In this document: piece by piece, positions 1-64,000 of the stretch
Numbering within the stretch: the first letter of the stretch is position 1
How the letters are laid out: the number at the start of each line of letters is the position of its first letter
Virus record (IMG/VR): IMGVR_UViG_3300032242_001941
Coordinates: 47,612 to 111,611 of that record
DNA from: a virus
Reading direction: 5' to 3' (one strand)
DNA: 64,000 bases
The notes under the pieces: generated by a model
The model's input: only the letters and a program-made list of their open reading frames with translations
What the model was told of the DNA's origin: nothing
Database searches by the model: none
Program-made: the position numbers and the translations under genes

Positions 1-484
1 CTTTGTGGGTATGGATCGTATCGTAAAAAATCGTGTACAAGGTACAGCTATGGGATTTGGCGCAGAAATTACATCACCTGACACTGAAGCAACTGATCCA
101 GTGACTCCAGAAGATTTGGTCCGGTACGGAATGATTCCTGAGTTTGTGGGTAGATTTAGCAGTTATGTAAATTTACACGCTTTAAATAAAACTCAATTGA
201 TTAGTATACTGACTGAAATACAGGGAAATTTTGTGGGTCAATATCAATGGTTATTTGATCAGGATAGCGTGGCCTTAGAATTTGACTCTGAAAGTTTAGA
301 TTTAATAGCAGAACGAACACTAAAGACACGAACAGGAGCCCGCGGCCTACACAGCGAACTAGAGCGTGTGCTGTTACCACACATGTTTGATCTTCCTAGG
401 TATCGTAAACAAGATATAGTCCAGGTCACAATCAATAAAACCCAGGTAAATACTCCTATGACACTAATACAAGAAAATTTATGA
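1..484 (+). CDS. clpX: ClpX ATPase, C-terminal part (5' truncated by window)
   Basis: [17 protein letters not shown] and [14 protein letters not shown] are typical ClpX C-terminal AAA+ motifs. Confidence 0.93.
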
Positions 485-702
485 GAGAGTACAAAAGATC
501 AGTTTACATTACCGATGGCAATGTAGAAAAGGCTCTGCGTAAATTTAAGAAAAAAATACAGGAATCTGGCTTATTGGAAGAACTCCGTGAGCGGGAAACC
601 TACGAAAAACCAACTACCGAACGTAAGCGTAAGAAAGGTGCAGCCCGAGCACGTCTACGCAAACAAATCCGCAGTCAACAACTTCCAAAAAAACTCTACT
701 AG
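481..702 (+). CDS. rpsU: 30S ribosomal protein S21
   Basis: [12 protein letters not shown]...[17 protein letters not shown] matches the bS21 signature. Confidence 0.95.
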
Positions 703-703
703 T

Positions 704-946
704 GTGTTTATAGAATTTAAAGTAACAACAGAAAATCCGTTGTTTCTTACTTCACACATCCTACATATGGCCGAAGCAGAAATTAAGAATTGGGCCCAGG
801 TAAACGAGATACCTTACACTTACAAATATTATAAAAATACTTTCAGGGTAGCATTTAACGAAGAAAAACATTATACTGTTTTTCGTTTAACCTGGGCAAT
901 AGATTTGCCCCATATTGAATATAAACTTATTGACAGGAAGTGGTAA
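704..946 (+). CDS. small hypothetical protein ending in an F-x-L-x-W type motif
   Basis: likely GTG start at 704 right after the rpsU stop; ends RVAFNEEKHYTVFRLTW. Confidence 0.6.
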   Translation: MFIEFKVTTENPLFLTSHILHMAEAEIKNWAQVNEIPYTYKYYKNTFRVAFNEEKHYTVFRLTWAIDLPHIEYKLIDRKW

Positions 947-1021
947 ATCTGTTATAAATAAACATGTAGATGCCCAGCTGGGGTCTATATTAAAACTTGC
1001 TTATTTTTAAGGAGAATTTAT
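930..1021 (+). promoter_or_regulatory. overlapping sigma70 and T4-late-type promoter followed by ROSE-like RNA thermometer (copy 1)
   Basis: TTGACA(930)-17-TATAAATA(953); hairpin ATGTAGA-TGCCCAGCTGGGG-TCTATAT; CTTGCTTA upstream of AAGGAG. Confidence 0.65.
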
Positions 1022-1048
1022 ATGTCAAAGCACACCTTTCTGACCTAG
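1022..1048 (+). CDS. 8-codon micro-ORF MSKHTFLT with strong SD
   Basis: AAGGAG at 1009-1014, ATG 1022, TAG 1046-1048. Confidence 0.4.
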   Translation: MSKHTFLT

Positions 1049-1092
1049 CGTCAACTCCCCTTACAATTTAAACATTCAACCACTCTTAGTTG

Positions 1093-1121
1093 TTGACACA
1101 ATCACCTATGTGTGTTATAAT
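1093..1121 (+). promoter_or_regulatory. sigma70 promoter of groESL
   Basis: TTGACA-17-TATAAT perfect consensus. Confidence 0.8.
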
Positions 1122-1163
1122 CTATTGTTGTGGTATTATCATTTACATTTAAAAGGAGTATTA

Positions 1164-1451
1164 ATGAATCTAAAACCTACTAGAGATCGTATTGTTATAC
1201 GTTTACTCGAAGCAGAAACTCAAACTAAATCTGGAATCTTTATCCCAGATGCCGCAGTTGAAAAACCAAACCAGGGCGAAGTATTGGCCACAGGTGGCGG
1301 CCGCATCACAGAAGACGGCACCGTGATCCCAATGGAAGTTAAAACTGGTGATCGTGTACTGTTTGGCAAACACGCTGGCACACCGATCAAAGTTGACGGC
1401 GAAGAATATCACATCCTCAAAGAAGATGATGTAATGGCAATTGTAGAATAA
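1164..1451 (+). CDS. groES: co-chaperonin GroES
   Basis: LKPTRDRIVI, TKSGIFIPD, VKTGDRVLF, ILKEDDVMAIV; SD AAGGAG before ATG 1164. Confidence 0.97.
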   Translation: MNLKPTRDRIVIRLLEAETQTKSGIFIPDAAVEKPNQGEVLATGGGRITEDGTVIPMEVKTGDRVLFGKHAGTPIKVDGEEYHILKEDDVMAIVE

Positions 1452-3092
<1,641 letters not shown>

Positions 3093-3100
3093 TTTAGCGT

Positions 3101-3173
3101 TATAAATAATAGTGTGGATGCCGATGGTCGGGTCCACACTATATGTCACTTGCTTAATTTAAAGGAGAAAACA
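3101..3173 (+). promoter_or_regulatory. late promoter plus ROSE-like RNA thermometer (copy 2) upstream of hsp20
   Basis: TATAAATA 3101; hairpin TAGTGTGGA...TCCACACTA containing GATGCC/GGGTC; CTTGCTTA before AAGGAG. Confidence 0.7.
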
Positions 3174-3620
3174 ATGACAAGACTCACAACTCTGGACCTT
3201 AGTCCATTCTATCGTAACTCAATCGGTGTAGACAAATTATTTGATCGTATGATGCATCAAATTGATACAGCGGCCGCATCAACTACAAACTATCCACCTT
3301 ACAACATTGTAAAAACTGGCGAGAACACCTACGAAATTCAAGTAGCCGTTGCTGGATTTACCGAAGGTGAAGTTACTGTAAACGTCAATGAAGGTCAATT
3401 AATCATCTCAGGTGAAAAGCTGTCTACAGATTTGCCCGAAGGACACATATATGAACACCAAGGCATCAGTGCTCGTCGTTTTATACGCACATTTACCTTG
3501 GCCGACTATGTAGAAGTAACCGATGCTCAAAGTCAGGATGGTATTCTGACTGTTAGCTTAGAGCGTCAAGTTCCTGAGGCACTTCTGCCGAAGACTATTG
3601 CGATCACTTACACAAAATAG
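3174..3620 (+). CDS. small heat shock protein Hsp20 (IbpA-like)
   Basis: NYPPYNIVK, VAVAGF, HQGISARRFIRTFTLADYVEV, DGILTV. Confidence 0.95.
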   Translation: MTRLTTLDLSPFYRNSIGVDKLFDRMMHQIDTAAASTTNYPPYNIVKTGENTYEIQVAVAGFTEGEVTVNVNEGQLIISGEKLSTDLPEGHIYEHQGISARRFIRTFTLADYVEVTDAQSQDGILTVSLERQVPEALLPKTIAITYTK

Positions 3621-3679
3621 TATAATATAGTAAATACAGTGGAGGGCACAGTGCTCTCCACTACAATAAAGGATTGGAT

Positions 3680-3988
3680 ATGTCACAAGCAGGAACTGTA
3701 ACAAAAACACAAATTAATCAAGGTCTTGCCGAACCTCCTATGTTTAAAATTATCTATCTTAATGATAATGCCACACCAATGGAATTTGTAATTGATACGT
3801 TAATGGATTCATTTAATTATAGTTCAGAAACAGCTGAAAAAATTACCATGGACATTCACGAAGCCGGAAGTGCTGTGGTTGCTGTATTGCCTTATGAAAT
3901 TGCCGAACAAAAAGGTATTGAAGTTACAGTGCAAGCCCGAAACAACAACTATCCTTTACAAGTCAAGCTAGAACCCGAAACAATTTAA
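3680..3988 (+). CDS. clpS: ClpS N-end-rule adaptor
   Basis: PPMFKIIYLNDNATPMEFV, IHEAGSAVV, YEIAEQK, YPLQVKLE. Confidence 0.92.
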   Translation: MSQAGTVTKTQINQGLAEPPMFKIIYLNDNATPMEFVIDTLMDSFNYSSETAEKITMDIHEAGSAVVAVLPYEIAEQKGIEVTVQARNNNYPLQVKLEPETI

Positions 3989-4776
3989 AAGTCAATTTCA
4001 ATTCGACGAGGATAAAACACTCGCTGACACCAGTCGGTGTTGCCACGTCCCCTAGGATTGGAAATATATCTTATTCCTCCTAGGTTTTGATCTACAGGCC
4101 TGTGATAGTGTCCAAAGCACCAGGTATGAATTTTTTGTTCAGTATCCTCGTCAATGGTGCGAGAAATATGACTGTTCCCCATGCCGTTAAATCTCCAGGT
4201 GTTGGCCAGATCAGGATCGTGTGCAATAACCCATGGTGCAGGAACGGTGTGACTAACCACAACAATGGCACCCACTTCCATATGGGTTTGTAATTTACGA
4301 ACACTGTTCATCATATAAGATGCATCGTTGTAGGCCACGCCCATGATGTTTGTGGCGGTTGAATTATCAATACCAAAATGATCTTGTGTATGTTGTATGC
4401 TAGCATCTACGCTTATGCTAGAATCAAAATCGTAGGTCCACCAAGCGTTGGTACCTAACAGAGCTACTCCGTTGACTATGATCACATTATCCTGCATATA
4501 AACCACATTTTTTATAGATTTGATATCTTTAGCAAGGGCTCGATAACTAGCACCCAAATCGTCAAGATAATCTTTATGTTCTTCGTTACCGTCGATATAA
4601 AAAACACCTCCAGGATAACATTGACCAAGGTGAGCCAGGGTGTCTAATAAACGTTGCCGGTCACGGGCTACATCACCGGCTACTACACAGTAAGGAGCCG
4701 TGGCTTGACTAGACCAATCAAAGTCGTTCCAAGTTTCAACGTGGAGGTCAGAAATTAAATCAAAAGCAAAAGTCAT
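3985..4776 (-). CDS. calcineurin-like metallophosphoesterase
   Basis: SDLH, AGD, GNEE, SHTVP, FGHYH, NPRG motifs. Confidence 0.85.
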   Translation of the reverse strand: MTFAFDLISDLHVETWNDFDWSSQATAPYCVVAGDVARDRQRLLDTLAHLGQCYPGGVFYIDGNEEHKDYLDDLGASYRALAKDIKSIKNVVYMQDNVIIVNGVALLGTNAWWTYDFDSSISVDASIQHTQDHFGIDNSTATNIMGVAYNDASYMMNSVRKLQTHMEVGAIVVVSHTVPAPWVIAHDPDLANTWRFNGMGNSHISRTIDEDTEQKIHTWCFGHYHRPVDQNLGGIRYISNPRGRGNTDWCQRVFYPRRIEIDF

Positions 4777-4800
4777 GATAACTATTTACAAGGATCGCAT

Positions 4801-5151
4801 ATGAACATAATATTTAAAACCAATGCAACAAATATAGATGAAAAATATACAGTTTTAGACTTAGATACCTTTAGTTTACCTGACGGATCTTTACATACTG
4901 CCTGTTGTGTAGTTGAAAACATACCCGTTGCTGAATTTCCAATAATCACCCGGTTAAAAGAATTACACGTTAATCTTATAAGTAATTATGGTAAACGCAA
5001 TTGGAACTATTGCGAACAGGCCATTGAGCAACTTATGGGCAAATGGGGAGGCGAAGTAGACTCATTTTATCAAGAGTTAAACGCCCGTATACAAAAACTT
5101 AAAACCCAAAATTTAGACGATTCCTGGAGCCCTGTTATACCAAAAGCCTAA
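4801..5151 (+). CDS. stand-alone homologue of the adenylate-cyclase C-terminal tail
   Basis: CEQAIEQLMGKWGGEVDSFY...QNLDDSW aligns by eye with AAAMCTKMKGTFGGQMDKYY...QNLPDNW of 10029..12080. Confidence 0.65.
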   Translation: MNIIFKTNATNIDEKYTVLDLDTFSLPDGSLHTACCVVENIPVAEFPIITRLKELHVNLISNYGKRNWNYCEQAIEQLMGKWGGEVDSFYQELNARIQKLKTQNLDDSWSPVIPKA

Positions 5152-5209
5152 ACAACAATCTTAAGATAAATACCCACATAATAATAAGACTCTAAAAAAG
5201 GAGCTGGGT

Positions 5210-5491
5210 ATGAATGAAGTTTTTAAGATCATTGGAGATCTAGGATTTCCAGTAGCAGCCGCACTTGCAGGCGGTTATTTTGTATATCTCACAATCAAAC
5301 TGTTATTAGCTGGCGTACTGTCAGCTGTTAAACAGATGGCTGGAATTATCACAGCCTTAGACAATCGTGTTAAAACTATGAATCACGACGTTATCCGCAT
5401 TGATACCGTTGTGAGTAATGCTTTGGGCTTACGCCCAGACGTAGAGCGCATAAGCCGCGCAGACGGTAAAAACGATGCAAGGAGAGACTGA
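5210..5491 (+). CDS. small membrane/coiled-coil protein A (holin-like architecture)
   Basis: IIGDLGFP followed by a TM helix and a coiled coil; paralogue of 6054..6338. Confidence 0.6.
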   Translation: MNEVFKIIGDLGFPVAAALAGGYFVYLTIKLLLAGVLSAVKQMAGIITALDNRVKTMNHDVIRIDTVVSNALGLRPDVERISRADGKNDARRD

Positions 5492-5757
5492 TGTGGACTC
5501 GTGAAGAACGTCGTTGGGCAATAATGAATCGCAAAGAGTATATTGAACGTAATATGGCTATTTGTGATGAAGAAATTAAAACAAGAAAACTTCAAAAGTT
5601 TCTAGGAGCTAAAACAATGGATTTTGATATTGAATATTTGGTCATACGCTTGCATGACATAGCCAGAGAAGTAGAACAACGTATTGGATTTGGTGAATTA
5701 AGCAAAGACATTCGCAAGTGCGCTGATCGTTTAAGTAATATCAATAAGCCCGTATAA
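5491..5757 (+). CDS. hypothetical protein
   Basis: ORF coupled to both neighbours. Confidence 0.55.
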   Translation: MWTREERRWAIMNRKEYIERNMAICDEEIKTRKLQKFLGAKTMDFDIEYLVIRLHDIAREVEQRIGFGELSKDIRKCADRLSNINKPV

Positions 5758-5951
5758 TGAAATACTACGACTACGAATGGGATTTAGAACCTAATAGAAT
5801 TTTATTAGATTCAGAACTTAACGTAAATGCACTAGGTTGGCAAACCGGCGACTATTTCAAAGTTTCTACTGTCAATGGTCGTGCTATGTTAGTCAAAGTA
5901 GATCCGTTAGAAAAATTCTTAAGAGATGGAGTTAGCAATGAAAAAACATAA
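5757..5951 (+). CDS. hypothetical protein
   Basis: TAATG-coupled ORF. Confidence 0.6.
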   Translation: MKYYDYEWDLEPNRILLDSELNVNALGWQTGDYFKVSTVNGRAMLVKVDPLEKFLRDGVSNEKT

Positions 5952-6054
5952 TCCATATAAATTACCACCGCATCAAATTTGGACTGATTGGGATCTAGCC
6001 AAGTTTGCTCTGATAGCATTTGTGGTCGGCATTGCGGTAGGAGCAATATTATAA
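5938..6054 (+). CDS. 38-aa single-TM protein (not in ORF track)
   Basis: MKKHNPYKLPPHQIWTDWDLAKFALIAFVVGIAVGAIL*, SD GGAG, TAATG overlap with next gene. Confidence 0.5.
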   Translation: MKKHNPYKLPPHQIWTDWDLAKFALIAFVVGIAVGAIL

Positions 6055-6338
6055 TGGGCGGCCTAGCAGAAATTATCAGCAAGTACGGATTCCCAATGGT
6101 CATGGCAGTTGGCATGGGCTTTATCATACGCATGGTCTGGGAATGGTGTACCAAGGAAATCAAACCAGTTATCAATGATGCCAACGCAGTTCTTATTGGT
6201 CTTATTGATCGCATCCGTATGTTGGACAATGATTTGATTCGGTTGAATCAAAAAGTTAATACTGTGTTGCATCTACGTGGCAAAAGTATTGATCACGAGC
6301 GTGTAGAAGCTGAACAACAGATCAACGAAAAATCGTAA
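6054..6338 (+). CDS. small membrane/coiled-coil protein B
   Basis: IISKYGFP + TM + LIDRIRMLDNDLIRL; paralogue of 5210..5491. Confidence 0.65.
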   Translation: MGGLAEIISKYGFPMVMAVGMGFIIRMVWEWCTKEIKPVINDANAVLIGLIDRIRMLDNDLIRLNQKVNTVLHLRGKSIDHERVEAEQQINEKS

Positions 6339-6391
6339 TACCGCCACTTAATATCTGTAAAAAACTATTAAATAATAGTAGGAGCTAGAGT

Positions 6392-6883
6392 ATGAAAAAA
6401 ATAATAATAATAACTCTCTTAGCTTCTGCGCCTGCGTTTGTCACGGCTGCAGAACTACAACACTATTTTAGTAGCCCGGCCTTTAGCGGCGTTGGATACA
6501 GTAGCCATGTCTTGACTTTACAACAGCTAGAAACTCAACAAAAAGAAAAAAATAAATTGGCCGCAGATGCTATTGCAGCCAAAGCAGCCGCAGATGCTGC
6601 AAATACTCCACAGGCTAGATTTTTAGCCAACATTGAAAGTAGAGTCTATGCTCAACTAGCCAAACAAATTACCGATAGTTTGTTTGGTACAGACGGTGTG
6701 CCTAGTTGTAAAGCAGTAAATCCTTACAGTCAGTGCGGATCTGTAAACATAGCGGGCAATGATATCACTTGGCGCCTGGGCGACCCAGCAAACGCCAGCG
6801 AAAAAGGCATGTTAGTAATCAACATTGCTGGTGCCACCGGCAACGTTCAAATGATGGTGCCATCTGGAACCTTTGCTTTTTAA
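6392..6883 (+). CDS. csgF: curli assembly protein CsgF-like
   Basis: signal peptide, mature N-terminus AELQHYFSSPAFSG resembles the CsgF NPxFGG motif; RVYAQLAKQITDSLFG; directly upstream of csgG. Confidence 0.75.
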   Translation: MKKIIIITLLASAPAFVTAAELQHYFSSPAFSGVGYSSHVLTLQQLETQQKEKNKLAADAIAAKAAADAANTPQARFLANIESRVYAQLAKQITDSLFGTDGVPSCKAVNPYSQCGSVNIAGNDITWRLGDPANASEKGMLVINIAGATGNVQMMVPSGTFAF

Positions 6884-6892
6884 GAAAAATAT

Positions 6893-7708
6893 ATGAAACA
6901 TACCGTAATTTCCTTGCTTGCAATTGCTTTATTAGGTGGATGTGCCATTGGCAGTGGTATCCGCGAACAGCTGACAAACAAGCAGTTTGACGAACCAGTG
7001 ATAGAAAAAAGTATTGTATTAGCACAGCCAAAAAATCAACTAGCACCACCGGCAGATGGACCTATTGCTGTGGCTGTGTACGGATTCCAAGATAAAACAG
7101 GGCAACGCAAAAGTCAACTTGCTGTGGCCAGTTTAAGCAGTGCTGTAACACAAGGCGGCGAAAGTTACTTGATTAAAGCCTTACAAGATGTAGGCGATGG
7201 CCGCTGGTTCACTGTGGTAGAAAGAGTTGGGCTAGACAACCTAATCAAAGAACGACAAATGATTCGCCAGGGTCGCGAACAGTATCAAGGACGTGATGCT
7301 AAACCGTTACCGCCAATGGTATTTGCCGGAATGATTGTGGAAGGTGCTATTGTGGGCTATGATTCAAATACTCTTACAGGTGGCGCCGGTATGCGTATCT
7401 TTGGTATTGGCGGCCAAACACAGTATCAAAGTGATACAGTCACGATTAGTTTGAGAACAGTCAGTGTTCTTACTGGAGAAGTATTGACCACAGTTACAGT
7501 TACAAAAACTGTGTTGAGTTACATGGATAAATTTACAGTATTGAGATTTATCAATGACGGAACTAACTCCTTAGAATCAGAAATAGGAGGTAGTATAAAC
7601 GAAAGTATTAACCGAGCAACAAGCGCAGCCATACAAGCCGCAGTGGTTGATACGATTCGTGAAGGTGCTCGTAAAGGACACTGGAATTTTAAAGAAGTAA
7701 AAAAATAA
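6893..7708 (+). CDS. csgG: CsgG/HfaB-family outer-membrane secretion lipoprotein
   Basis: lipobox LGGC; VAVYGFQDKTGQRK, SSAVTQG, WFTVVERVGLDNLIKERQMIR, EGAIVGYDSN. Confidence 0.92.
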   Translation: MKHTVISLLAIALLGGCAIGSGIREQLTNKQFDEPVIEKSIVLAQPKNQLAPPADGPIAVAVYGFQDKTGQRKSQLAVASLSSAVTQGGESYLIKALQDVGDGRWFTVVERVGLDNLIKERQMIRQGREQYQGRDAKPLPPMVFAGMIVEGAIVGYDSNTLTGGAGMRIFGIGGQTQYQSDTVTISLRTVSVLTGEVLTTVTVTKTVLSYMDKFTVLRFINDGTNSLESEIGGSINESINRATSAAIQAAVVDTIREGARKGHWNFKEVKK

Positions 7709-7758
7709 CAATAAAAAATAGGAGCTTAGATTGGGGATAACCCAACTTTGAACAAACA

Positions 7759-8556
7759 ATGAAAACAAACAAATTAAATACAGCCTATACAATATTTGCT
7801 GTGTTGGCATTTGTTTCATTAAATGCAGCCGCACAAAATGCGGCCACTGGACCTAACAAGGTTTACCTGGAACAGATTGGTAGCACTAATACCATCACAG
7901 TTCAACAGGTTGGCGGCACTAACAATGTTGGCGGCACCGGCGGCAATGTAACAGTAGATACCAATGGCGTAACTACTTTTACACCCGATGCCCCTGGCAG
8001 TACTAACTATGCTACAATCACGGGTGCTAACAATGTGGTTGGACTTAGTCAGACTGGTAGTAACAACACGGCTCAGTACAATATCACTGGCAGTAACAAT
8101 ACCTATAACAGTACTGTGGCTGGCAATAACAATCAAACTCGTTTGATCATGGGTGGTGCCAATGCCACAGCCAATTACAATACTGTAACAGAAACAGTTA
8201 CTGGCAGTAATAACTTGATATTACAAAACGTTCAAGGCAGTAATGTGGTCAGTGGTATTGGAATTGTTGGCAGTACCAACCAAGTGACTACTGATTTATT
8301 AAGTAACCGCGGAAGTTCTAATATACAAATCACTGGCAGTACCAACGTGATCAATGCTGAACAGACGGGCGGTGCTGGTGCCAATGGGCACATATTGATT
8401 AATAATGTGATAGGCGACTATAACAGTATTACCACCCAGCAACAGGGTTCTATTGATACAACAATCGATCTTAAGACCACAGGTAGTTTCAATACCGTCA
8501 CGGTACGGTCCAGCGACTCGGCCATTGTCAATTCAAGAACTGCTGTAGCAAGGTAA
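7759..8556 (+). CDS. curlin-repeat (CsgA/CsgB-like) secreted protein
   Basis: signal peptide; many ~11-aa Q/I-x-G-x-x-N units (NKVYLEQIGSTNTITVQQVGGTN; SQTGSNNTAQYNITGSNN). Confidence 0.75.
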   Translation: MKTNKLNTAYTIFAVLAFVSLNAAAQNAATGPNKVYLEQIGSTNTITVQQVGGTNNVGGTGGNVTVDTNGVTTFTPDAPGSTNYATITGANNVVGLSQTGSNNTAQYNITGSNNTYNSTVAGNNNQTRLIMGGANATANYNTVTETVTGSNNLILQNVQGSNVVSGIGIVGSTNQVTTDLLSNRGSSNIQITGSTNVINAEQTGGAGANGHILINNVIGDYNSITTQQQGSIDTTIDLKTTGSFNTVTVRSSDSAIVNSRTAVAR

Positions 8557-8557
8557 T

Positions 8558-9658
8558 ATGCAGAAACTAATCACAGCCCTTTGCGTTATGGTTGTATGTA
8601 ACGCCTGGGCTGGCATTGGCACGGTTTCAGAACACAAAGGTACAGCCTGCGAGATCACACGAGACAAAAATAAATTATCTGGGCACAAAGATGCCATAGT
8701 TGAAAGTATGGACACATATACCACCGGTGCATGTGTCAGCAACATTACATTTAAAGATGACACAAAGGTTCGCATAACTGAGAACAGTCGCTTGCTTATT
8801 GATGATTTTGTATTTGATCCCAAGGCCAGCGATGCCGGCAAACTGGCTCTTAAAGTGAGCGCAGGCACTGTGCGCTATGCGTCGGGCCAGATTGCTAAAA
8901 ATAGTCCACAAAAAGTAAATATTCAAACGCCAACAGCCACAGTGGCAGTTCGTGGTACTGATTTTACCATGACCGTTGACGAAGCTGGACAAAGTCTGAT
9001 AATGTTAATACCTAGTTGTAAAGATATCAACGAAGTTAAACAATATGAATTAGAAGAGAATAGATGCAAAGTTGGACGTATCGAAGTAAGCACTCTTGCT
9101 GGGTCAGTGGTCTTAGACCAAGCATTTGAAGCAACCTATGTTATGAGTGCTCTAATGGCACCAACTCCACCTATTGTTGTCAACACTGTTGAAAGTAAAA
9201 TTAATAATAATCTTATTATTGTTAAACCTGTTGAAGTTCAACGAGCTATTAAAGAAGCAACAAAAACCAAACAAGAACAAGAACTTGACGACATCGAAGC
9301 CGACGCGGCTCGACGACTAGCACAGGCTGTGGCCAAATCCGCCGAAGCCATTGAGGAAGCTCGTGTTTCCAAGTTTGTTGACCTTGCCAAACGGTCTGGG
9401 TGTAATTCTGCTACCAGTGTCTGTGTGATATGGGATAGACCGTCTGAAACAGAAATGATCAGTCGTGGACGTGGTATTGCATTCCGCCTAACAGAAAATG
9501 AGCATTATGCCGAAGTCAAGACACTTGGGTATGTATCCAACACCACAATTAACATTACACATAATGATATGCCATCATCGATCACTATCGGCGATGGCTC
9601 TCCTGGTGGAACTATTGTAACTATTAAACAAAACAATGGAGTATTAAAGTCTAAGTAG
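8558..9658 (+). CDS. secreted FecR-domain protein
   Basis: signal peptide; ITFKDDTKVRITENSRL, GTVRYASG, IQTPTATVAVRGTDF. Confidence 0.88.
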   Translation: MQKLITALCVMVVCNAWAGIGTVSEHKGTACEITRDKNKLSGHKDAIVESMDTYTTGACVSNITFKDDTKVRITENSRLLIDDFVFDPKASDAGKLALKVSAGTVRYASGQIAKNSPQKVNIQTPTATVAVRGTDFTMTVDEAGQSLIMLIPSCKDINEVKQYELEENRCKVGRIEVSTLAGSVVLDQAFEATYVMSALMAPTPPIVVNTVESKINNNLIIVKPVEVQRAIKEATKTKQEQELDDIEADAARRLAQAVAKSAEAIEEARVSKFVDLAKRSGCNSATSVCVIWDRPSETEMISRGRGIAFRLTENEHYAEVKTLGYVSNTTINITHNDMPSSITIGDGSPGGTIVTIKQNNGVLKSK

Positions 9659-9753
9659 CCCAAGAGTGTATACGTAGTTTATTTTTTAATGGGCAGTACT
9701 TAAATACTATGCAGGCATATTATAACTATAACAAGCCGGCTACGCAGGATTTT

Positions 9754-9782
9754 ATACCCACTTTACAGTGGGTATTTTTTTT
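9754..9782 (+). terminator. intrinsic terminator
   Basis: ATACCCAC-TTTACA-GTGGGTAT followed by a T-run. Confidence 0.7.
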
Positions 9783-9811
9783 GTTAAATACTAGTCATAC
9801 CGGAGATACAA

Positions 9812-10036
9812 ATGACTGACTTTTTTAAACCCGATCCAAGAATTACTGACCCTGCACTAAGAGATTTAGAAAAAAAAGTGCATTGGCTTATGTCACAAAT
9901 TTATGCCGGAAGCTGGGCGCAGATGTGTAGTGATGCAGGGCTCGATTGTAATACCGTGTATAATACATTTCCAGATAATTTTGATATAAACAATATTAGA
10001 CCAGACGCAGAAGAAGTTCAAAATAACGATGCTTAA
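9812..10036 (+). CDS. hypothetical protein
   Basis: SD GGAG, TAAATA upstream, overlaps the cyclase start. Confidence 0.6.
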   Translation: MTDFFKPDPRITDPALRDLEKKVHWLMSQIYAGSWAQMCSDAGLDCNTVYNTFPDNFDINNIRPDAEEVQNNDA

Positions 10037-12080
10037 AAAAATCTTAACAAGTCCGTGGACTGCTCTATTGACGCTGGCCTTAGTAGTGGGGTTACGGGTA
10101 GCAGACCCTACATTTGTTGAAAGCGTTCGTCTACGCTATTTTGATACGCTTATAACTAGTAAGCCTGCAGAAGTTATAGGTGTTAGTGTTGTAAACATTG
10201 ATGAAAAGGCATTAGAAAAATATGGACAATTTCCTTTCTCCCGCGATCAGTACGCTGCCATCGTCCGGGATTTATATCGCCGCAATGCTGGTCTTGTTGT
10301 TTTTAACATCCTTACTCCTGATCGCGATCGCATGGGGCATGATGCAGAATACATCCAAGCCCTTCGCCAGTATCCAACAATTCTCCCTAACATTGGGTCG
10401 CAAACTTCTCGTAATACTCCAAAAGCTCCTGGCTCAGTAGTCATAGGCCCATTTGGTCTAGATGCCTTTGTTACCTATCCTGGTATTATTGCTAACCAAC
10501 CTGCTATTGAAAATGCCGCAGTCGGTGTTGGTATTGTAAATACCTTGCCAGAAGTAGACGGTGTCGTTCGTCGCATGCCAATGGTAGTAGCATATGATGG
10601 CAAGTTGTACCCGAGCCTTGCTATGGAAACACTTCGAGTAGCTGGCGCCGACACCACTTTCCAAGTGAAGATCAACGAAACAGGCGTTGAGAAAATGCGC
10701 ATTCCAAAGTTTGGAGCTATTACAACAGATTCATTGAGCCGTATTTGGGTTGACTGGTCACTGGTACCAAGTAAATATGGTTTAACGGACTTGCCAAAAG
10801 ATTTTGAAGGTGAAATTGTTATTGTTGGTGTATCAGCACAAGGACTTGCAAACCCTGTAGCTACAAGCCTTGGCGAAATGCTACCACAAGATTTACAAGC
10901 AAGTGTATTGGGTACTGTAATTGCCAATAGAGATCGTCCGGCAATTACTCGCCCAGATTGGGCCGATGGTGCAGAAATTGTATTTGTCGTTACGGCAGGT
11001 ATTGTATTGTTATTTTTATCAAGGTGGGTTTATGTTGGACTTTGTTCATCTGTTTTTATACTCGGCGGGAGTATATTGCTGTCTCGTTGGGCTTATGGAA
11101 ATTACGCTTGGCTTGTGGACGCGACTATTCCAGTCGTTGGCCTTGGCCTTGTGCTTCTTCATGCTTATGGTGTTAAGTTCGTAAGTGAGTTTTTACAAAA
11201 GCAAGCAATCAAGAAACAGTTTGCTGGCTACTGCTCCAAAGAAGTAGTGGAGCTATTGCAAAAAGATCCAGACCTAATCAAACGCGGTGTGCGCAAAGAT
11301 GTCAGTGTCATGTTCTCAGACCTACGTGGCTTTACTCCTATCGGTGAACACTATGGTGATGATGTTGCTGGACTTGGAAAATATATGAACGGTTATATGG
11401 ATAGCATTAGTTGTCCTATTCTAGATAACAAAGGTATGATTATTAAGTATGTAGGTGATGCATCGATGCACATACACGGCGCTCCTATTGAAGATCCTAA
11501 TCACGCACATACTATTGTTAAGGTAGGACTTGAGATGTTAGATGCTGTGGATGAATACACTAAACTAATGGAAGCACAAGGATTACCTCCTGCCGCAATG
11601 GGTTGGGGTTGTAACTCAGGTATTGGCTTTATTGGTGAAATGGGAAGCACAGATAGACACAGCTATGACATCTTAGGTGACATGGTTTCAACAGCTGCAC
11701 GACTAGAAGCACGTTGTAAGGCCTATGGTGTGTTATGTATTATTGGTGCTGAAACATACAATAGAACTCGAGACGATTTCTTTTACTTGTTACTAGACAA
11801 CTTGCAACCAAAAGGCAAAACAGTAGCAGACTTAATCTATACAGTATTACGTACTAAAGGTGTAGACTACAGTAAAGATAAGGCACAACACGAAAAAATG
11901 CATGACTTGTACCGAGCTAAAAAGTTTGATGAAGCCGCCGCTATGTGTACTAAAATGAAAGGCACCTTTGGCGGGCAGATGGACAAGTACTACAAGATAT
12001 GGATTGAACGTTGCGAGTTTATGAAAGAACAAAATTTACCAGATAACTGGAATGGCGAATTTGTGGCACACGAAAAATAG
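10029..12080 (+). CDS. CHASE2-domain class III adenylate cyclase
   Basis: N-terminal TM, CHASE2 (VVNIDEKALEKYGQFPFSR, DGVVRR), 3 TMs, cyclase motifs FSDLRGFT, KYVGDA, YDILGDMVSTAARLE. Confidence 0.93.
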   Translation: MLKKILTSPWTALLTLALVVGLRVADPTFVESVRLRYFDTLITSKPAEVIGVSVVNIDEKALEKYGQFPFSRDQYAAIVRDLYRRNAGLVVFNILTPDRDRMGHDAEYIQALRQYPTILPNIGSQTSRNTPKAPGSVVIGPFGLDAFVTYPGIIANQPAIENAAVGVGIVNTLPEVDGVVRRMPMVVAYDGKLYPSLAMETLRVAGADTTFQVKINETGVEKMRIPKFGAITTDSLSRIWVDWSLVPSKYGLTDLPKDFEGEIVIVGVSAQGLANPVATSLGEMLPQDLQASVLGTVIANRDRPAITRPDWADGAEIVFVVTAGIVLLFLSRWVYVGLCSSVFILGGSILLSRWAYGNYAWLVDATIPVVGLGLVLLHAYGVKFVSEFLQKQAIKKQFAGYCSKEVVELLQKDPDLIKRGVRKDVSVMFSDLRGFTPIGEHYGDDVAGLGKYMNGYMDSISCPILDNKGMIIKYVGDASMHIHGAPIEDPNHAHTIVKVGLEMLDAVDEYTKLMEAQGLPPAAMGWGCNSGIGFIGEMGSTDRHSYDILGDMVSTAARLEARCKAYGVLCIIGAETYNRTRDDFFYLLLDNLQPKGKTVADLIYTVLRTKGVDYSKDKAQHEKMHDLYRAKKFDEAAAMCTKMKGTFGGQMDKYYKIWIERCEFMKEQNLPDNWNGEFVAHEK

Positions 12081-12132
12081 CCCTATAGTTAAACTTTAGA
12101 GGGGTTGTAAAAAGGTCATAATTAATGTTTAT

Positions 12133-12657
12133 ATGACCCGCACTATTCACAAATATCAATTACATCCATTTTGGGATGATGAATACAAACATTTATCCTA
12201 TGTTCATGAATCATTTAATGATCCTGAATTAACTAACACTTGGTTGGCCCAGGGTTATCCTGATCAATTTACCGGCGACATGTGTGATATGCGCAGTCCA
12301 CAACCCACGTGGAATCAACGATTTGTGGACATCTTTCGAGGGCAAGGGTGGCGAGACGTTGGTACCAGTTATTATCGAATGAATACTGGTACAGTATTAC
12401 CTACTCACAGTGACTTATACCTAAAATACATCGAACTTTTTAACTTACGAGGTCGCGAACATACCATACGCCGTGCTATAATATTTTTAGAAGATTGGCA
12501 ACCGGGCCACTATGCTGAATATCGAAATATTGCCTATGTGAATTGGCGAGCCGGTGCCACAATTGAATGGACATATGATACTCCACACATGGCAGCTAAT
12601 TTAGGATTAACTCCAAGATACACTTTACAAATAACAGGACACATAGATGGTCAATAG
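12133..12657 (+). CDS. 2OG-Fe(II) oxygenase-like (double-stranded beta-helix) protein
   Basis: LPTHSD (HxD)...PHMAAN (H)...RYTLQIT. Confidence 0.75.
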   Translation: MTRTIHKYQLHPFWDDEYKHLSYVHESFNDPELTNTWLAQGYPDQFTGDMCDMRSPQPTWNQRFVDIFRGQGWRDVGTSYYRMNTGTVLPTHSDLYLKYIELFNLRGREHTIRRAIIFLEDWQPGHYAEYRNIAYVNWRAGATIEWTYDTPHMAANLGLTPRYTLQITGHIDGQ

Positions 12658-13570
12658 TCGCAATGAATGGGATCCGTTAGAAGCTATTATTGTAGGTAGT
12701 GCTACCAATGCTAATTGGCCAATGACTGATCCAGTGTTTGCTGAAGAAGCTAGGAATAGCCTGTGGACCAAAACACCGGCACCCGGTGGCCCAGTGCCGC
12801 AGTTTATCGTTGATGAAGCTAATCGCGAATTAGACATCTTGTCAGAAACCCTAGTTCGATATGGCGCTACAGTTTATCGTCCTCGACCAATGGATTTTGT
12901 TAAACGCCAAGGCATGTACAACTATTGTCCAAGAGATCGACTACTAGTGGCCGGCGATACTGTAGTTGACTGCAACATGATGTATCCGTGTCGCAATCAG
13001 GAAATTGAAAATTATTATAGATTACTTGCAGATGCTTGTAACACATATACTATGCCTAGAGACCAAGATATGACCCTGGATGCCGCAAACATTTGTCGAC
13101 TTGGAGATACTTGGTTATTTTTACAATCAGCATCGGGTAGTATTTCTGCGTACTATTGGTTAAAGTCAAAATTCCCTAAAATTACAATTGAGCTGTGTAA
13201 CTTTTACGCAGGTGTCCATATTGATTCTACTATTACTCCTTTGCGTGAAGGACTAGTCATGTTAAATGCCGGACGTGTTACTGAAGATAACTGTCCACAA
13301 GCATTTCAAGATTGGGAAAAAATTTGGGTCACAGAAAACATGATTGTAGCACAAGACTTTTATCAATATCCTTATGCGTCAAAATGGATAGCTATGAATA
13401 TGTTGGTCTTGGATCCAGAAACTGTAATCATAGATGCCGCACAAACAGAGCTAATTACTATACTGAAGTCCCGAGGAATTGATTCAATTCCCTTGACACT
13501 AAGCCATAGTAGAACACTAGGCGGCGGATTTCATTGTGTAACCTTGGATACTCGTAGACGTCATGCATAA
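12647..13570 (+). CDS. amidinotransferase (glycine/inosamine-phosphate amidinotransferase family)
   Basis: NEWDPLEAIIVG, CPRD, DAAN, HIDST, LGGGFHCVTLD. Confidence 0.9.
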   Translation: MVNSRNEWDPLEAIIVGSATNANWPMTDPVFAEEARNSLWTKTPAPGGPVPQFIVDEANRELDILSETLVRYGATVYRPRPMDFVKRQGMYNYCPRDRLLVAGDTVVDCNMMYPCRNQEIENYYRLLADACNTYTMPRDQDMTLDAANICRLGDTWLFLQSASGSISAYYWLKSKFPKITIELCNFYAGVHIDSTITPLREGLVMLNAGRVTEDNCPQAFQDWEKIWVTENMIVAQDFYQYPYASKWIAMNMLVLDPETVIIDAAQTELITILKSRGIDSIPLTLSHSRTLGGGFHCVTLDTRRRHA

Positions 13571-14126
13571 AATAAAAGAAAAAATTAGTTGGGTATTATC
13601 AGATTCTGTAGTATTAGATCCTACACAGGATATCGAAGAACTTAAACGAGTTGGTGCATTTTGGGGAAGTTGGCGCACCTGGAGAGCCTGTCAAACAGAC
13701 AACGTAATCTGTCACGATCAGATCAAGGCCGACGAGTTGATACAACGAGAATTTCAAAAGTCCTGTAATTTTTACATACCAGAATCGGTTAATGCTAGTA
13801 TTAATCGACCCGAGGGTGTAAAAGTGTATGCTGGAGAATTTGTACATAATGTAATAAAGCAAGAAGAAATTGTGGCCATGCATTTGGCTGCAACCACCAG
13901 TGATATTGTTATAATGCTAGGATGGGATCTTACTACACTTGAGGCCAATGCAGATCGTTTGCAGGCCAATCAAGCACAGCATCATCGTAATTTGGTGCAA
14001 CAGGCCTTTATAACTTACAACCAGATTCAATGGGTCATAGTAGATCATGCAGGTCCAATTGATCCAAATTTAACTGATTTGGACAATGTAGTCACCGATA
14101 CTTTGGCTACAGTTTTACACTTATAA
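13563..14126 (+). CDS. hypothetical protein
   Basis: 187-aa ORF in operon. Confidence 0.7.
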   Translation: MHKIKEKISWVLSDSVVLDPTQDIEELKRVGAFWGSWRTWRACQTDNVICHDQIKADELIQREFQKSCNFYIPESVNASINRPEGVKVYAGEFVHNVIKQEEIVAMHLAATTSDIVIMLGWDLTTLEANADRLQANQAQHHRNLVQQAFITYNQIQWVIVDHAGPIDPNLTDLDNVVTDTLATVLHL

Positions 14127-14128
14127 CC

Positions 14129-14157
14129 TTGACAATTAATACATATTGCCGTATAAT
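14129..14157 (+). promoter_or_regulatory. sigma70 promoter (leaderless start at 14164)
   Basis: TTGACA-17-TATAAT, ATG 6 nt after the -10. Confidence 0.75.
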
Positions 14158-14163
14158 AGCAGT

Positions 14164-14469
14164 ATGACTAAGAAAACTGGCAATTATACTGCTCCTGACA
14201 AATCAGACTTGCATAGATGGTATGTTTATACACATACCGATCCGGCAACTGGAGAAATTGTTTATGTAGGCGAAGGTACTGGTCAGCGATTTTCAGCCGT
14301 TAACACTCGAGCAAGCGACCATTCTTGGTTTCTTAAAGAAGTAATACATGACAAACGGCTAGACTGTTTTCAGATTGTTGAATCACGGTTAACTAAAGAA
14401 GAAGCAAGAGCACTAGAGTATCAACTAATTACCAAATATAAACCAAAATTTAATAAAGCGATGAAATGA
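14164..14469 (+). CDS. small GIY-YIG-family nuclease
   Basis: WYVYTH...VYVGEG...R...E..LI...KPKFN. Confidence 0.75.
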   Translation: MTKKTGNYTAPDKSDLHRWYVYTHTDPATGEIVYVGEGTGQRFSAVNTRASDHSWFLKEVIHDKRLDCFQIVESRLTKEEARALEYQLITKYKPKFNKAMK

Positions 14470-15491
14470 TTAAACGTATTGGTTTTTGTTGCAAATGGCT
14501 CAATGATCCGTCTGAATGTGGCGGCATGAAGGTCAATGCAGTGGATCGGGACCTTAACGGGCGTTCAACTACCATGCGTTGGTTGCGTGAGCACCCTGCA
14601 GAAGCCGAACAGCGCCAGTGGGACATCATGAATCACAACACCGCTGCCGCTGTCAAGTTGATCGAGCGTGTGGCCACATTACCGCCTGAACGTCGCATGG
14701 TGAGGTTAGGCAGTGAAATGCTACAGGGCTATACTGAACCGTCATGGATTGACTGGTGGCAACAGACTGATGTGCAGAATCATTTGGAAAAGATTTTTGC
14801 TCCTATAGGCGAAACTGCTCGTAGATTGGATGTGCGACTGAGTTTTCATCCTGGACAGTTTTGTGTGTTGGCCAGTGAGAATCCTGGCATTGTGGGAAGA
14901 TCTATACAGGAGTTTGAATATCATGCAGATATGGCCAGGTGGATGGGTTATGGCAAATCATTTCAGGACTTTAAGATCAACGTCCACATATCGGGTAAAC
15001 GCGGTCCCGAAGGTTTACGAGACGCCTACAGCAAACTCTCACCCGAAGCCCGTAACTGTATTACTATTGAAAACGAAGAAAATTCTTGGGGGTTAAATGA
15101 TTGTCTTACCATTTCTGATATTGTGCCTGTTGTGCTCGATATTCATCATTACTGGATCCGTGAGGGAGCCTACATCCTACCTGGAGACGACCGTGTTAAA
15201 AGAGTTGTTGACAGTTGGCGCGGTGTTCGTCCTGCTATGCATTACAGTGTCAGCAGGGAAGATATACTTGTCGGACACAATGCCAACCAAGCACCTGACT
15301 ATCCGGCACTTCTGGTAGCGGGTTATAAGAAACAGAAACTAAGAGCACACTCAGACTTTTACTGGAATCAATCTGTAACTGACTGGGCCTTGAGTTTCTG
15401 GGAACAGTTTGATATACAGTGCGAGTCAAAGGGCAAGAACTTGGCCAGTGCTCAGGTCTATGCTCGTGCGGTAGAGTTGAATTTGGTTTAA
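14466..15491 (+). CDS. uvsE: UV-damage endonuclease (UvsE/UVDE)
   Basis: RIGFCC, RLSFHPGQFCVLAS, INVHISG, IENEE, VLDIHH, AHSD. Confidence 0.92.
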   Translation: MIKRIGFCCKWLNDPSECGGMKVNAVDRDLNGRSTTMRWLREHPAEAEQRQWDIMNHNTAAAVKLIERVATLPPERRMVRLGSEMLQGYTEPSWIDWWQQTDVQNHLEKIFAPIGETARRLDVRLSFHPGQFCVLASENPGIVGRSIQEFEYHADMARWMGYGKSFQDFKINVHISGKRGPEGLRDAYSKLSPEARNCITIENEENSWGLNDCLTISDIVPVVLDIHHYWIREGAYILPGDDRVKRVVDSWRGVRPAMHYSVSREDILVGHNANQAPDYPALLVAGYKKQKLRAHSDFYWNQSVTDWALSFWEQFDIQCESKGKNLASAQVYARAVELNLV

Positions 15492-15724
15492 TGGAGCAGT
15501 TAAAACTTTGGCCACCGCCTGAGTGGACAGAATGCGTAGTTACATGGGATTCGATATTAGAATCAAAAGAAGTTCATCCTCAAGAGTTATATGATTGGTG
15601 CGATGGTCACCCTAGCCCAAGTAGATATCACGTACACGGTTGGCGATCAACTTACGGATTTGCGTTTAGATTTGAGAATCCGCATGATGCAATCTTGTTT
15701 AAATTAATTTGGAAATGTGAGTGA
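15491..15724 (+). CDS. small hypothetical protein (F-x-F...D...F-x-L-x-W family)
   Basis: ends GFAFRFENPHDAILFKLIW. Confidence 0.65.
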   Translation: MEQLKLWPPPEWTECVVTWDSILESKEVHPQELYDWCDGHPSPSRYHVHGWRSTYGFAFRFENPHDAILFKLIWKCE

Positions 15725-16618
15725 ATGCCAAAAATTTTATACATAATCGAGCCAACAGTTGATTTTAACCTGACTGAACCAACATCTGTACTGTTAACTC
15801 ATTGCAACGACAAGTTAATACACGACAAGTATCATACATCTCTCGGCGATTTAACACGTCAAGAAATATGTTCTATTGTTGATCAATTTGATTCGATATC
15901 ATTTGTTGAAAATGGATTTGATAAAAGTTCAACTATCTATAAAGAAACATTAATTTTGTTAAATTTTTTACAGCATCGTCATACTGTAGTAAATTTTACT
16001 AAAGATAATGTAATTAACTTTATCAATGACCAAGATCTTGTTCAGCGTCCTGACACGCCAGTATTATGGGTCTTTGGGTGCAGTCATAGTCATGGAGTTG
16101 GTCTAGACAGTTTTGAGCAATGCTACAGCAGTATAGTGAGTAAACAATTAAACTTACCATTAAAATCAATCACTCAACCTGGTAGTTCATTGGGTTGGAG
16201 TTTCAGGCACATGATGCAGGCCAATATACGATCCGACGATTTAGTAATTTGGCAGTTGACTACGCCTGAAAGATTTACAAAAGCAGTAGACTTTACCGGG
16301 AAATGCAAAGAGATATTGCTAAAAAATGCCAGTGTAGAAGAAGTTTTATTTTGGTCTGACTTGCAACTATTTTATAATCATGTAAATTATTTAAACATTG
16401 GTTTAAAATTTCTTAGAAATTTAAAAGTAAAATCAATTATTACATCTCTTGATAATATGAGCGATCTTTATTATCAATGTTTATTGGAATATACCAAGCA
16501 TCCGGAGTATTGTTATCTTCCGGGATACAATGTTGATACCGGCAACGACAATACACATTTTGGACCATTGACCCATCAAAATTTGGCCAATGGAATATTG
16601 AAGTTTTTATCAAATTAG
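15725..16618 (+). CDS. SGNH-hydrolase-like protein
   Basis: FGCSHSHGVG block I; DNTHFG (DxxH). Confidence 0.65.
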   Translation: MPKILYIIEPTVDFNLTEPTSVLLTHCNDKLIHDKYHTSLGDLTRQEICSIVDQFDSISFVENGFDKSSTIYKETLILLNFLQHRHTVVNFTKDNVINFINDQDLVQRPDTPVLWVFGCSHSHGVGLDSFEQCYSSIVSKQLNLPLKSITQPGSSLGWSFRHMMQANIRSDDLVIWQLTTPERFTKAVDFTGKCKEILLKNASVEEVLFWSDLQLFYNHVNYLNIGLKFLRNLKVKSIITSLDNMSDLYYQCLLEYTKHPEYCYLPGYNVDTGNDNTHFGPLTHQNLANGILKFLSN

Positions 16619-16625
16619 GAATAAC

Positions 16626-16928
16626 ATGGATTTTATTTTTGTAGGTGCAGGCAATCTGTGGAATTATGTCAAGCAAGATTGGAAGTCTAATCGTGTACGC
16701 TTTTGTGCAGAAGTGTTTGCCTGGGCATGTAGTGTTGTAAGTGCTGTGATATTTGCAGCCACAGTGCCCAATATTCCAGTGGTGCCGCTTTATACAATTT
16801 TTATTGCTGGTTGTTGTGCCAGTGCTTGGGCCTGCTGGACTAGACGGAGTTTTGGCCTAATGGCTAACTCCGTGTTCTTAGTCACAATTGATAGCATCGG
16901 ACTTGTCCGATACTTTTTACAACATTAA
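16626..16928 (+). CDS. small multi-TM membrane protein
   Basis: three hydrophobic helices. Confidence 0.7.
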   Translation: MDFIFVGAGNLWNYVKQDWKSNRVRFCAEVFAWACSVVSAVIFAATVPNIPVVPLYTIFIAGCCASAWACWTRRSFGLMANSVFLVTIDSIGLVRYFLQH

Positions 16929-17122
16929 GCCTTGGGAGCCTTTGATTTACGAGCAGTAGTCTTTTTAGAGGCTGGTTTCTTTTCAGATTTTGGTTTAGAG
17001 GCTTTGGCAGGCTTCTCAACCGGAAAATCTGGCACTACCGGCGCGGATGCTTCTACCTTGTAAGGTGCTGGAGCCTTGTCTGGTTCAGCTGCACTAAAAA
17101 TCTTTTTCAAAAATTCTAACAT
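16925..17122 (-). CDS. small protein with Lys/Ala/Pro-rich tail
   Basis: SD AAGGAG and TAAATA upstream on the minus strand. Confidence 0.65.
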   Translation of the reverse strand: MLEFLKKIFSAAEPDKAPAPYKVEASAPVVPDFPVEKPAKASKPKSEKKPASKKTTARKSKAPKA

Positions 17123-17250
17123 AATAAATCTCCTTGTTGAATATTTAGTTCAAAATGGTCACGGTCATAAAAGTTTAATATTATGCGGCAGTGCATGAGA
17201 TAAATAAAAGACTCAGTAGAAACACTGAGAACATCAAGAGGAGACACAAA

Positions 17251-17391
17251 ATGTCAAAAATTTTTAAAGAACTTACCCAGTTCCTAGCAAAGCAACCCAG
17301 TGCATTAGAAGCATTTATCAACAGTAAAAATCCACAAACTCACGCAGATGTTGAGTTTTGGTCCAAATATTTCGAATATAGAGGACTATAA
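17251..17391 (+). CDS. small hypothetical protein
   Basis: SD GAGGAG; LEAFINSKNPQTHADVEFW. Confidence 0.6.
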   Translation: MSKIFKELTQFLAKQPSALEAFINSKNPQTHADVEFWSKYFEYRGL

Positions 17392-17392
17392 T

Positions 17393-17533
17393 ATGAAAAT
17401 ATTAAACGCTATCTGGAATTTTTTTGTAGCAATAGGCGAAGCCAAATATGCCGCTGACCTGGCTCGCAATGGCAAGTATAAAGAAGCACAAGCCTGTTAC
17501 GCAGACAATCAGGGTATTTGCCGAGGTCTGTAA
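17393..17533 (+). CDS. small hypothetical protein
   Basis: SD GAGGA; coupled to the GNAT gene. Confidence 0.55.
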   Translation: MKILNAIWNFFVAIGEAKYAADLARNGKYKEAQACYADNQGICRGL

Positions 17534-18087
17534 TGATCTTTACTGAATTTCTACCCGTCAAAGACTATCCAAAGTTTGGCGACTGGCTAAGAATTCAAGA
17601 CGAGGAAACTCGTCAACTATATTTTGGTGTATCGGGGAGCCAACACGTTATTCAAGCCCTAATGGATCGTGTAATTGGTAACCCCGAAGAGCACTTCTTT
17701 TTAATAGCTCAAGACGGCAACCATTGGGCAGGCACAATACATATTGCTGTTAGTGGTAAGATAGTAGAATTTGGTCTTATTGTGAACAAGGAATATCGTG
17801 GACAAGGTGTTGCTGGTCTAATGCTTGAAGAAGCAATACTATGGGCTCGCAACCGCGGATATACCGAACTTTTTATGCACTGCCTGGGCTGGAATAAACC
17901 CATACAACACTTGTGTCATAAACACGGGCTAGCCACGCAAAATATGTACGGTGACTCAGAAGTAGAGTTAAAGCTAGACCCTGCTAACTGGATTACAATC
18001 AATAAAGAAATCTGTATCAAACAGCGCAACTTATTTCATCGTTTTTTACAAAATAATACTATGTTATATCGCGAGATATACGGCTAA
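17533..18087 (+). CDS. GNAT acetyltransferase
   Basis: VEFGLIVNKEYRGQGVAG acetyl-CoA motif; CLGWNKPI. Confidence 0.88.
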   Translation: MIFTEFLPVKDYPKFGDWLRIQDEETRQLYFGVSGSQHVIQALMDRVIGNPEEHFFLIAQDGNHWAGTIHIAVSGKIVEFGLIVNKEYRGQGVAGLMLEEAILWARNRGYTELFMHCLGWNKPIQHLCHKHGLATQNMYGDSEVELKLDPANWITINKEICIKQRNLFHRFLQNNTMLYREIYG

Positions 18088-18094
18088 GTAATTG

Positions 18095-18805
18095 ATGTAC
18101 ATAATCTTATCAACCCTGGTAATGGTTCAACTTACTATAGCCTGTGTTACCTTATACCTACACCGTAGCCAAGCTCATAGAGGTGTAACATTCCACCCTG
18201 CGGTAGCACACGCCATGCGTTTTTGGTTATGGCTAACTACCGCTATGGTCACAGAAGAGTGGGTAGCAGTACACCGTAAGCACCATCAAAAGTCAGATCA
18301 GCCCGGTGATCCACATAGCCCACAAGTCCACGGCATTTGGACGGTGTTGTTTAAAGGCGTTTTCCTTTATAAACAAGCTGCTAAGGATCGTGTGATGATT
18401 GCACAACTAAGCACAGGCACACCGGACGACTGGATTGAGCGCCATTTATACAAACGGTATAACACGTTAGGTATCGTCCTAATGCTTATTATAGATCTAT
18501 GCTTGTTTGGTCTATGGGGTTGGTTAGTGTGGGGCATTCAAATGCTTTGGATTCCCTTATGGGCGGCTGGAGTTATTAACGGCCTTAGTCATTGGTGGGG
18601 CTATCGCAACACAGATACCAAAGATACATCACGCAACTTATGGCCATTGGCTGTATGGATTGGCGGTGAGGAACTGCACAACAATCATCACGCAGATGGC
18701 GCCAATGCTAAATTCAAACAAAAATGGTGGGAATTAGACATTGGTTGGGTCTATATTTGCATACTGCGTTACTTGGGTTTGGCAAAATTAAGAGAGAAAA
18801 GCTAG
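18095..18805 (+). CDS. acyl-CoA/fatty acid desaturase (delta-9 type)
   Basis: His boxes HRSQAH, HRKHH, DPHSP, GEELHNNHH. Confidence 0.92.
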   Translation: MYIILSTLVMVQLTIACVTLYLHRSQAHRGVTFHPAVAHAMRFWLWLTTAMVTEEWVAVHRKHHQKSDQPGDPHSPQVHGIWTVLFKGVFLYKQAAKDRVMIAQLSTGTPDDWIERHLYKRYNTLGIVLMLIIDLCLFGLWGWLVWGIQMLWIPLWAAGVINGLSHWWGYRNTDTKDTSRNLWPLAVWIGGEELHNNHHADGANAKFKQKWWELDIGWVYICILRYLGLAKLREKS

Positions 18806-18927
18806 CCAAAAAGATTGCAAAAAATGTGCGGTTGCAATATAATTGATAAATAATATTGCAGGACAGCAAATGCCAAATTGGTTGGGTTTGTGAGAGTCCT
18901 TCGAATTGTCCCTTTAGGAGATTTACC

Positions 18928-19173
18928 ATGGAATTATTTAATACATTTAAAGACGCATTAAACCCAGCTAAGTTTATTGATCAAGCTGAAAAGAACACCA
19001 CGGCTGTCTTGTCTTATATACAGCCCAAAGAACTCAGCAACACTTTGATTGACTTAACATCCGATACCACTGAGTTTGTTCGCGCACAATTGGCTGCAGT
19101 TGAGTCAATTGCAACTATTACCAAAGAGCACACTGAAGAATTTATCAAAAGTTTTTCTAAATCAGCTAAGTAA
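18928..19173 (+). CDS. small helical protein, possibly phasin-like
   Basis: SD AGGAG; 81-aa amphipathic helical sequence. Confidence 0.45.
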   Translation: MELFNTFKDALNPAKFIDQAEKNTTAVLSYIQPKELSNTLIDLTSDTTEFVRAQLAAVESIATITKEHTEEFIKSFSKSAK

Positions 19174-19225
19174 TAAACACATCCTGTAGGCCTCTGTAAA
19201 CAAGCACACTTTATAGGATCTTCTG

Positions 19226-19250
19226 AGCCCGGGTAACCGGGCTTTCTCTT
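19226..19250 (+). terminator. intrinsic terminator
   Basis: AGCCCGG-GTAA-CCGGGCT-TTCTCTT. Confidence 0.65.
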
Positions 19251-19304
19251 GGGTTACTAACCCTAACAGAGCTCGCTAAATACCTAGTCCAATTGGAGAG
19301 CAAA

Positions 19305-20030
19305 ATGCGTCAGGATTTTAACTGGAGTCAGCTAAATCGCACAAATCTGTATAATATGTTATACAGTGCTGGTACGGATATTGTTGGCCGTAAAATGCCA
19401 GTTAAAATGCTACATAAATGCTTGAGCACACACATCAAATCTTGCCTACCGGTCACTATAAAAAAATGGCAATATGACGCCAAACAAGATCGCGGCTTTC
19501 CTTACATGGGCGGAAGTTATGACAGCGTTCTTGACAAGAAGAGCAAGAAAAAATTTATTGAAGTTGTGCTGAGTTATCATCCACAAGACACTGAATTGCG
19601 TATAACTAACTATCGTTGGCGCAGATTGTGTAGTTTATTTGCTGATACTATTCTGCACGAAATAATTCATATGCGACAGTATCGCAGTAGAAACTTTAAA
19701 GATATCCCTGGATACGAAAGCACAGCCTACTATCATCGTCAACGCCAAGATCAAGAATACTATGGTCACCGTGACGAAATGGGTGCATTCAGTTTTAATA
19801 TTGCCTGCGAAATGATTGACAAGTTTGGTTACGATCCAGTGGCAATTCGTAACCATATGGATACCTTGACCAGTCGTACCAAGAAGGGCACGTTTACTAA
19901 ATTCTTAGCTGCATTTGATTGGGATCATGATCACATCAAAGTGCGTCAGATGAAACAAAAAGTTCTTCGGCAGTTAGAATACGCGGCCATTGGTTGTCCA
20001 TTTAAGACTACAACACACTTGACTTATTAA
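19305..20030 (+). CDS. HExxH zinc-metalloprotease-like protein
   Basis: ILHEIIHMRQ...Y....DEMGAF. Confidence 0.6.
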   Translation: MRQDFNWSQLNRTNLYNMLYSAGTDIVGRKMPVKMLHKCLSTHIKSCLPVTIKKWQYDAKQDRGFPYMGGSYDSVLDKKSKKKFIEVVLSYHPQDTELRITNYRWRRLCSLFADTILHEIIHMRQYRSRNFKDIPGYESTAYYHRQRQDQEYYGHRDEMGAFSFNIACEMIDKFGYDPVAIRNHMDTLTSRTKKGTFTKFLAAFDWDHDHIKVRQMKQKVLRQLEYAAIGCPFKTTTHLTY

Positions 20031-21625
20031 CGCTGACGTTTACGTCCAAGAGTTTTTTCACTACCCAACGGTTCATTTTTACCACTGGCTTTGACATTAC
20101 TTCTTTTTTGACTTACATTATCTAAATCTGTTGTGGATATGCGGGCTGAAGGTCGTTCTCCTGTGCTTGCTTGAGCATCTAATGTGCCGGCTTCTTCTCG
20201 ACTTTGTCCTGATGGTGAATCAAGGTCAGTACCACCCGGGGATATCTCTACACTCATTTTACCTTTTTGCTCACCAGCCGAACCTTTGGTTTTAAGTTTA
20301 ACTTGCCCAGAGATCTTTGCTGGCCAAAATGCTTCCGTGACTAACTTGTCACCTTTGACTTTGGTGTATAGTTGAACAAAATTGTAGCCTAGGCTTTCAA
20401 TCAGGGCCGCACGGAAATCAGGAATGATTTTATCATTGTTGACTAGTCGCATCATATCTTGTATGGTTGCCCACCAGGCCTTGCCACCATCAGTGGCTGT
20501 ACCATCGCGAACTTTGGCACTTAGTTGTTTTTCAAACAAGCCCATGATTTTTCTTGGCAGGGCCTTGCCAGTTTTATTACTGTTTTCAATTTGTGCTACC
20601 AGTTCTGGTGAGAACGGCATCATAGACTGATAGGCCTTGGGAATTTTAGTTGGGTCAATCTCATACAAATAGTTCATTAAGGCAAACGGTTGTGTAAACG
20701 AACTTAGTCCCGGATCCTGTGCGGCATCTAGGAATTCTGTAGCTTCGGGATACTTGTCTCGGATCTCTTTGGGGAATTTCATGCTACCTAGACTAGGTGG
20801 AGCACCTTTACCAGCGGCCTTGCTGGATATCTTTACAGCATGTCCAGTGGCATTGTTTACCACACTAAAACTATCAGCTAACGGATTGTTGCTGGCCTTA
20901 GGGAAGAACATGATCATGTCGGCTAGATTTCCACCAACAAATTCTTCAAACTGTTCGCGACTACCACGAATGAATGGAGCCGCTCCAGTTACTAATGCCA
21001 ATGCTCCGATATATTCACTGGCATACAGCTCAATGGCCTTGATTTGATCTTTGTTTAAGTCTCCTGGAAATATCGGCGTTTTCCCTTCGTTGGCCTGTCT
21101 AGCCATATAGATCACAGCATCACCAAGTTTGCCTAGACTTGCTAGTTTAGGATTACCTGCAATTTTGTTGTACATGTCACTGGCCGGAAATCCGCCCGAC
21201 TTTAAGATATCTTCAATGTTGTTACCAAAATCATCTATGGCTTGTTTTTCATCGGTAGCAAATACATCACTGGGTTTGATTGGAATATTTTCAGCTTCTT
21301 TGCTACCAAATTCTACTGTTTTTTGTAGTTCGGTATTTTTAACAGTGTCACCGTCTGCGGTCCGTAAAGTGATAGTTCCTTTTGGTCCAGTGGCCAACCA
21401 TGCGGCTACAGCCCTAGCTTCTTTAGGATCTATAACAACTTCACCACCATTAACTAGAGTAAATGGACTACCTGTTTTAACTTTAACCAAAAACAATTCT
21501 TGGCGATTGTATGGTTTACCAGTTTTAGGATTAACAACACCGCTGGCCTTGGTTATAGGCATTTGGGAAGCCGCTAATTTTTCTTCGTATAGTAGGTTTT
21601 CAAGTAGATTTAGAATATCACGCAT
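20027..21625 (-). CDS. large hypothetical protein, probable virion-internal protein
   Basis: N-terminus [15 protein letters not shown]; late-type TAAGTA upstream. Confidence 0.6.
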
Positions 21626-21680
21626 TTGCTTTTTCTCTATTAAAGTGTTATACTTACTTATCATTTATCTGGAGACATTG

Positions 21681-22268
21681 ATGCCAAACTTAGTACCCAT
21701 TGTAGTAGAACAAACCGCCAAGGGCGAAAGAAGTTATGATATATACAGTAGACTTCTGCGTGACCGTATTGTTATGCTGGACACAGATGTTAACGAACAT
21801 TCAGCTAGTTTAGTAGTGGCACAAATGCTGTTTTTAGAAAGTGAAGATCCAGATCGAGACATACTTTTTTACATAAATTCGCCAGGCGGTTCTGTAATTA
21901 GTGGACTTAGTATTCTTGACACCATGCAGTTTATCAAGTGTGATGTTAGCACCATTGTTATGGGTCAGGCCGCAAGTATGGGTAGCCTGTTGGCCAGTTC
22001 TGGCACCAAGGGAAAACGACTTATTTTACCCAGAGCTAGACATCTTATTCACCAGCCATTAGGCGGAGCCCAAGGCCAAGCATCTGATATGGAAATCCAA
22101 GTAAATGAAATTTTACGAATGAAAAAACAGCTCACTGAAATTTATGTTGCTACCACCGGCAAAAGTTATGAACAGCTGGAAAGAGATATGGACCGTGACA
22201 ATATAATGACAGCTGAAGAATCTATTGCCTATGGATTGGCCGATAAAATTGTGTCTAAAAGGGATTAA
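21681..22268 (+). CDS. clpP: ATP-dependent Clp protease proteolytic subunit
   Basis: [27 protein letters not shown] (Ser), HQPLGG (His), DRDN (Asp); SD GGAG before 21681. Confidence 0.97.
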
Positions 22269-23566
22269 TGACATTTGAAAAAACATTTTGTTCTAGCCCA
22301 TGGTTGCATATGCGAATCAACAACTCGGGCACTTACGAACCATGTAGATGGATGTCTAAACAGGGCAACACCCGAGTTGATTTTGCCAACAACATCCAAA
22401 CTGTATCACCTCTAACATATTTTCAAAAGAGTATGGCCGAGTTAAGAACTACCATGCTAGATGGTGGTACTCCCGACATGTGTAACGATTGTTATACCAT
22501 GGAACGGCATAGTAAAACCAGCGGACGTCAACGGCAATTGCTCAAAGTTGGTATCCAACAACAATATTTTGAAAAAAGTCTAGCCAGTTCTACCCTAAAG
22601 ACGTCATTTGATTACAGCAACAACAGTCAAGGACACACCAACAGGTCTGTGTCTGACTGGCAAATTGATCTTGGCAACTATTGCAACGGCGCTTGTGTGT
22701 TTTGCGATCCCGAAAACAGCAGTAGACTAGCAACAGAGTTTCAAAAAATTGGATTGATTGATCAGCTACCCCCTGCTGCCTGGTGCGATGATCCTGCGTT
22801 AGTTGATCGGTTCGTGCAGGCGTTGACTGCCAGTACAAATCTACAGTATCTGCATTTCCTTGGTGGCGAAACAGTAATCACTCCAGGATTTCGAACAATA
22901 TTAACTGCTTTAGTTGAAGCTGGTCTAGCCAAGAATGTAACCATTGGATTTACTACCAATTTAACTGTTTGGTCCGATGACATTGTTGAACTATTAAAAC
23001 AATTTCAACAGGTGAACTTGGGCATGAGCATAGAAACCTTAACACCGGTCAATGACTATGTTCGTTACCCAAGTAAACAAGCACAGACTCGAGAGTTATT
23101 GGACCGATGGATAACTCTGGGAAAACAGCAAGACTGGCTAATACAACTTAGAATTACTCCTACCTGTCTAACTGTTCATGAATTACACACTGTCTATGAT
23201 TATGCCTGGCAAAACAATCTCTCTGTAGAGAGTTGTAATTTTCTTGACGAGCCTAAGTTTTTCCGTATTGCGGTGTTGCCGCTGGAATATAGAACCAAGG
23301 TAATTGAAACTCTGGAACAATGGATTCAGGCACATCAGTCTACAGAAACGCAACAGATCATCAACACTAGAGATCCCAATGTGGCACGAAAACAAATTGT
23401 GCAGGATGCACAAAGCTATTTGAATTATCTAAAATCTGTCGCAGACGAAAGCAATAGATTGCCCGATCTTGTGGCTTACTTAAAGCGATTAGAAAATAAT
23501 CGTGGCAATAGTATTTTAACTTATCTACCTCAATATGAAGAATTATTCAGATCTGCAGGATATTGA
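22268..23566 (+). CDS. radical SAM protein with N-terminal SPASM/twitch-like domain
   Basis: FCSSPW...PC...CNDC; CNGACVFC; LGGET; TTN. Confidence 0.88.
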   Translation: MTFEKTFCSSPWLHMRINNSGTYEPCRWMSKQGNTRVDFANNIQTVSPLTYFQKSMAELRTTMLDGGTPDMCNDCYTMERHSKTSGRQRQLLKVGIQQQYFEKSLASSTLKTSFDYSNNSQGHTNRSVSDWQIDLGNYCNGACVFCDPENSSRLATEFQKIGLIDQLPPAAWCDDPALVDRFVQALTASTNLQYLHFLGGETVITPGFRTILTALVEAGLAKNVTIGFTTNLTVWSDDIVELLKQFQQVNLGMSIETLTPVNDYVRYPSKQAQTRELLDRWITLGKQQDWLIQLRITPTCLTVHELHTVYDYAWQNNLSVESCNFLDEPKFFRIAVLPLEYRTKVIETLEQWIQAHQSTETQQIINTRDPNVARKQIVQDAQSYLNYLKSVADESNRLPDLVAYLKRLENNRGNSILTYLPQYEELFRSAGY

Positions 23567-23960
23567 TGCCAGTATCAATATCAAGATTTGTCTGCGCCCT
23601 ATAGGCCAGCCCAATATCTGGCTCAGAGTTAATCGTGATCGAATCGGATATACTGCATTATCGGAACCTATTCAATTGGATTATCGTGTTGGATTATTGG
23701 ATACAATTAATATATCATTAGAATTATATAATAAAAACTACGATAATATTAATGAAACAGCTATAATAATCGATAATATTATCGTTGATAATATCAATAT
23801 AATACCTAAATATGATTATCTAGCTGAATATGTTAATGATCACGATAATGATAACCCTACAAGCTATCTGGGTTTTAATGGTAAGTGGCTACTAACTATA
23901 GATCGGCCCTTTTATCACTGGCTACATCAGCACTCCGGGCAGGGCTGGCTAATCGGTTGA
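23535..23960 (+). CDS. hypothetical protein
   Basis: ORF overlapping the radical SAM gene; ends PFYHWLH...GW. Confidence 0.65.
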   Translation: MKNYSDLQDIDASINIKICLRPIGQPNIWLRVNRDRIGYTALSEPIQLDYRVGLLDTINISLELYNKNYDNINETAIIIDNIIVDNINIIPKYDYLAEYVNDHDNDNPTSYLGFNGKWLLTIDRPFYHWLHQHSGQGWLIG

Positions 23961-23985
23961 CCAGAAATGCTCCTTTTGCTATAAT
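23957..23985 (+). promoter_or_regulatory. early sigma70-type promoter (GGTTGACCA family)
   Basis: TTGACC-17-TATAAT, then TATAGT and AAGGAG. Confidence 0.8.
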
Positions 23986-24014
23986 AGTTGTATAGTAAAT
24001 AAAAAGGAGCAACG

Positions 24015-24413
24015 ATGAAAGACGCAATTATATACGCAGGTTACAGTCGTTTGGCAGATGGCACTATGAAATTTCGTACTGCTACAAATGAAGCTCGTGT
24101 TAATCAATTGGTAGCGTTTGGTGAAGAAGTTCACATGATTCTTATCAACGGCGTTTACAGCAAGTCAGCTGCCGCTAAAGAATTGCTCCGTATCAACCAC
24201 GCGAATGGCGCCAAGGCTCTTGAGCAGTTCTATACAAAATTTGTCCGTGACGAAAATCCGTTCCGTGTAGTTAAACTCAAGGTGCCTAGTGTGGCCATGC
24301 AGAAATTGACAGGTGCAAAGGTTGAGGTTGAAGAACTAAGCACAGCAGAAGCTCGCAAGATCCGTAACGAGTGGAATCGTAAACACGCTCACTTGTCATA
24401 TGATGGAGAATAA
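24015..24413 (+). CDS. hypothetical early protein
   Basis: strong SD; AGYSRLADGTMKFR resembles 48156..48485 (AGTATNPNGTTKAR). Confidence 0.7.
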   Translation: MKDAIIYAGYSRLADGTMKFRTATNEARVNQLVAFGEEVHMILINGVYSKSAAAKELLRINHANGAKALEQFYTKFVRDENPFRVVKLKVPSVAMQKLTGAKVEVEELSTAEARKIRNEWNRKHAHLSYDGE

Positions 24414-24414
24414 T

Positions 24415-24552
24415 ATGTCTATCAATTACGAACTAATATCATACGGTAATCGTGAAACAGGTGAGGCACACTATCTAGTAGATGGTGTAGAAGTTACCAA
24501 GTCTGAATACGAGCGTTGTTTAACAGAGTATCAACTGGCAAAGGCCAACTAA
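24415..24552 (+). CDS. 45-aa hypothetical protein (not in track)
   Basis: SD GGAG; MSINYELISYGNRETGEAHYLVDG... Confidence 0.5.
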   Translation: MSINYELISYGNRETGEAHYLVDGVEVTKSEYERCLTEYQLAKAN

Positions 24553-24553
24553 G

Positions 24554-24799
24554 ATGCCGTATGTTCCTCAACAACTCAAGACAGAATCGTTTATTGCTGG
24601 GTTCTCAGATATCTATACCATGCTAGGTACAAATCCTGAAATGCGTATGATACCCATCGATCAGTTAGAAACTGTTCGTCCCCGGTTAAAACAATTAGGT
24701 TATAGATTCCGTGTGGTGTTTCGTGGCCCGCACCGCAGGAATCGCGGTACTCTTAAAACGAATGCCCGGGCTTTTAATGTTTATTTTGAAGGAAGATAA
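24554..24799 (+). CDS. hypothetical protein
   Basis: early gene run. Confidence 0.6.
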   Translation: MPYVPQQLKTESFIAGFSDIYTMLGTNPEMRMIPIDQLETVRPRLKQLGYRFRVVFRGPHRRNRGTLKTNARAFNVYFEGR

Positions 24800-24800
24800 T

Positions 24801-24989
24801 ATGTCTAAATATCGCACAGTAGCAGAGTATCGTGAAATTGTTCGCAACATGCCCTTTAAAGAAGTAGAAGGCTTGTTTGACACTTACATGAATTGTCCAA
24901 GTCGTGGTGTCAAAGATGATATAATTATGAATGTACTTGAAGCTGAAATTGAACGTCGTATTTCTAACTGGGAGGTTGCGTATGTCTAA
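24801..24989 (+). CDS. hypothetical protein
   Basis: SD AAGGA, ATG 24801. Confidence 0.55.
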   Translation: MSKYRTVAEYREIVRNMPFKEVEGLFDTYMNCPSRGVKDDIIMNVLEAEIERRISNWEVAYV

Positions 24990-25155
24990 ATTCCGTGTGT
25001 ACTGTAGTGAAACAGTGACCTACATGGTCGAGGTAGAAGCCGAGTCAGCCGAAGCCGCCGAAGAATTGGTAGGCAGTGGCACAGTGGATCTGGGTGATCC
25101 AGTAGATGGTGATAATTTTCAAATTGATGAAGTTGTGGCCCAGGAGACTGTTTAA
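24982..25155 (+). CDS. hypothetical protein
   Basis: SD GGAGG; VEVEAESAEAAEE motif common in small phage proteins. Confidence 0.6.
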   Translation: MSKFRVYCSETVTYMVEVEAESAEAAEELVGSGTVDLGDPVDGDNFQIDEVVAQETV

Positions 25156-25355
25156 TGTTAAACCCAATTCCAAAATATAACCTGTTCGCAACACCTGCAG
25201 ACTTTGATCATTTAACTGCTATGCTCAACGGATGTGGTACCAAAGAAGAGCAACGAATGGCATGGTTTGGTGCCATGATGGCCCTGAATTTAGCCCATGA
25301 TTTAATCCAAAAAGAGTTTGGGGTATTGGTTGCCAATTCGGAATCTGTAGCGTAA
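25155..25355 (+). CDS. hypothetical protein
   Basis: SD AGGAG, TAATG coupling. Confidence 0.6.
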   Translation: MLNPIPKYNLFATPADFDHLTAMLNGCGTKEEQRMAWFGAMMALNLAHDLIQKEFGVLVANSESVA

Positions 25356-25471
25356 AAACAACACTCTAAACCCCCGTAAATGGTGGTTTTTTGTGGGCTT
25401 ACCAAAAGGTTGACCAAAAATACCCGATCGCTTATAATGTATGTATAGTGATTAATAAGGAGCAGAAAATG
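25344..25471 (+). repeat. stop/hairpin/early-promoter/SD cassette, copy 1
   Basis: closely matches 46334..46462. Confidence 0.85.
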
Positions 25472-25732
25472 GTTGGACTAACAATAGTTGAAGGTGACGT
25501 AATCCGTGCTTATGACTTCAAACCAATGGTAGGTCGCGAAGATTGTTTTATCGAAGGCACAGTAGTTGATGCCCACAGCATTGAGCAAGGTTACCAGGCC
25601 TACAAAATCCGTGTGACCCGTGACTCATGGAGCGATTCAGAAGACAAGGGTCGTGTTGGTATCGAAATGTTTGTTCCTTGGAGAGTGAGCTTTAGCGAGT
25701 TCCAAGGTCGTGTAATGAATTTGTCAAGATAA
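25469..25732 (+). CDS. hypothetical early protein
   Basis: SD AAGGAG; GDVIRAYDF. Confidence 0.7.
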   Translation: MVGLTIVEGDVIRAYDFKPMVGREDCFIEGTVVDAHSIEQGYQAYKIRVTRDSWSDSEDKGRVGIEMFVPWRVSFSEFQGRVMNLSR

Positions 25733-25849
25733 GGCTGTAATGGGGTCGTGCGATCCTTGGGGAGCCTTGATACCCCAGAAACTTGCATGTCACTTTTTGC
25801 TGGTTTTTGACTCTAAATAAAAACCAGCACTTTTTAATCAGGAGACAAG

Positions 25850-26062
25850 ATGATCAGAGATAAAGTTGCTAGCACTCCAATTATTGACCTGACCGGTCCC
25901 GAAGGCAATGCTTTTTTCCTAATGGGCCGTGCCGCTCGTCTTGCACGTGACCTAGGTCTCGACGGTGATGCTATTGTTGCAGAAATGAAGTCAGGCAATT
26001 ACGAAAATCTAGTGCAGGTGTTTGATAGCTATTTTGGCAACTATGTTATCTTGGAGAGATAA
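25850..26062 (+). CDS. hypothetical protein
   Basis: IDLTGPEGNAFFLMG motif seen in small phage proteins. Confidence 0.7.
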   Translation: MIRDKVASTPIIDLTGPEGNAFFLMGRAARLARDLGLDGDAIVAEMKSGNYENLVQVFDSYFGNYVILER

Positions 26063-26424
26063 TGAAAGTATTTCAAGAAACCACTGACTGGGGCACAGCC
26101 AGTGCGGTCAATCACATTTACTTCCTAAGCGACAGCAAGGACAAGATGTATGCTTACATCAACCGAGAAGGAAAAATTGATGAAGTCAAAACTCCGTATC
26201 GGTTCCATGTGCGTGGCCGCAAGTTTAAAGAGATTCCAAACCGTTGGGGATTCCGCCCGCGGGCGGAAGTGGAACCAGAAGTAGTGGGCCGACAGTATCA
26301 GGTGCCTGGATCAAAAGGTGCTATCTATACTGTTACCAATGATAGCGGATCGTGGACCTGCACCTGCCCGGCCAGTAAATGGCAAAAAGGCGAGTGCAAG
26401 CATATATTAAATCTTAAAGTTTAG
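26062..26424 (+). CDS. SWIM zinc-finger protein
   Basis: GSKGAIYTV...WTCTCP...CKH. Confidence 0.75.
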
Positions 26425-27115
26425 TGTAGCCGTAGTTAACTACCGCAGAGTTGCCGCTGTTGTTGGTAATACCGAATGTAAACACATTGGCGGTTGTAGT
26501 AGCAACTACAGCGGTACTAATATTGTTCACAGTTCCAACAATCTGATTCGGTATTGCTGTAAGCACTAGGGCGTTACCAGCCGCATAATACCAACCATAA
26601 CTGCTACCAAGCACTGGCACATTGGTGTTGGTGACAACCACAGTGGCCGTATAGGTGACAATACCGCTGGGTATATTTCCATTGACCCAGATCGAGTATG
26701 TACCCGGACCCGGAACTGATAGACTCACTGTATTTGTACCTGCGGCCAAGGTCCATGATCCAGTGGTTGTTGCTTGTGGTCCAGTAGCACCAGTTGGACC
26801 AGTGGCTCCAGTAATACCAGTTGCTCCTTGTGGTCCTGTGGAACCAGTAACACCTGTTGCACCTGTAGTTCCTTGTGGCCCTGTTGCACCTTGTGGTCCA
26901 GCTCCACCAGATATTCCGGTTAATTGACTACCGTTTCCATATAGATATGTACCTGTGATATTGCCATGCACACTGATGCTTTCAAATCCGTTTAGACTTG
27001 GTGCAGGGCTGGCATTGTTAGCTGGAACGATACTTTGTACTACTAAAACATTACCGGCTACTACATTTGCTGTTGTGCTAAATCCGCCATCTGAGTTAAA
27101 TGGTTGCTGTGACAT
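26414..27115 (-). CDS. short collagen-repeat structural protein
   Basis: GNGSQLTGI followed by GPQGATG repeats. Confidence 0.75.
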
Positions 27116-27127
27116 TTATATTTCCTG

Positions 27128-29479
27128 TTAATTGAACATGACACCAAATTCTACAGCGTCAAAACTGGACCAGCCGCTGGTTTGACCAGCATCCAGGTTG
27201 AGTGAAATTTCAATTTCGTTTGCTAGATTAACTGTGGCTGTAACTACTGTATCTGCTATTGAAGCACGAGCTTTGATTCGGTTGCTGACAACAAAATTTA
27301 CTGTGCCCGCTGTGTCAAGGCTTTTGGTCGCCACCACATCAAACTGTTCCCACTGTGGGTTAGTACCAACAGATTCAACTGCAAAAGTCAATCGAACACT
27401 TTGTACATATTCATTACTTGCTGTATAAGCTACACTAGGTGTGCCGCCTGCGGCAAGTTCAGCTGAATATCCGTAAGCGGCACCAGAGTATTGGCCGTTG
27501 ACAATTTTTCTTGTGCCGGCCAACAGGGCTGATTCACCTGCGTTGCCTGACACATTTTGTGAAGCCAATAATAAATTGGCACTGCTAAAAGTCCATTGAC
27601 CCAGTTGTCCAGTGCCGTTACCGTAAGTGGTAATGTTTAAGGTACCATCTGGGTTGGCAGTCAAGCAGGTAGAGTATACGCCAGGAGCATCAGCATAGAA
27701 ACTGGTTACACTGGTAAGGTTACCTGTACCGCCGGTAAGCATTGTACCGTTGCCTTTGACATCGGCTGGACCAATAAAGCTACCGTGTGAAGTGTATATA
27801 TTACCGGTAACACTAATACCATCTGAACTAACGGTTTGAACAACATTGGCCTGCGCAGTGTTGCCCACAAACATTTTAATTTGTCCATTGGTTGATCCAA
27901 GAATCAAATTACCGGAGCCTGTTGTTGTACCTGCTTGATCTACACCAACCACATACAAATACGCATCATTTGTTGTACCAGTGTCACCAAAGAATTCTGG
28001 ATCTGTGTGATTACTACTGGCTATACCAAAGTCAGCAAAATATGTAGTGTCATCTCCGTTGTCGGCTGTTACAATGTAATCAGTACTTGCACTGGCACTA
28101 TTGCTAATATTTTGGAAATTAATTTGAGCATAGCTATCAACGTTACCGGCAAACTGTGCAATTACATTACTACCCAATAGAGTAAATCCTGAAACGCCAG
28201 CGTAGACGGCGTCAGTACCAAAACCGTCATAGCCGATAATATAAGCACCCTTGCTAATCACATTACCATTGTAGATGGTAACGTTGCCATTTGGTTCAAT
28301 ACGTAAGTTTTCAACTTGTGAAGTACTACCGGCTGGTGTGTTTAAAAAACTAATATAAGTTGGGTGACTGTTGGCAGTCCATGTACCACCAGCGATAATT
28401 TGCATACGACCAACTGAGATATTTGCGTAGTTAACACCGTCATAGGATCCGCGACCTGCTACAGCAACCAAGCGGTCTCCGGTTTGCATGGTTGACCCGG
28501 GTCTTAGATACGATCCTAGATAGCTGCCACCTCCGGCATTCCCAAGAGTGTTTCCAAAAGATTTAATTATCATTGCGGTGAGCTGATTCTCAGTGTCACT
28601 GGTAATGCTAAACAGCTGAGAGTTATCACCTTTTAAAATTAATTGTCCTGTACCATCTGGGTGAAGAACAATGTTTTGATTGGTACCAGGAGTGGTAGTA
28701 ATACTGCTATTACCAGGAAGACTGCGTGGTAAGACTAATTGGCCATTAATATCAAATACCCACCGAGCTCCAGTGCCGTCGTCGGTGTTAATATACACAT
28801 TGCCATTGGCTATTGGTACAGAAACATTACTGGTGCCGTTATAAATTATGTTAGAATTTCCGCCACCGCCACCTGAAATACCTGTTAAGAAAGCACCGTT
28901 ACCCAGTATGTATTGGCCTTGGATATTGCCTGTGGCTGAGATATTGCCGGCTGATATGTTGCCGGAGTAGGTGGGCAAAAAGGCCGCAACATCTGCATTT
29001 GAATATGTGCCAGATACACTGTTGTTAGATAAAAAGCGTACCTGAATAACGTCGGCATTGGCCGGAGCAGTGGTAAAGGTTAAAATATTGCTAATAACCA
29101 AGTAGTCTACGTCTGGAGTTTGTGTAATACCGTTGACAGTTACTAGTATAGAAACAGCAGTGGCAGTTTGTTGTAGAGTGAACGCTACCGTAGATCCATC
29201 ACCTTGAAACGTTTGATTAGTGATTGTGGTAAAGATGCCAGTAAGCAGGCTACCATTGCCAATGAAATAGTTGGCTGAGACATTGCCAGTAAGAGTCAAC
29301 GAATTGCTCCAACTTCTAGTATTGTTGGTGGTTATGACCAAGACCGTATTGTTGGCGCCTGGGCCAAGATTAGGTTCGGCCTGTGTAAGACCTAGGAATT
29401 GATATCGATCAGCAGTTAGATTAGCATAATCTGTTACTGCGACGCGACCACTTACGAGACTACCTTTATTAACAGTCAT
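27128..29479 (-). CDS. tail-fibre/virion structural protein
   Basis: GNGSLLTGI repeats, FQGDGSTVAFTL...VTVNGITQTP...LTFTTAP domain. Confidence 0.75.
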   Translation of the reverse strand: MTVNKGSLVSGRVAVTDYANLTADRYQFLGLTQAEPNLGPGANNTVLVITTNNTRSWSNSLTLTGNVSANYFIGNGSLLTGIFTTITNQTFQGDGSTVAFTLQQTATAVSILVTVNGITQTPDVDYLVISNILTFTTAPANADVIQVRFLSNNSVSGTYSNADVAAFLPTYSGNISAGNISATGNIQGQYILGNGAFLTGISGGGGGNSNIIYNGTSNVSVPIANGNVYINTDDGTGARWVFDINGQLVLPRSLPGNSSITTTPGTNQNIVLHPDGTGQLILKGDNSQLFSITSDTENQLTAMIIKSFGNTLGNAGGGSYLGSYLRPGSTMQTGDRLVAVAGRGSYDGVNYANISVGRMQIIAGGTWTANSHPTYISFLNTPAGSTSQVENLRIEPNGNVTIYNGNVISKGAYIIGYDGFGTDAVYAGVSGFTLLGSNVIAQFAGNVDSYAQINFQNISNSASASTDYIVTADNGDDTTYFADFGIASSNHTDPEFFGDTGTTNDAYLYVVGVDQAGTTTGSGNLILGSTNGQIKMFVGNTAQANVVQTVSSDGISVTGNIYTSHGSFIGPADVKGNGTMLTGGTGNLTSVTSFYADAPGVYSTCLTANPDGTLNITTYGNGTGQLGQWTFSSANLLLASQNVSGNAGESALLAGTRKIVNGQYSGAAYGYSAELAAGGTPSVAYTASNEYVQSVRLTFAVESVGTNPQWEQFDVVATKSLDTAGTVNFVVSNRIKARASIADTVVTATVNLANEIEISLNLDAGQTSGWSSFDAVEFGVMFN

Positions 29480-29482
29480 ATA

Positions 29483-29812
29483 TTATACAAGGGTTTCCAA
29501 AAGACTTAGTGTCAACTGTGATGAACCATTGACATTGGCACTTACTCGGAAACTTTGTCCATAAGTTAGGACCAAACGTCCGGCAATTGAATTGATAGCA
29601 TCATTTGCTGGTACGCTGGCATTGGCTATTAATGCTGTGTACGCGGCACCGTTGGCGGTTCCAGTTGAAATTTCAATAGTGCCGTTGCCGGTGTTGGCAA
29701 CTTGTGCCAATAAAATAACTGTGGAATATCCCAATGGTGTACTGTACACATTAGTAGGTGTGGTAGTTACGTTTGCGGTTATAGTTCTGAATACGTTTAA
29801 TGCGCCTGACAT
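29483..29812 (-). CDS. small structural protein of fibre module
   Basis: LNVFRTITA...VYSTP...LLAQVAN; beta-rich. Confidence 0.7.
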   Translation of the reverse strand: MSGALNVFRTITANVTTTPTNVYSTPLGYSTVILLAQVANTGNGTIEISTGTANGAAYTALIANASVPANDAINSIAGRLVLTYGQSFRVSANVNGSSQLTLSLLETLV

Positions 29813-29831
29813 GTTTTTTCCTTTTTATTAC

Positions 29832-32006
29832 TTATGTTGCTGGGTTCAACGCCAAAATGTACGGAGTCATTTGAGCATACAAACTCTTGTAAAAGTCGTC
29901 ACCAGTGATGGTTCCTGTGGCCTGATTAATAATAAATCCTTTACCAACTTTAAAGTTACCTTTTTGATCGGTACTGGTAAATGTTACCACAGCACCATTG
30001 GTAGCTATTACTTCGTTGGCCTCAATTGGTATACCACCATACTGTGGTAACGCTGTGGCAGGATTGGTGCCTGCTCCTACATACTCAAAGGTATGGGCCG
30101 ATGCAATAATACTGCTACGAGTATAAAACTCAACTGTAGTTCCCGGAGCCAAATTACCAGTATAAGTTTGTTGTATCACTACAGTACTGGTAGTAGGACC
30201 GGTGGGCACAATGGTATCAATGGTATAGTATTCTGGATCACCTGTAATTTTCATCACGGTATTGACATGTGGCTGACCATTGGTTTCGTTGACCAGATTG
30301 AACACACCGTTAAGACTGTAGCCCGAAGTTACAGCACTGGTTTGTAGTGGTCCTATACCGTCGGCCACTAGTCCGTAGTTACCAATCGAACAGTCACTTC
30401 CGTTGAGCGTACAGAATGCACCTGACTCAACCTTGATTCCTACATCACAAGCAATAGTGTAGATGTTGACCAATTGACTGTAACCTGAATTCAACAGGTG
30501 TATGCCCTGACCACCTTGATTGATAATGGTAAAGAATCCTACAATCATGGCCTTGGTGCTTATAGAGCTAACATTGTTTCCGTCAATATAAACAGCGGTA
30601 CCAGTGGTAGTACTAGAAGTCAAGTTCTGTATATAAGGACTTACAAAAACATTTTGCGTAGGAGTAGTGGGATCAAAACTAAATCCTTTACCTGTGTAAT
30701 TTTTAATAGTGATTCCCCAGACATAACAGCCTGAGGTTACGTAGAATAAATCACTAGCAGGTGTCTGTGGAACTACTGTAACGTTACGTAGATTATCGCC
30801 CATGAGTGCTGTGTTGGGTGGAATAGTTACAGGATTAGCTTCGGTATATGTTCCCGGAGCCACGTGTACTGATACTGCACCACCAACAGCCGCAGCGGCT
30901 GCCATGGCATGCTTGATGGTCAAGAATGGAGTATTCAATCCTCCGTCGGCATTGTCGTTGCCGTTCTTGGCTACATAAAAAATTCTGCTACTAGCTGGAA
31001 CTGGTCCTAAGATATTACCGTAAACGCTTATGCCGCCTGGAGTAAACACGGCCACATTACTGACTCCATGCACTCCTACAGTGACATTACCACCAGCGGT
31101 GGCAATACTTACATTACTGTTTCCGCTGACAATAGCATTGGCATTACCAGTATTAACTCCGGTTAGATATGCACCGTTACCATAGTAGTAACCGGCAGTG
31201 ACGTTTCCAGTGACGCTGACACTGCTGGCAATATTAACATTGCCAGTACCGTTGGCTTGTAAAATAATATTAGAATTGGCCAAACTGGTACTGATAGTAA
31301 CGTTACTAAAAGTAATGTTACCGGTATTGGCCGTGGCTGTAATTCCAGTGAGTAGACTACCATCACCTAGATAGTAACCGGCAGTGGATATATTACCTGT
31401 GGCACTGATATTGTTAGCGGCAATATTATTGGCACTGATACTGCCCGGTATAGTAAGATATTGCGTATAAAGATTCTGCCAAACTTGACTAGGTGAACCT
31501 AAATTACGAATGCGAGTTTGATCCGGAAGTACGTGAGCATTAGCTATTACCGCACCAATCCCATTGGGATCCAATATCAAGTTACCATTGGTATTCAAGG
31601 TACCGACAGTGTTGTTGGCAATCCTGATGTTTGATCCCACTGGGCCAGCAGCCCAAATCTGATCAAAGTTGGTGTTAATTTTAGTAAATGCTGTGTTTAA
31701 ACTCTCGCCAGGCGGAACAGTATCAATCATTTGTTGACCGCCTGATGCCCACGTTGCAGTCATTGTTCCTACCGCTGTGGTCAAGGCAAATACAGCGCCT
31801 CCGGGTAAACTAGACAGTGTAATACTACTAGTTGGATAGCCGTACACAATAGCACCAATGTAATAGGTACTGCCTTCGGTAATTCCACCAAATGTTACGC
31901 CTGAGAATGTAATAGGCAATCCCAAAACCATGTTGTCAACGGAACTAACAGTAACGGTATTGGTAGCGGAATCGGTAGCAGTAGCGGTGGTTGTGTAAGT
32001 GGTCAT
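29832..32006 (-). CDS. tail-fibre/spike protein with pectin-lyase-like beta-helix
   Basis: GESLNTAFTKINTNF attachment motif; FYVAKNGND...PFLTIKHA...VAPGTYTE...GDNLR. Confidence 0.75.
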   Translation of the reverse strand: MTTYTTTATATDSATNTVTVSSVDNMVLGLPITFSGVTFGGITEGSTYYIGAIVYGYPTSSITLSSLPGGAVFALTTAVGTMTATWASGGQQMIDTVPPGESLNTAFTKINTNFDQIWAAGPVGSNIRIANNTVGTLNTNGNLILDPNGIGAVIANAHVLPDQTRIRNLGSPSQVWQNLYTQYLTIPGSISANNIAANNISATGNISTAGYYLGDGSLLTGITATANTGNITFSNVTISTSLANSNIILQANGTGNVNIASSVSVTGNVTAGYYYGNGAYLTGVNTGNANAIVSGNSNVSIATAGGNVTVGVHGVSNVAVFTPGGISVYGNILGPVPASSRIFYVAKNGNDNADGGLNTPFLTIKHAMAAAAAVGGAVSVHVAPGTYTEANPVTIPPNTALMGDNLRNVTVVPQTPASDLFYVTSGCYVWGITIKNYTGKGFSFDPTTPTQNVFVSPYIQNLTSSTTTGTAVYIDGNNVSSISTKAMIVGFFTIINQGGQGIHLLNSGYSQLVNIYTIACDVGIKVESGAFCTLNGSDCSIGNYGLVADGIGPLQTSAVTSGYSLNGVFNLVNETNGQPHVNTVMKITGDPEYYTIDTIVPTGPTTSTVVIQQTYTGNLAPGTTVEFYTRSSIIASAHTFEYVGAGTNPATALPQYGGIPIEANEVIATNGAVVTFTSTDQKGNFKVGKGFIINQATGTITGDDFYKSLYAQMTPYILALNPAT

Positions 32007-32134
32007 GAATCTAGTTAGCCTTTTTAGTTATTTATGGCTAAATGCTTATCCTAAACTTATTGCGCATTGTGCAACTTAGTGCTATACTAGCATCATGCTG
32101 TTGTTAAACAGCGTTTAACATAGAAAGGTAACAA

Positions 32135-32398
32135 ATGAAATTTATTAATCCAGAAACTAAGACGTTTAAAGTATTTTCCGCATTACAAGAAGGCAAGGCT
32201 TTGACAGCTAGCCAAGCAGCTAAAATGGGCGTAAAAAACCTGTCAGCTGAAGTATCAAGAATCCGCTCACATGGTTTTGCAGTTTACACAAACAGCCGCA
32301 AAGCTGGTAACGGTGTTAATGTAACTGAGTACGTTTTGGGTAAACCAAGCCGTAAATTGGTAGCCGCTGGCTATCGCGCTCTTGCATTAGGTATCTAA
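32135..32398 (+). CDS. winged HTH DNA-binding protein
   Basis: ALQEGKALTASQA...NLSAEVSRIRSHGFAVY. Confidence 0.7.
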   Translation: MKFINPETKTFKVFSALQEGKALTASQAAKMGVKNLSAEVSRIRSHGFAVYTNSRKAGNGVNVTEYVLGKPSRKLVAAGYRALALGI

Positions 32399-32437
32399 TA
32401 CCTACCCGCTGTCCGATTCAGACCGGACACTGAGCCC

Positions 32438-32466
32438 AAACCCCAGTGCAATGCTGGGGTTTTTTC
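32438..32466 (+). terminator. intrinsic terminator
   Basis: AAACCCCAG-TGCAATG-CTGGGGTTT plus T-run. Confidence 0.8.
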
Positions 32467-32495
32467 TTGACCATTAATTCTGTTTCTTGTATAAT
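32467..32495 (+). promoter_or_regulatory. early sigma70-type promoter
   Basis: TTGACC-17-TATAAT. Confidence 0.75.
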
Positions 32496-32524
32496 AGTAG
32501 TATATTAATAAGTAAGGATATATC

Positions 32525-33058
32525 ATGCCAAATTGGTGTTCAAATCGTGCCACTGTTACAGGACCAAGTCCGGTTATTGACGAAATTCGTCGGATACTTG
32601 AAGATTCTGAAGGTGAATTGTTAACGTGGATGGTTCCACAACCCAAGTTTGAAGGCGACCAAGACTGGTACATGTGGCGTGTAAATAACTGGGGAACCAA
32701 GTGGGACATCACCGACGTTTACATTGACACGGATGATGAACCAGACTCAATTGAATTTACTTTCAGTACAGCCTGGGCTCCTCCGGTAGAAGCATTTACA
32801 ACCTGGGCTATGGCGGATGGACGGGTGCAATTTAACCTGGAGTATTGGGAACCCGGTTGTGGGTTTGTAGGTACTACTACATACGATGGTGAATACTTAG
32901 ACACTGACGATGTGGACTCGGGTACGGACCCAGATCGTTACAAAGAAATAGCTTCGGACACCTGGGGCTATGAAGAATGGGACGAACCGGAACCCTTAAC
33001 CGAGTGGTACAAAGATGGCGTTGAAGCCAAAGGATTGGATGAACATGGAACTAAATGA
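32525..33058 (+). CDS. DUF1281/YubB ferredoxin-like family protein
   Basis: MPNWCSN...WRVNNWGTKWD...FSTAWAPP...YWEPGCGFVG. Confidence 0.75.
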   Translation: MPNWCSNRATVTGPSPVIDEIRRILEDSEGELLTWMVPQPKFEGDQDWYMWRVNNWGTKWDITDVYIDTDDEPDSIEFTFSTAWAPPVEAFTTWAMADGRVQFNLEYWEPGCGFVGTTTYDGEYLDTDDVDSGTDPDRYKEIASDTWGYEEWDEPEPLTEWYKDGVEAKGLDEHGTK

Positions 33059-33422
33059 TATCGTAGCAGGTATTTTTATGGGACTGGGCATTGGCTTTGT
33101 AGTATTAGCTGTGTATGTTTGGGTTTTGTATCAACGAATCAAAAGTCGCATTGACGAAATGGTTGAAAAAGTCGTTGCTGAAGCCGAAGCTGATTTAGTT
33201 GGACTTGACATTGAACTAGACAACGGCGTTTATTTCTGTTATAATCATGATGATAAACAGTTTGTTTGTCAAGGTAAGACAGTGGCAGAAATTAAACAAG
33301 CGTTTCAAGCCCGCCATCCTGGTAAAACAGCCTATTTGGCCGGTGGTGATCCTGCGGTGGTTGAAGAATTTAAAACAGAATTATTAAAGTTAGCCATAAA
33401 TGAAAATAGCCCTGGCCAGTGA
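33045..33422 (+). CDS. membrane-anchored hypothetical protein
   Basis: N-terminal TM; FVCQGKT. Confidence 0.65.
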   Translation: MELNDIVAGIFMGLGIGFVVLAVYVWVLYQRIKSRIDEMVEKVVAEAEADLVGLDIELDNGVYFCYNHDDKQFVCQGKTVAEIKQAFQARHPGKTAYLAGGDPAVVEEFKTELLKLAINENSPGQ

Positions 33423-34212
33423 CATACATTTAGAATTTGGCGACATCACCCTAGTCAATGATCAGGGTGCCGACGTCTTAATTCTTGCTGGCGATATCTG
33501 CTTGGCTGTAGACGCCAACAATGCGACCCCAATGGGACGCCGTGTACAGGCGTTTTTCCAGCGTGTTAGCCATGCGTTTCCTAGGGTGATTTATATCATG
33601 GGCAATCACGAGCACTACGATGGTGACTACGCTCGAAGCCATGAGCGACTACAAAAAATGTTAGATGGTCAGTTGTGTAACAATGTTACCCTGCTAGACA
33701 AGGACACAGTTGTCGTAGACGATGTTACATTTGTAGGTGGAACATTCTGGACTGACTTTGATCGAGAAAATCCGTTGGCCATGTTGAATGCTAGTAATGC
33801 TATGAATGACTACCGCGTATGCAGAAATAGTGCGACTGGATATTCAGGTGGCGGCTATGCATCACGATTACAACCAGTACATACTCTAGCAGATCACAGA
33901 AAGTGTCATGACTATATTTGCATTGTAACTGAACCTAAAGATCTGAAGTTTGTAGTCGTTACCCATCATGCTCCTAGTCGTAGCAGTGTGGATGTCATCT
34001 ACGAAAATGATGACCTAATGAATGCTAATTTTTATAGTGAGCAAACGGAATTTATTCTGGATCGACCACAGATTAAGTTATGGGTACACGGTCATATGCA
34101 CAACAACAGTGATTATATGATTGGTACAACAAGAGTTGCCTGTAACCCAAGAGGTTATTATGGGCACGAAAGAAGAGCTGATATGTTTAAATTGGAGTAT
34201 TTCGATGTTTAA
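33400..34212 (+). CDS. calcineurin-like metallophosphoesterase
   Basis: SDIHLE, LAGDI, GNHEHY, THHAP, HGHMH, NPRGY. Confidence 0.9.
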   Translation: MKIALASDIHLEFGDITLVNDQGADVLILAGDICLAVDANNATPMGRRVQAFFQRVSHAFPRVIYIMGNHEHYDGDYARSHERLQKMLDGQLCNNVTLLDKDTVVVDDVTFVGGTFWTDFDRENPLAMLNASNAMNDYRVCRNSATGYSGGGYASRLQPVHTLADHRKCHDYICIVTEPKDLKFVVVTHHAPSRSSVDVIYENDDLMNANFYSEQTEFILDRPQIKLWVHGHMHNNSDYMIGTTRVACNPRGYYGHERRADMFKLEYFDV

Positions 34213-34390
34213 ATGGTTAAAGTATTCAGGAGCAAGTATTGTGATCACTGTTAATCCCTTGCACTGGCGTCGGATTCCGCAGGCCCGTCGAGCGTTTATA
34301 GATGAGTGGGTTGGACCTCATGAACGGGCTTGGTTTGCTAGTTGGTTATTTTTAACTGTGCGTGTATGGATTGATGATGGAAGCTGGTAA
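34205..34390 (+). CDS. hypothetical protein
   Basis: overlap-coupled small ORF. Confidence 0.55.
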   Translation: MFKWLKYSGASIVITVNPLHWRRIPQARRAFIDEWVGPHERAWFASWLFLTVRVWIDDGSW

Positions 34391-34616
34391 ACCAAAAATT
34401 ACTTCAGCAGACGGTCGTGAAGGCTACCTAATCTGGTGCGGTGGAGATCGCTATGTGTTTAGAATCTATACGGATGCGCCACATGAGTTTACCGATTATG
34501 ACTTGCGACATACAGATATGCGTGTTCGAATCGTAGATTCTGATGCGTTCTTTTATTCAGACGATAAAGGTGACTGTATTGATCACAGCCCTGCGACATT
34601 AGGAATTGACCGGTAA
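34374..34616 (+). CDS. hypothetical protein
   Basis: overlap-coupled small ORF. Confidence 0.55.
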   Translation: MMEAGKPKITSADGREGYLIWCGGDRYVFRIYTDAPHEFTDYDLRHTDMRVRIVDSDAFFYSDDKGDCIDHSPATLGIDR

Positions 34617-34996
34617 TGGGAATGTTTGATAATATCGAGTATCGGGGGCGCCAGTATCAAACTAAAGATACTCCCTTGCAAACACTTGATAATTACAAGA
34701 TAGAGCAGGATCAAGATTCAGGGCACTGGTACCTGTGGCACGAAGAATATGATAGTGAATGGGTCGATAGTGACGACGGGTTCCTTGGTGGAACCATAGT
34801 TCAAAGCAATGAGCGTTGGGTATGTTGTCATGACTTTGATGGCTTGATCCGTTTTTACTATTATCGTACGGAAGAGGATCAAGAAGAATACCAAGCACTG
34901 TTTATGGATGGTCGTATGTTAAAAATTAAAATGACTCAGGGTGAACCCTTAACAGAATGGTTGGTCAAGGGCATGGAAGAACGAGGACTAGAATGA
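34616..34996 (+). CDS. hypothetical protein
   Basis: MGMFDNI...YQTKD motif typical of phage hypotheticals. Confidence 0.65.
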   Translation: MGMFDNIEYRGRQYQTKDTPLQTLDNYKIEQDQDSGHWYLWHEEYDSEWVDSDDGFLGGTIVQSNERWVCCHDFDGLIRFYYYRTEEDQEEYQALFMDGRMLKIKMTQGEPLTEWLVKGMEERGLE

Positions 34997-35142
34997 ATAC
35001 CGATCCAAGATGTTGTGGCAGTGGTACTTGTATTATCAACCCAGAGGGCGAATGCTGGTGTGGGCAGAAATGGGACGGTACTAAAATGTGTATGCCTGAA
35101 CTAAACTTAAAGGTACAAGATGATACAGAAACTAAGGATTAA
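34993..35142 (+). CDS. small Cys-rich protein
   Basis: CCGSGTCII...CWCG...C. Confidence 0.5.
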   Translation: MNTDPRCCGSGTCIINPEGECWCGQKWDGTKMCMPELNLKVQDDTETKD

Positions 35143-35263
35143 ATTAGCACGTTGGATCTTGGGCAAGCATTGTCCTTGTTATCAAATGGGCCATCACAGC
35201 ATGGTAGATTTCCAACAGCGTAGTGCAGATGCTATAGCTAAACAGAAGGCAAGAAAAGAATGA
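35120..35263 (+). CDS. 47-aa hypothetical protein (not in track)
   Basis: MIQKLRIKLARWILGKHCPC...; fills the gap, ATGA overlap with next gene. Confidence 0.45.
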   Translation: MIQKLRIKLARWILGKHCPCYQMGHHSMVDFQQRSADAIAKQKARKE

Positions 35264-35895
35264 AAGTTTGGACAAGCAAATACCGTAATCATTGGCTAAG
35301 CCCATATGTTCTCCTTAAAGCTGTATGCTTTTGGGAAAAAGACGAAGATCGCATCTACAATCTTAAAGAAGAAGCCAACAACCCCTACGTCAAGTGGGTT
35401 AACTTTTTAAATCCTATTTGTACAGCCTGGATGGCCGTTTTAGATTTTGTTCACCCACGCTGGACTTACGTGAAACTTGACTACTGGGATACCTGGAGTT
35501 TTGATCATACTCTAGCTGATATTATCCTTCCTGGGCTTCGACAACTCAAAGCAACCAAACAGGGTGCTCCACATACCGAGGATGACGATGTTCCAGAATA
35601 CCTGCGTAGTTACATGGCTCAGCCCAAAGAGAATGAATGGGACACAGACAGCCTACACTTCATGCGTTGGGATTGGATACTTGCCGAAATGATCTGGGCA
35701 TTCGAACAAAAGGTTGATGATGATGCCGATAGCCAGTTCTTTGATCACAGCGAAGTTGATCGTGGTGCAAAGCCATGGGATTCTGAAAGTTATAAAAAAG
35801 TCAAGTACGACAAAGAAGGGCATCAAAAGTGGCAGGATCGTAAAGCCAATGGATTTAGACTCTTTGGAAAATACTACGAAGCACTTTGGGACTAA
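35260..35895 (+). CDS. conserved phage hypothetical protein
   Basis: WDTWSFDHTLA.II.P.L...GFRLFGKYYEALWD. Confidence 0.7.
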   Translation: MKVWTSKYRNHWLSPYVLLKAVCFWEKDEDRIYNLKEEANNPYVKWVNFLNPICTAWMAVLDFVHPRWTYVKLDYWDTWSFDHTLADIILPGLRQLKATKQGAPHTEDDDVPEYLRSYMAQPKENEWDTDSLHFMRWDWILAEMIWAFEQKVDDDADSQFFDHSEVDRGAKPWDSESYKKVKYDKEGHQKWQDRKANGFRLFGKYYEALWD

Positions 35896-36171
35896 GTGAA
35901 ACAGCGGCCAGATGAATCTTATGAACAATGGGTCAAGCGTGTCGAACAATACGAGTTTGGCCGTGCGTTGATGGAGTTGGCCAACGGTGCAGACCCAGAA
36001 CAAGTATTAGCAGAAACCAGCAACCGCATGATTAAAAAGTTTCAACACCCAATTTTAGAAGCTATCAACGACATTCCGTCTGATTACAACAGCACAGAAA
36101 GTCAAGAAAATTATCGAACAAATTATCAAGACCGTTTTGGTCCAAAACCTGACCACGTAAAGGATGATTAA
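35896..36171 (+). CDS. hypothetical protein
   Basis: ORF in run. Confidence 0.6.
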   Translation: MKQRPDESYEQWVKRVEQYEFGRALMELANGADPEQVLAETSNRMIKKFQHPILEAINDIPSDYNSTESQENYRTNYQDRFGPKPDHVKDD

Positions 36172-36704
36172 TGGGTCTAACTTTGCCACCCGACGATCCA
36201 CACAATCCTAAAACCAAAAAGAAGAGTAATCTTGCAGACGGTCGCTCCAGCTACGATTCTACTTCAACAGGCGAGCTGATACAGTTCTTTAATAAGAATG
36301 TAACTCCTTACCCTACCGAAGTCGGTGGGCCAGCATTTGACCTTATTCCTGTTGAAAAGCAAAAAGACATCATGGTCAATGTGGCCCGTATGCATGCCAA
36401 ACAGGAGTACAACCGAATTATGGAGTTGGTAGCGGTCCTACAGCGTCAAGCCGATGAAGTTCGACAAAGATTGGATATTACTGACCTAGTCCATGCAGCC
36501 AAGTATAGCTTCCAAATTTATCACGGTCAATGCTATTGGTTGGCCTTTGATCGTGCCCGTGGAGGAACCTTGCTGACTCAAACCGGTCCACACGAATGGT
36601 CTACCGAAAAACCAGACCATTATGAGTATGTTTGTAGGGTAAAATGGTTGGGTGATTACACCTGGATTGAAGTTGACCTAAATGGCGAAAGTGTGTTAAA
36701 ATAG
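36171..36704 (+). CDS. hypothetical protein (DUF2452-like)
   Basis: PYPTEVGGPAF...AKYSFQ...G..YWL...P.EW. Confidence 0.55.
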   Translation: MGLTLPPDDPHNPKTKKKSNLADGRSSYDSTSTGELIQFFNKNVTPYPTEVGGPAFDLIPVEKQKDIMVNVARMHAKQEYNRIMELVAVLQRQADEVRQRLDITDLVHAAKYSFQIYHGQCYWLAFDRARGGTLLTQTGPHEWSTEKPDHYEYVCRVKWLGDYTWIEVDLNGESVLK

Positions 36705-36707
36705 TAT

Positions 36708-36959
36708 ATGACAGGACACAACGCATTTGAACAACTTGTAGCCTTTGCCGATAAAGATGGTAAAGTTCATGAACCCGTTACTCGAGAAGCATTTGAGCAG
36801 TGGAAACAGGATTTTACTTTTGAAGCCTTGCAAGGGCAACGATATGGGCAAAGTTTCTGTAACAGGTTTGGTATTTCTGATAACCTGTTGTATTATACCC
36901 AGTGGCCTGCTGATCAGGTCAATGACTATATTGTGAGATACTATCTTGTCAATCAGTAA
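36708..36959 (+). CDS. hypothetical protein
   Basis: QRYGQSFCN motif. Confidence 0.6.
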   Translation: MTGHNAFEQLVAFADKDGKVHEPVTREAFEQWKQDFTFEALQGQRYGQSFCNRFGISDNLLYYTQWPADQVNDYIVRYYLVNQ

Positions 36960-37575
36960 AATTGTTCGGGTTGAGCCAACAACTCCTATGGTTGCGTTAA
37001 CGTGGATGATTGGTGCCAGATGCAATTATGATTGTATGTACTGTCCTACAGATCTGCATGATACAACCAGCAGTCATCCAGATCTTGAACAGTTGAAAAC
37101 AGTTTGGGATTCGTTTTATCAAAAAACTCAGCATATCAATCTGCCTTACAAGATCAGCTTTACTGGCGGAGAAGTCACTGCCAACCGGAGTTTTTTACCA
37201 TTGGTTGAACACTTAAGGTCGGGCGCATTCAACATAGGGCAACTGTTGGTCACTACCAATGGCAGTGCCAGTGTCAACTACTATACACGGTTGTCAGGTC
37301 TAGTGGATGCTATCAGTTTTAGTACTCACAGCGAGTTTATCAATGAGCAAGAATTTTTTAACAAGACGCAAGTAATCAACAATCTAATGATAAGGCCTGC
37401 TAAGAGTTTTCATCTCAACATTATGAATGAATTTTGGAATCAAGATCGTATAGCACTATATCAGGCCTGGTGTTTACAGCACAGTATCAGCCACAGCATA
37501 AATCAAATTGATTATAACGCACAAACACGATCTGAACCAATTTTGCAAGGAGTCTATAATCTTGAGCCAGTTTGA
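36946..37575 (+). CDS. radical SAM protein
   Basis: RCNYDCMYC, FTGGE, TTNG. Confidence 0.88.
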   Translation: MSISKIVRVEPTTPMVALTWMIGARCNYDCMYCPTDLHDTTSSHPDLEQLKTVWDSFYQKTQHINLPYKISFTGGEVTANRSFLPLVEHLRSGAFNIGQLLVTTNGSASVNYYTRLSGLVDAISFSTHSEFINEQEFFNKTQVINNLMIRPAKSFHLNIMNEFWNQDRIALYQAWCLQHSISHSINQIDYNAQTRSEPILQGVYNLEPV

Positions 37576-37885
37576 AAATCACTTCAATTATAACTGTACA
37601 ATCACCACTGATTCAGGAGAACAGTATCAGGTCTATGCCAATTGGTTGCACAACGAGCACTTAGATCAGTTTATAGGCTGGCACTGTGAAGCAGGACACA
37701 CTAGATTTTACATAGATAAAAACTTTGATATCTGGGATGGCGAGTGTAAGAACGCCCATCTAGGAAATGCATTAACAGAGTGGAGCATCAACACAGATAC
37801 TATCTGCGGCCAAAGTACTTGTACTGGATGTACCGACGACTTGATTGCGGCCAAACATGCTGTCTTTTTTCAAACTAAAATTTAA
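37562..37885 (+). CDS. separately encoded SPASM-like Cys-rich domain
   Basis: GWHCEAG...C...LGN...CGQSTCTGCTDD; start approximate. Confidence 0.6.
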   Translation: MSQFENHFNYNCTITTDSGEQYQVYANWLHNEHLDQFIGWHCEAGHTRFYIDKNFDIWDGECKNAHLGNALTEWSINTDTICGQSTCTGCTDDLIAAKHAVFFQTKI

Positions 37886-37894
37886 GGAAACAAA

Positions 37895-38302
37895 TTGTTA
37901 GAAAAAAATTTATATTTTGCCTATGGTGCAAACATGCACCCCGAATCCATGCAGTGGCGTTGTCCCAAGGCCATGGCCCATCAAGCATTTATACTCCGTG
38001 ATTGGGAATTAAAGTTCTACAGTCATGCCACTATCGAACATCGTCTGGATGCAACCGTAGCCGGCGTGCTTTGGGAGATTACCAAGGCATGCGAACAAAG
38101 TTTAGACGCATTTGAAGGTTACCCAAGTTATTATACCAAACGTACTTGGATACAGGACAATACTCAGTTTTTCTTTTATGAGATGACAAGTCCCAAATCA
38201 GGAAAACCAAGTGAGGGCTATGTGCTAGACATTGCAGAAAGTTATGCGTTCTGGCAACTACCACAAAATTTATTAAACGAATCCCTACATGACACTGCGT
38301 AA
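37895..38302 (+). CDS. gamma-glutamylcyclotransferase (AIG2-like)
   Basis: YFAYGANM, GVLWEI, LDAFEGYP. Confidence 0.85.
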   Translation: MLEKNLYFAYGANMHPESMQWRCPKAMAHQAFILRDWELKFYSHATIEHRLDATVAGVLWEITKACEQSLDAFEGYPSYYTKRTWIQDNTQFFFYEMTSPKSGKPSEGYVLDIAESYAFWQLPQNLLNESLHDTA

Positions 38303-38558
38303 AGTAAGATCAATCCCTAATCCTTTATTAAAAAGTCCCATGACCTATATGCGGGACCGAGATAGTTTTAATCATGCCCAGGAAATTACCAAAGAATATG
38401 GGGTGCTTGAACATGTGCTAGATTGGTGTAAAGAAGAACTAACCGCAGACTGGAGATGGCAACTCCAAGAAGTTAGCAGTGAACACAAACCAGGGCGTTA
38501 CTGTTTTTTCTTTGACAGTGAGCGTGATTACCTAGCATTTATAATGAAATGGTTATGA
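38289..38558 (+). CDS. small hypothetical protein (F-x-F...D...F-x-L-x-W family)
   Basis: VLDWC...YCFFFDSERDYLAFIMKW. Confidence 0.65.
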   Translation: MTLRKVRSIPNPLLKSPMTYMRDRDSFNHAQEITKEYGVLEHVLDWCKEELTADWRWQLQEVSSEHKPGRYCFFFDSERDYLAFIMKWL

Positions 38559-38559
38559 T

Positions 38560-39309
38560 ATGTCAGTAGATAATTTTTTAGTTTTAGACAGCGTGTATGG
38601 CAAGTTTATCGTGCCTAGAACTTGTTTGTTTCAGGCTGAGGCCCTGGTCAAAACAGGCCGTACACATATCGAGGATGAACTACGCAATATTTTTGCTATT
38701 GTGGAGACTCTTCCCACTGATGCCATTATTGTTGACGGTGGTACAAATGCTGGATTCTTTACCATCCCAGTGGCCTATGTTACTCGGCATTTCGATACTA
38801 GGATTATAGCCTTTGAACCACAACGTCAACTATTTCAAGCTGTAGGTGGAAGTCTAGCACTCAATGGATATCGTAATGTTTTCCTACACAATTGCGGATT
38901 GGGCAGTGAACCCGGTATTGCTCAACTACCTGCGATTGATTATGGTGTAGTTCAAGACTTTGGCACAGTACAACTTAGTGATGACGCTACTGTAGAAGAA
39001 GATGGCTGGATGAATGATCGTGTGGTAGACATTACCAGCATCGATACTATGGCGCTACCTAGACTTGATTTCTTTAAGTTAGACGTAGAAGGGTATGAAG
39101 TTCCTGCGCTAACCGGCGCACTTAAGACTATTCAACAACATCGTCCTTGGATCTGGGTTGAATACTTTATTACCGGCGCCGATACTATCAAGCAAACATT
39201 GAGTAGTCTTGACGATTATGCTTTCTACATTGTTGATTACCAAAATATGCTGTGTGCTCCCCGTGAAAAACTAGCCAAAATCACCACTGTAGGGCTCAAA
39301 GAAGTCTAG
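38560..39309 (+). CDS. FkbM-family methyltransferase
   Basis: VDGGTNAG, AFEPQ, FKLDVEGYE. Confidence 0.88.
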   Translation: MSVDNFLVLDSVYGKFIVPRTCLFQAEALVKTGRTHIEDELRNIFAIVETLPTDAIIVDGGTNAGFFTIPVAYVTRHFDTRIIAFEPQRQLFQAVGGSLALNGYRNVFLHNCGLGSEPGIAQLPAIDYGVVQDFGTVQLSDDATVEEDGWMNDRVVDITSIDTMALPRLDFFKLDVEGYEVPALTGALKTIQQHRPWIWVEYFITGADTIKQTLSSLDDYAFYIVDYQNMLCAPREKLAKITTVGLKEV

Positions 39310-39310
39310 G

Positions 39311-39339
39311 TTGACCCAAAATTCCCATTTTGTTATAAT
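39311..39339 (+). promoter_or_regulatory. early sigma70-type promoter
   Basis: GGTTGACC-17-TATAAT...TATAGT. Confidence 0.78.
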
Positions 39340-39367
39340 AGCTGTATAGTAACTAATAGGAGTTTTG

Positions 39368-39895
39368 ATGACAAATCGTACACTGATCATTATTGGGTGC
39401 AGTTTGTTGGCCTTGTTGTTGGTACGTCAGGAGGTTCGTATGGACGTGCTTGAAGAAAAAATTGACGATATAATCCATGTTAAGGAACGAGTCAACTATA
39501 CCAAAAATGATGTGGAATGTTTAACTCGAAACATTTATTATGAAGCACGTGGTGAAGATCATCGTGGTCAAATGGCTGTAGCCCATGTCACTATCAATCG
39601 ACTGAAAACTGGCTATTGGGGCAATACAATTTGTAAGGTAGTTTATGCTAAGAAACAATTTTCGTGGACATTGGCAAAGAAATTACCCAGACCCGATTCA
39701 AAGGTATGGGCCGACTCAGAAGAAGTGGCTCGCAAAGTTTTAGCCGGGTATCGTATTCGTGGGTTGACAAGAAGTTTGTACTATCATGCCACCTACATCA
39801 AAGATCCAAAGTGGGCTGACTCACGTCATGAAGCAGGACAAATTGGTAATCATGTTTTTTACAATCGGGCTCGCGGTAGCTGGCTTGAAATTTAA
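39368..39895 (+). CDS. SleB-like cell wall hydrolase
   Basis: CLTRNIYYEARGE, QFSW, YYHATY..P.W, IGNHVFY. Confidence 0.9.
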   Translation: MTNRTLIIIGCSLLALLLVRQEVRMDVLEEKIDDIIHVKERVNYTKNDVECLTRNIYYEARGEDHRGQMAVAHVTINRLKTGYWGNTICKVVYAKKQFSWTLAKKLPRPDSKVWADSEEVARKVLAGYRIRGLTRSLYYHATYIKDPKWADSRHEAGQIGNHVFYNRARGSWLEI

Positions 39896-39906
39896 GGAGA
39901 AGCACT

Positions 39907-40260
39907 ATGAAATCATATCGTTTTTATGAGGATGAAATGGAAATTTTAGGCAACCGTCTTGACCATGCTCGCGAAAGAGCTGCCAAGTCAACCAGTGCCT
40001 GGGCAAGAAATTACTGGCAAAATAATGTAGAACGATTGTTGTTTCAGTGGCAACAGTTACCCATACTCCATGATGGAGACGCCATGGTCACAATTATTCC
40101 TCGCTGGGCAGTAGACTTTGATTTTTACGAAAAAGCACAAGAAGGCGGCCTGTATAACGGTATTAGTGATCGCGCTTACAATGCAGTATTTCGTAACAAT
40201 GTAAATCTCGATGCAAGTTGGGAGGCTCATAGAGCACAACGATTAGCAAAGGCACAATAA
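39907..40260 (+). CDS. hypothetical protein
   Basis: SD AAGGAG. Confidence 0.65.
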   Translation: MKSYRFYEDEMEILGNRLDHARERAAKSTSAWARNYWQNNVERLLFQWQQLPILHDGDAMVTIIPRWAVDFDFYEKAQEGGLYNGISDRAYNAVFRNNVNLDASWEAHRAQRLAKAQ

Positions 40261-40261
40261 C

Positions 40262-40432
40262 ATGACCATGGCAACACGATTTACATCTGCAGATGGCAAG
40301 ATTTTTACGGTAGAAGAAGTTAAACAAGTTGACAAAGAATTATGGGTCTACTATAATAATATTGAAACAGGTGACAAGTATTCCTGTTTATTAGATGCAT
40401 TTAGTCAACGATTTCAACCTTTGGAGCAATAA
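40262..40432 (+). CDS. 56-aa hypothetical protein (not in track)
   Basis: MTMATRFTSADGKIF...YSCLLDAFSQRF; TAATG coupling. Confidence 0.5.
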   Translation: MTMATRFTSADGKIFTVEEVKQVDKELWVYYNNIETGDKYSCLLDAFSQRFQPLEQ

Positions 40433-40623
40433 TGACAGAAGACCGTTTATTAGTAGCAGAAGCAGTAATGGCAGGCCAGATTCCAGAATCTCACCTCACG
40501 CAGGCTGAAATTGACGAGTTGTTTGAAATTGCCTGCGATGCTGCAACAGACAAGTTAATGTATGAAGCCGAACAGCGTGGGTGCAGTGTATTCGATGGCG
40601 TTGTCGGGGATACTCTCCAATAA
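40432..40623 (+). CDS. hypothetical protein
   Basis: acidic small ORF. Confidence 0.55.
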   Translation: MTEDRLLVAEAVMAGQIPESHLTQAEIDELFEIACDAATDKLMYEAEQRGCSVFDGVVGDTLQ

Positions 40624-40628
40624 ATTAT

Positions 40629-41225
40629 ATGTTTATTTCAACAAAACCTGGCACCTATAACGAAGATAGAAAAGCCGAAATTAAAAATCACAACTTACCT
40701 ATTTTACAATATATGTATATGGGCAATCGCAATACTCCATTGGAATGTCTTATTACAAAAACTCCTGGGTTCGTAGTAGTAGACGATTTTGTGACCGGGC
40801 GGCAGAAAATAAGATTTAGATTGGATTTTAACCATATTAGACAGCGTTCTAGCCAAAATAGACATGCAGGTCACTCCGTTGATAAAGGCTCAAGAGTTCC
40901 AAGCGGAATTTTTAGAGAAACTAGATTTGATAATGATTTAAGATATCTTTTTGAATTTATGTCCATTATGCCAATCTCCACCGAGTATCATAGTTATATC
41001 AGTCAAGACAGCGCCAAGGGAGACATTACCTTAAAGAATTTTAAAAAAGAACATTGGCCTTGGGTATTACAGTCTAAAAAAAATTATAACGAGTTTTGTG
41101 GCACTTATGGGCTCAATGGCGTTACCTATGAAGAATTCATTGATCACCTGAGTCATATACATTATCCGTCTATAAATCAACGACTTGAATACGATTACTA
41201 TACAAGATCATTTAGTCTATCATGA
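40629..41225 (+). CDS. hypothetical protein, possible degenerate His-Me-finger nuclease
   Basis: LDFNHI...MPISTEYHSYI spacing; weak. Confidence 0.45.
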   Translation: MFISTKPGTYNEDRKAEIKNHNLPILQYMYMGNRNTPLECLITKTPGFVVVDDFVTGRQKIRFRLDFNHIRQRSSQNRHAGHSVDKGSRVPSGIFRETRFDNDLRYLFEFMSIMPISTEYHSYISQDSAKGDITLKNFKKEHWPWVLQSKKNYNEFCGTYGLNGVTYEEFIDHLSHIHYPSINQRLEYDYYTRSFSLS

Positions 41226-41776
41226 ATCAGTTAAAACTATTGGTAGAATCATATCAGCCTACAACTTATAAACGAGTAAAACGCAGTGAGCAAACACATC
41301 TGGAAAGTGCTGAGCTTACAAAAAAAGAAATTGCTAGGCTGTTAAATTTATATCAAGACCAACAAACACTCCAAGAAAAACGCCTGGTTAGAGATGCCAT
41401 TGATCATTGGTTGCGTAGATATCATGGCTATGTAATTGAAGGCGGCATTGGCAGTCATTATGTTGAAGTAGGTGTAGATCTCAGAGCTTGTATTTTTGAA
41501 CACATTGTTCCGGCTCGTGACGCCCTGGATATGTTGTTACAAGGAATCATGACTGTTGATCAAGCTATGAATATTCCCACTTGTCTAATCAGCAAAGACA
41601 ACGATCAGGTCCTGCGTGAATCAGGCCTAGTGCAGTCCAGTCCCGACTACTGGTTATTTTTTCAACGCTATGCGGTATTAGATTCTCAATTTGCCACCCA
41701 TGATGGTAACATAATAGATACAGATACTTGGACTTTGCAAAATCATTACAATTACTTTGAACATTCGGTCATGTAA
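41222..41776 (+). CDS. hypothetical protein, HNH-like
   Basis: FEHIVP...TCLISKDNDQVL...RY. Confidence 0.5.
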   Translation: MNQLKLLVESYQPTTYKRVKRSEQTHLESAELTKKEIARLLNLYQDQQTLQEKRLVRDAIDHWLRRYHGYVIEGGIGSHYVEVGVDLRACIFEHIVPARDALDMLLQGIMTVDQAMNIPTCLISKDNDQVLRESGLVQSSPDYWLFFQRYAVLDSQFATHDGNIIDTDTWTLQNHYNYFEHSVM

Positions 41777-42927
41777 TGTTAGAACAGTATTATCAACAAC
41801 TGTGTAACAACTGGGGTTATACCCCTACTGCTGATGTATGTACAGGCTACGAATCAGTATTGCCCGAACTTCGAGCACTGGGCAAAGATGCATGGAATCG
41901 AGCTGATGATGCAGGTAAAGAAGCTATTCAGCAAGAAGTATTTGATATCTACCGTAGCGTAGGTATTGTTCCTATTACCTATTATAGTTTAGATGGATGC
42001 CGTGCTCAGGTTAATGAACTAGCAACAAAAACAAAATCAGTTAAAAACAGTCAACTTGGTGTAGGCAACAATGAAGGACTAGCATTTGGTCGCTTTTGGT
42101 TTCCGGGAATAATGGAGGCCAAGTGGAACGACAATGCAACTGTAAGTATAAAAGCACGTTTCAATCATGATAATAAACTAAAACGTGCCATCAAGTTGGC
42201 TTATGTACACAGAGATGAAGGTGATGATACCGTTATCCCAAAAAACATTCGTAGAGCATTAGAACTGGTCAATGGCGGTACTATACAAAACTTCAAACCT
42301 ATGAACGCTAGAGCTGTATGGGAACATATCTGTCCTGTGTTCCGTGGCAGTGTGCTAGACTTTAGTTCAGGATATGGTGGCCGTATGCTTGGCGCAATGA
42401 CAAGTAATATGCAATACCATTATACAGGTTTAGATCCTAATACAAAAACATTTCAAGGACTAGAAGCCTTAGGAGAATTAATACAATCAGAAAGACCCTG
42501 GAGTGGATTTAGTATAAATTGTGTTCCTAGCGAGGAGTTTGAGCCTATTCCTAGATTTTACGATGCGGCGTTTTCTAGTCCTCCTTACTTTAATCTTGAA
42601 ACTTATACAGATGAACCTACACAGTGCATGAACCGTTATCGAGAACTATCTGCATGGTTTGATGGCTATGTTGTGCCAACACTTGAAATGGTACACCGGA
42701 GCCTGGCCGACGATGGAATTTATGCTGTAAACATTGCCGACTATAAAAACGGTAAAGAACAATTTCAAATTGTAGAGCCATGGAAAGAGCTGTCCAAAAA
42801 AATAGGGTTCAAGCACGTTGAAACAGTGGACATGCTATTAAATGTCAGACCTGGAGTTGGAAACGGTAAACTTGAAAAAGCCTATAAGTCAGAAGGCATT
42901 TATATTTTCCAAAAAATGTCAACTTAA
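41776..42927 (+). CDS. amino-DNA (N4-C/N6-A) methyltransferase
   Basis: motif I VLDFSSGYGGR; motif IV FSSPPYF. Confidence 0.85.
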   Translation: MLEQYYQQLCNNWGYTPTADVCTGYESVLPELRALGKDAWNRADDAGKEAIQQEVFDIYRSVGIVPITYYSLDGCRAQVNELATKTKSVKNSQLGVGNNEGLAFGRFWFPGIMEAKWNDNATVSIKARFNHDNKLKRAIKLAYVHRDEGDDTVIPKNIRRALELVNGGTIQNFKPMNARAVWEHICPVFRGSVLDFSSGYGGRMLGAMTSNMQYHYTGLDPNTKTFQGLEALGELIQSERPWSGFSINCVPSEEFEPIPRFYDAAFSSPPYFNLETYTDEPTQCMNRYRELSAWFDGYVVPTLEMVHRSLADDGIYAVNIADYKNGKEQFQIVEPWKELSKKIGFKHVETVDMLLNVRPGVGNGKLEKAYKSEGIYIFQKMST

Positions 42928-42973
42928 TATTGACCCTAGGCGTTAATATAGTATGCCTAGGAGAAACTTATGT

Positions 42974-43357
42974 ATGCACACCCTGTTACCAGCATTACTA
43001 CTCGCAACTTTGGTTCAGACAAGCCAAGCAAGCTCACCCAACTTGGTCTCTTACTCGGACCACAGTCCTTACGAATGGGTTGTCCCAACTGTGACAGCCG
43101 AAGGTCGGGTCCGTGTCATCATCACAAAAACGAAAGTACGACTACACCTAGCTAAAACGCAACGACCTGTAATTAAATTATCAGTTGATGATGACGACAG
43201 TGATTACTATGACGAACTACCCGAGCTGCAAATTGGGTATCGTCGCCCAGAGTTGGTCAATCAAAGTGCAGATGTAGATTTACCAGACGAAATAAAACTT
43301 AGGTTAGCTATAGCCAGATTAAAAGCACTGGAAGCATACAACAAAAAATGGTCCTAG
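42974..43357 (+). CDS. secreted hypothetical protein
   Basis: signal-peptide-like N-terminus. Confidence 0.55.
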   Translation: MHTLLPALLLATLVQTSQASSPNLVSYSDHSPYEWVVPTVTAEGRVRVIITKTKVRLHLAKTQRPVIKLSVDDDDSDYYDELPELQIGYRRPELVNQSADVDLPDEIKLRLAIARLKALEAYNKKWS

Positions 43358-43474
43358 ATTGTTATTAAAAAAATCAATAAGCGTTATTAAAATTATTATT
43401 GAAAAAATTAATAAAAACCGTTGATCTTATTGTTAAATACTATTACAATACTATTTTACTTTAAGGAGATGTCA

Positions 43475-43924
43475 ATGAGTATTACTATCAAAAATCTTGA
43501 ATCGGCATTGGCTGGTGAGTCACAAGCTCACATCAAGTATCGTTATTTCGCAAAGATTGCACGTGAAGAAGGCTACGAAGATGTTGCCCGTCATTTTGAG
43601 TACACAGCAGATCAAGAAATTCTACACGCATGGGGACATTTGGAATTGCTTATCGGCAAGCCTACAACCAAAGAGTGTTTGGAAAAAGCCATTGCAGGTG
43701 AAACTGAAGAGTTCACACACATGTATCCAACCATGCTTGCGGAAGCAGTCGAAGAAGGTAATCAACAGGCTGCTATCGAAGCCAAGCACCAGATTGCGGA
43801 ATCTAAAGAACATGCTGAACAATTTGCCGCAGTGTTGGCCAAAGCTGAAAAACGTTTTGCGGCACTACAACGAGTAGAGAAGCGTCATGCCGAATCATAT
43901 CAACGAGTCATGGAGGCACTATAA
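43475..43924 (+). CDS. rubrerythrin-family protein
   Basis: NLESALAGESQA, QEILHA, GETEEFTHMYP, ESKEHA. Confidence 0.92.
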   Translation: MSITIKNLESALAGESQAHIKYRYFAKIAREEGYEDVARHFEYTADQEILHAWGHLELLIGKPTTKECLEKAIAGETEEFTHMYPTMLAEAVEEGNQQAAIEAKHQIAESKEHAEQFAAVLAKAEKRFAALQRVEKRHAESYQRVMEAL

Positions 43925-44052
43925 TGGAACACGTATGCGTAATCTGTGGTCACGTCCACAATGAAGAATTAGAAGGTAAATGGGAGGATCTACCAGAAGA
44001 CTTTCCTTGTCCTGAGTGTGGCGGATTCAAGCAAGATTATATTGAGATGTAA
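43924..44052 (+). CDS. rubredoxin (not in track)
   Basis: MEHVCVICGHVH...WEDLPEDFPCPECG. Confidence 0.9.
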   Translation: MEHVCVICGHVHNEELEGKWEDLPEDFPCPECGGFKQDYIEM

Positions 44053-44086
44053 CTAAACAGTCACACTAGCGATCTTAAATAACTCA

Positions 44087-44155
44087 ACCGGACACAAAGA
44101 TAGAGTGTCTCTGGAGCTCGTAACCAGAACCAAAAGGACTCAGGTCCTTTTTCTT
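44087..44155 (+). ncRNA. candidate small RNA (late promoter, two hairpins, terminator)
   Basis: TAAATA 44076; GGACAC/GTGTCT; TCTGG/CCAGA; AAAAGGAC-TCAG-GTCCTTTT. Confidence 0.4.
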
Positions 44156-44224
44156 TGTCACAATTCTTTGGTTGACTTTTGATATATACTATGTTACAGT
44201 TATATTACAAAAGGAGGATTAGTT

Positions 44225-44383
44225 ATGAAACAAAAGAAATTAATTTCTAAATTGTATCAGGCTTGTCTAGACCACGATACTAAAAAGGTTCAAGAACTCA
44301 AGAAAAAAGAGTTTGCTAAAATCTTTAAACACAAGGCCCAAGGCAAATCATTTGATACCAAATGGCATGTAGTTACGGTGTAA
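44225..44383 (+). CDS. 52-aa basic hypothetical protein (not in track)
   Basis: SD AGGAGG; [18 protein letters not shown]... Confidence 0.6.
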
Positions 44384-44396
44384 CAAATCCGTAACA
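44378..44396 (+). promoter_or_regulatory. Pho-box-like direct repeat
   Basis: GTGTAAC-AAAT-CCGTAAC, GTAACA repeated with 11-bp period. Confidence 0.55.
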
Positions 44397-44428
44397 AGTT
44401 TTCTCTGGCATTTTGGTTAAATATTGCT

Positions 44429-45253
44429 ATGCCAGAGAAAACTTACCGTTCAATCTTTATCTCGGATGTTCATCTTGGCACTCGCGACTGCAAGGCCGAA
44501 GCCTTAAATAATTTTCTCAAACACAACACCTGCGAAACCCTATATCTAGTAGGCGACATAATCGACGCATGGAAAATTCAACAAAATAAATGGCGCTGGA
44601 AACAAAGCCATACCAATGTTGTACGTAGAATACTAGGACATGCCAAACGTGGCACTAGAGTAATCTATGTAGCCGGCAACCATGATGAATTCCTCCGCCC
44701 GCTTATACCCTACGGCATGGGCTTTGGCGCAGTAGAAATTGTAAATCAAACAGAACACATAGGTCTAGATGGCAAGCACTATCTGGTCACTCACGGTGAC
44801 TTGTTTGATGGCATTACTAGACTGGCCCCTTGGCTGAGTTTTTTAGGAGATAAACTTTATGACTTTGTTCTCGACCTTAACAGTCGCTTTAATTGGATAC
44901 GTCACCGTATGGGTTTTGGTTATTGGAGTTTGTCTAAGTATCTCAAGCATAAAGTTAAGAAAGCCGCTGACTTTATGTTTCAGTTTGAGCTTAATCTTGC
45001 TCGCTATTGTCACAAGCGCGGTTATGATGGCGTGATCTGTGGACATATACATCATGCAGAAATCAAAGAAATAGATGGTATCATTTATATGAATGATGGT
45101 GATTGGGTTGAGTCGATGACTGCCCTGGTTGAAAATTACAATGGATCCTGGGCGATAGTTACCTGGACCAAGGAGCACGACGATGTGGATACTAATACTG
45201 TTAGCAGTGAACATAAACAATCCCGCCGACGTCCCGGGAAGAATAAGCCTTGA
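44429..45253 (+). CDS. plcP: PlcP-like phospholipase C (LpxH-like metallophosphoesterase)
   Basis: RSIFISDVHLG, LVGDIID, GNHD, THGD, GYWSLSKYLKHKVK, CGHIH, DGDWVES. Confidence 0.8.
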   Translation: MPEKTYRSIFISDVHLGTRDCKAEALNNFLKHNTCETLYLVGDIIDAWKIQQNKWRWKQSHTNVVRRILGHAKRGTRVIYVAGNHDEFLRPLIPYGMGFGAVEIVNQTEHIGLDGKHYLVTHGDLFDGITRLAPWLSFLGDKLYDFVLDLNSRFNWIRHRMGFGYWSLSKYLKHKVKKAADFMFQFELNLARYCHKRGYDGVICGHIHHAEIKEIDGIIYMNDGDWVESMTALVENYNGSWAIVTWTKEHDDVDTNTVSSEHKQSRRRPGKNKP

Positions 45254-45356
45254 GTTTGCCACAGAACGAGCGTGTGAGTCAGCTCGTGAGTCAGTTAAAT
45301 ACTGGCTCAAGTTTGAAGGGTTTCGGGTCCAATCACAATGTCAAAAACAATCTTAG
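45183..45356 (+). CDS. 57-aa secreted/membrane peptide overlapping plcP tail (not in track)
   Basis: SD AAGGAG; MWILILLAVNINNP...F....AC....C. Confidence 0.55.
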   Translation: MWILILLAVNINNPADVPGRISLEFATERACESARESVKYWLKFEGFRVQSQCQKQS

Positions 45357-46345
45357 TAGTTACCGATAATGTTGCCGATCAAGTCAACGGAGTGGTCACA
45401 ACTTTCAAAAACTTGGAAGATCAGGCTAGCCTGGCTGGCGATCGTATTGTTTATATTGATCCCGGGCAGTTCCCTCATTTTGATTGCCCTGGTTATCCTG
45501 AAGTTAAAATCTGCTGGCCACACGGCATTAGCAAGAAGATTAAGGCGCTACAGCCGGATTATATTCACATCGCCACAGAAGGCCCTGTAGGTCTATTTGC
45601 CCGGTGGTGGTGTGAGCGTAATGGGATTCCTTACAACACTAGCTACCACACTGATTTTGCCAAGTTCTTAAAGAAAATGTATCACATACCCGAGTCCGTG
45701 ACTTGGTGGTATCTACGTTGGTTCCATAAGAACAGTCATCGTGTGCTAGTTACTACAGAAAGCATACGGCAAGACTTAGTGTCACGTGGATTTGCTAATC
45801 TGCGTGTATGGACTCGCGGTGTAGATAGGACTATTTTTAACGGCACACATCGTGGAGAAACTGTAGCTGGTCGTCCTATGCTATTGAGTGTAGGTCGTGT
45901 TAGTGTTGAAAAAGGCCTAGATGATTTTTGTCAATTAGATATTCCGGGTGCTACCAAAATTGTAGTTGGAGATGGTCCATATCGACGAGACTTAGAACGC
46001 AGGTACCCAGACATACATTTTGTAGGAGCCAAAAAAGGAACGCAATTAGCTCGTTACTATGCTCAGGCCGATGTGTTTGTTTTTCCTAGTCGGGCCGACA
46101 CCTTTGGAGTGGTCAATATTGAATCACTGGCTTGTGGAACTCCGGTAGCGGCCTACCCTGTGCCCGGACCTATAGATATTGTTGAACCCGGACTAACTGG
46201 ATTCCTTAACAACAATTTACGATTGGCAGTAGAGCAGTGTTTGACCTTAGACCGCGGCGCGGTAGAAGATGCCAGTTTGAAGTGGACTTGGGCAGAGTGT
46301 TGGCGTATATTTGAAGAAAACTTGATAGACTGTTCTGTAGCATAA
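45338..46345 (+). CDS. GT4 glycosyltransferase (Agt-like glycolipid synthase)
   Basis: VTD...QVNGVVTT, IHIATEGPVG, VGRVSVEK, FPSRADTFGVVNIESLACG. Confidence 0.85.
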   Translation: MSKTILVVTDNVADQVNGVVTTFKNLEDQASLAGDRIVYIDPGQFPHFDCPGYPEVKICWPHGISKKIKALQPDYIHIATEGPVGLFARWWCERNGIPYNTSYHTDFAKFLKKMYHIPESVTWWYLRWFHKNSHRVLVTTESIRQDLVSRGFANLRVWTRGVDRTIFNGTHRGETVAGRPMLLSVGRVSVEKGLDDFCQLDIPGATKIVVGDGPYRRDLERRYPDIHFVGAKKGTQLARYYAQADVFVFPSRADTFGVVNIESLACGTPVAAYPVPGPIDIVEPGLTGFLNNNLRLAVEQCLTLDRGAVEDASLKWTWAECWRIFEENLIDCSVA

Positions 46346-46462
46346 AAACAACACATTTAAAGCCCCGTAAAAGGGGCTTTTTTGTGGGTTTACCAAAAGG
46401 TTGACCAAAAATGCCCAATTTGTTATACTATTATTATAGTGAACATAAAGGAGCAGACAATG
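46334..46462 (+). repeat. stop/terminator/early-promoter/SD cassette, copy 2
   Basis: AAAGCCCC-GTAAAA-GGGGCTTT terminator, TTGACC-17-TATACT; matches 25344..25471. Confidence 0.85.
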
Positions 46463-46732
46463 TCAAAACTTACAGCATACACAGTAGAAATTTATAAAGC
46501 TGATCGCCGTGTTAAAGAAGGCCAGCGGCTGGTTGAAAAGCGTGACTTTGATCCAGTGACTCGTGACTACATTGACACAGTGGTTGAACGACTTTCGGGC
46601 AAAGGCATCACCATCAAGTTACACGAAACCTTTGTAACTAAAAAGAACCTAATAGGCGGTAAAGAGTTCACCGAGCGTTATGATACTCCATACTTTTGCT
46701 CGCCTGCATCTGAATCTTACTGGAGCATGTAA
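46460..46732 (+). CDS. hypothetical early protein
   Basis: ends DTPYFCSPASESYWSM, a recurrent phage motif. Confidence 0.7.
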   Translation: MSKLTAYTVEIYKADRRVKEGQRLVEKRDFDPVTRDYIDTVVERLSGKGITIKLHETFVTKKNLIGGKEFTERYDTPYFCSPASESYWSM

Positions 46733-46733
46733 T

Positions 46734-46991
46734 ATGTTAAAAGAATTCAACGAAATCCAAAAGACCGAACAGGCTATTCGTGGCCCGCAATTTGACCGCA
46801 AGCTTCACGGTGGTCTGTTCGACCGTGGCAGTGCCGACAGTTATTATAGTCGTCCGCAGGACCCGCACTGGTATCCAGACGGTAGCTACAACGGAACTCG
46901 TATTGATCAGCTGAACCAGTATGAAATCGCCGAATACATGGCTGGCTACGAGCATAACGAGCAGTTTGGCCACAAAAAAAGCTACGATTAA
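46734..46991 (+). CDS. hypothetical protein
   Basis: HGGLFDRGSADSYYSR motif. Confidence 0.65.
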   Translation: MLKEFNEIQKTEQAIRGPQFDRKLHGGLFDRGSADSYYSRPQDPHWYPDGSYNGTRIDQLNQYEIAEYMAGYEHNEQFGHKKSYD

Positions 46992-46996
46992 AACGG

Positions 46997-47025
46997 TTGA
47001 CCAGAAATTACCGAAATGCTATAAT
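46997..47025 (+). promoter_or_regulatory. early sigma70-type promoter
   Basis: near-identical to the promoter at 23957. Confidence 0.8.
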
Positions 47026-47054
47026 AGTTGTATAGTTAATAACAAGGAGTTGAA

Positions 47055-47210
47055 ATGACAAGAAAACATTTTATTGCAATGGCACAAGAAATTGCCCAAA
47101 TGACAGACCGTAAATCGGCTCGTATTGCAGCCGAGGCGTTTGCCCAGGTAGCTCGTTCGGTGAATTCAAGATTTGATACCACCCGTTTCTTAACCGCTTG
47201 TGGAGTTTAA
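47055..47210 (+). CDS. 51-aa hypothetical protein (not in track)
   Basis: SD AAGGAG; MTRKHFIAMA...NSRFDTTRFLTACG. Confidence 0.7.
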   Translation: MTRKHFIAMAQEIAQMTDRKSARIAAEAFAQVARSVNSRFDTTRFLTACGV

Positions 47211-47211
47211 T

Positions 47212-47559
47212 ATGACCTCTGTTAATAATATCATTCAAGTTAATACCATCGTCAACGAAGCTAAACAGGCCGCTAGAGAAGCCGCTGAAAAGTTCTTCCA
47301 AGAGAAGTTGGGTGGCCAAGACAAATACTCCTGCGGATTTGCGTGGGTTGAAATTTACGGTGTCAAGGGCAACACTCGCCTTGGTAAAGCATTTAAGGCC
47401 GCAGGCATCAACAAAAATTATACTGGCGCTCACTCAATTTGGAATCCAGCAGGTCTTGGTGTGCAAAACATTGACACCCTTGAAGCTGGTGCAGAAGCGG
47501 CCGCGAAAGTGTTTGAGAATTATGGTTTCCGTGCTTATGCTTGTTCGAGGTTAGATTAA
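47212..47559 (+). CDS. hypothetical protein
   Basis: CGFAWV...SRLD motif. Confidence 0.7.
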   Translation: MTSVNNIIQVNTIVNEAKQAAREAAEKFFQEKLGGQDKYSCGFAWVEIYGVKGNTRLGKAFKAAGINKNYTGAHSIWNPAGLGVQNIDTLEAGAEAAAKVFENYGFRAYACSRLD

Positions 47560-47723
47560 TGAACATAGATCAAGCTCTAGCAGAAATTATTGCTTACAGT
47601 GTAGCCCATGGTGTAGATAGCCTGGGCGGCATTGAGTCGATGGTCCGGAATTACAAGTCATTACCGGTTGAGCAACGACTAGCAGTCGACGTGTTTATGT
47701 CCGAAACAAAGGAGGCAGTATAA
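47559..47723 (+). CDS. hypothetical protein
   Basis: TAATG coupling. Confidence 0.55.
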   Translation: MNIDQALAEIIAYSVAHGVDSLGGIESMVRNYKSLPVEQRLAVDVFMSETKEAV

Positions 47724-47890
47724 TGGCAACTTTTATGGTAGAGTATATTGTATATGAAAAGAACAATAGTTTTGTTCTTGCTGAAGGTACTATGCCGGTT
47801 AACTGTAGCATGAGTAACCAGGCAGAAAATGTAGTTCGCAGTATGTTTCCAAACGGCGATGTTCTTATTCGCCAAGTTCGACAGTCTTAA
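47723..47890 (+). CDS. 55-aa hypothetical protein (not in track)
   Basis: SD GGAGG, TAATG coupling. Confidence 0.55.
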   Translation: MATFMVEYIVYEKNNSFVLAEGTMPVNCSMSNQAENVVRSMFPNGDVLIRQVRQS

Positions 47891-47904
47891 TAGGAGTTAA
47901 AATT

Positions 47905-48033
47905 ATGAAAGGTTTTATCGTAGGTACAGTGTTTGGTATTTTGATTTGCACCGTTGGCATTTCTGGAATTGCAAGGATTCTGGATAATGGTGTAACCAAA
48001 GTGCAAGAAGTAACCAAAGAAGCTGCCAAATAA
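47905..48033 (+). CDS. 42-aa membrane peptide (not in track)
   Basis: SD AGGAG; MKGFIVGTVFGILICTVG. Confidence 0.55.
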   Translation: MKGFIVGTVFGILICTVGISGIARILDNGVTKVQEVTKEAAK

Positions 48034-48155
48034 GGCAGTTTTGGTAAACCAAAATAGTTATTATGGTTGACATTTTTATCGATATCAAGTATAATGGTTA
48101 TTGTAGTGGGTAGTACTTTAAATCAACTTAATAGGCAACTTAGAAAGGCAACATC

Positions 48156-48485
48156 ATGTCACAAGAAAAATTATTTACAGTAGCAGGAACAGCAACAAAT
48201 CCTAATGGCACTACTAAAGCTCGTTTTGCAAACGACTTGGTAGCTCGTATTAAGATTTTGAACAAGGCAGGTTGTACTGCAATCAACTTAATTGAGCTCT
48301 CAAAGCCAATGACCAAGTTAGAAGCTCTACAATATTTGCACAGTGTTGGTATCACTGAAGGTGATGCTGGTTACGCAGTAGCCAACAAACTTGCAGAAAA
48401 GACCCGAGTAGCCAAGAAAGGCGAAGTAAAGGTCAAGGCAACTAAGGCCAAGGCATCTGTTAAAGCAGAAAAAGTAACAGCGTAA
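48156..48485 (+). CDS. hypothetical basic protein
   Basis: sigma70 promoter TTGACA 48067/TATAAT 48090; K/A-rich tail. Confidence 0.7.
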   Translation: MSQEKLFTVAGTATNPNGTTKARFANDLVARIKILNKAGCTAINLIELSKPMTKLEALQYLHSVGITEGDAGYAVANKLAEKTRVAKKGEVKVKATKAKASVKAEKVTA

Positions 48486-48492
48486 TACTGTT

Positions 48493-48789
48493 ATGCCAAA
48501 GATAACGGTCAGAATCTTAACGGTTTTGACCGTTATCTCATTATCGGGTTGTGCAATTCCTGTAGCGGTATCCATGATAACCGGAGCCGCTAGTGTAGCA
48601 GTAAACGAAACTACAGGCCGAACTACAACAGACCATGTCGTTAGTGCAGTCAACGGTCAAGATTGTCGGATAAGTAGGATGGGTAAAGAAGATGTTTGCC
48701 AAGACGAAGTCCCAAAATTCCAATTCAAGGTAATCACTACCAACGTGGTTCCTTCCTCAATAGAAGAAATCGAATCCAAATATCGCTAG
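48493..48789 (+). CDS. putative lipoprotein
   Basis: lipobox LSGC. Confidence 0.65.
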   Translation: MPKITVRILTVLTVISLSGCAIPVAVSMITGAASVAVNETTGRTTTDHVVSAVNGQDCRISRMGKEDVCQDEVPKFQFKVITTNVVPSSIEEIESKYR

Positions 48790-48802
48790 CATAAGTATCG
48801 TT

Positions 48803-49039
48803 ATGTTAGAAGATCTTGAAATAGACCAGAGCATACGCCTGGCCGTACTTAATCTCATGATGGTATTATACGACTGTGGCATCACTGAAATTCATGTAGG
48901 TGGTGTCATGCGTATTCTTGGAGTGCCAGGCGAAAAGGCCCAGGAGCACGACGATGTGCGATTGGTATTAGATGAAGATTTTGTTAAATATGTAGAAGCA
49001 ATCAACACACCAAGACCTGTTGATCAAATTCTACATTAA
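48803..49039 (+). CDS. hypothetical protein
   Basis: TAAGTA just upstream. Confidence 0.6.
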   Translation: MLEDLEIDQSIRLAVLNLMMVLYDCGITEIHVGGVMRILGVPGEKAQEHDDVRLVLDEDFVKYVEAINTPRPVDQILH

Positions 49040-49282
49040 ATGACATTACCCACTTATCGTTCTGGCGAACCTCTTTTTACCGTAATCATGCGTGACCCGG
49101 ACGCTCGTAATCTGTTGACCCGGTGGAGTACTACCAGTCGAAGTATTGCGGCCCGTGTAGAAGAAAACCGTATGCACTTGTTTGATCACAATACCCTAAA
49201 CCTTTTTATAGTAACCTGGGAACACGGGTGGGATCGAGTGGTCATTTGGGATCCTTGGACAAAACGGCACATAACTTTTTGA
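49040..49282 (+). CDS. hypothetical protein
   Basis: MHLFDHNTLNLFIVTW. Confidence 0.6.
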   Translation: MTLPTYRSGEPLFTVIMRDPDARNLLTRWSTTSRSIAARVEENRMHLFDHNTLNLFIVTWEHGWDRVVIWDPWTKRHITF

Positions 49283-49313
49283 CAATTACAAGTTTTAGTG
49301 TATAATTAGCTAC

Positions 49314-49829
49314 ATGGACTCTACAAAAGATAAAACTGATTTAGATAAATTGCTTGAAGAACTTGGGGATACTATTACCATTAGTAATCTTGGAGCCGCG
49401 TCAGGCACACTCAGTAGTGGATACTCTACTGACACCGTTACTTTATCGCCACATGGAACTAGTATGTGGAATAATACAACTATTAGCGGTGGTGGGTACA
49501 CTTATCCTAACACTGTTGCGGCAACCGGCGGACCGTATACTATCAGCTCTGGAACAGGTATTACAAATCCATGGGTTACTCATGCTACTCCAAAAATCAA
49601 GCTAGATGGTGAAGGTGCTGACATTGAAGTCAACGGCTGGAGCCTAATTGACGCAATACAAAAAATTGAAGAGCGATTAAACATCCTACATCCCAATACC
49701 GAATTAGAAGCAGAATGGGAAGAACTTCGTGCGTTAGGCAACCAGTATCGCAAGTTAGAACAGCATATCAAAGACAAACAGGCTACTTGGGACAAGCTCA
49801 AAGCTATGCCTCCGCCGGCAATTGACTAA
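49314..49829 (+). CDS. hypothetical protein
   Basis: T/G/S-rich N-terminus, C-terminal coiled coil. Confidence 0.65.
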   Translation: MDSTKDKTDLDKLLEELGDTITISNLGAASGTLSSGYSTDTVTLSPHGTSMWNNTTISGGGYTYPNTVAATGGPYTISSGTGITNPWVTHATPKIKLDGEGADIEVNGWSLIDAIQKIEERLNILHPNTELEAEWEELRALGNQYRKLEQHIKDKQATWDKLKAMPPPAID

Positions 49830-51211
49830 TGTCTACTTGGCAAGAATTCTACAATGAAATACGAGATCCGTCATGGCCTGATTGTGCGACCGAAACAGAT
49901 TTTGAATTTCTTCCAGATAACATTAAACAAGAATGCATTGACGTATTTGGATATCAACCCAATCAATTTAAAAAAACGTCTAAGCTATCTAACAAAATAT
50001 TTCCAATTAAGTCTGAGACCGCTTGTCAATTAAAGTGGAACTGGAGCACAATATTCTTGACCACAGAAGAAACTGCCAGTTGTCATAGAACCAATCACCA
50101 TAAGTTTGATACCAACACATTTGATTTTCACAATACACCTAGTAAACTAGGCGATCGTCAACGCATGCTCAAAGGCAAATGGCCAGAAGTAGGCTGTGAC
50201 TATTGCCATGATATTGAACGTGCAGGTGGTCAAAGTGATCGCTTAACAAATTTAAATTTTCCAGGGATTCATGCACCCCTTGAGCTAGACAACAATCCCT
50301 TGGCCGTACATGTTACTCCTAGAATACTTGAAGTTTATTTTGATAACACTTGTAATTTAAAATGCCTGTACTGTGGACCACATTTTAGCAGTCTATGGGA
50401 CGCTGAAAATGTAAAATTTGGCCGTCCTGCATTTAATAAAAGCAAAAATATTGACTCAAACAAACAACGAATATTTGAATGGCTAAAAGTCAATGGAAAG
50501 CATTTAACTAATTTTAACATACTTGGTGGCGAGCCCTTGTATCAAAGCGAACTAGATGATTGTTTAGAACTGTTTGATCAATACCCTGCACCCGAACTTA
50601 AATTACAAATCTTTACTAATCTTAATTGTCGTCTAGCGCATCTACAGAAAACCGTGGAAAAAGTTTGTCGGCTAGTTGAGCAAGACAAGTTAAGAGAGTT
50701 TGAAATTACTGCCAGTTTAGACTGCTGGGGAGAACCACAAGAATATGTAAGATATCCATTAAATCTAGTGGAATGGGAAAAGAATTTTGAGTATCTGTTA
50801 GCCCAGGACTGGATTAATTTGATTATCAGTTCGACTGTAACGCCACTTACCGTAAAAACTCTACCCAACTTGCTTGAGAAGATACAGCTTTGGAACAAAC
50901 ACCGTACTGTACATCACTATCAAAACAGTGTAAATAGTCCTAGTTATATGTTTATTGATATATTTGGTGATATTTTTGCTGAGGATTTTAAACAAGCACT
51001 AGAATTTAAACCCAGTGCTACTCCAGAGCAACAGTCAAGCAAAAGCTATCTTGACGGCATTGCCCGGCAGTCCGGATCCAAAGGTCCAAATCTGACCGAA
51101 ATCAAAAACCTGTTTAACTTTTTAAATGAAATGGATCGTCGTAGATCAACCAATTGGCGTGATGTTTTTCCTTGGCTGGTTGGTGAATTCAACAAACATG
51201 GATTAGCTTGA
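49829..51211 (+). CDS. radical SAM protein with twitch-like domain
   Basis: CNLKCLYC, LGGEP, TASLD; N-terminal WQEFYNEIRDPSWPDC extension. Confidence 0.88.
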   Translation: MSTWQEFYNEIRDPSWPDCATETDFEFLPDNIKQECIDVFGYQPNQFKKTSKLSNKIFPIKSETACQLKWNWSTIFLTTEETASCHRTNHHKFDTNTFDFHNTPSKLGDRQRMLKGKWPEVGCDYCHDIERAGGQSDRLTNLNFPGIHAPLELDNNPLAVHVTPRILEVYFDNTCNLKCLYCGPHFSSLWDAENVKFGRPAFNKSKNIDSNKQRIFEWLKVNGKHLTNFNILGGEPLYQSELDDCLELFDQYPAPELKLQIFTNLNCRLAHLQKTVEKVCRLVEQDKLREFEITASLDCWGEPQEYVRYPLNLVEWEKNFEYLLAQDWINLIISSTVTPLTVKTLPNLLEKIQLWNKHRTVHHYQNSVNSPSYMFIDIFGDIFAEDFKQALEFKPSATPEQQSSKSYLDGIARQSGSKGPNLTEIKNLFNFLNEMDRRRSTNWRDVFPWLVGEFNKHGLA

Positions 51212-51314
51212 CATCAGTTGATAATTTTGTTATAATGTATGTACATTATGGCAGAAACCTATCAAAAATCCTAGATTTTTACCCTGATGAAACGAATAGT
51301 ACTAAGTATTTTAG

Positions 51315-51606
51315 AGAGTAGAAAACACAACCAGGCTGTCGAAGTTCGAACAGCGGAGGATTACAATCTAGATCTACTCCAAAACGGATTGGACTTGTGC
51401 CGCAAAGCAAGTCCGGTAACAAAAGAGGACTTCGGAAATCCTCTTCATTGACAAATGGTATGAGCCTTCTGGAAACAAAGGTTGGCTTAGAGAGTATGGC
51501 ACTGAGGCCCGAGGTCTTGATCTGTCTCCAACATAATCTCACCTGTCGATGCGTCCATCCTGGGCACCTCCGCTGACACGCACAGTATTGCGATGAGGAG
51601 ACGAAG
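51315..51606 (+). ncRNA. candidate structured RNA / long 5' leader
   Basis: at least five hairpins and a 9-bp long-range helix; TAAGTA promoter at 51303. Confidence 0.55.
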
Positions 51607-52266
51607 ATGAAACTTCAAAAATTTCTTATATCGTTAGTAGTAGCATTAAGCAGTACCGTAGTTGTAGCACAAGAAGTACCTGCAGCAGAAGTCTCTTATA
51701 GAGATCAAATTGTTGACCAAGCTAACAGATTTGTTGAGCGTACTGTCAATTTAATTGCAACTCCATTCTTGTCTGATCGGGATGTTGAGTGTTTAGCTCG
51801 TAACATATTTTACGAGTCGGGCGGCGAACCAACTGAAGGCAAAATTGCTGTTGGTATTGTAACCGTAAATCGAGCCCAAGACCCACGCTTTGGCAAATCC
51901 GTATGCGAGGTGGTCAAAGCCCGCACCGTGGTAGTTAAAAGCCGCGAAGTCAAACAAACCGAAATGATCAAGATAGGTTATTTTGGCCCACCTGAAAAAG
52001 TAATCACTACTAAAACCGTAGTAGAACAAGTGCCGGTATGCCAGTTTAGTTGGACCTGTGGCGGCTATGCAAAAAACCCAAAATCTGATGATGAACGCTG
52101 GGTGGAAAGCCGGACCATTGCTGAAGGTATTGCCCGCGGCGATTATGCTGAATATCGTCTTAAGTATGGTGGTGCTATGTACTTCCACGCAACAGCGGTA
52201 CGCCCTGTTTGGGCTAAATCCAAGAAGTTTGTAACCAAGACTGGACACCACTTATTCTACGAATAG
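51607..52266 (+). CDS. SleB-like cell wall hydrolase
   Basis: signal peptide; CLARNIFYESGGE, CQFSW, MYFHAT, TGHHLFY. Confidence 0.9.
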   Translation: MKLQKFLISLVVALSSTVVVAQEVPAAEVSYRDQIVDQANRFVERTVNLIATPFLSDRDVECLARNIFYESGGEPTEGKIAVGIVTVNRAQDPRFGKSVCEVVKARTVVVKSREVKQTEMIKIGYFGPPEKVITTKTVVEQVPVCQFSWTCGGYAKNPKSDDERWVESRTIAEGIARGDYAEYRLKYGGAMYFHATAVRPVWAKSKKFVTKTGHHLFYE

Positions 52267-52328
52267 GTTGACCAAATACTCGCACGGTGTTATAATAGTA
52301 GTATGAATAACACTTGCGAGTTCGTATA

Positions 52329-52724
52329 ATGGCATTCCATCTTGAAGGACCTTGGTTAAGCACAACTGGTAAGAAGAAAGGCCCTAGAAAATGGGCTAGT
52401 TCTGAAGCCAAAAAACTAGCAGAACAAAGGCAAGCCGAATGGGATCGTAAGTTGATCCAATTTGAACGGATGGCGCCTAAATTTAGTACAGGACCCTACA
52501 ATGCACCTAAAAAATCTATTACAGACTTTATCCCAAAAACTCCACCAGGCAGGGAAACGAATCCGGTACCTAGCCAAGATACTGGTTGGGTTACCTGCGT
52601 AAAACAGCAAGATAAAGAATACACTGGCACCAAAATCAAGGGCATAGGCACCATGCATAAGTCAAATGCGGTGCCGGTATTCTCTGACGAAGAAGCAAAA
52701 GACATAAGTAAAATGAGGAGATAA
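52329..52724 (+). CDS. conserved phage hypothetical protein
   Basis: YTGTKIKGIGTMHKSNAVPV. Confidence 0.7.
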   Translation: MAFHLEGPWLSTTGKKKGPRKWASSEAKKLAEQRQAEWDRKLIQFERMAPKFSTGPYNAPKKSITDFIPKTPPGRETNPVPSQDTGWVTCVKQQDKEYTGTKIKGIGTMHKSNAVPVFSDEEAKDISKMRR

Positions 52725-52733
52725 TAAACCGAA

Positions 52734-52952
52734 TTGAGCAAAGAAGATGTAATTAAAATGGAAGGTGTTATAGCAGAAGTGCTACCTAACACTATGTATC
52801 GAGTTCAAATTGAAAACTTTGAAAAACCTGTACTTGCTAATCTCAGCGGGCGTATGCGTCAAAACAATATCAAAGTGTTACAGGGCGATGTAGTAGAGCT
52901 AGAATTTAGCCCTTACGATTTGAACCGTGGACGTATTACACGTCGCAGATAA
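52734..52952 (+). CDS. infA: translation initiation factor IF-1
   Basis: SKEDVIKMEG...LPN...SGRMRQNNIKVLQGD...SPYDLNRGRI; TTG start. Confidence 0.95.
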   Translation: MSKEDVIKMEGVIAEVLPNTMYRVQIENFEKPVLANLSGRMRQNNIKVLQGDVVELEFSPYDLNRGRITRRR

Positions 52953-52960
52953 GTAATAGT

Positions 52961-53509
52961 ATGAACATGCGCGATCAAATTAATCTAGTAGAAGCAAGTA
53001 CAAGACCAGCTAAACTGGAAACTACTCCCCTGCCCTATACTCACAAGGCATTAGATCCTGTGATGAGTGCAGAAACAATCGAATATCACTACGAGCATCT
53101 GGCCAAGGGCTATGCTAAACGCTATAATGCTGGCGAAGGCAATGCTGATTTTAATCGTGCCGGTAGCTTTTTACACAATAAATTTTTTCCACAACTAAAG
53201 TCACCCAAAGGCGCTAACCGTCCTCGAGGTGCCGTACTAGAACTAATAGAAACTAACTTTAAAACATATGAAGACTTTAAAGCAGAATTTAAAAAGGTGG
53301 CCATGGCTGTCCAGGGATCGGGCTGGGTATATCTTAGCACACAGGGCACGATTAAAACCATCCCAAACCATCAGGTTAGGACAGATATCTGTGTACTAGT
53401 CGACTGGTGGGAGCACGCCTGGAGTCTGGACTACAAGTGGGACAAAGAGAAGTACCTAGATAATATTTGGAAAATAATTGACTGGAACGTGTGTAACGAA
53501 AGAATATGA
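52961..53509 (+). CDS. Fe/Mn superoxide dismutase (shortened)
   Basis: LPY...[29 protein letters not shown]. Confidence 0.9.
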
Positions 53510-53832
53510 TAACAGTAACCGAATCAGCAGTAGCAAAAATTAAAGACATTCTTCAAGAAGAAAATAATCCCAACCTTAAACTGCGTGTGTTTGTTCAGGG
53601 CGGCGGCTGTTCAGGCATGCAATATGGTTTTACCTTAGATGAAGAGCAAAACGAAGACGATTGGGATTTAGAAATTTCAGGTGTAAAAGTTTTAGTTGAT
53701 TCAATGTCGGGCGGCTACTTACAGGGCGCAGAAGTAGACTACAAAGAAGACAACTATGGTAGCGCATTTACTATTAAAAATCCCACAGCAGTAACTACTT
53801 GTGGTTGCGGATCCAGCTTTAGCCCAACATGA
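53506..53832 (+). CDS. erpA: A-type Fe-S carrier ErpA
   Basis: [25 protein letters not shown]. Confidence 0.92.
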
Positions 53833-54374
53833 GCGTCTTACGAGAAGTTACCTACGAGCGACACATGGCAGTAGAGAACCTGCCGTTTACACAGTATCTG
53901 CTAGGTGGCACAATTACCAAACCAGATTATGTTGTATATCTGTCAGAAATGCTTGCCATATACCAACACCTTGAACGCTTGGCCATTGAAGCTGGCCTGT
54001 TTGAAGGCATGGAGGAACTGCCAAGAGCACAACACATGCAAGCGGATCTTGCGGAACTTGCTCCAGATTATCAAGCAGAGTTGTTACCAAGCACACAGGA
54101 ATACTTGGCATATTTAGATCAGCTGGCACAGTCAGACCGCGCCGACCAATTGTTTGCTCATGTGTATGTACGACACATGGGTGATCTTTACGGTGGTAAA
54201 CTGATAGCTCGCGGAGTACCTGGTACCGGACGTTGGTACCAATTTGAAAATCGCAGTGATTTGGCTAAAAAGTTTAACGAGCGAATAACTTTAGATCTTG
54301 CTGACGAAGCCATTGTAGCATTTGACAATTACAATAATATTTTTCAGGACCTGTGGACTTGCATACATAATTGA
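53829..54374 (+). CDS. heme oxygenase
   Basis: [13 protein letters not shown] (proximal His), [14 protein letters not shown]. Confidence 0.9.
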
Positions 54375-56053
54375 TGCGATTTCATATCTTAGGATTACCT
54401 CACACAGTCAGCAGTAAAGAATACAACGCCTGTGCTTACACACAAAAAGTAGTCAAATTTGGTCGAATGATGCGGGCCCGCGGGCACGAAATTATTCACT
54501 ACGGTCATGAAGATAGTGATCTCGAATGTACTGAACATGTTACAGTAACTACTAATGCTGACTTGGAAAAAGCCTATGGCAACTACGATTGGCGCAAGAA
54601 CTTCTACAAGTTTGACATGGGCGATCACGCTTATCAAACATTTTTTAAAAATGCCATCCGCGAAGTAGGCCTACGCAAACAAAAGAACGACTTTATCTTA
54701 CCATTTTGGGGTAGTGGAGTACGTCCTGTGTGCGATGCGCATCCTGACTTGATCTGTGTAGAGCCCGGAATTGGATATGCCGGCGGTCACTGGGCCCGTT
54801 GGAAAATCTTTGAAAGTTATGCTATCTATCATGCCTATCTTGGCCTAGGCGCTGTTGGAACTTGTCAACAAGATTGGTACGATGCTGTTATTCCCAACTA
54901 CTTTGATCCTGACGACTTTGTGTTTAATGACAAAAAAGACGACTACTTCCTGTTCCTGGGTCGTGTGTATTCGGGCAAGGGCATCGACATAGCAATACAG
55001 ACTACTGAAAAGATTGGAGCTCGTTTAATAGTAGCCGGACAAAATCCTGAAAACATTCAATTCCCGCCCCACGTGGAATTTGTAGGTTATGCTGACGTTG
55101 AAAAACGTAAACAGTTAATGAGTAATGCCAAAGCGGCATTTGTAGCTAGCCAATACTTAGAACCATTCGGTGGTGTACAGATTGAAATGTTATTTTCAGG
55201 AACTCCTACTATTACTACAGACTGGGGTAGTTTTACTGAAAACAATATACACGGTGTTACTGGTTATCGTTGCCGTACATTTGATCAATTTGTTTGGGCT
55301 GCAAAGAATATAGATCGCATTGATCCACAAAATTGCCGTACCTGGGCGGAAAACTTTACCCTTGACCGAGTAGCACCCATGTACGAAGAATACTTTCAAA
55401 GTGTGTTAAATGTCTACACTGGCAACGGCTGGTATGAACCCACACCCGGACGCAGTGATCTAGCCTGGTTAAAAAAGACCTACCCTACCCGACCGGAACG
55501 TATCAATTTTGATCACATTGCTGATGAAGAAAAGCCCTGGGCAAATAGATTAGCCTTATGGATTAAAACCGAGCTAGATCCTAAATCGGTGCTGGACATT
55601 GGATGCGGACCCGGAATTTATGTAGATAGCTTGCGTGATCGCGGAGTCGATGCTCGCGGAATTGATGTTGATGATCGTGTACACGGCAAAGAGCATTTAG
55701 AATATCTAAGCCTATTTGACATTACAGATCAACGGGCCGACACTGTTATTTGTATGGAAGTTGCGGAACATATAGATCCTGCTCAGGAAGATCTAGTAGT
55801 TAAACAGGTGGTTGGTACTGTAGACCGTACACTCATATGGACTGCAGCCGCTGTTGGACAAGGTGGTATTGGGCACGTCAACTGCAAAGATAAACAAGAG
55901 TGGGCAGATAAAATTACTGCCGCTGGGCTAGTGAGAAATCTAGAAAAAGAAGCAGAATTAATTGAATATGCCAACCGCGGATACCATATGGGTTGGTTTG
56001 TTAACAATCTTTTGTACTTTGAACGCCCTATTAATTCTGTAAAATCTCTCTAA
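54374..56053 (+). CDS. GT4 glycosyltransferase fused to class I SAM methyltransferase
   Basis: [17 protein letters not shown]; C-terminal [16 protein letters not shown]. Confidence 0.85.
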
Positions 56054-56099
56054 AATCCTATAAGCGGATTTGCCATAAATAACTTAAAGAGGGATTTTT

Positions 56100-57689
56100 A
56101 TGTCACAGCAGATCATCAATATTGGAACTTCTCCCAATGACGGGCTAGGTGACCCGTTACGAACTGCATTCCAAAAAACCAACGAAAACTTTACCGAACT
56201 ATATCAAAATACAAACAATCCGATTGCCAACACCTATTTTGTACAAGTAACTGGCAGTGACAGCAACGCAGGTACCACCTGGGAAAACGCATTTCGAACA
56301 ATTGAACATGCTCTAGCAGTAGCAACCGCAAGAAAAGCAGCTGATCCCACTGCAATAACCCTAATTGACGTCGGCGCTGGTCGCTACATGACCCGTGGTC
56401 ATTTGGACATGCCTGATGATTGCATTATTCGCGGAGTGCATAGAAGTGTAATTATATACCCTGAACCCGGTTACGAAGAACGTAATCAGTTTCGTATGGG
56501 CTCTGGCTGTTTTATTGAAGGATTCCTGTTTGAAGGCTGGCGAGTAGACAGTTTGGACAATCCTACCGAAGGATTTGCTGTTTCATTCCGTCCAGGTGCA
56601 GTAATTCGTCGTGTTCCCTATGCTCACAAAATTGCTGTTAGAACAGTGCCCACCTGGGGATATGTTCCACCTCCGACCAACCCAGTAACAGGTAATCCAT
56701 TTTTTCCTCGTGGCGCTGGCGTTGCCCTAGCCGATGGTTTAGTTTGTTCTCAGTATAGTATTTTTCCAAACATCATGACCTGGGGTGCCACTCCTGTGAC
56801 TGCCAACGGCATTGGATATTGTGCCAAAAATGGTGGCCTAGTTAATGCGGTCAATGCGATCAGCATATGGGCACACAAACATTTCCTGGCTCTCAGTGGC
56901 GGACAAATTATTTTATCTAGTTGTAGTACACAATTTGGCGATTTTACTTTATGGTCAGAAGGATCAAGACAAATTATCTATCCAACCGGAGTCACCGGAG
57001 TTACGTTGAGTATACAACTTGCCGCTGGTGCTGCGATTGATGCTAACAGCGCCTCGATTGTTAACAATATGTGGGCGGCCTTGGTAGCTGGTGGCTACAC
57101 AACAGGATGGACTCCAACTGATGAATTCTACACACGGCGTGATGCCGCAAATTTTATACAATGTATAAGTTGGGTATTACAAAGTGCCGACGAAATTCCA
57201 ATGGAAAATTTTTCCAAAGGATTTTTTAATGTTGTCGGTGATTCGGTAATTGATCCAGACAAATTGGTTGCGTTCTTGTTCTCCTGGGAAAACATGCGCG
57301 ATCAAATGATCGCACTTCCAGGAGTGAATGCTGCATCAGATGCTATTATTACTGCCTTGGTTGTTTCATTGGAGTCAACTGTGCTTACTCCAACTAAACG
57401 TACTCAACCAAGTACCATTACAGCTATTAGTCATACCTGGACCGGTGTATTGGCCGGAGTAGCATTGACAAAAATTCCGCCAGTGTTTAACCGAAGTAAT
57501 CTAGAAGCTAGTATTGTTGAGAGAAATGATGGAGTAGTTATTGCCAGTGGACAGGATGATCAAGGATCTGCACTATTTGTTGGCGGTATGAGAATTGATG
57601 CCGACACTGGCGAATTATCCGGTCCACCGTTTGATTCTGCTGTTAGCCGAATTGCTACAAAATCCGCTATTGCGTTTAGCGGTTTCTAA
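56100..57689 (+). CDS. tail-fibre/spike protein with baseplate-attachment N-terminus
   Basis: INIGTSPNDGLGDPLRTAFQKTNENFTELY (T4 gp9/gp10-like N-terminus), beta-helix-like body. Confidence 0.75.
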   Translation: MSQQIINIGTSPNDGLGDPLRTAFQKTNENFTELYQNTNNPIANTYFVQVTGSDSNAGTTWENAFRTIEHALAVATARKAADPTAITLIDVGAGRYMTRGHLDMPDDCIIRGVHRSVIIYPEPGYEERNQFRMGSGCFIEGFLFEGWRVDSLDNPTEGFAVSFRPGAVIRRVPYAHKIAVRTVPTWGYVPPPTNPVTGNPFFPRGAGVALADGLVCSQYSIFPNIMTWGATPVTANGIGYCAKNGGLVNAVNAISIWAHKHFLALSGGQIILSSCSTQFGDFTLWSEGSRQIIYPTGVTGVTLSIQLAAGAAIDANSASIVNNMWAALVAGGYTTGWTPTDEFYTRRDAANFIQCISWVLQSADEIPMENFSKGFFNVVGDSVIDPDKLVAFLFSWENMRDQMIALPGVNAASDAIITALVVSLESTVLTPTKRTQPSTITAISHTWTGVLAGVALTKIPPVFNRSNLEASIVERNDGVVIASGQDDQGSALFVGGMRIDADTGELSGPPFDSAVSRIATKSAIAFSGF

Positions 57690-57705
57690 AGAAGGAGTTT
57701 TATTA

Positions 57706-58187
57706 ATGTCTAGAATTTATTGCCGTACACCATCTACTGGATATCCAGAAAATCTTGTATTAGCCAATGTACCCGCCGGTACATTTACTACTATTCCGGG
57801 TGCCAACTGTCCTGACTACTCAGTGCCAGATCCTGCAAATCAATATGAACAACGTGATCCACTATTTCCTGAACGGGCAATTGTACCTGGACAGATATTT
57901 TTTCTTACCCCATTGTCAATTGTAAACAAAAGTGGTAATCAACAGTCCTTGACAGTTCAATTGTTACAAGAATCTGGTAATGTAATTAATTTTGGCACTG
58001 CTGTTGTTCCTGCATATGATACAGCATATATTCCATTAAATGGCAGAAGTCTTTTAAAGAGAACCGGTAATGCGACGGCTAATGGAGATCAATTGCAAGT
58101 GAAAGCCACTGCCGATAATGTGTTTGATGTATGGACGGCGGCAGAAGGATCTACCGCTAGTCAAAATCTTGGAGTCTTTATACCATA

Positions 58188-58188
<1 letters not shown>
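57706..58188 (+). CDS. small structural protein of fibre module
   Basis: SD AAGGAG; sits between the two fibre genes. Confidence 0.65.
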
Positions 58189-61028
<2,840 letters not shown>

Positions 61029-61031
61029 CAT

Positions 61032-63671
61032 ATGGCACAGCCAGTATGGATTACTCCTCCTGGAAGTTTAGGAACTATACCAGAAGGTGTGTTCTATAGT
61101 ATTCCATTAGTAGCTGTTGCTGACGATACAGTATACTATCAAGTTATAGCAGGCAGAGTGCCACCGGGTATTCAAGTCGCCGAAACTGGTATTTTGTCAG
61201 GAAATCCCCAGACCCCGGCTACAGTACAAGGAGTTCCGTTGGATGTAACACATGATACTACCAGTCAATTTGTGGTACGTGCTTATACTATACACACTGC
61301 CGCTGGAATATCCATACCAAACGCTCTAGCAGATCGTACATTTGCAATAACAGTAACAGGATCAGCTACTGTAAATTGGCGTACACCGGCTGGTCGTATA
61401 GCCACTTATAATGATGGAACACAAGTATATGACCTTCGAGTAGAATATACTGACCTTAATCCAAGTTCTATAAATGTAGTAACCCTAATTGATGGATCTT
61501 TGCCACCAGGGTTGACTATATCTAACAAAGGAGTAATTTCTGGTTATATTACTCCTGATTTTACTACACATATCACTCAGCACACTTACACATTTACGTT
61601 AAGAGTTACCAACGGAGCCTCAACAGATGTAAGGACATTTAGCATTTTGATATTTGCTCGTGCAACAATGACTGCCGACAATGCATATCCACTACCGCCA
61701 CCAAATCAGCTTTATCTCTCGGCAGACCAGACATTCCCTACCGCAGACGAAACACCTATCCAAACGCCAATCATTACTACTGTGCCAGGTAGCATTGGTT
61801 CTACTCGTAGTGATAATTTTTATGCATTTCAATTTACTGGATTTGATCCGTACTACAATACGTTTGAATTTATTGCCACCACTGATCTTCCGCCAGGTCT
61901 AACACTTGACCCTACCACTGGCTGGCTCTATGGTTTTATACCCTACGGTGGTGTAGTATCTGCCGATTATACATTTGATATTATTGCGGCCGAAACAAAC
62001 GACTTTGTAACTCCTATAACTGGTATATCGGGTAACGGAACAACGGTCACAGTAACTTTTGCCGCACAACCTACACCACCGTATCCAATAGGTGAAACAA
62101 TTGTGGTTGCCAATGTGAATCCAGCCATGTATAACGGAGGCTATACTGTTACTGCCTGCACTACTACTTCGGTAACATATGCTAGCTCTACCACTGCTAA
62201 TTATGTGTCCGGGGGAGTAATAGCCAGCAATTTTAGTCCTCCATATACTTTTAGTTTAACTATAACTGGACCGATAAACACAGACGTTGTTTGGTTGACT
62301 CCTGCTGACCCAATTGAGCGAGCCCGAAATCCTAGTAGTTTAGGGTCGATTGATAACGGAGCTACCAGCACTTTTTATGTCAAGGCAGTTACCGTTTCTG
62401 GCATTTCGTTACAGTATCAATTACTGTCCGGAAGTGCCAGCCGACTACCACAAGGTTTAGAACTATTAACATCTGGAAATATTGCAGGTCGTGTAAGTTT
62501 TGATACATTTGCTTTAGATGGCGGCACTACAACATTTGATGTTGGACTTAATACTGTACTTGAACCAACAACGTTTGACATGGTAGCTGTATTCACAGTC
62601 AATGCGTATAGTGTTGATGGCCTGGTTAATGTAAATAAAACATTCTCAATTCGAGTAGTACGTCGCTACCAAGAGCCCTACGATAATTTGTACATACAGG
62701 CCATGCCTCCGCAGGATGATCGCGATCTGTTGAATAGTTTATTACAAAATCCAACTATTTTTAATCCTAATTTAATTTATCGCAATGATGATCCTAACTT
62801 TGGGGTGGCCAGCCGTGTGATCTATAATCATGCCTATGGACTTACAGCCGTTAACTATGATGACTATGTTGCCAGTATGAATCTTAATCATTATTGGAAA
62901 AATTTAGTGCTTGGACAAATTAAAACTGCCCAGGCTCGTGACGATCAGGGCAATGTGATCTATGAAGTAGTCTACAGCGAAGTCGTTGATGATCTAGTTA
63001 ACAATGATAACATTAGTGTAGATAAACAAGTGGTCCTGGCTTTTCCTATTAACAGAAACGAAATTACTGAAATTGATTCGGTCTATCCCAACAGTTTACA
63101 AAACATGCGCGATCAAGTGATTGATGTAGTAGGACAAGTTAGTAATGTATTACCGCGTTGGATGTTGAGTCGTCAGGACAATGGAACAGTTTTAGGATTT
63201 ACTCGTGCCTGGGTCTTGGCCTATACTAACCCGGGTCAAAGTGGGCAAATTGCCTATAATATTGCGACACAATTTGGAGCACAGCTTAATTTAGTAGATT
63301 TTGAAGCTGACCGTTACGAGTTAGATAACTTCTTAACTAAGAACTGGGATCGTGAAGCTCAACGATGGGACCCACAACCAAATGCTAATCCTGCTCCGGG
63401 TCCAAACTTAACTACATTTGATGTTAATACTGATCCGGCTCTCGGCACCATATTCGATGAGAATAGCCTGTTATTTACAGCACCGGTTGACATGTATAGC
63501 GACAATAATACTACAGAATATAACAAATATTTGTTGTTCCCTAAACGAACAATTACTCAAAGTATTCCACAAGTTAATCAAATCATATGGGTTAACGACT
63601 ACAGCGAAGTTCTTACCTGGGTCGACAATACAGATCACTCTCTGGCCTTTACTGGCACAAATACTGGATAA
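61032..63671 (+). CDS. virion structural protein with putative Ig-like (He_PIG) repeats
   Basis: repeated W.TP.GSLG...GSLPPGL.L...G.I.G units. Confidence 0.8.
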   Translation: MAQPVWITPPGSLGTIPEGVFYSIPLVAVADDTVYYQVIAGRVPPGIQVAETGILSGNPQTPATVQGVPLDVTHDTTSQFVVRAYTIHTAAGISIPNALADRTFAITVTGSATVNWRTPAGRIATYNDGTQVYDLRVEYTDLNPSSINVVTLIDGSLPPGLTISNKGVISGYITPDFTTHITQHTYTFTLRVTNGASTDVRTFSILIFARATMTADNAYPLPPPNQLYLSADQTFPTADETPIQTPIITTVPGSIGSTRSDNFYAFQFTGFDPYYNTFEFIATTDLPPGLTLDPTTGWLYGFIPYGGVVSADYTFDIIAAETNDFVTPITGISGNGTTVTVTFAAQPTPPYPIGETIVVANVNPAMYNGGYTVTACTTTSVTYASSTTANYVSGGVIASNFSPPYTFSLTITGPINTDVVWLTPADPIERARNPSSLGSIDNGATSTFYVKAVTVSGISLQYQLLSGSASRLPQGLELLTSGNIAGRVSFDTFALDGGTTTFDVGLNTVLEPTTFDMVAVFTVNAYSVDGLVNVNKTFSIRVVRRYQEPYDNLYIQAMPPQDDRDLLNSLLQNPTIFNPNLIYRNDDPNFGVASRVIYNHAYGLTAVNYDDYVASMNLNHYWKNLVLGQIKTAQARDDQGNVIYEVVYSEVVDDLVNNDNISVDKQVVLAFPINRNEITEIDSVYPNSLQNMRDQVIDVVGQVSNVLPRWMLSRQDNGTVLGFTRAWVLAYTNPGQSGQIAYNIATQFGAQLNLVDFEADRYELDNFLTKNWDREAQRWDPQPNANPAPGPNLTTFDVNTDPALGTIFDENSLLFTAPVDMYSDNNTTEYNKYLLFPKRTITQSIPQVNQIIWVNDYSEVLTWVDNTDHSLAFTGTNTG

Positions 63672-63700
63672 ATATCAGTTAACATACACTTAGGATTCAA

Positions 63701-64000
63701 ATGACTGTTCCATATATATTTGCCAACCAATCAGGTCCAGTAGCAGCAAGCGAACTTGATGCTAATTTTGCCTCTGTAACCGGTGCAACCGGTGCCCGCG
63801 GAGCAACCGGTGCTACCGGCGTTATAGGCGCAACAGGTGCTACAGGACCACAAGGAAGTACAGGTACCACCGGCGCCACAGGTGCCACTGGTATTGTTGG
63901 CTCTACAGGTATTCAGGGAAGTACTGGTGCCACTGGTGCAGGCGCTACAGGTGCCACTGGTATTGTTGGCTCTACAGGTATTCAGGGAAGTACTGGTGCC
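63701..64000 (+). CDS. collagen-like protein, 3' truncated (not in track)
   Basis: TAAATA upstream; [23 protein letters not shown] then GATG repeats to the window end; 69-nt tandem DNA repeat from 63872. Confidence 0.8.

Follow-up and report, generated by a model that had tools for sequence, protein, structure and literature searches.

The closest described counterpart of the locus analysed here is the viral curli (T8SS) region of pelagiphages (Zaragoza-Solas 2020, PMC7029224; Wittmers 2022, PMC9599517; Buchholz 2022, PMC9004378). Wittmers et al. 2022 (PMC9599517) published the version with FecR and an adenylate cyclase, treated both as putative T8SS regulators, and discussed aggregation and superinfection defence; pelagiphage versions of the block are reported to be expressed in metatranscriptomes (PMC9599517). 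Alphaproteobacterial curli operons are described, in the part of PMC7029224 that draws on Dueholm 2012, as csgF-csgG together with several curlin-repeat genes. FecR-CHASE2 pairs have been reported in the Burkholderia BiofilmReg operon (PMC5192318) and in Sinorhizobium (S. meliloti), where cyaD1 adjoins smc02177 in the cluster cyaD1-smc02177-smc02178-spdA (PMC5498481). The S. meliloti CHASE2 cyclases detect an external protein signal via an outer-membrane beta-barrel, NsrA (PMC13001267), and the FecR-domain gene is dispensable for signal perception (PMC5498481, PMC13001267).

The window (the whole 64,000-nucleotide stretch of DNA that was analysed) belongs to an uncultured lineage of T4-like jumbo phages of roughly 350 kb. 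On its + strand, positions 6392-12080 encode CsgF, a CsgG lipoprotein, a curlin-repeat protein, a secreted FecR-fold protein, the small ORF o74 and a CHASE2 class III cyclase. These genes had been predicted to be contiguous on that strand, and all were recovered there by ORF, Pfam, profile and structure matches. The stretch 5' of csgF (4801-6391) holds two paralogous small membrane proteins, tmA and tmB, which are part of the viral curli block, and o116, a stand-alone version of the cyclase tail. The block is a member of the published viral curli/T8SS region and is not new; its gene content and the putative regulatory role of FecR and the cyclase have already appeared in print (PMC9599517). 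The features are as follows.

4801..5151, + strand: o116, stand-alone copy of the C-terminal helical tail of the cyclase (BLASTP against cyclase residues 618-674, E 1e-6)
5210..5491, + strand: tmA, small coiled-coil membrane protein of phrog_18771 (PHROG match, E 8e-32)
5491..5951, + strand: o88 and o64, small ORFs in the tmA-tmB interval, with homologues in relatives
5988..6338, + strand: tmB, paralogue of tmA (phrog_18771, E 4e-26)
6364..6374, + strand: TAAATA, putative late-promoter-like motif 5' of csgF (sequence reading)
6392..6883, + strand: CsgF-like secreted protein (Pfam CsgF, E 3e-7; phrog_35372, E 6e-30)
6893..7708, + strand: CsgG outer-membrane lipoprotein, T8SS channel (Pfam, E 9e-49; NCBIfam CsgG, E 4e-49)
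7759..8556, + strand: curlin1, secreted curlin-repeat fibre subunit (signal peptide; profile A4; AF2 model)
8558..9658, + strand: secreted FecR-fold protein with a FecR domain, a long helix and a C-terminal beta domain (Pfam FecR, E 9e-11)
9754..9785, + strand: terminator-like hairpin, 9-bp stem then T-run, separating fecR from the cyclase unit (sequence reading)
9812..10036, + strand: o74, small ORF seen only in this window
10029..12080, + strand: class III nucleotide cyclase of the CHASE2 receptor type, ending in a helical tail (Pfam CHASE2, E 7e-36; Guanylate_cyc, E 1.5e-13)

csgF and csgG encode an outer-membrane channel. CsgF scored 31 bits against a Pfam cut-off of 25.8; CsgG gave E 2e-45 against the E. 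coli CsgG structures and carries the L-G-G-C lipobox. Y51, N55 and F56, which we take to be the constriction-loop residues of E. coli CsgG, align to other residues in the phage protein (N55 to Ser, F56 to Leu). Curlin1, the curlin-repeat substrate, was not matched by Pfam Curlin_rpt; a profile built from it and 14 phage homologues (A4) matched the curlin-repeat protein in PDB 8c50 at E 8e-18 and CsgA (8enq) at 8.5e-4, and its AF2 model (pLDDT 80.6) is an all-beta strand-turn-strand repeat of 19 beta strands. As had been foreseen, models for CsgE and CsgC matched nothing in this record, nor in Melnitz, HTVC008M or two complete relatives. TAAATA motifs had been placed at about 6369 and 9785; both were seen, with a further copy at 5167, and they lie upstream of csgF, the cyclase unit and tmA, respectively. 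Non-coding DNA makes up 9% of the window yet contains 18 of its 40 TAAATA copies; the canonical T4 motif TATAAATA was not found here.

Among the small genes, tmA is 52-54% identical to the genes just 5' of csgF in Melnitz and HTVC008M, and the tmA profile matches tmB genes and vice versa. The true start of tmB is probably the ATG near 6054, because homologues in alignment A5 start at an internal Met. Among 50,697 cultured phage records, tmA occurs in only 6, all of which also have CsgG, FecR and the cyclase. Going by their position, tmA and tmB are the proteins that Wittmers et al. label histidine kinases; no kinase feature was seen in them. The o116 profile matches the cyclases of relatives (E down to 9e-11), and homologues of o116 lie immediately 5' of csgF in a subset of them; family profile searches gave no match to known families. 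A PHROG search likewise gave none for o88, present in a subset of loci, or o64, which occupies the tmA-tmB interval in 38 of 39 full-flank loci. A comparison with about 160 related loci gave no homologue of o74, and it has no family match; it sits in the slot held by curlin2 and cargo genes in relatives.

The FecR-fold protein carries a signal peptide and has neither an anti-sigma domain nor a TM or other membrane anchor. Residues 49-216 of its AF2 model (pLDDT 91.1) superimposed on the C-terminal cell-surface-signalling domain of PupR (6OVK) with Z 14.7 and rmsd 2.6 A over 134 residues. In FecR/PupR signalling, which runs through a TonB-dependent transducer, an anti-sigma protein and an ECF sigma, this periplasmic fold is shared with the phage protein, and the reference PupR domain comes from a structure that includes its outer-membrane partner. 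The logic of an outer-membrane protein acting through a periplasmic FecR domain on an inner-membrane output can be likened to the phage block. In contrast to that system, a domain search found no STN-domain transducer encoded by the phage, nor is an ECF sigma evident, and the cyclase would provide the output. The C-tail of FecR had been called curlin-like. In part this stood, since 3 of 140 tails matched the curlin profile at E <= 0.01 and no shuffled tail did; the other tails gave no such match, and the resemblance is weakly supported.

The cyclase is predicted to have four TM segments and to be of the Lys/Asp, ATP-using type. Its best PDB matches are adenylate cyclases, and five of six catalytic residues are kept (D431, D477, K473, D547 and R558); the sixth, the transition-state Asn, is Ser554. 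The same replacement occurs in about 110 phage cyclases and, paired with a conserved Asp, sets most phage enzymes apart from their bacterial relatives. In the mammalian enzyme, the Asn-to-Ser change lowers kcat.

Annotated copies of the block are found in Pelagibacter phage HTVC008M (gp011-gp019) and Methylophilales phage Melnitz (gp97-gp104). They share with the window the order of two small membrane proteins, csgF, csgG, curlin, fecR and CHASE2 cyclase, and the lack of CsgE and CsgC, at 35-54% identity. However, the pelagiphage carriers are pelagimyophages of 140 kb or podoviruses, and the window's copy is minimal: it lacks the second curlin, a protein that relatives encode as a lectin-curlin fusion. 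It also has three extra small ORFs and the cyclase-tail paralogue, its cyclase is a unit of its own behind the terminator-like hairpin, and the Asp/Ser of this cyclase corresponds to Ser/Asn in HTVC008M.

Linkage of the block genes is near-absolute. A synteny survey, for which lack of co-occurrence had been set in advance as the refuting outcome, found FecR and the cyclase beside csgFG in essentially every full-flank phage locus: all six partners, tmA among them, were present in 39/39 cyclase-anchored loci with 10-kb flanks, and CsgG-anchored loci had FecR in 48/48 and the cyclase in 46/48. The parts remain neighbours despite inversions in four loci (L046, L058, L082 and L220). Across the window's phage, Melnitz and HTVC008M, the block is kept at an identity of only 35-45%. 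The csg-FecR block and the cyclase recombine freely: in locus L004 the cyclase shares 84% identity with that of the window, and CsgG just 44%. FecR C-domain distances follow those of curlin1 and CsgF (partial r 0.29 and 0.20). Within the csg block, only the FecR N-domain shows an appreciable correlation with CHASE2 and tmA (0.41-0.46); after controlling for other parts its correlation with CHASE2 is weak (partial r 0.10-0.17, p 0.06-0.008).

FecR-CHASE2 neighbours proved common in bacteria, as the original prediction had stated. Like the phage genes, they encode a secreted FecR-domain protein and, beside it, a CHASE2 membrane receptor, often with reading frames that overlap; such overlaps, with gaps of -33 and -6 nt, are present in the bacterial full-module loci and some of the phage loci. 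The S. meliloti output is a class III adenylate cyclase, as in the phage. Unlike the phage block, the Burkholderia and S. meliloti pairs lack a T8SS and curlins, and their readers are known (Clr, or a response regulator). Conversely, almost all bacterial curli loci lack FecR, the CHASE2 cyclase and tmA/tmB. The five-gene core without tmA/tmB was found in four bacterial genomes (two Henriciella and two Caulobacteraceae MAGs), whose cyclases nest within the phage clade in a quick tree; a SpdA/CpdA-like phosphodiesterase adjoins one of the bacterial full-module loci.

We tentatively favour, at somewhat under an even chance, a block in which an export channel and its fibre are coupled through FecR to the cyclase, so that the state of fibre, export or contact would be converted into cAMP. 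The original prediction, of a sensor chain and not a biofilm module, was partly supported as a whole. The chain is plausible, though unproven, given the linkage, the PupR fold and the FecR-CHASE2 pairs; the exclusion of a biofilm role was not upheld. The closest bacterial CsgG genes (44-53% identical to phage CsgG) sit within ordinary alphaproteobacterial csgF-csgG-multi-curlin operons, which share the csgF-csgG-curlin order and lack CsgE, CsgC and CsgD, and most phage relatives add the lectin-curlin fusion, which carries PA14/GLEYA or F5/8 type C carbohydrate-binding domains and looks like an adhesin.

These same observations fit the published view that the block serves fibre formation or adhesion and brings its own regulators, a reading we consider possible though rather unlikely. 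Lectin-headed curli-type fibres would coat the infected cell for cell aggregation ('sibling capture') or to block superinfection, with FecR and the cyclase as upstream regulators of secretion, as Wittmers et al. read them, and not as a downstream read-out; E. coli curli control does receive cAMP input (PMC9599517). Against this, the window has no lectin-curlin fusion, yet its FecR, cyclase and tmA/tmB are intact; the phages yielded neither a transcription factor nor a cNMP receptor by which cAMP could control the operon; and Melnitz-infected cells showed no clumping (PMC9004378).

The question of a receptor also bears on an improbable alternative, in which the cyclase works without a classical cAMP receptor (on a new phage or host target, by interfering with host cyclic-nucleotide immunity, or as an ATP drain) and the periplasmic parts merely time its switch-on. 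Host CRP-type regulation had been proposed and is not supported: a Pfam cNMP_binding search found no such domain in five phage genomes and found it in just 2 of 61 genomes of the SAR11 family (the family to which a MAG labelled Candidatus Pelagibacter belongs, here assumed to be the SAR11 host family); class III cyclases were likewise present in 2 of the 61. The Asn-to-Ser change paired with an Asp, and the existence of cyclase-tail copies as separate small proteins, point the same way. However, the Lys/Asp pair and both metal-binding Asp are ordinary adenylate cyclase residues, the jumbo phage's host may have CRP, and GAF and other receptors lie outside the cNMP_binding model. The terminator-like hairpin, the Asn-to-Ser change, the free recombination, the missing cNMP-binding domains and the weak co-variation of the FecR N-domain with CHASE2 were counted against a sensor chain.

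It is very doubtful that CsgG/CsgF form a gated, pinholin- or secretin-like pore that times lysis, as proposed for Melnitz from modelling and synteny (PMC9004378). The divergent constriction loop and the lack of an encoded CsgE gate would suit such a pore, but CsgG lies in the outer and not the inner membrane and therefore could not depolarise the cell; moreover, curlin substrates adjoin csgG, against the premise of PMC9004378, and the thyX/ssrA synteny cited there was not found in the window. Least credible is import of nutrients or cofactors through an open CsgG channel with FecR as an iron-related sensor, a role suggested in PMC7029224 and PMC9599517 and compatible with the missing gate, since its link to iron is the family name alone, the phage FecR lacks anti-sigma and TM parts, no STN-domain transducer is encoded, and CsgF and the curlins are left without explanation.

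CsgG passes only unfolded chains, and we therefore know of no precedent for an inward signal through it. In the favoured coupling of export to cAMP, CsgG/CsgF would, probably late in infection, export curlin1 onto the surface of the infected cell, together with the lectin-curlin fusion in most relatives, and fibres would form. The FecR-fold protein would remain periplasmic, in the role that FecR/PupR domains have in cell-surface signalling, its C-terminal beta domain facing the curli export apparatus or its subunits and its N-terminal FecR domain facing the periplasmic CHASE2 domain, and tmA and tmB may be phage-specific partners of the cyclase in the inner membrane. Given that FecR has a trans-envelope signalling fold and that FecR-CHASE2 pairs are common in bacteria, it is reasonable by analogy to read the block as an envelope-to-cytoplasm sensor, in which the cyclase would turn the state of export, fibre or surface contact into cAMP.

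The source record of the window comprises 111.6 kb in IMG/VR, with a completeness of 32% by CheckV. A T4-type Gp23 capsid protein is encoded by a close relative with a complete genome of 356,865 bp, and we therefore regard the window's phage as a T4-like jumbo phage of ~350 kb. When the region was searched by megablast against cultured phages, no match was obtained, and protein-level searches were therefore required. The following features were located, in order, at 4801-12080 on the plus strand.

Features of the module region, in order of position
From 4801, plus strand: o116, small ORF of 116 codons, copy of the cyclase tail
5210-5491, plus strand: tmA, small membrane protein
Between tmA and tmB, plus strand: o88 and o64, small ORFs
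5988-6338, plus strand: tmB, small membrane protein
6392-6883, plus strand: CsgF (Pfam E 3e-7)
6893-7708, plus strand: CsgG (Pfam E 9e-49)
7759-8556, plus strand: curlin1, curlin-repeat protein (profile match to 8c50)
8558-9658, plus strand: FecR-domain protein (Pfam E 9e-11)
9754-9785, between fecR and the cyclase gene: terminator-like hairpin with T-run
Between fecR and the cyclase gene, plus strand: o74, ORF of 74 codons without homologue
10029-12080, plus strand: CHASE2 class III cyclase (Pfam CHASE2 E 7e-36, Guanylate_cyc E 1.5e-13)

TAAATA motifs were found upstream of tmA, csgF, and the cyclase unit. This motif is enriched in non-coding DNA (18 of its 40 copies fall within the 9% of the window that is non-coding), and the canonical T4 octamer was not found there; late expression of the module can thus be called plausible and not more. 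A look-up of sequencing runs listed a single run containing the stretch, which may be the source sample, and no RNA data set, and so bears on neither expression nor habitat. Immediately upstream of the module is a host-like chaperone set (window 1461-3988) comprising groEL (543 aa), an Hsp20-type protein (3114-3620), and a ClpS-like ORF (3674-3988). A calcineurin-like metallophosphoesterase gene (3985-4776, minus strand) diverges from o116, and weak homologues adjoin tmA in several relatives. Its assignment as a cAMP phosphodiesterase found no support: the sole match was to a generic subfamily of phosphoesterases, at E 3.5e-13 and well short of the cut-off; nor is it CpdA-like, having no real similarity to the CpdA/SpdA-like enzyme flanking a bacterial module. 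Downstream, o174 and an overlapping 307-codon ORF (12647-13570) occupy 12133-13570; in many related loci (e.g., L004, L006, L020, and L047), both are found again no more than 10 kb from the module. GC content was 52.5% in window 58001-60000 vs ~41% elsewhere in the window.

Profiles based on the proteins of the window, together with homologues from phages, were used to search ~160 viral loci. In loci anchored on the cyclase (10 kb on both sides), CsgF, CsgG, curlin, FecR, tmA, and tmB were present in 39 of 39; in loci anchored on CsgG (at least 9.4 kb downstream), FecR was present in 48/48 and the cyclase was within reach in 46/48. Moreover, among 50,697 records of cultured phages, tmA, CsgG, FecR, and this cyclase type were confined to the same six records. 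The original prediction had named a failure of the FecR and cyclase genes to co-occur with csgFG in relatives as part of its refutation; these genes clearly do co-occur. The usual order was csgF-csgG-curlin1-fecR-curlin2-(variable cargo)-cyclase, where curlin2 is a second curlin, followed by tmB-o64-tmA on the opposite strand. In the window and in two cultured carriers, the Methylophilales phage Melnitz and the Pelagibacter phage HTVC008M, the tm genes instead precede csgF. Inversions of either the csg-fecR unit or the cyclase were seen in L046, L058, L082, and L220, with the three units still adjacent. HTVC008M (gp011-gp019) and Melnitz (gp97-gp104) carry the same genes as the window in the same order, at 35-54% identity.

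The phage csgF/csgG cluster was first reported by Zaragoza-Solas et al. in 2020 (PMC7029224), and was described by Buchholz et al. in 2022 (PMC9004378) as a possible lysis-timing pore, with FecR and the cyclase unmentioned. Wittmers et al. in 2022 (PMC9599517) gave the order as one or two "histidine kinases", CsgF, CsgG, CsgA/B, FecR, a second CsgA/B, and adenylate cyclase, and reported that the region is carried by podo- and myoviruses of SAR11, occurs at all 65 ocean virome stations examined, and shows expression in metatranscriptomes; in their view, the region came from alphaproteobacteria and has been transferred between phage families. As in this viral type VIII secretion system (T8SS) region, the small membrane protein(s), csgF, csgG, curlin, fecR, and adenylate cyclase are co-located in the window's phage. 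The block is a member of this published kind, here in a T4-like jumbo phage and in a reduced form, and the result is thus mostly confirmatory, adding another, somewhat reduced copy.

The predicted csgF-csgG-curlin-FecR-CHASE2 cyclase cluster proved correct, and its domain assignments were borne out by Pfam, profile comparisons, and an AF2 model. The accessory protein CsgF scored 31 bits against Pfam CsgF (cut-off 25.8). CsgG matched E. coli CsgG structures across residues 51-267 (E 2e-45), and its L-G-G-C lipobox points to an outer-membrane lipoprotein channel of the CsgG family. The positions aligned to Y51, N55, and F56, the constriction residues of E. coli CsgG, differ (N55 to Ser, F56 to Leu). 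In some relatives, CsgG is extended at its C terminus by 100-160 residues, reaching 375-434 aa (L004:1539-2843, L012:4495-5745, and L024:4201-5328), and this extension is lacking from the window's CsgG. No Pfam Curlin_rpt match was found on curlin1; a profile combining it with 14 phage homologues matched 8c50, a curlin-repeat protein (E 8e-18), and CsgA (8.5e-4), and the AF2 model (pLDDT 80.6) contained a run of 19 short strands forming a beta-strand repeat. Because Foldseek found no significant match for this model in the PDB, the identity of curlin1 was settled by the sequence profile. As also predicted, searches with CsgE and CsgC models, for the gate and the CsgC/H chaperone of gammaproteobacterial type, were empty in the window's record, two complete relatives, Melnitz, and HTVC008M. 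These proteins are also missing from alphaproteobacterial curli systems (PMC9599517), and are therefore not required for membership of the alphaproteobacterial subtype. With its CsgG, CsgF, and curlin-repeat substrate, the window block is a predicted type VIII secretion (curli) system.

A second curlin after fecR, present in 31 of 39 relatives in the survey of full-flank loci, is missing from the window, where the 370-nt gap between fecR and the cyclase gene holds the terminator-like hairpin and T-run, a TAAATA motif, and the unrelated ORF o74, for which no homologue was found in any related locus. In relatives, curlin2 is a carbohydrate-binding domain fused to Curlin_rpt repeats, with a Cys-rich C-terminal motif at the end. 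L004 and HTVC008M have PA14/GLEYA as the binding domain, and L012, L047, and L078 have F5/8 type C; such lectin-curlin fusions, with one or the other domain, lie at L004:5135-6610, L012:7764-9680, L047:4457-6565, and L002:8639-9964. The curlin2 position in L054 (6359-8917) is occupied by an 852-residue secreted protein with an aromatic last residue and no Pfam match, and an LpxH-like metallophosphoesterase and a 332-codon ORF (8092-9090) are inserted between curlin2 and the cyclase at L004:7347-9090.

The FecR protein begins with a cleavable-looking signal peptide, directly followed by the FecR domain. When it was modeled by AF2 with 68 homologues (pLDDT 91), residues 49-216 superimposed on the C-terminal cell-surface-signalling domain of PupR (6OVK chain R; Z 14.7, rmsd 2.6 A, 134 residues), a structure solved in complex with an outer-membrane partner. 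Beyond this region, the model continues as one long helix spanning 225-279 and ends in a C-terminal domain of six strands (289-358). No N-terminal cytoplasmic anti-sigma domain or membrane anchor was found in the protein, and no STN-domain transducer is encoded in the window's record, two complete relatives, Melnitz, or HTVC008M. Given a fold that matches PupR yet the lack of these three elements, the model places the FecR protein in the cell-surface-signalling fold, but outside the anti-sigma family. The description of its C-terminal tail as curlin-like held only in part: a conserved motif is present, but scores against the curlin profile were marginal and the C-terminal beta domain had no match in the PDB.

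In the cyclase, CHASE2 spans residues 15-325, with hydrophobic segments on both sides, and the cyclase domain spans 423-568. This architecture is that of a CHASE2 receptor-type enzyme, with a predicted periplasmic CHASE2 domain between TM segments and a cytoplasmic cyclase domain. Alignment to solved adenylate cyclases showed that the metal-binding Asp residues (D431, D477), the ATP-type Lys/Asp pair (K473, D547), and Arg R558 are all kept, and that the transition-state Asn is replaced by Ser554. The Asp/Ser combination was found in ~110 phage sequences; in phages of the HTVC008M type and in bacterial relatives, Asn is paired with Ser or Thr. An Asn-to-Ser change in a mammalian cyclase strongly lowers kcat, and the activity of the window's cyclase is therefore to be regarded as putative. 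BLASTP and profile comparison further revealed that o116 duplicates, as a separate ORF, the final ~100 residues of the cyclase. Similar stand-alone proteins of ~100 residues form separate clusters, and searching the ESM Atlas with the cyclase tail returned just unnamed viral clusters.

The small membrane proteins tmA and tmB are paralogues. The two do not align by pairwise BLASTP; both belong to phrog_18771 (E 8e-32 and 4e-26), their profiles match each other, and a G-F-P motif, a single hydrophobic segment, and a conserved helix are common to both. By gene position, they were equated with the small upstream genes labelled "histidine kinases" by Wittmers et al. (PMC9599517). This label found no support: there is no HisKA/HATPase domain and no conserved His in the family alignment, and PDB profile matches are to coiled coils only. 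Pfam returned nothing at E <= 10 except a 13-residue YvrJ match, and the ESM Atlas search with tmA gave unnamed viral clusters, the YvrJ lead being below threshold.

Co-variation among the proteins was measured from pairwise distances, in mirror-tree style, over 77 non-redundant loci, together with partial Mantel analysis. Four blocks emerged: CsgF, CsgG, curlin1, and FecR (correlations 0.45-0.63); CHASE2 with the TM region (0.82); the catalytic domain with the tail (0.86); and tmA with tmB (0.88). These blocks recombine; between L004 and the window, the cyclase is 84% identical and CsgG just 44%. The FecR N-domain was the sole part of the csg block that correlated appreciably with CHASE2 and tmA (0.41-0.46), even though the FecR C-domain is encoded nearer to the cyclase gene. 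Partial Mantel values were small (FecR N-domain, 0.10-0.18; FecR C-domain vs curlin1, 0.29, and vs CsgF, 0.20), and with partial correlations this weak, co-variation was rejected as a demonstration of FecR-CHASE2 contact. The pattern is compatible with a FecR bridge, but is no proof of one.

cNMP-binding domains were absent from five phage genomes (the window's record, two complete jumbo relatives, Melnitz, and HTVC008M). Of 61 genomes from the family that includes a MAG labelled Candidatus Pelagibacter, 2 had cNMP-binding domains and 2 had class III cyclases. Because cNMP-binding domains are absent from the former set and rare in the latter, the suggestion that the cyclase tunes host CRP-type regulation is unlikely for SAR11 phages.

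The nearest bacterial CsgG proteins (44-53% identity) belong to alphaproteobacterial csgF-csgG-multi-curlin operons without FecR or CHASE2, and among other bacterial CHASE2 cyclases, the nearest (25-29% identity) are frequently encoded beside a FecR-domain gene, with no CsgG. Four true chromosomal loci, in two Henriciella MAGs and two Caulobacteraceae MAGs, contain the full csgF-csgG-curlin-fecR-CHASE2 cyclase module (L235:6466-12489, L315, L319:6083-12103, and L320), contradicting the published statement that FecR and the cyclase never occur inside bacterial T8SS operons. In these copies, the GC is host-like (50-57%), fecR overlaps the cyclase gene, and tmA/tmB are absent; in L319, an SpdA/CpdA-like phosphodiesterase gene (4794-5654) lies directly upstream. 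Within the family of the Henriciella MAG, just 2 of 262 genomes have the bacterial module. Its layout echoes the S. meliloti gene order, clr-cyaD1-smc02177(FecR)-smc02178-spdA. CHASE2 cyclases of S. meliloti sense an external protein signal via the outer-membrane barrel NsrA (PMC13001267). In a quick ML tree, the module-linked cyclases formed one clade apart from other bacterial cyclases, and the four bacterial module cyclases nested within phage diversity (SH-aLRT 99-100). Transfer from phage to bacterium may thus have occurred, and because of this nesting a bacterial origin of the whole block was not adopted. Other contigs filed in MAGs (L084-L095, L100, L238, L245, L300, and L318) carry the phage-form module with tmA/tmB at low GC, one of them with a T4-type Gp23, in unrelated phyla or bins (Bacteroidota, Verrucomicrobiota, Planctomycetota, a Pelagibacter-labelled bin, and Legionellales); these look like mis-binned phage contigs.

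The best-supported mechanism, which we put forward tentatively and at somewhat below even confidence, is phage-made curli export whose state would act on the periplasmic FecR-fold protein and, through it, on the CHASE2 cyclase. The main rival, which we rate somewhat lower, is the published view that the block serves to make fibres or to adhere, with FecR and the cyclase as regulators of secretion. Less probable still is that the block is a self-contained mobile trans-envelope sensor, in which the soluble FecR-fold protein would sit at the periplasmic face of CsgG/CsgF in place of the absent CsgE and would signal curli export or surface-fibre state to the cyclase. The cyclase product would then be sensed by a so far unrecognised receptor, for which the stand-alone cyclase-tail protein or tmA/tmB would be candidates because the phages and SAR11-type hosts lack canonical cAMP receptors, and the rare bacterial copies would derive from phages.

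Few multi-gene accessory modules are as widespread among aquatic phages as this block, here also in jumbo phages of ~350 kb. Cells that have no secretion system of this kind, no such fibre, and no nucleotide cyclase, SAR11 included, acquire all three with it. Learning its function would reveal how phages remodel the surface and signalling of infected cells, and would provide a first ligand or partner for the CHASE2 domain.
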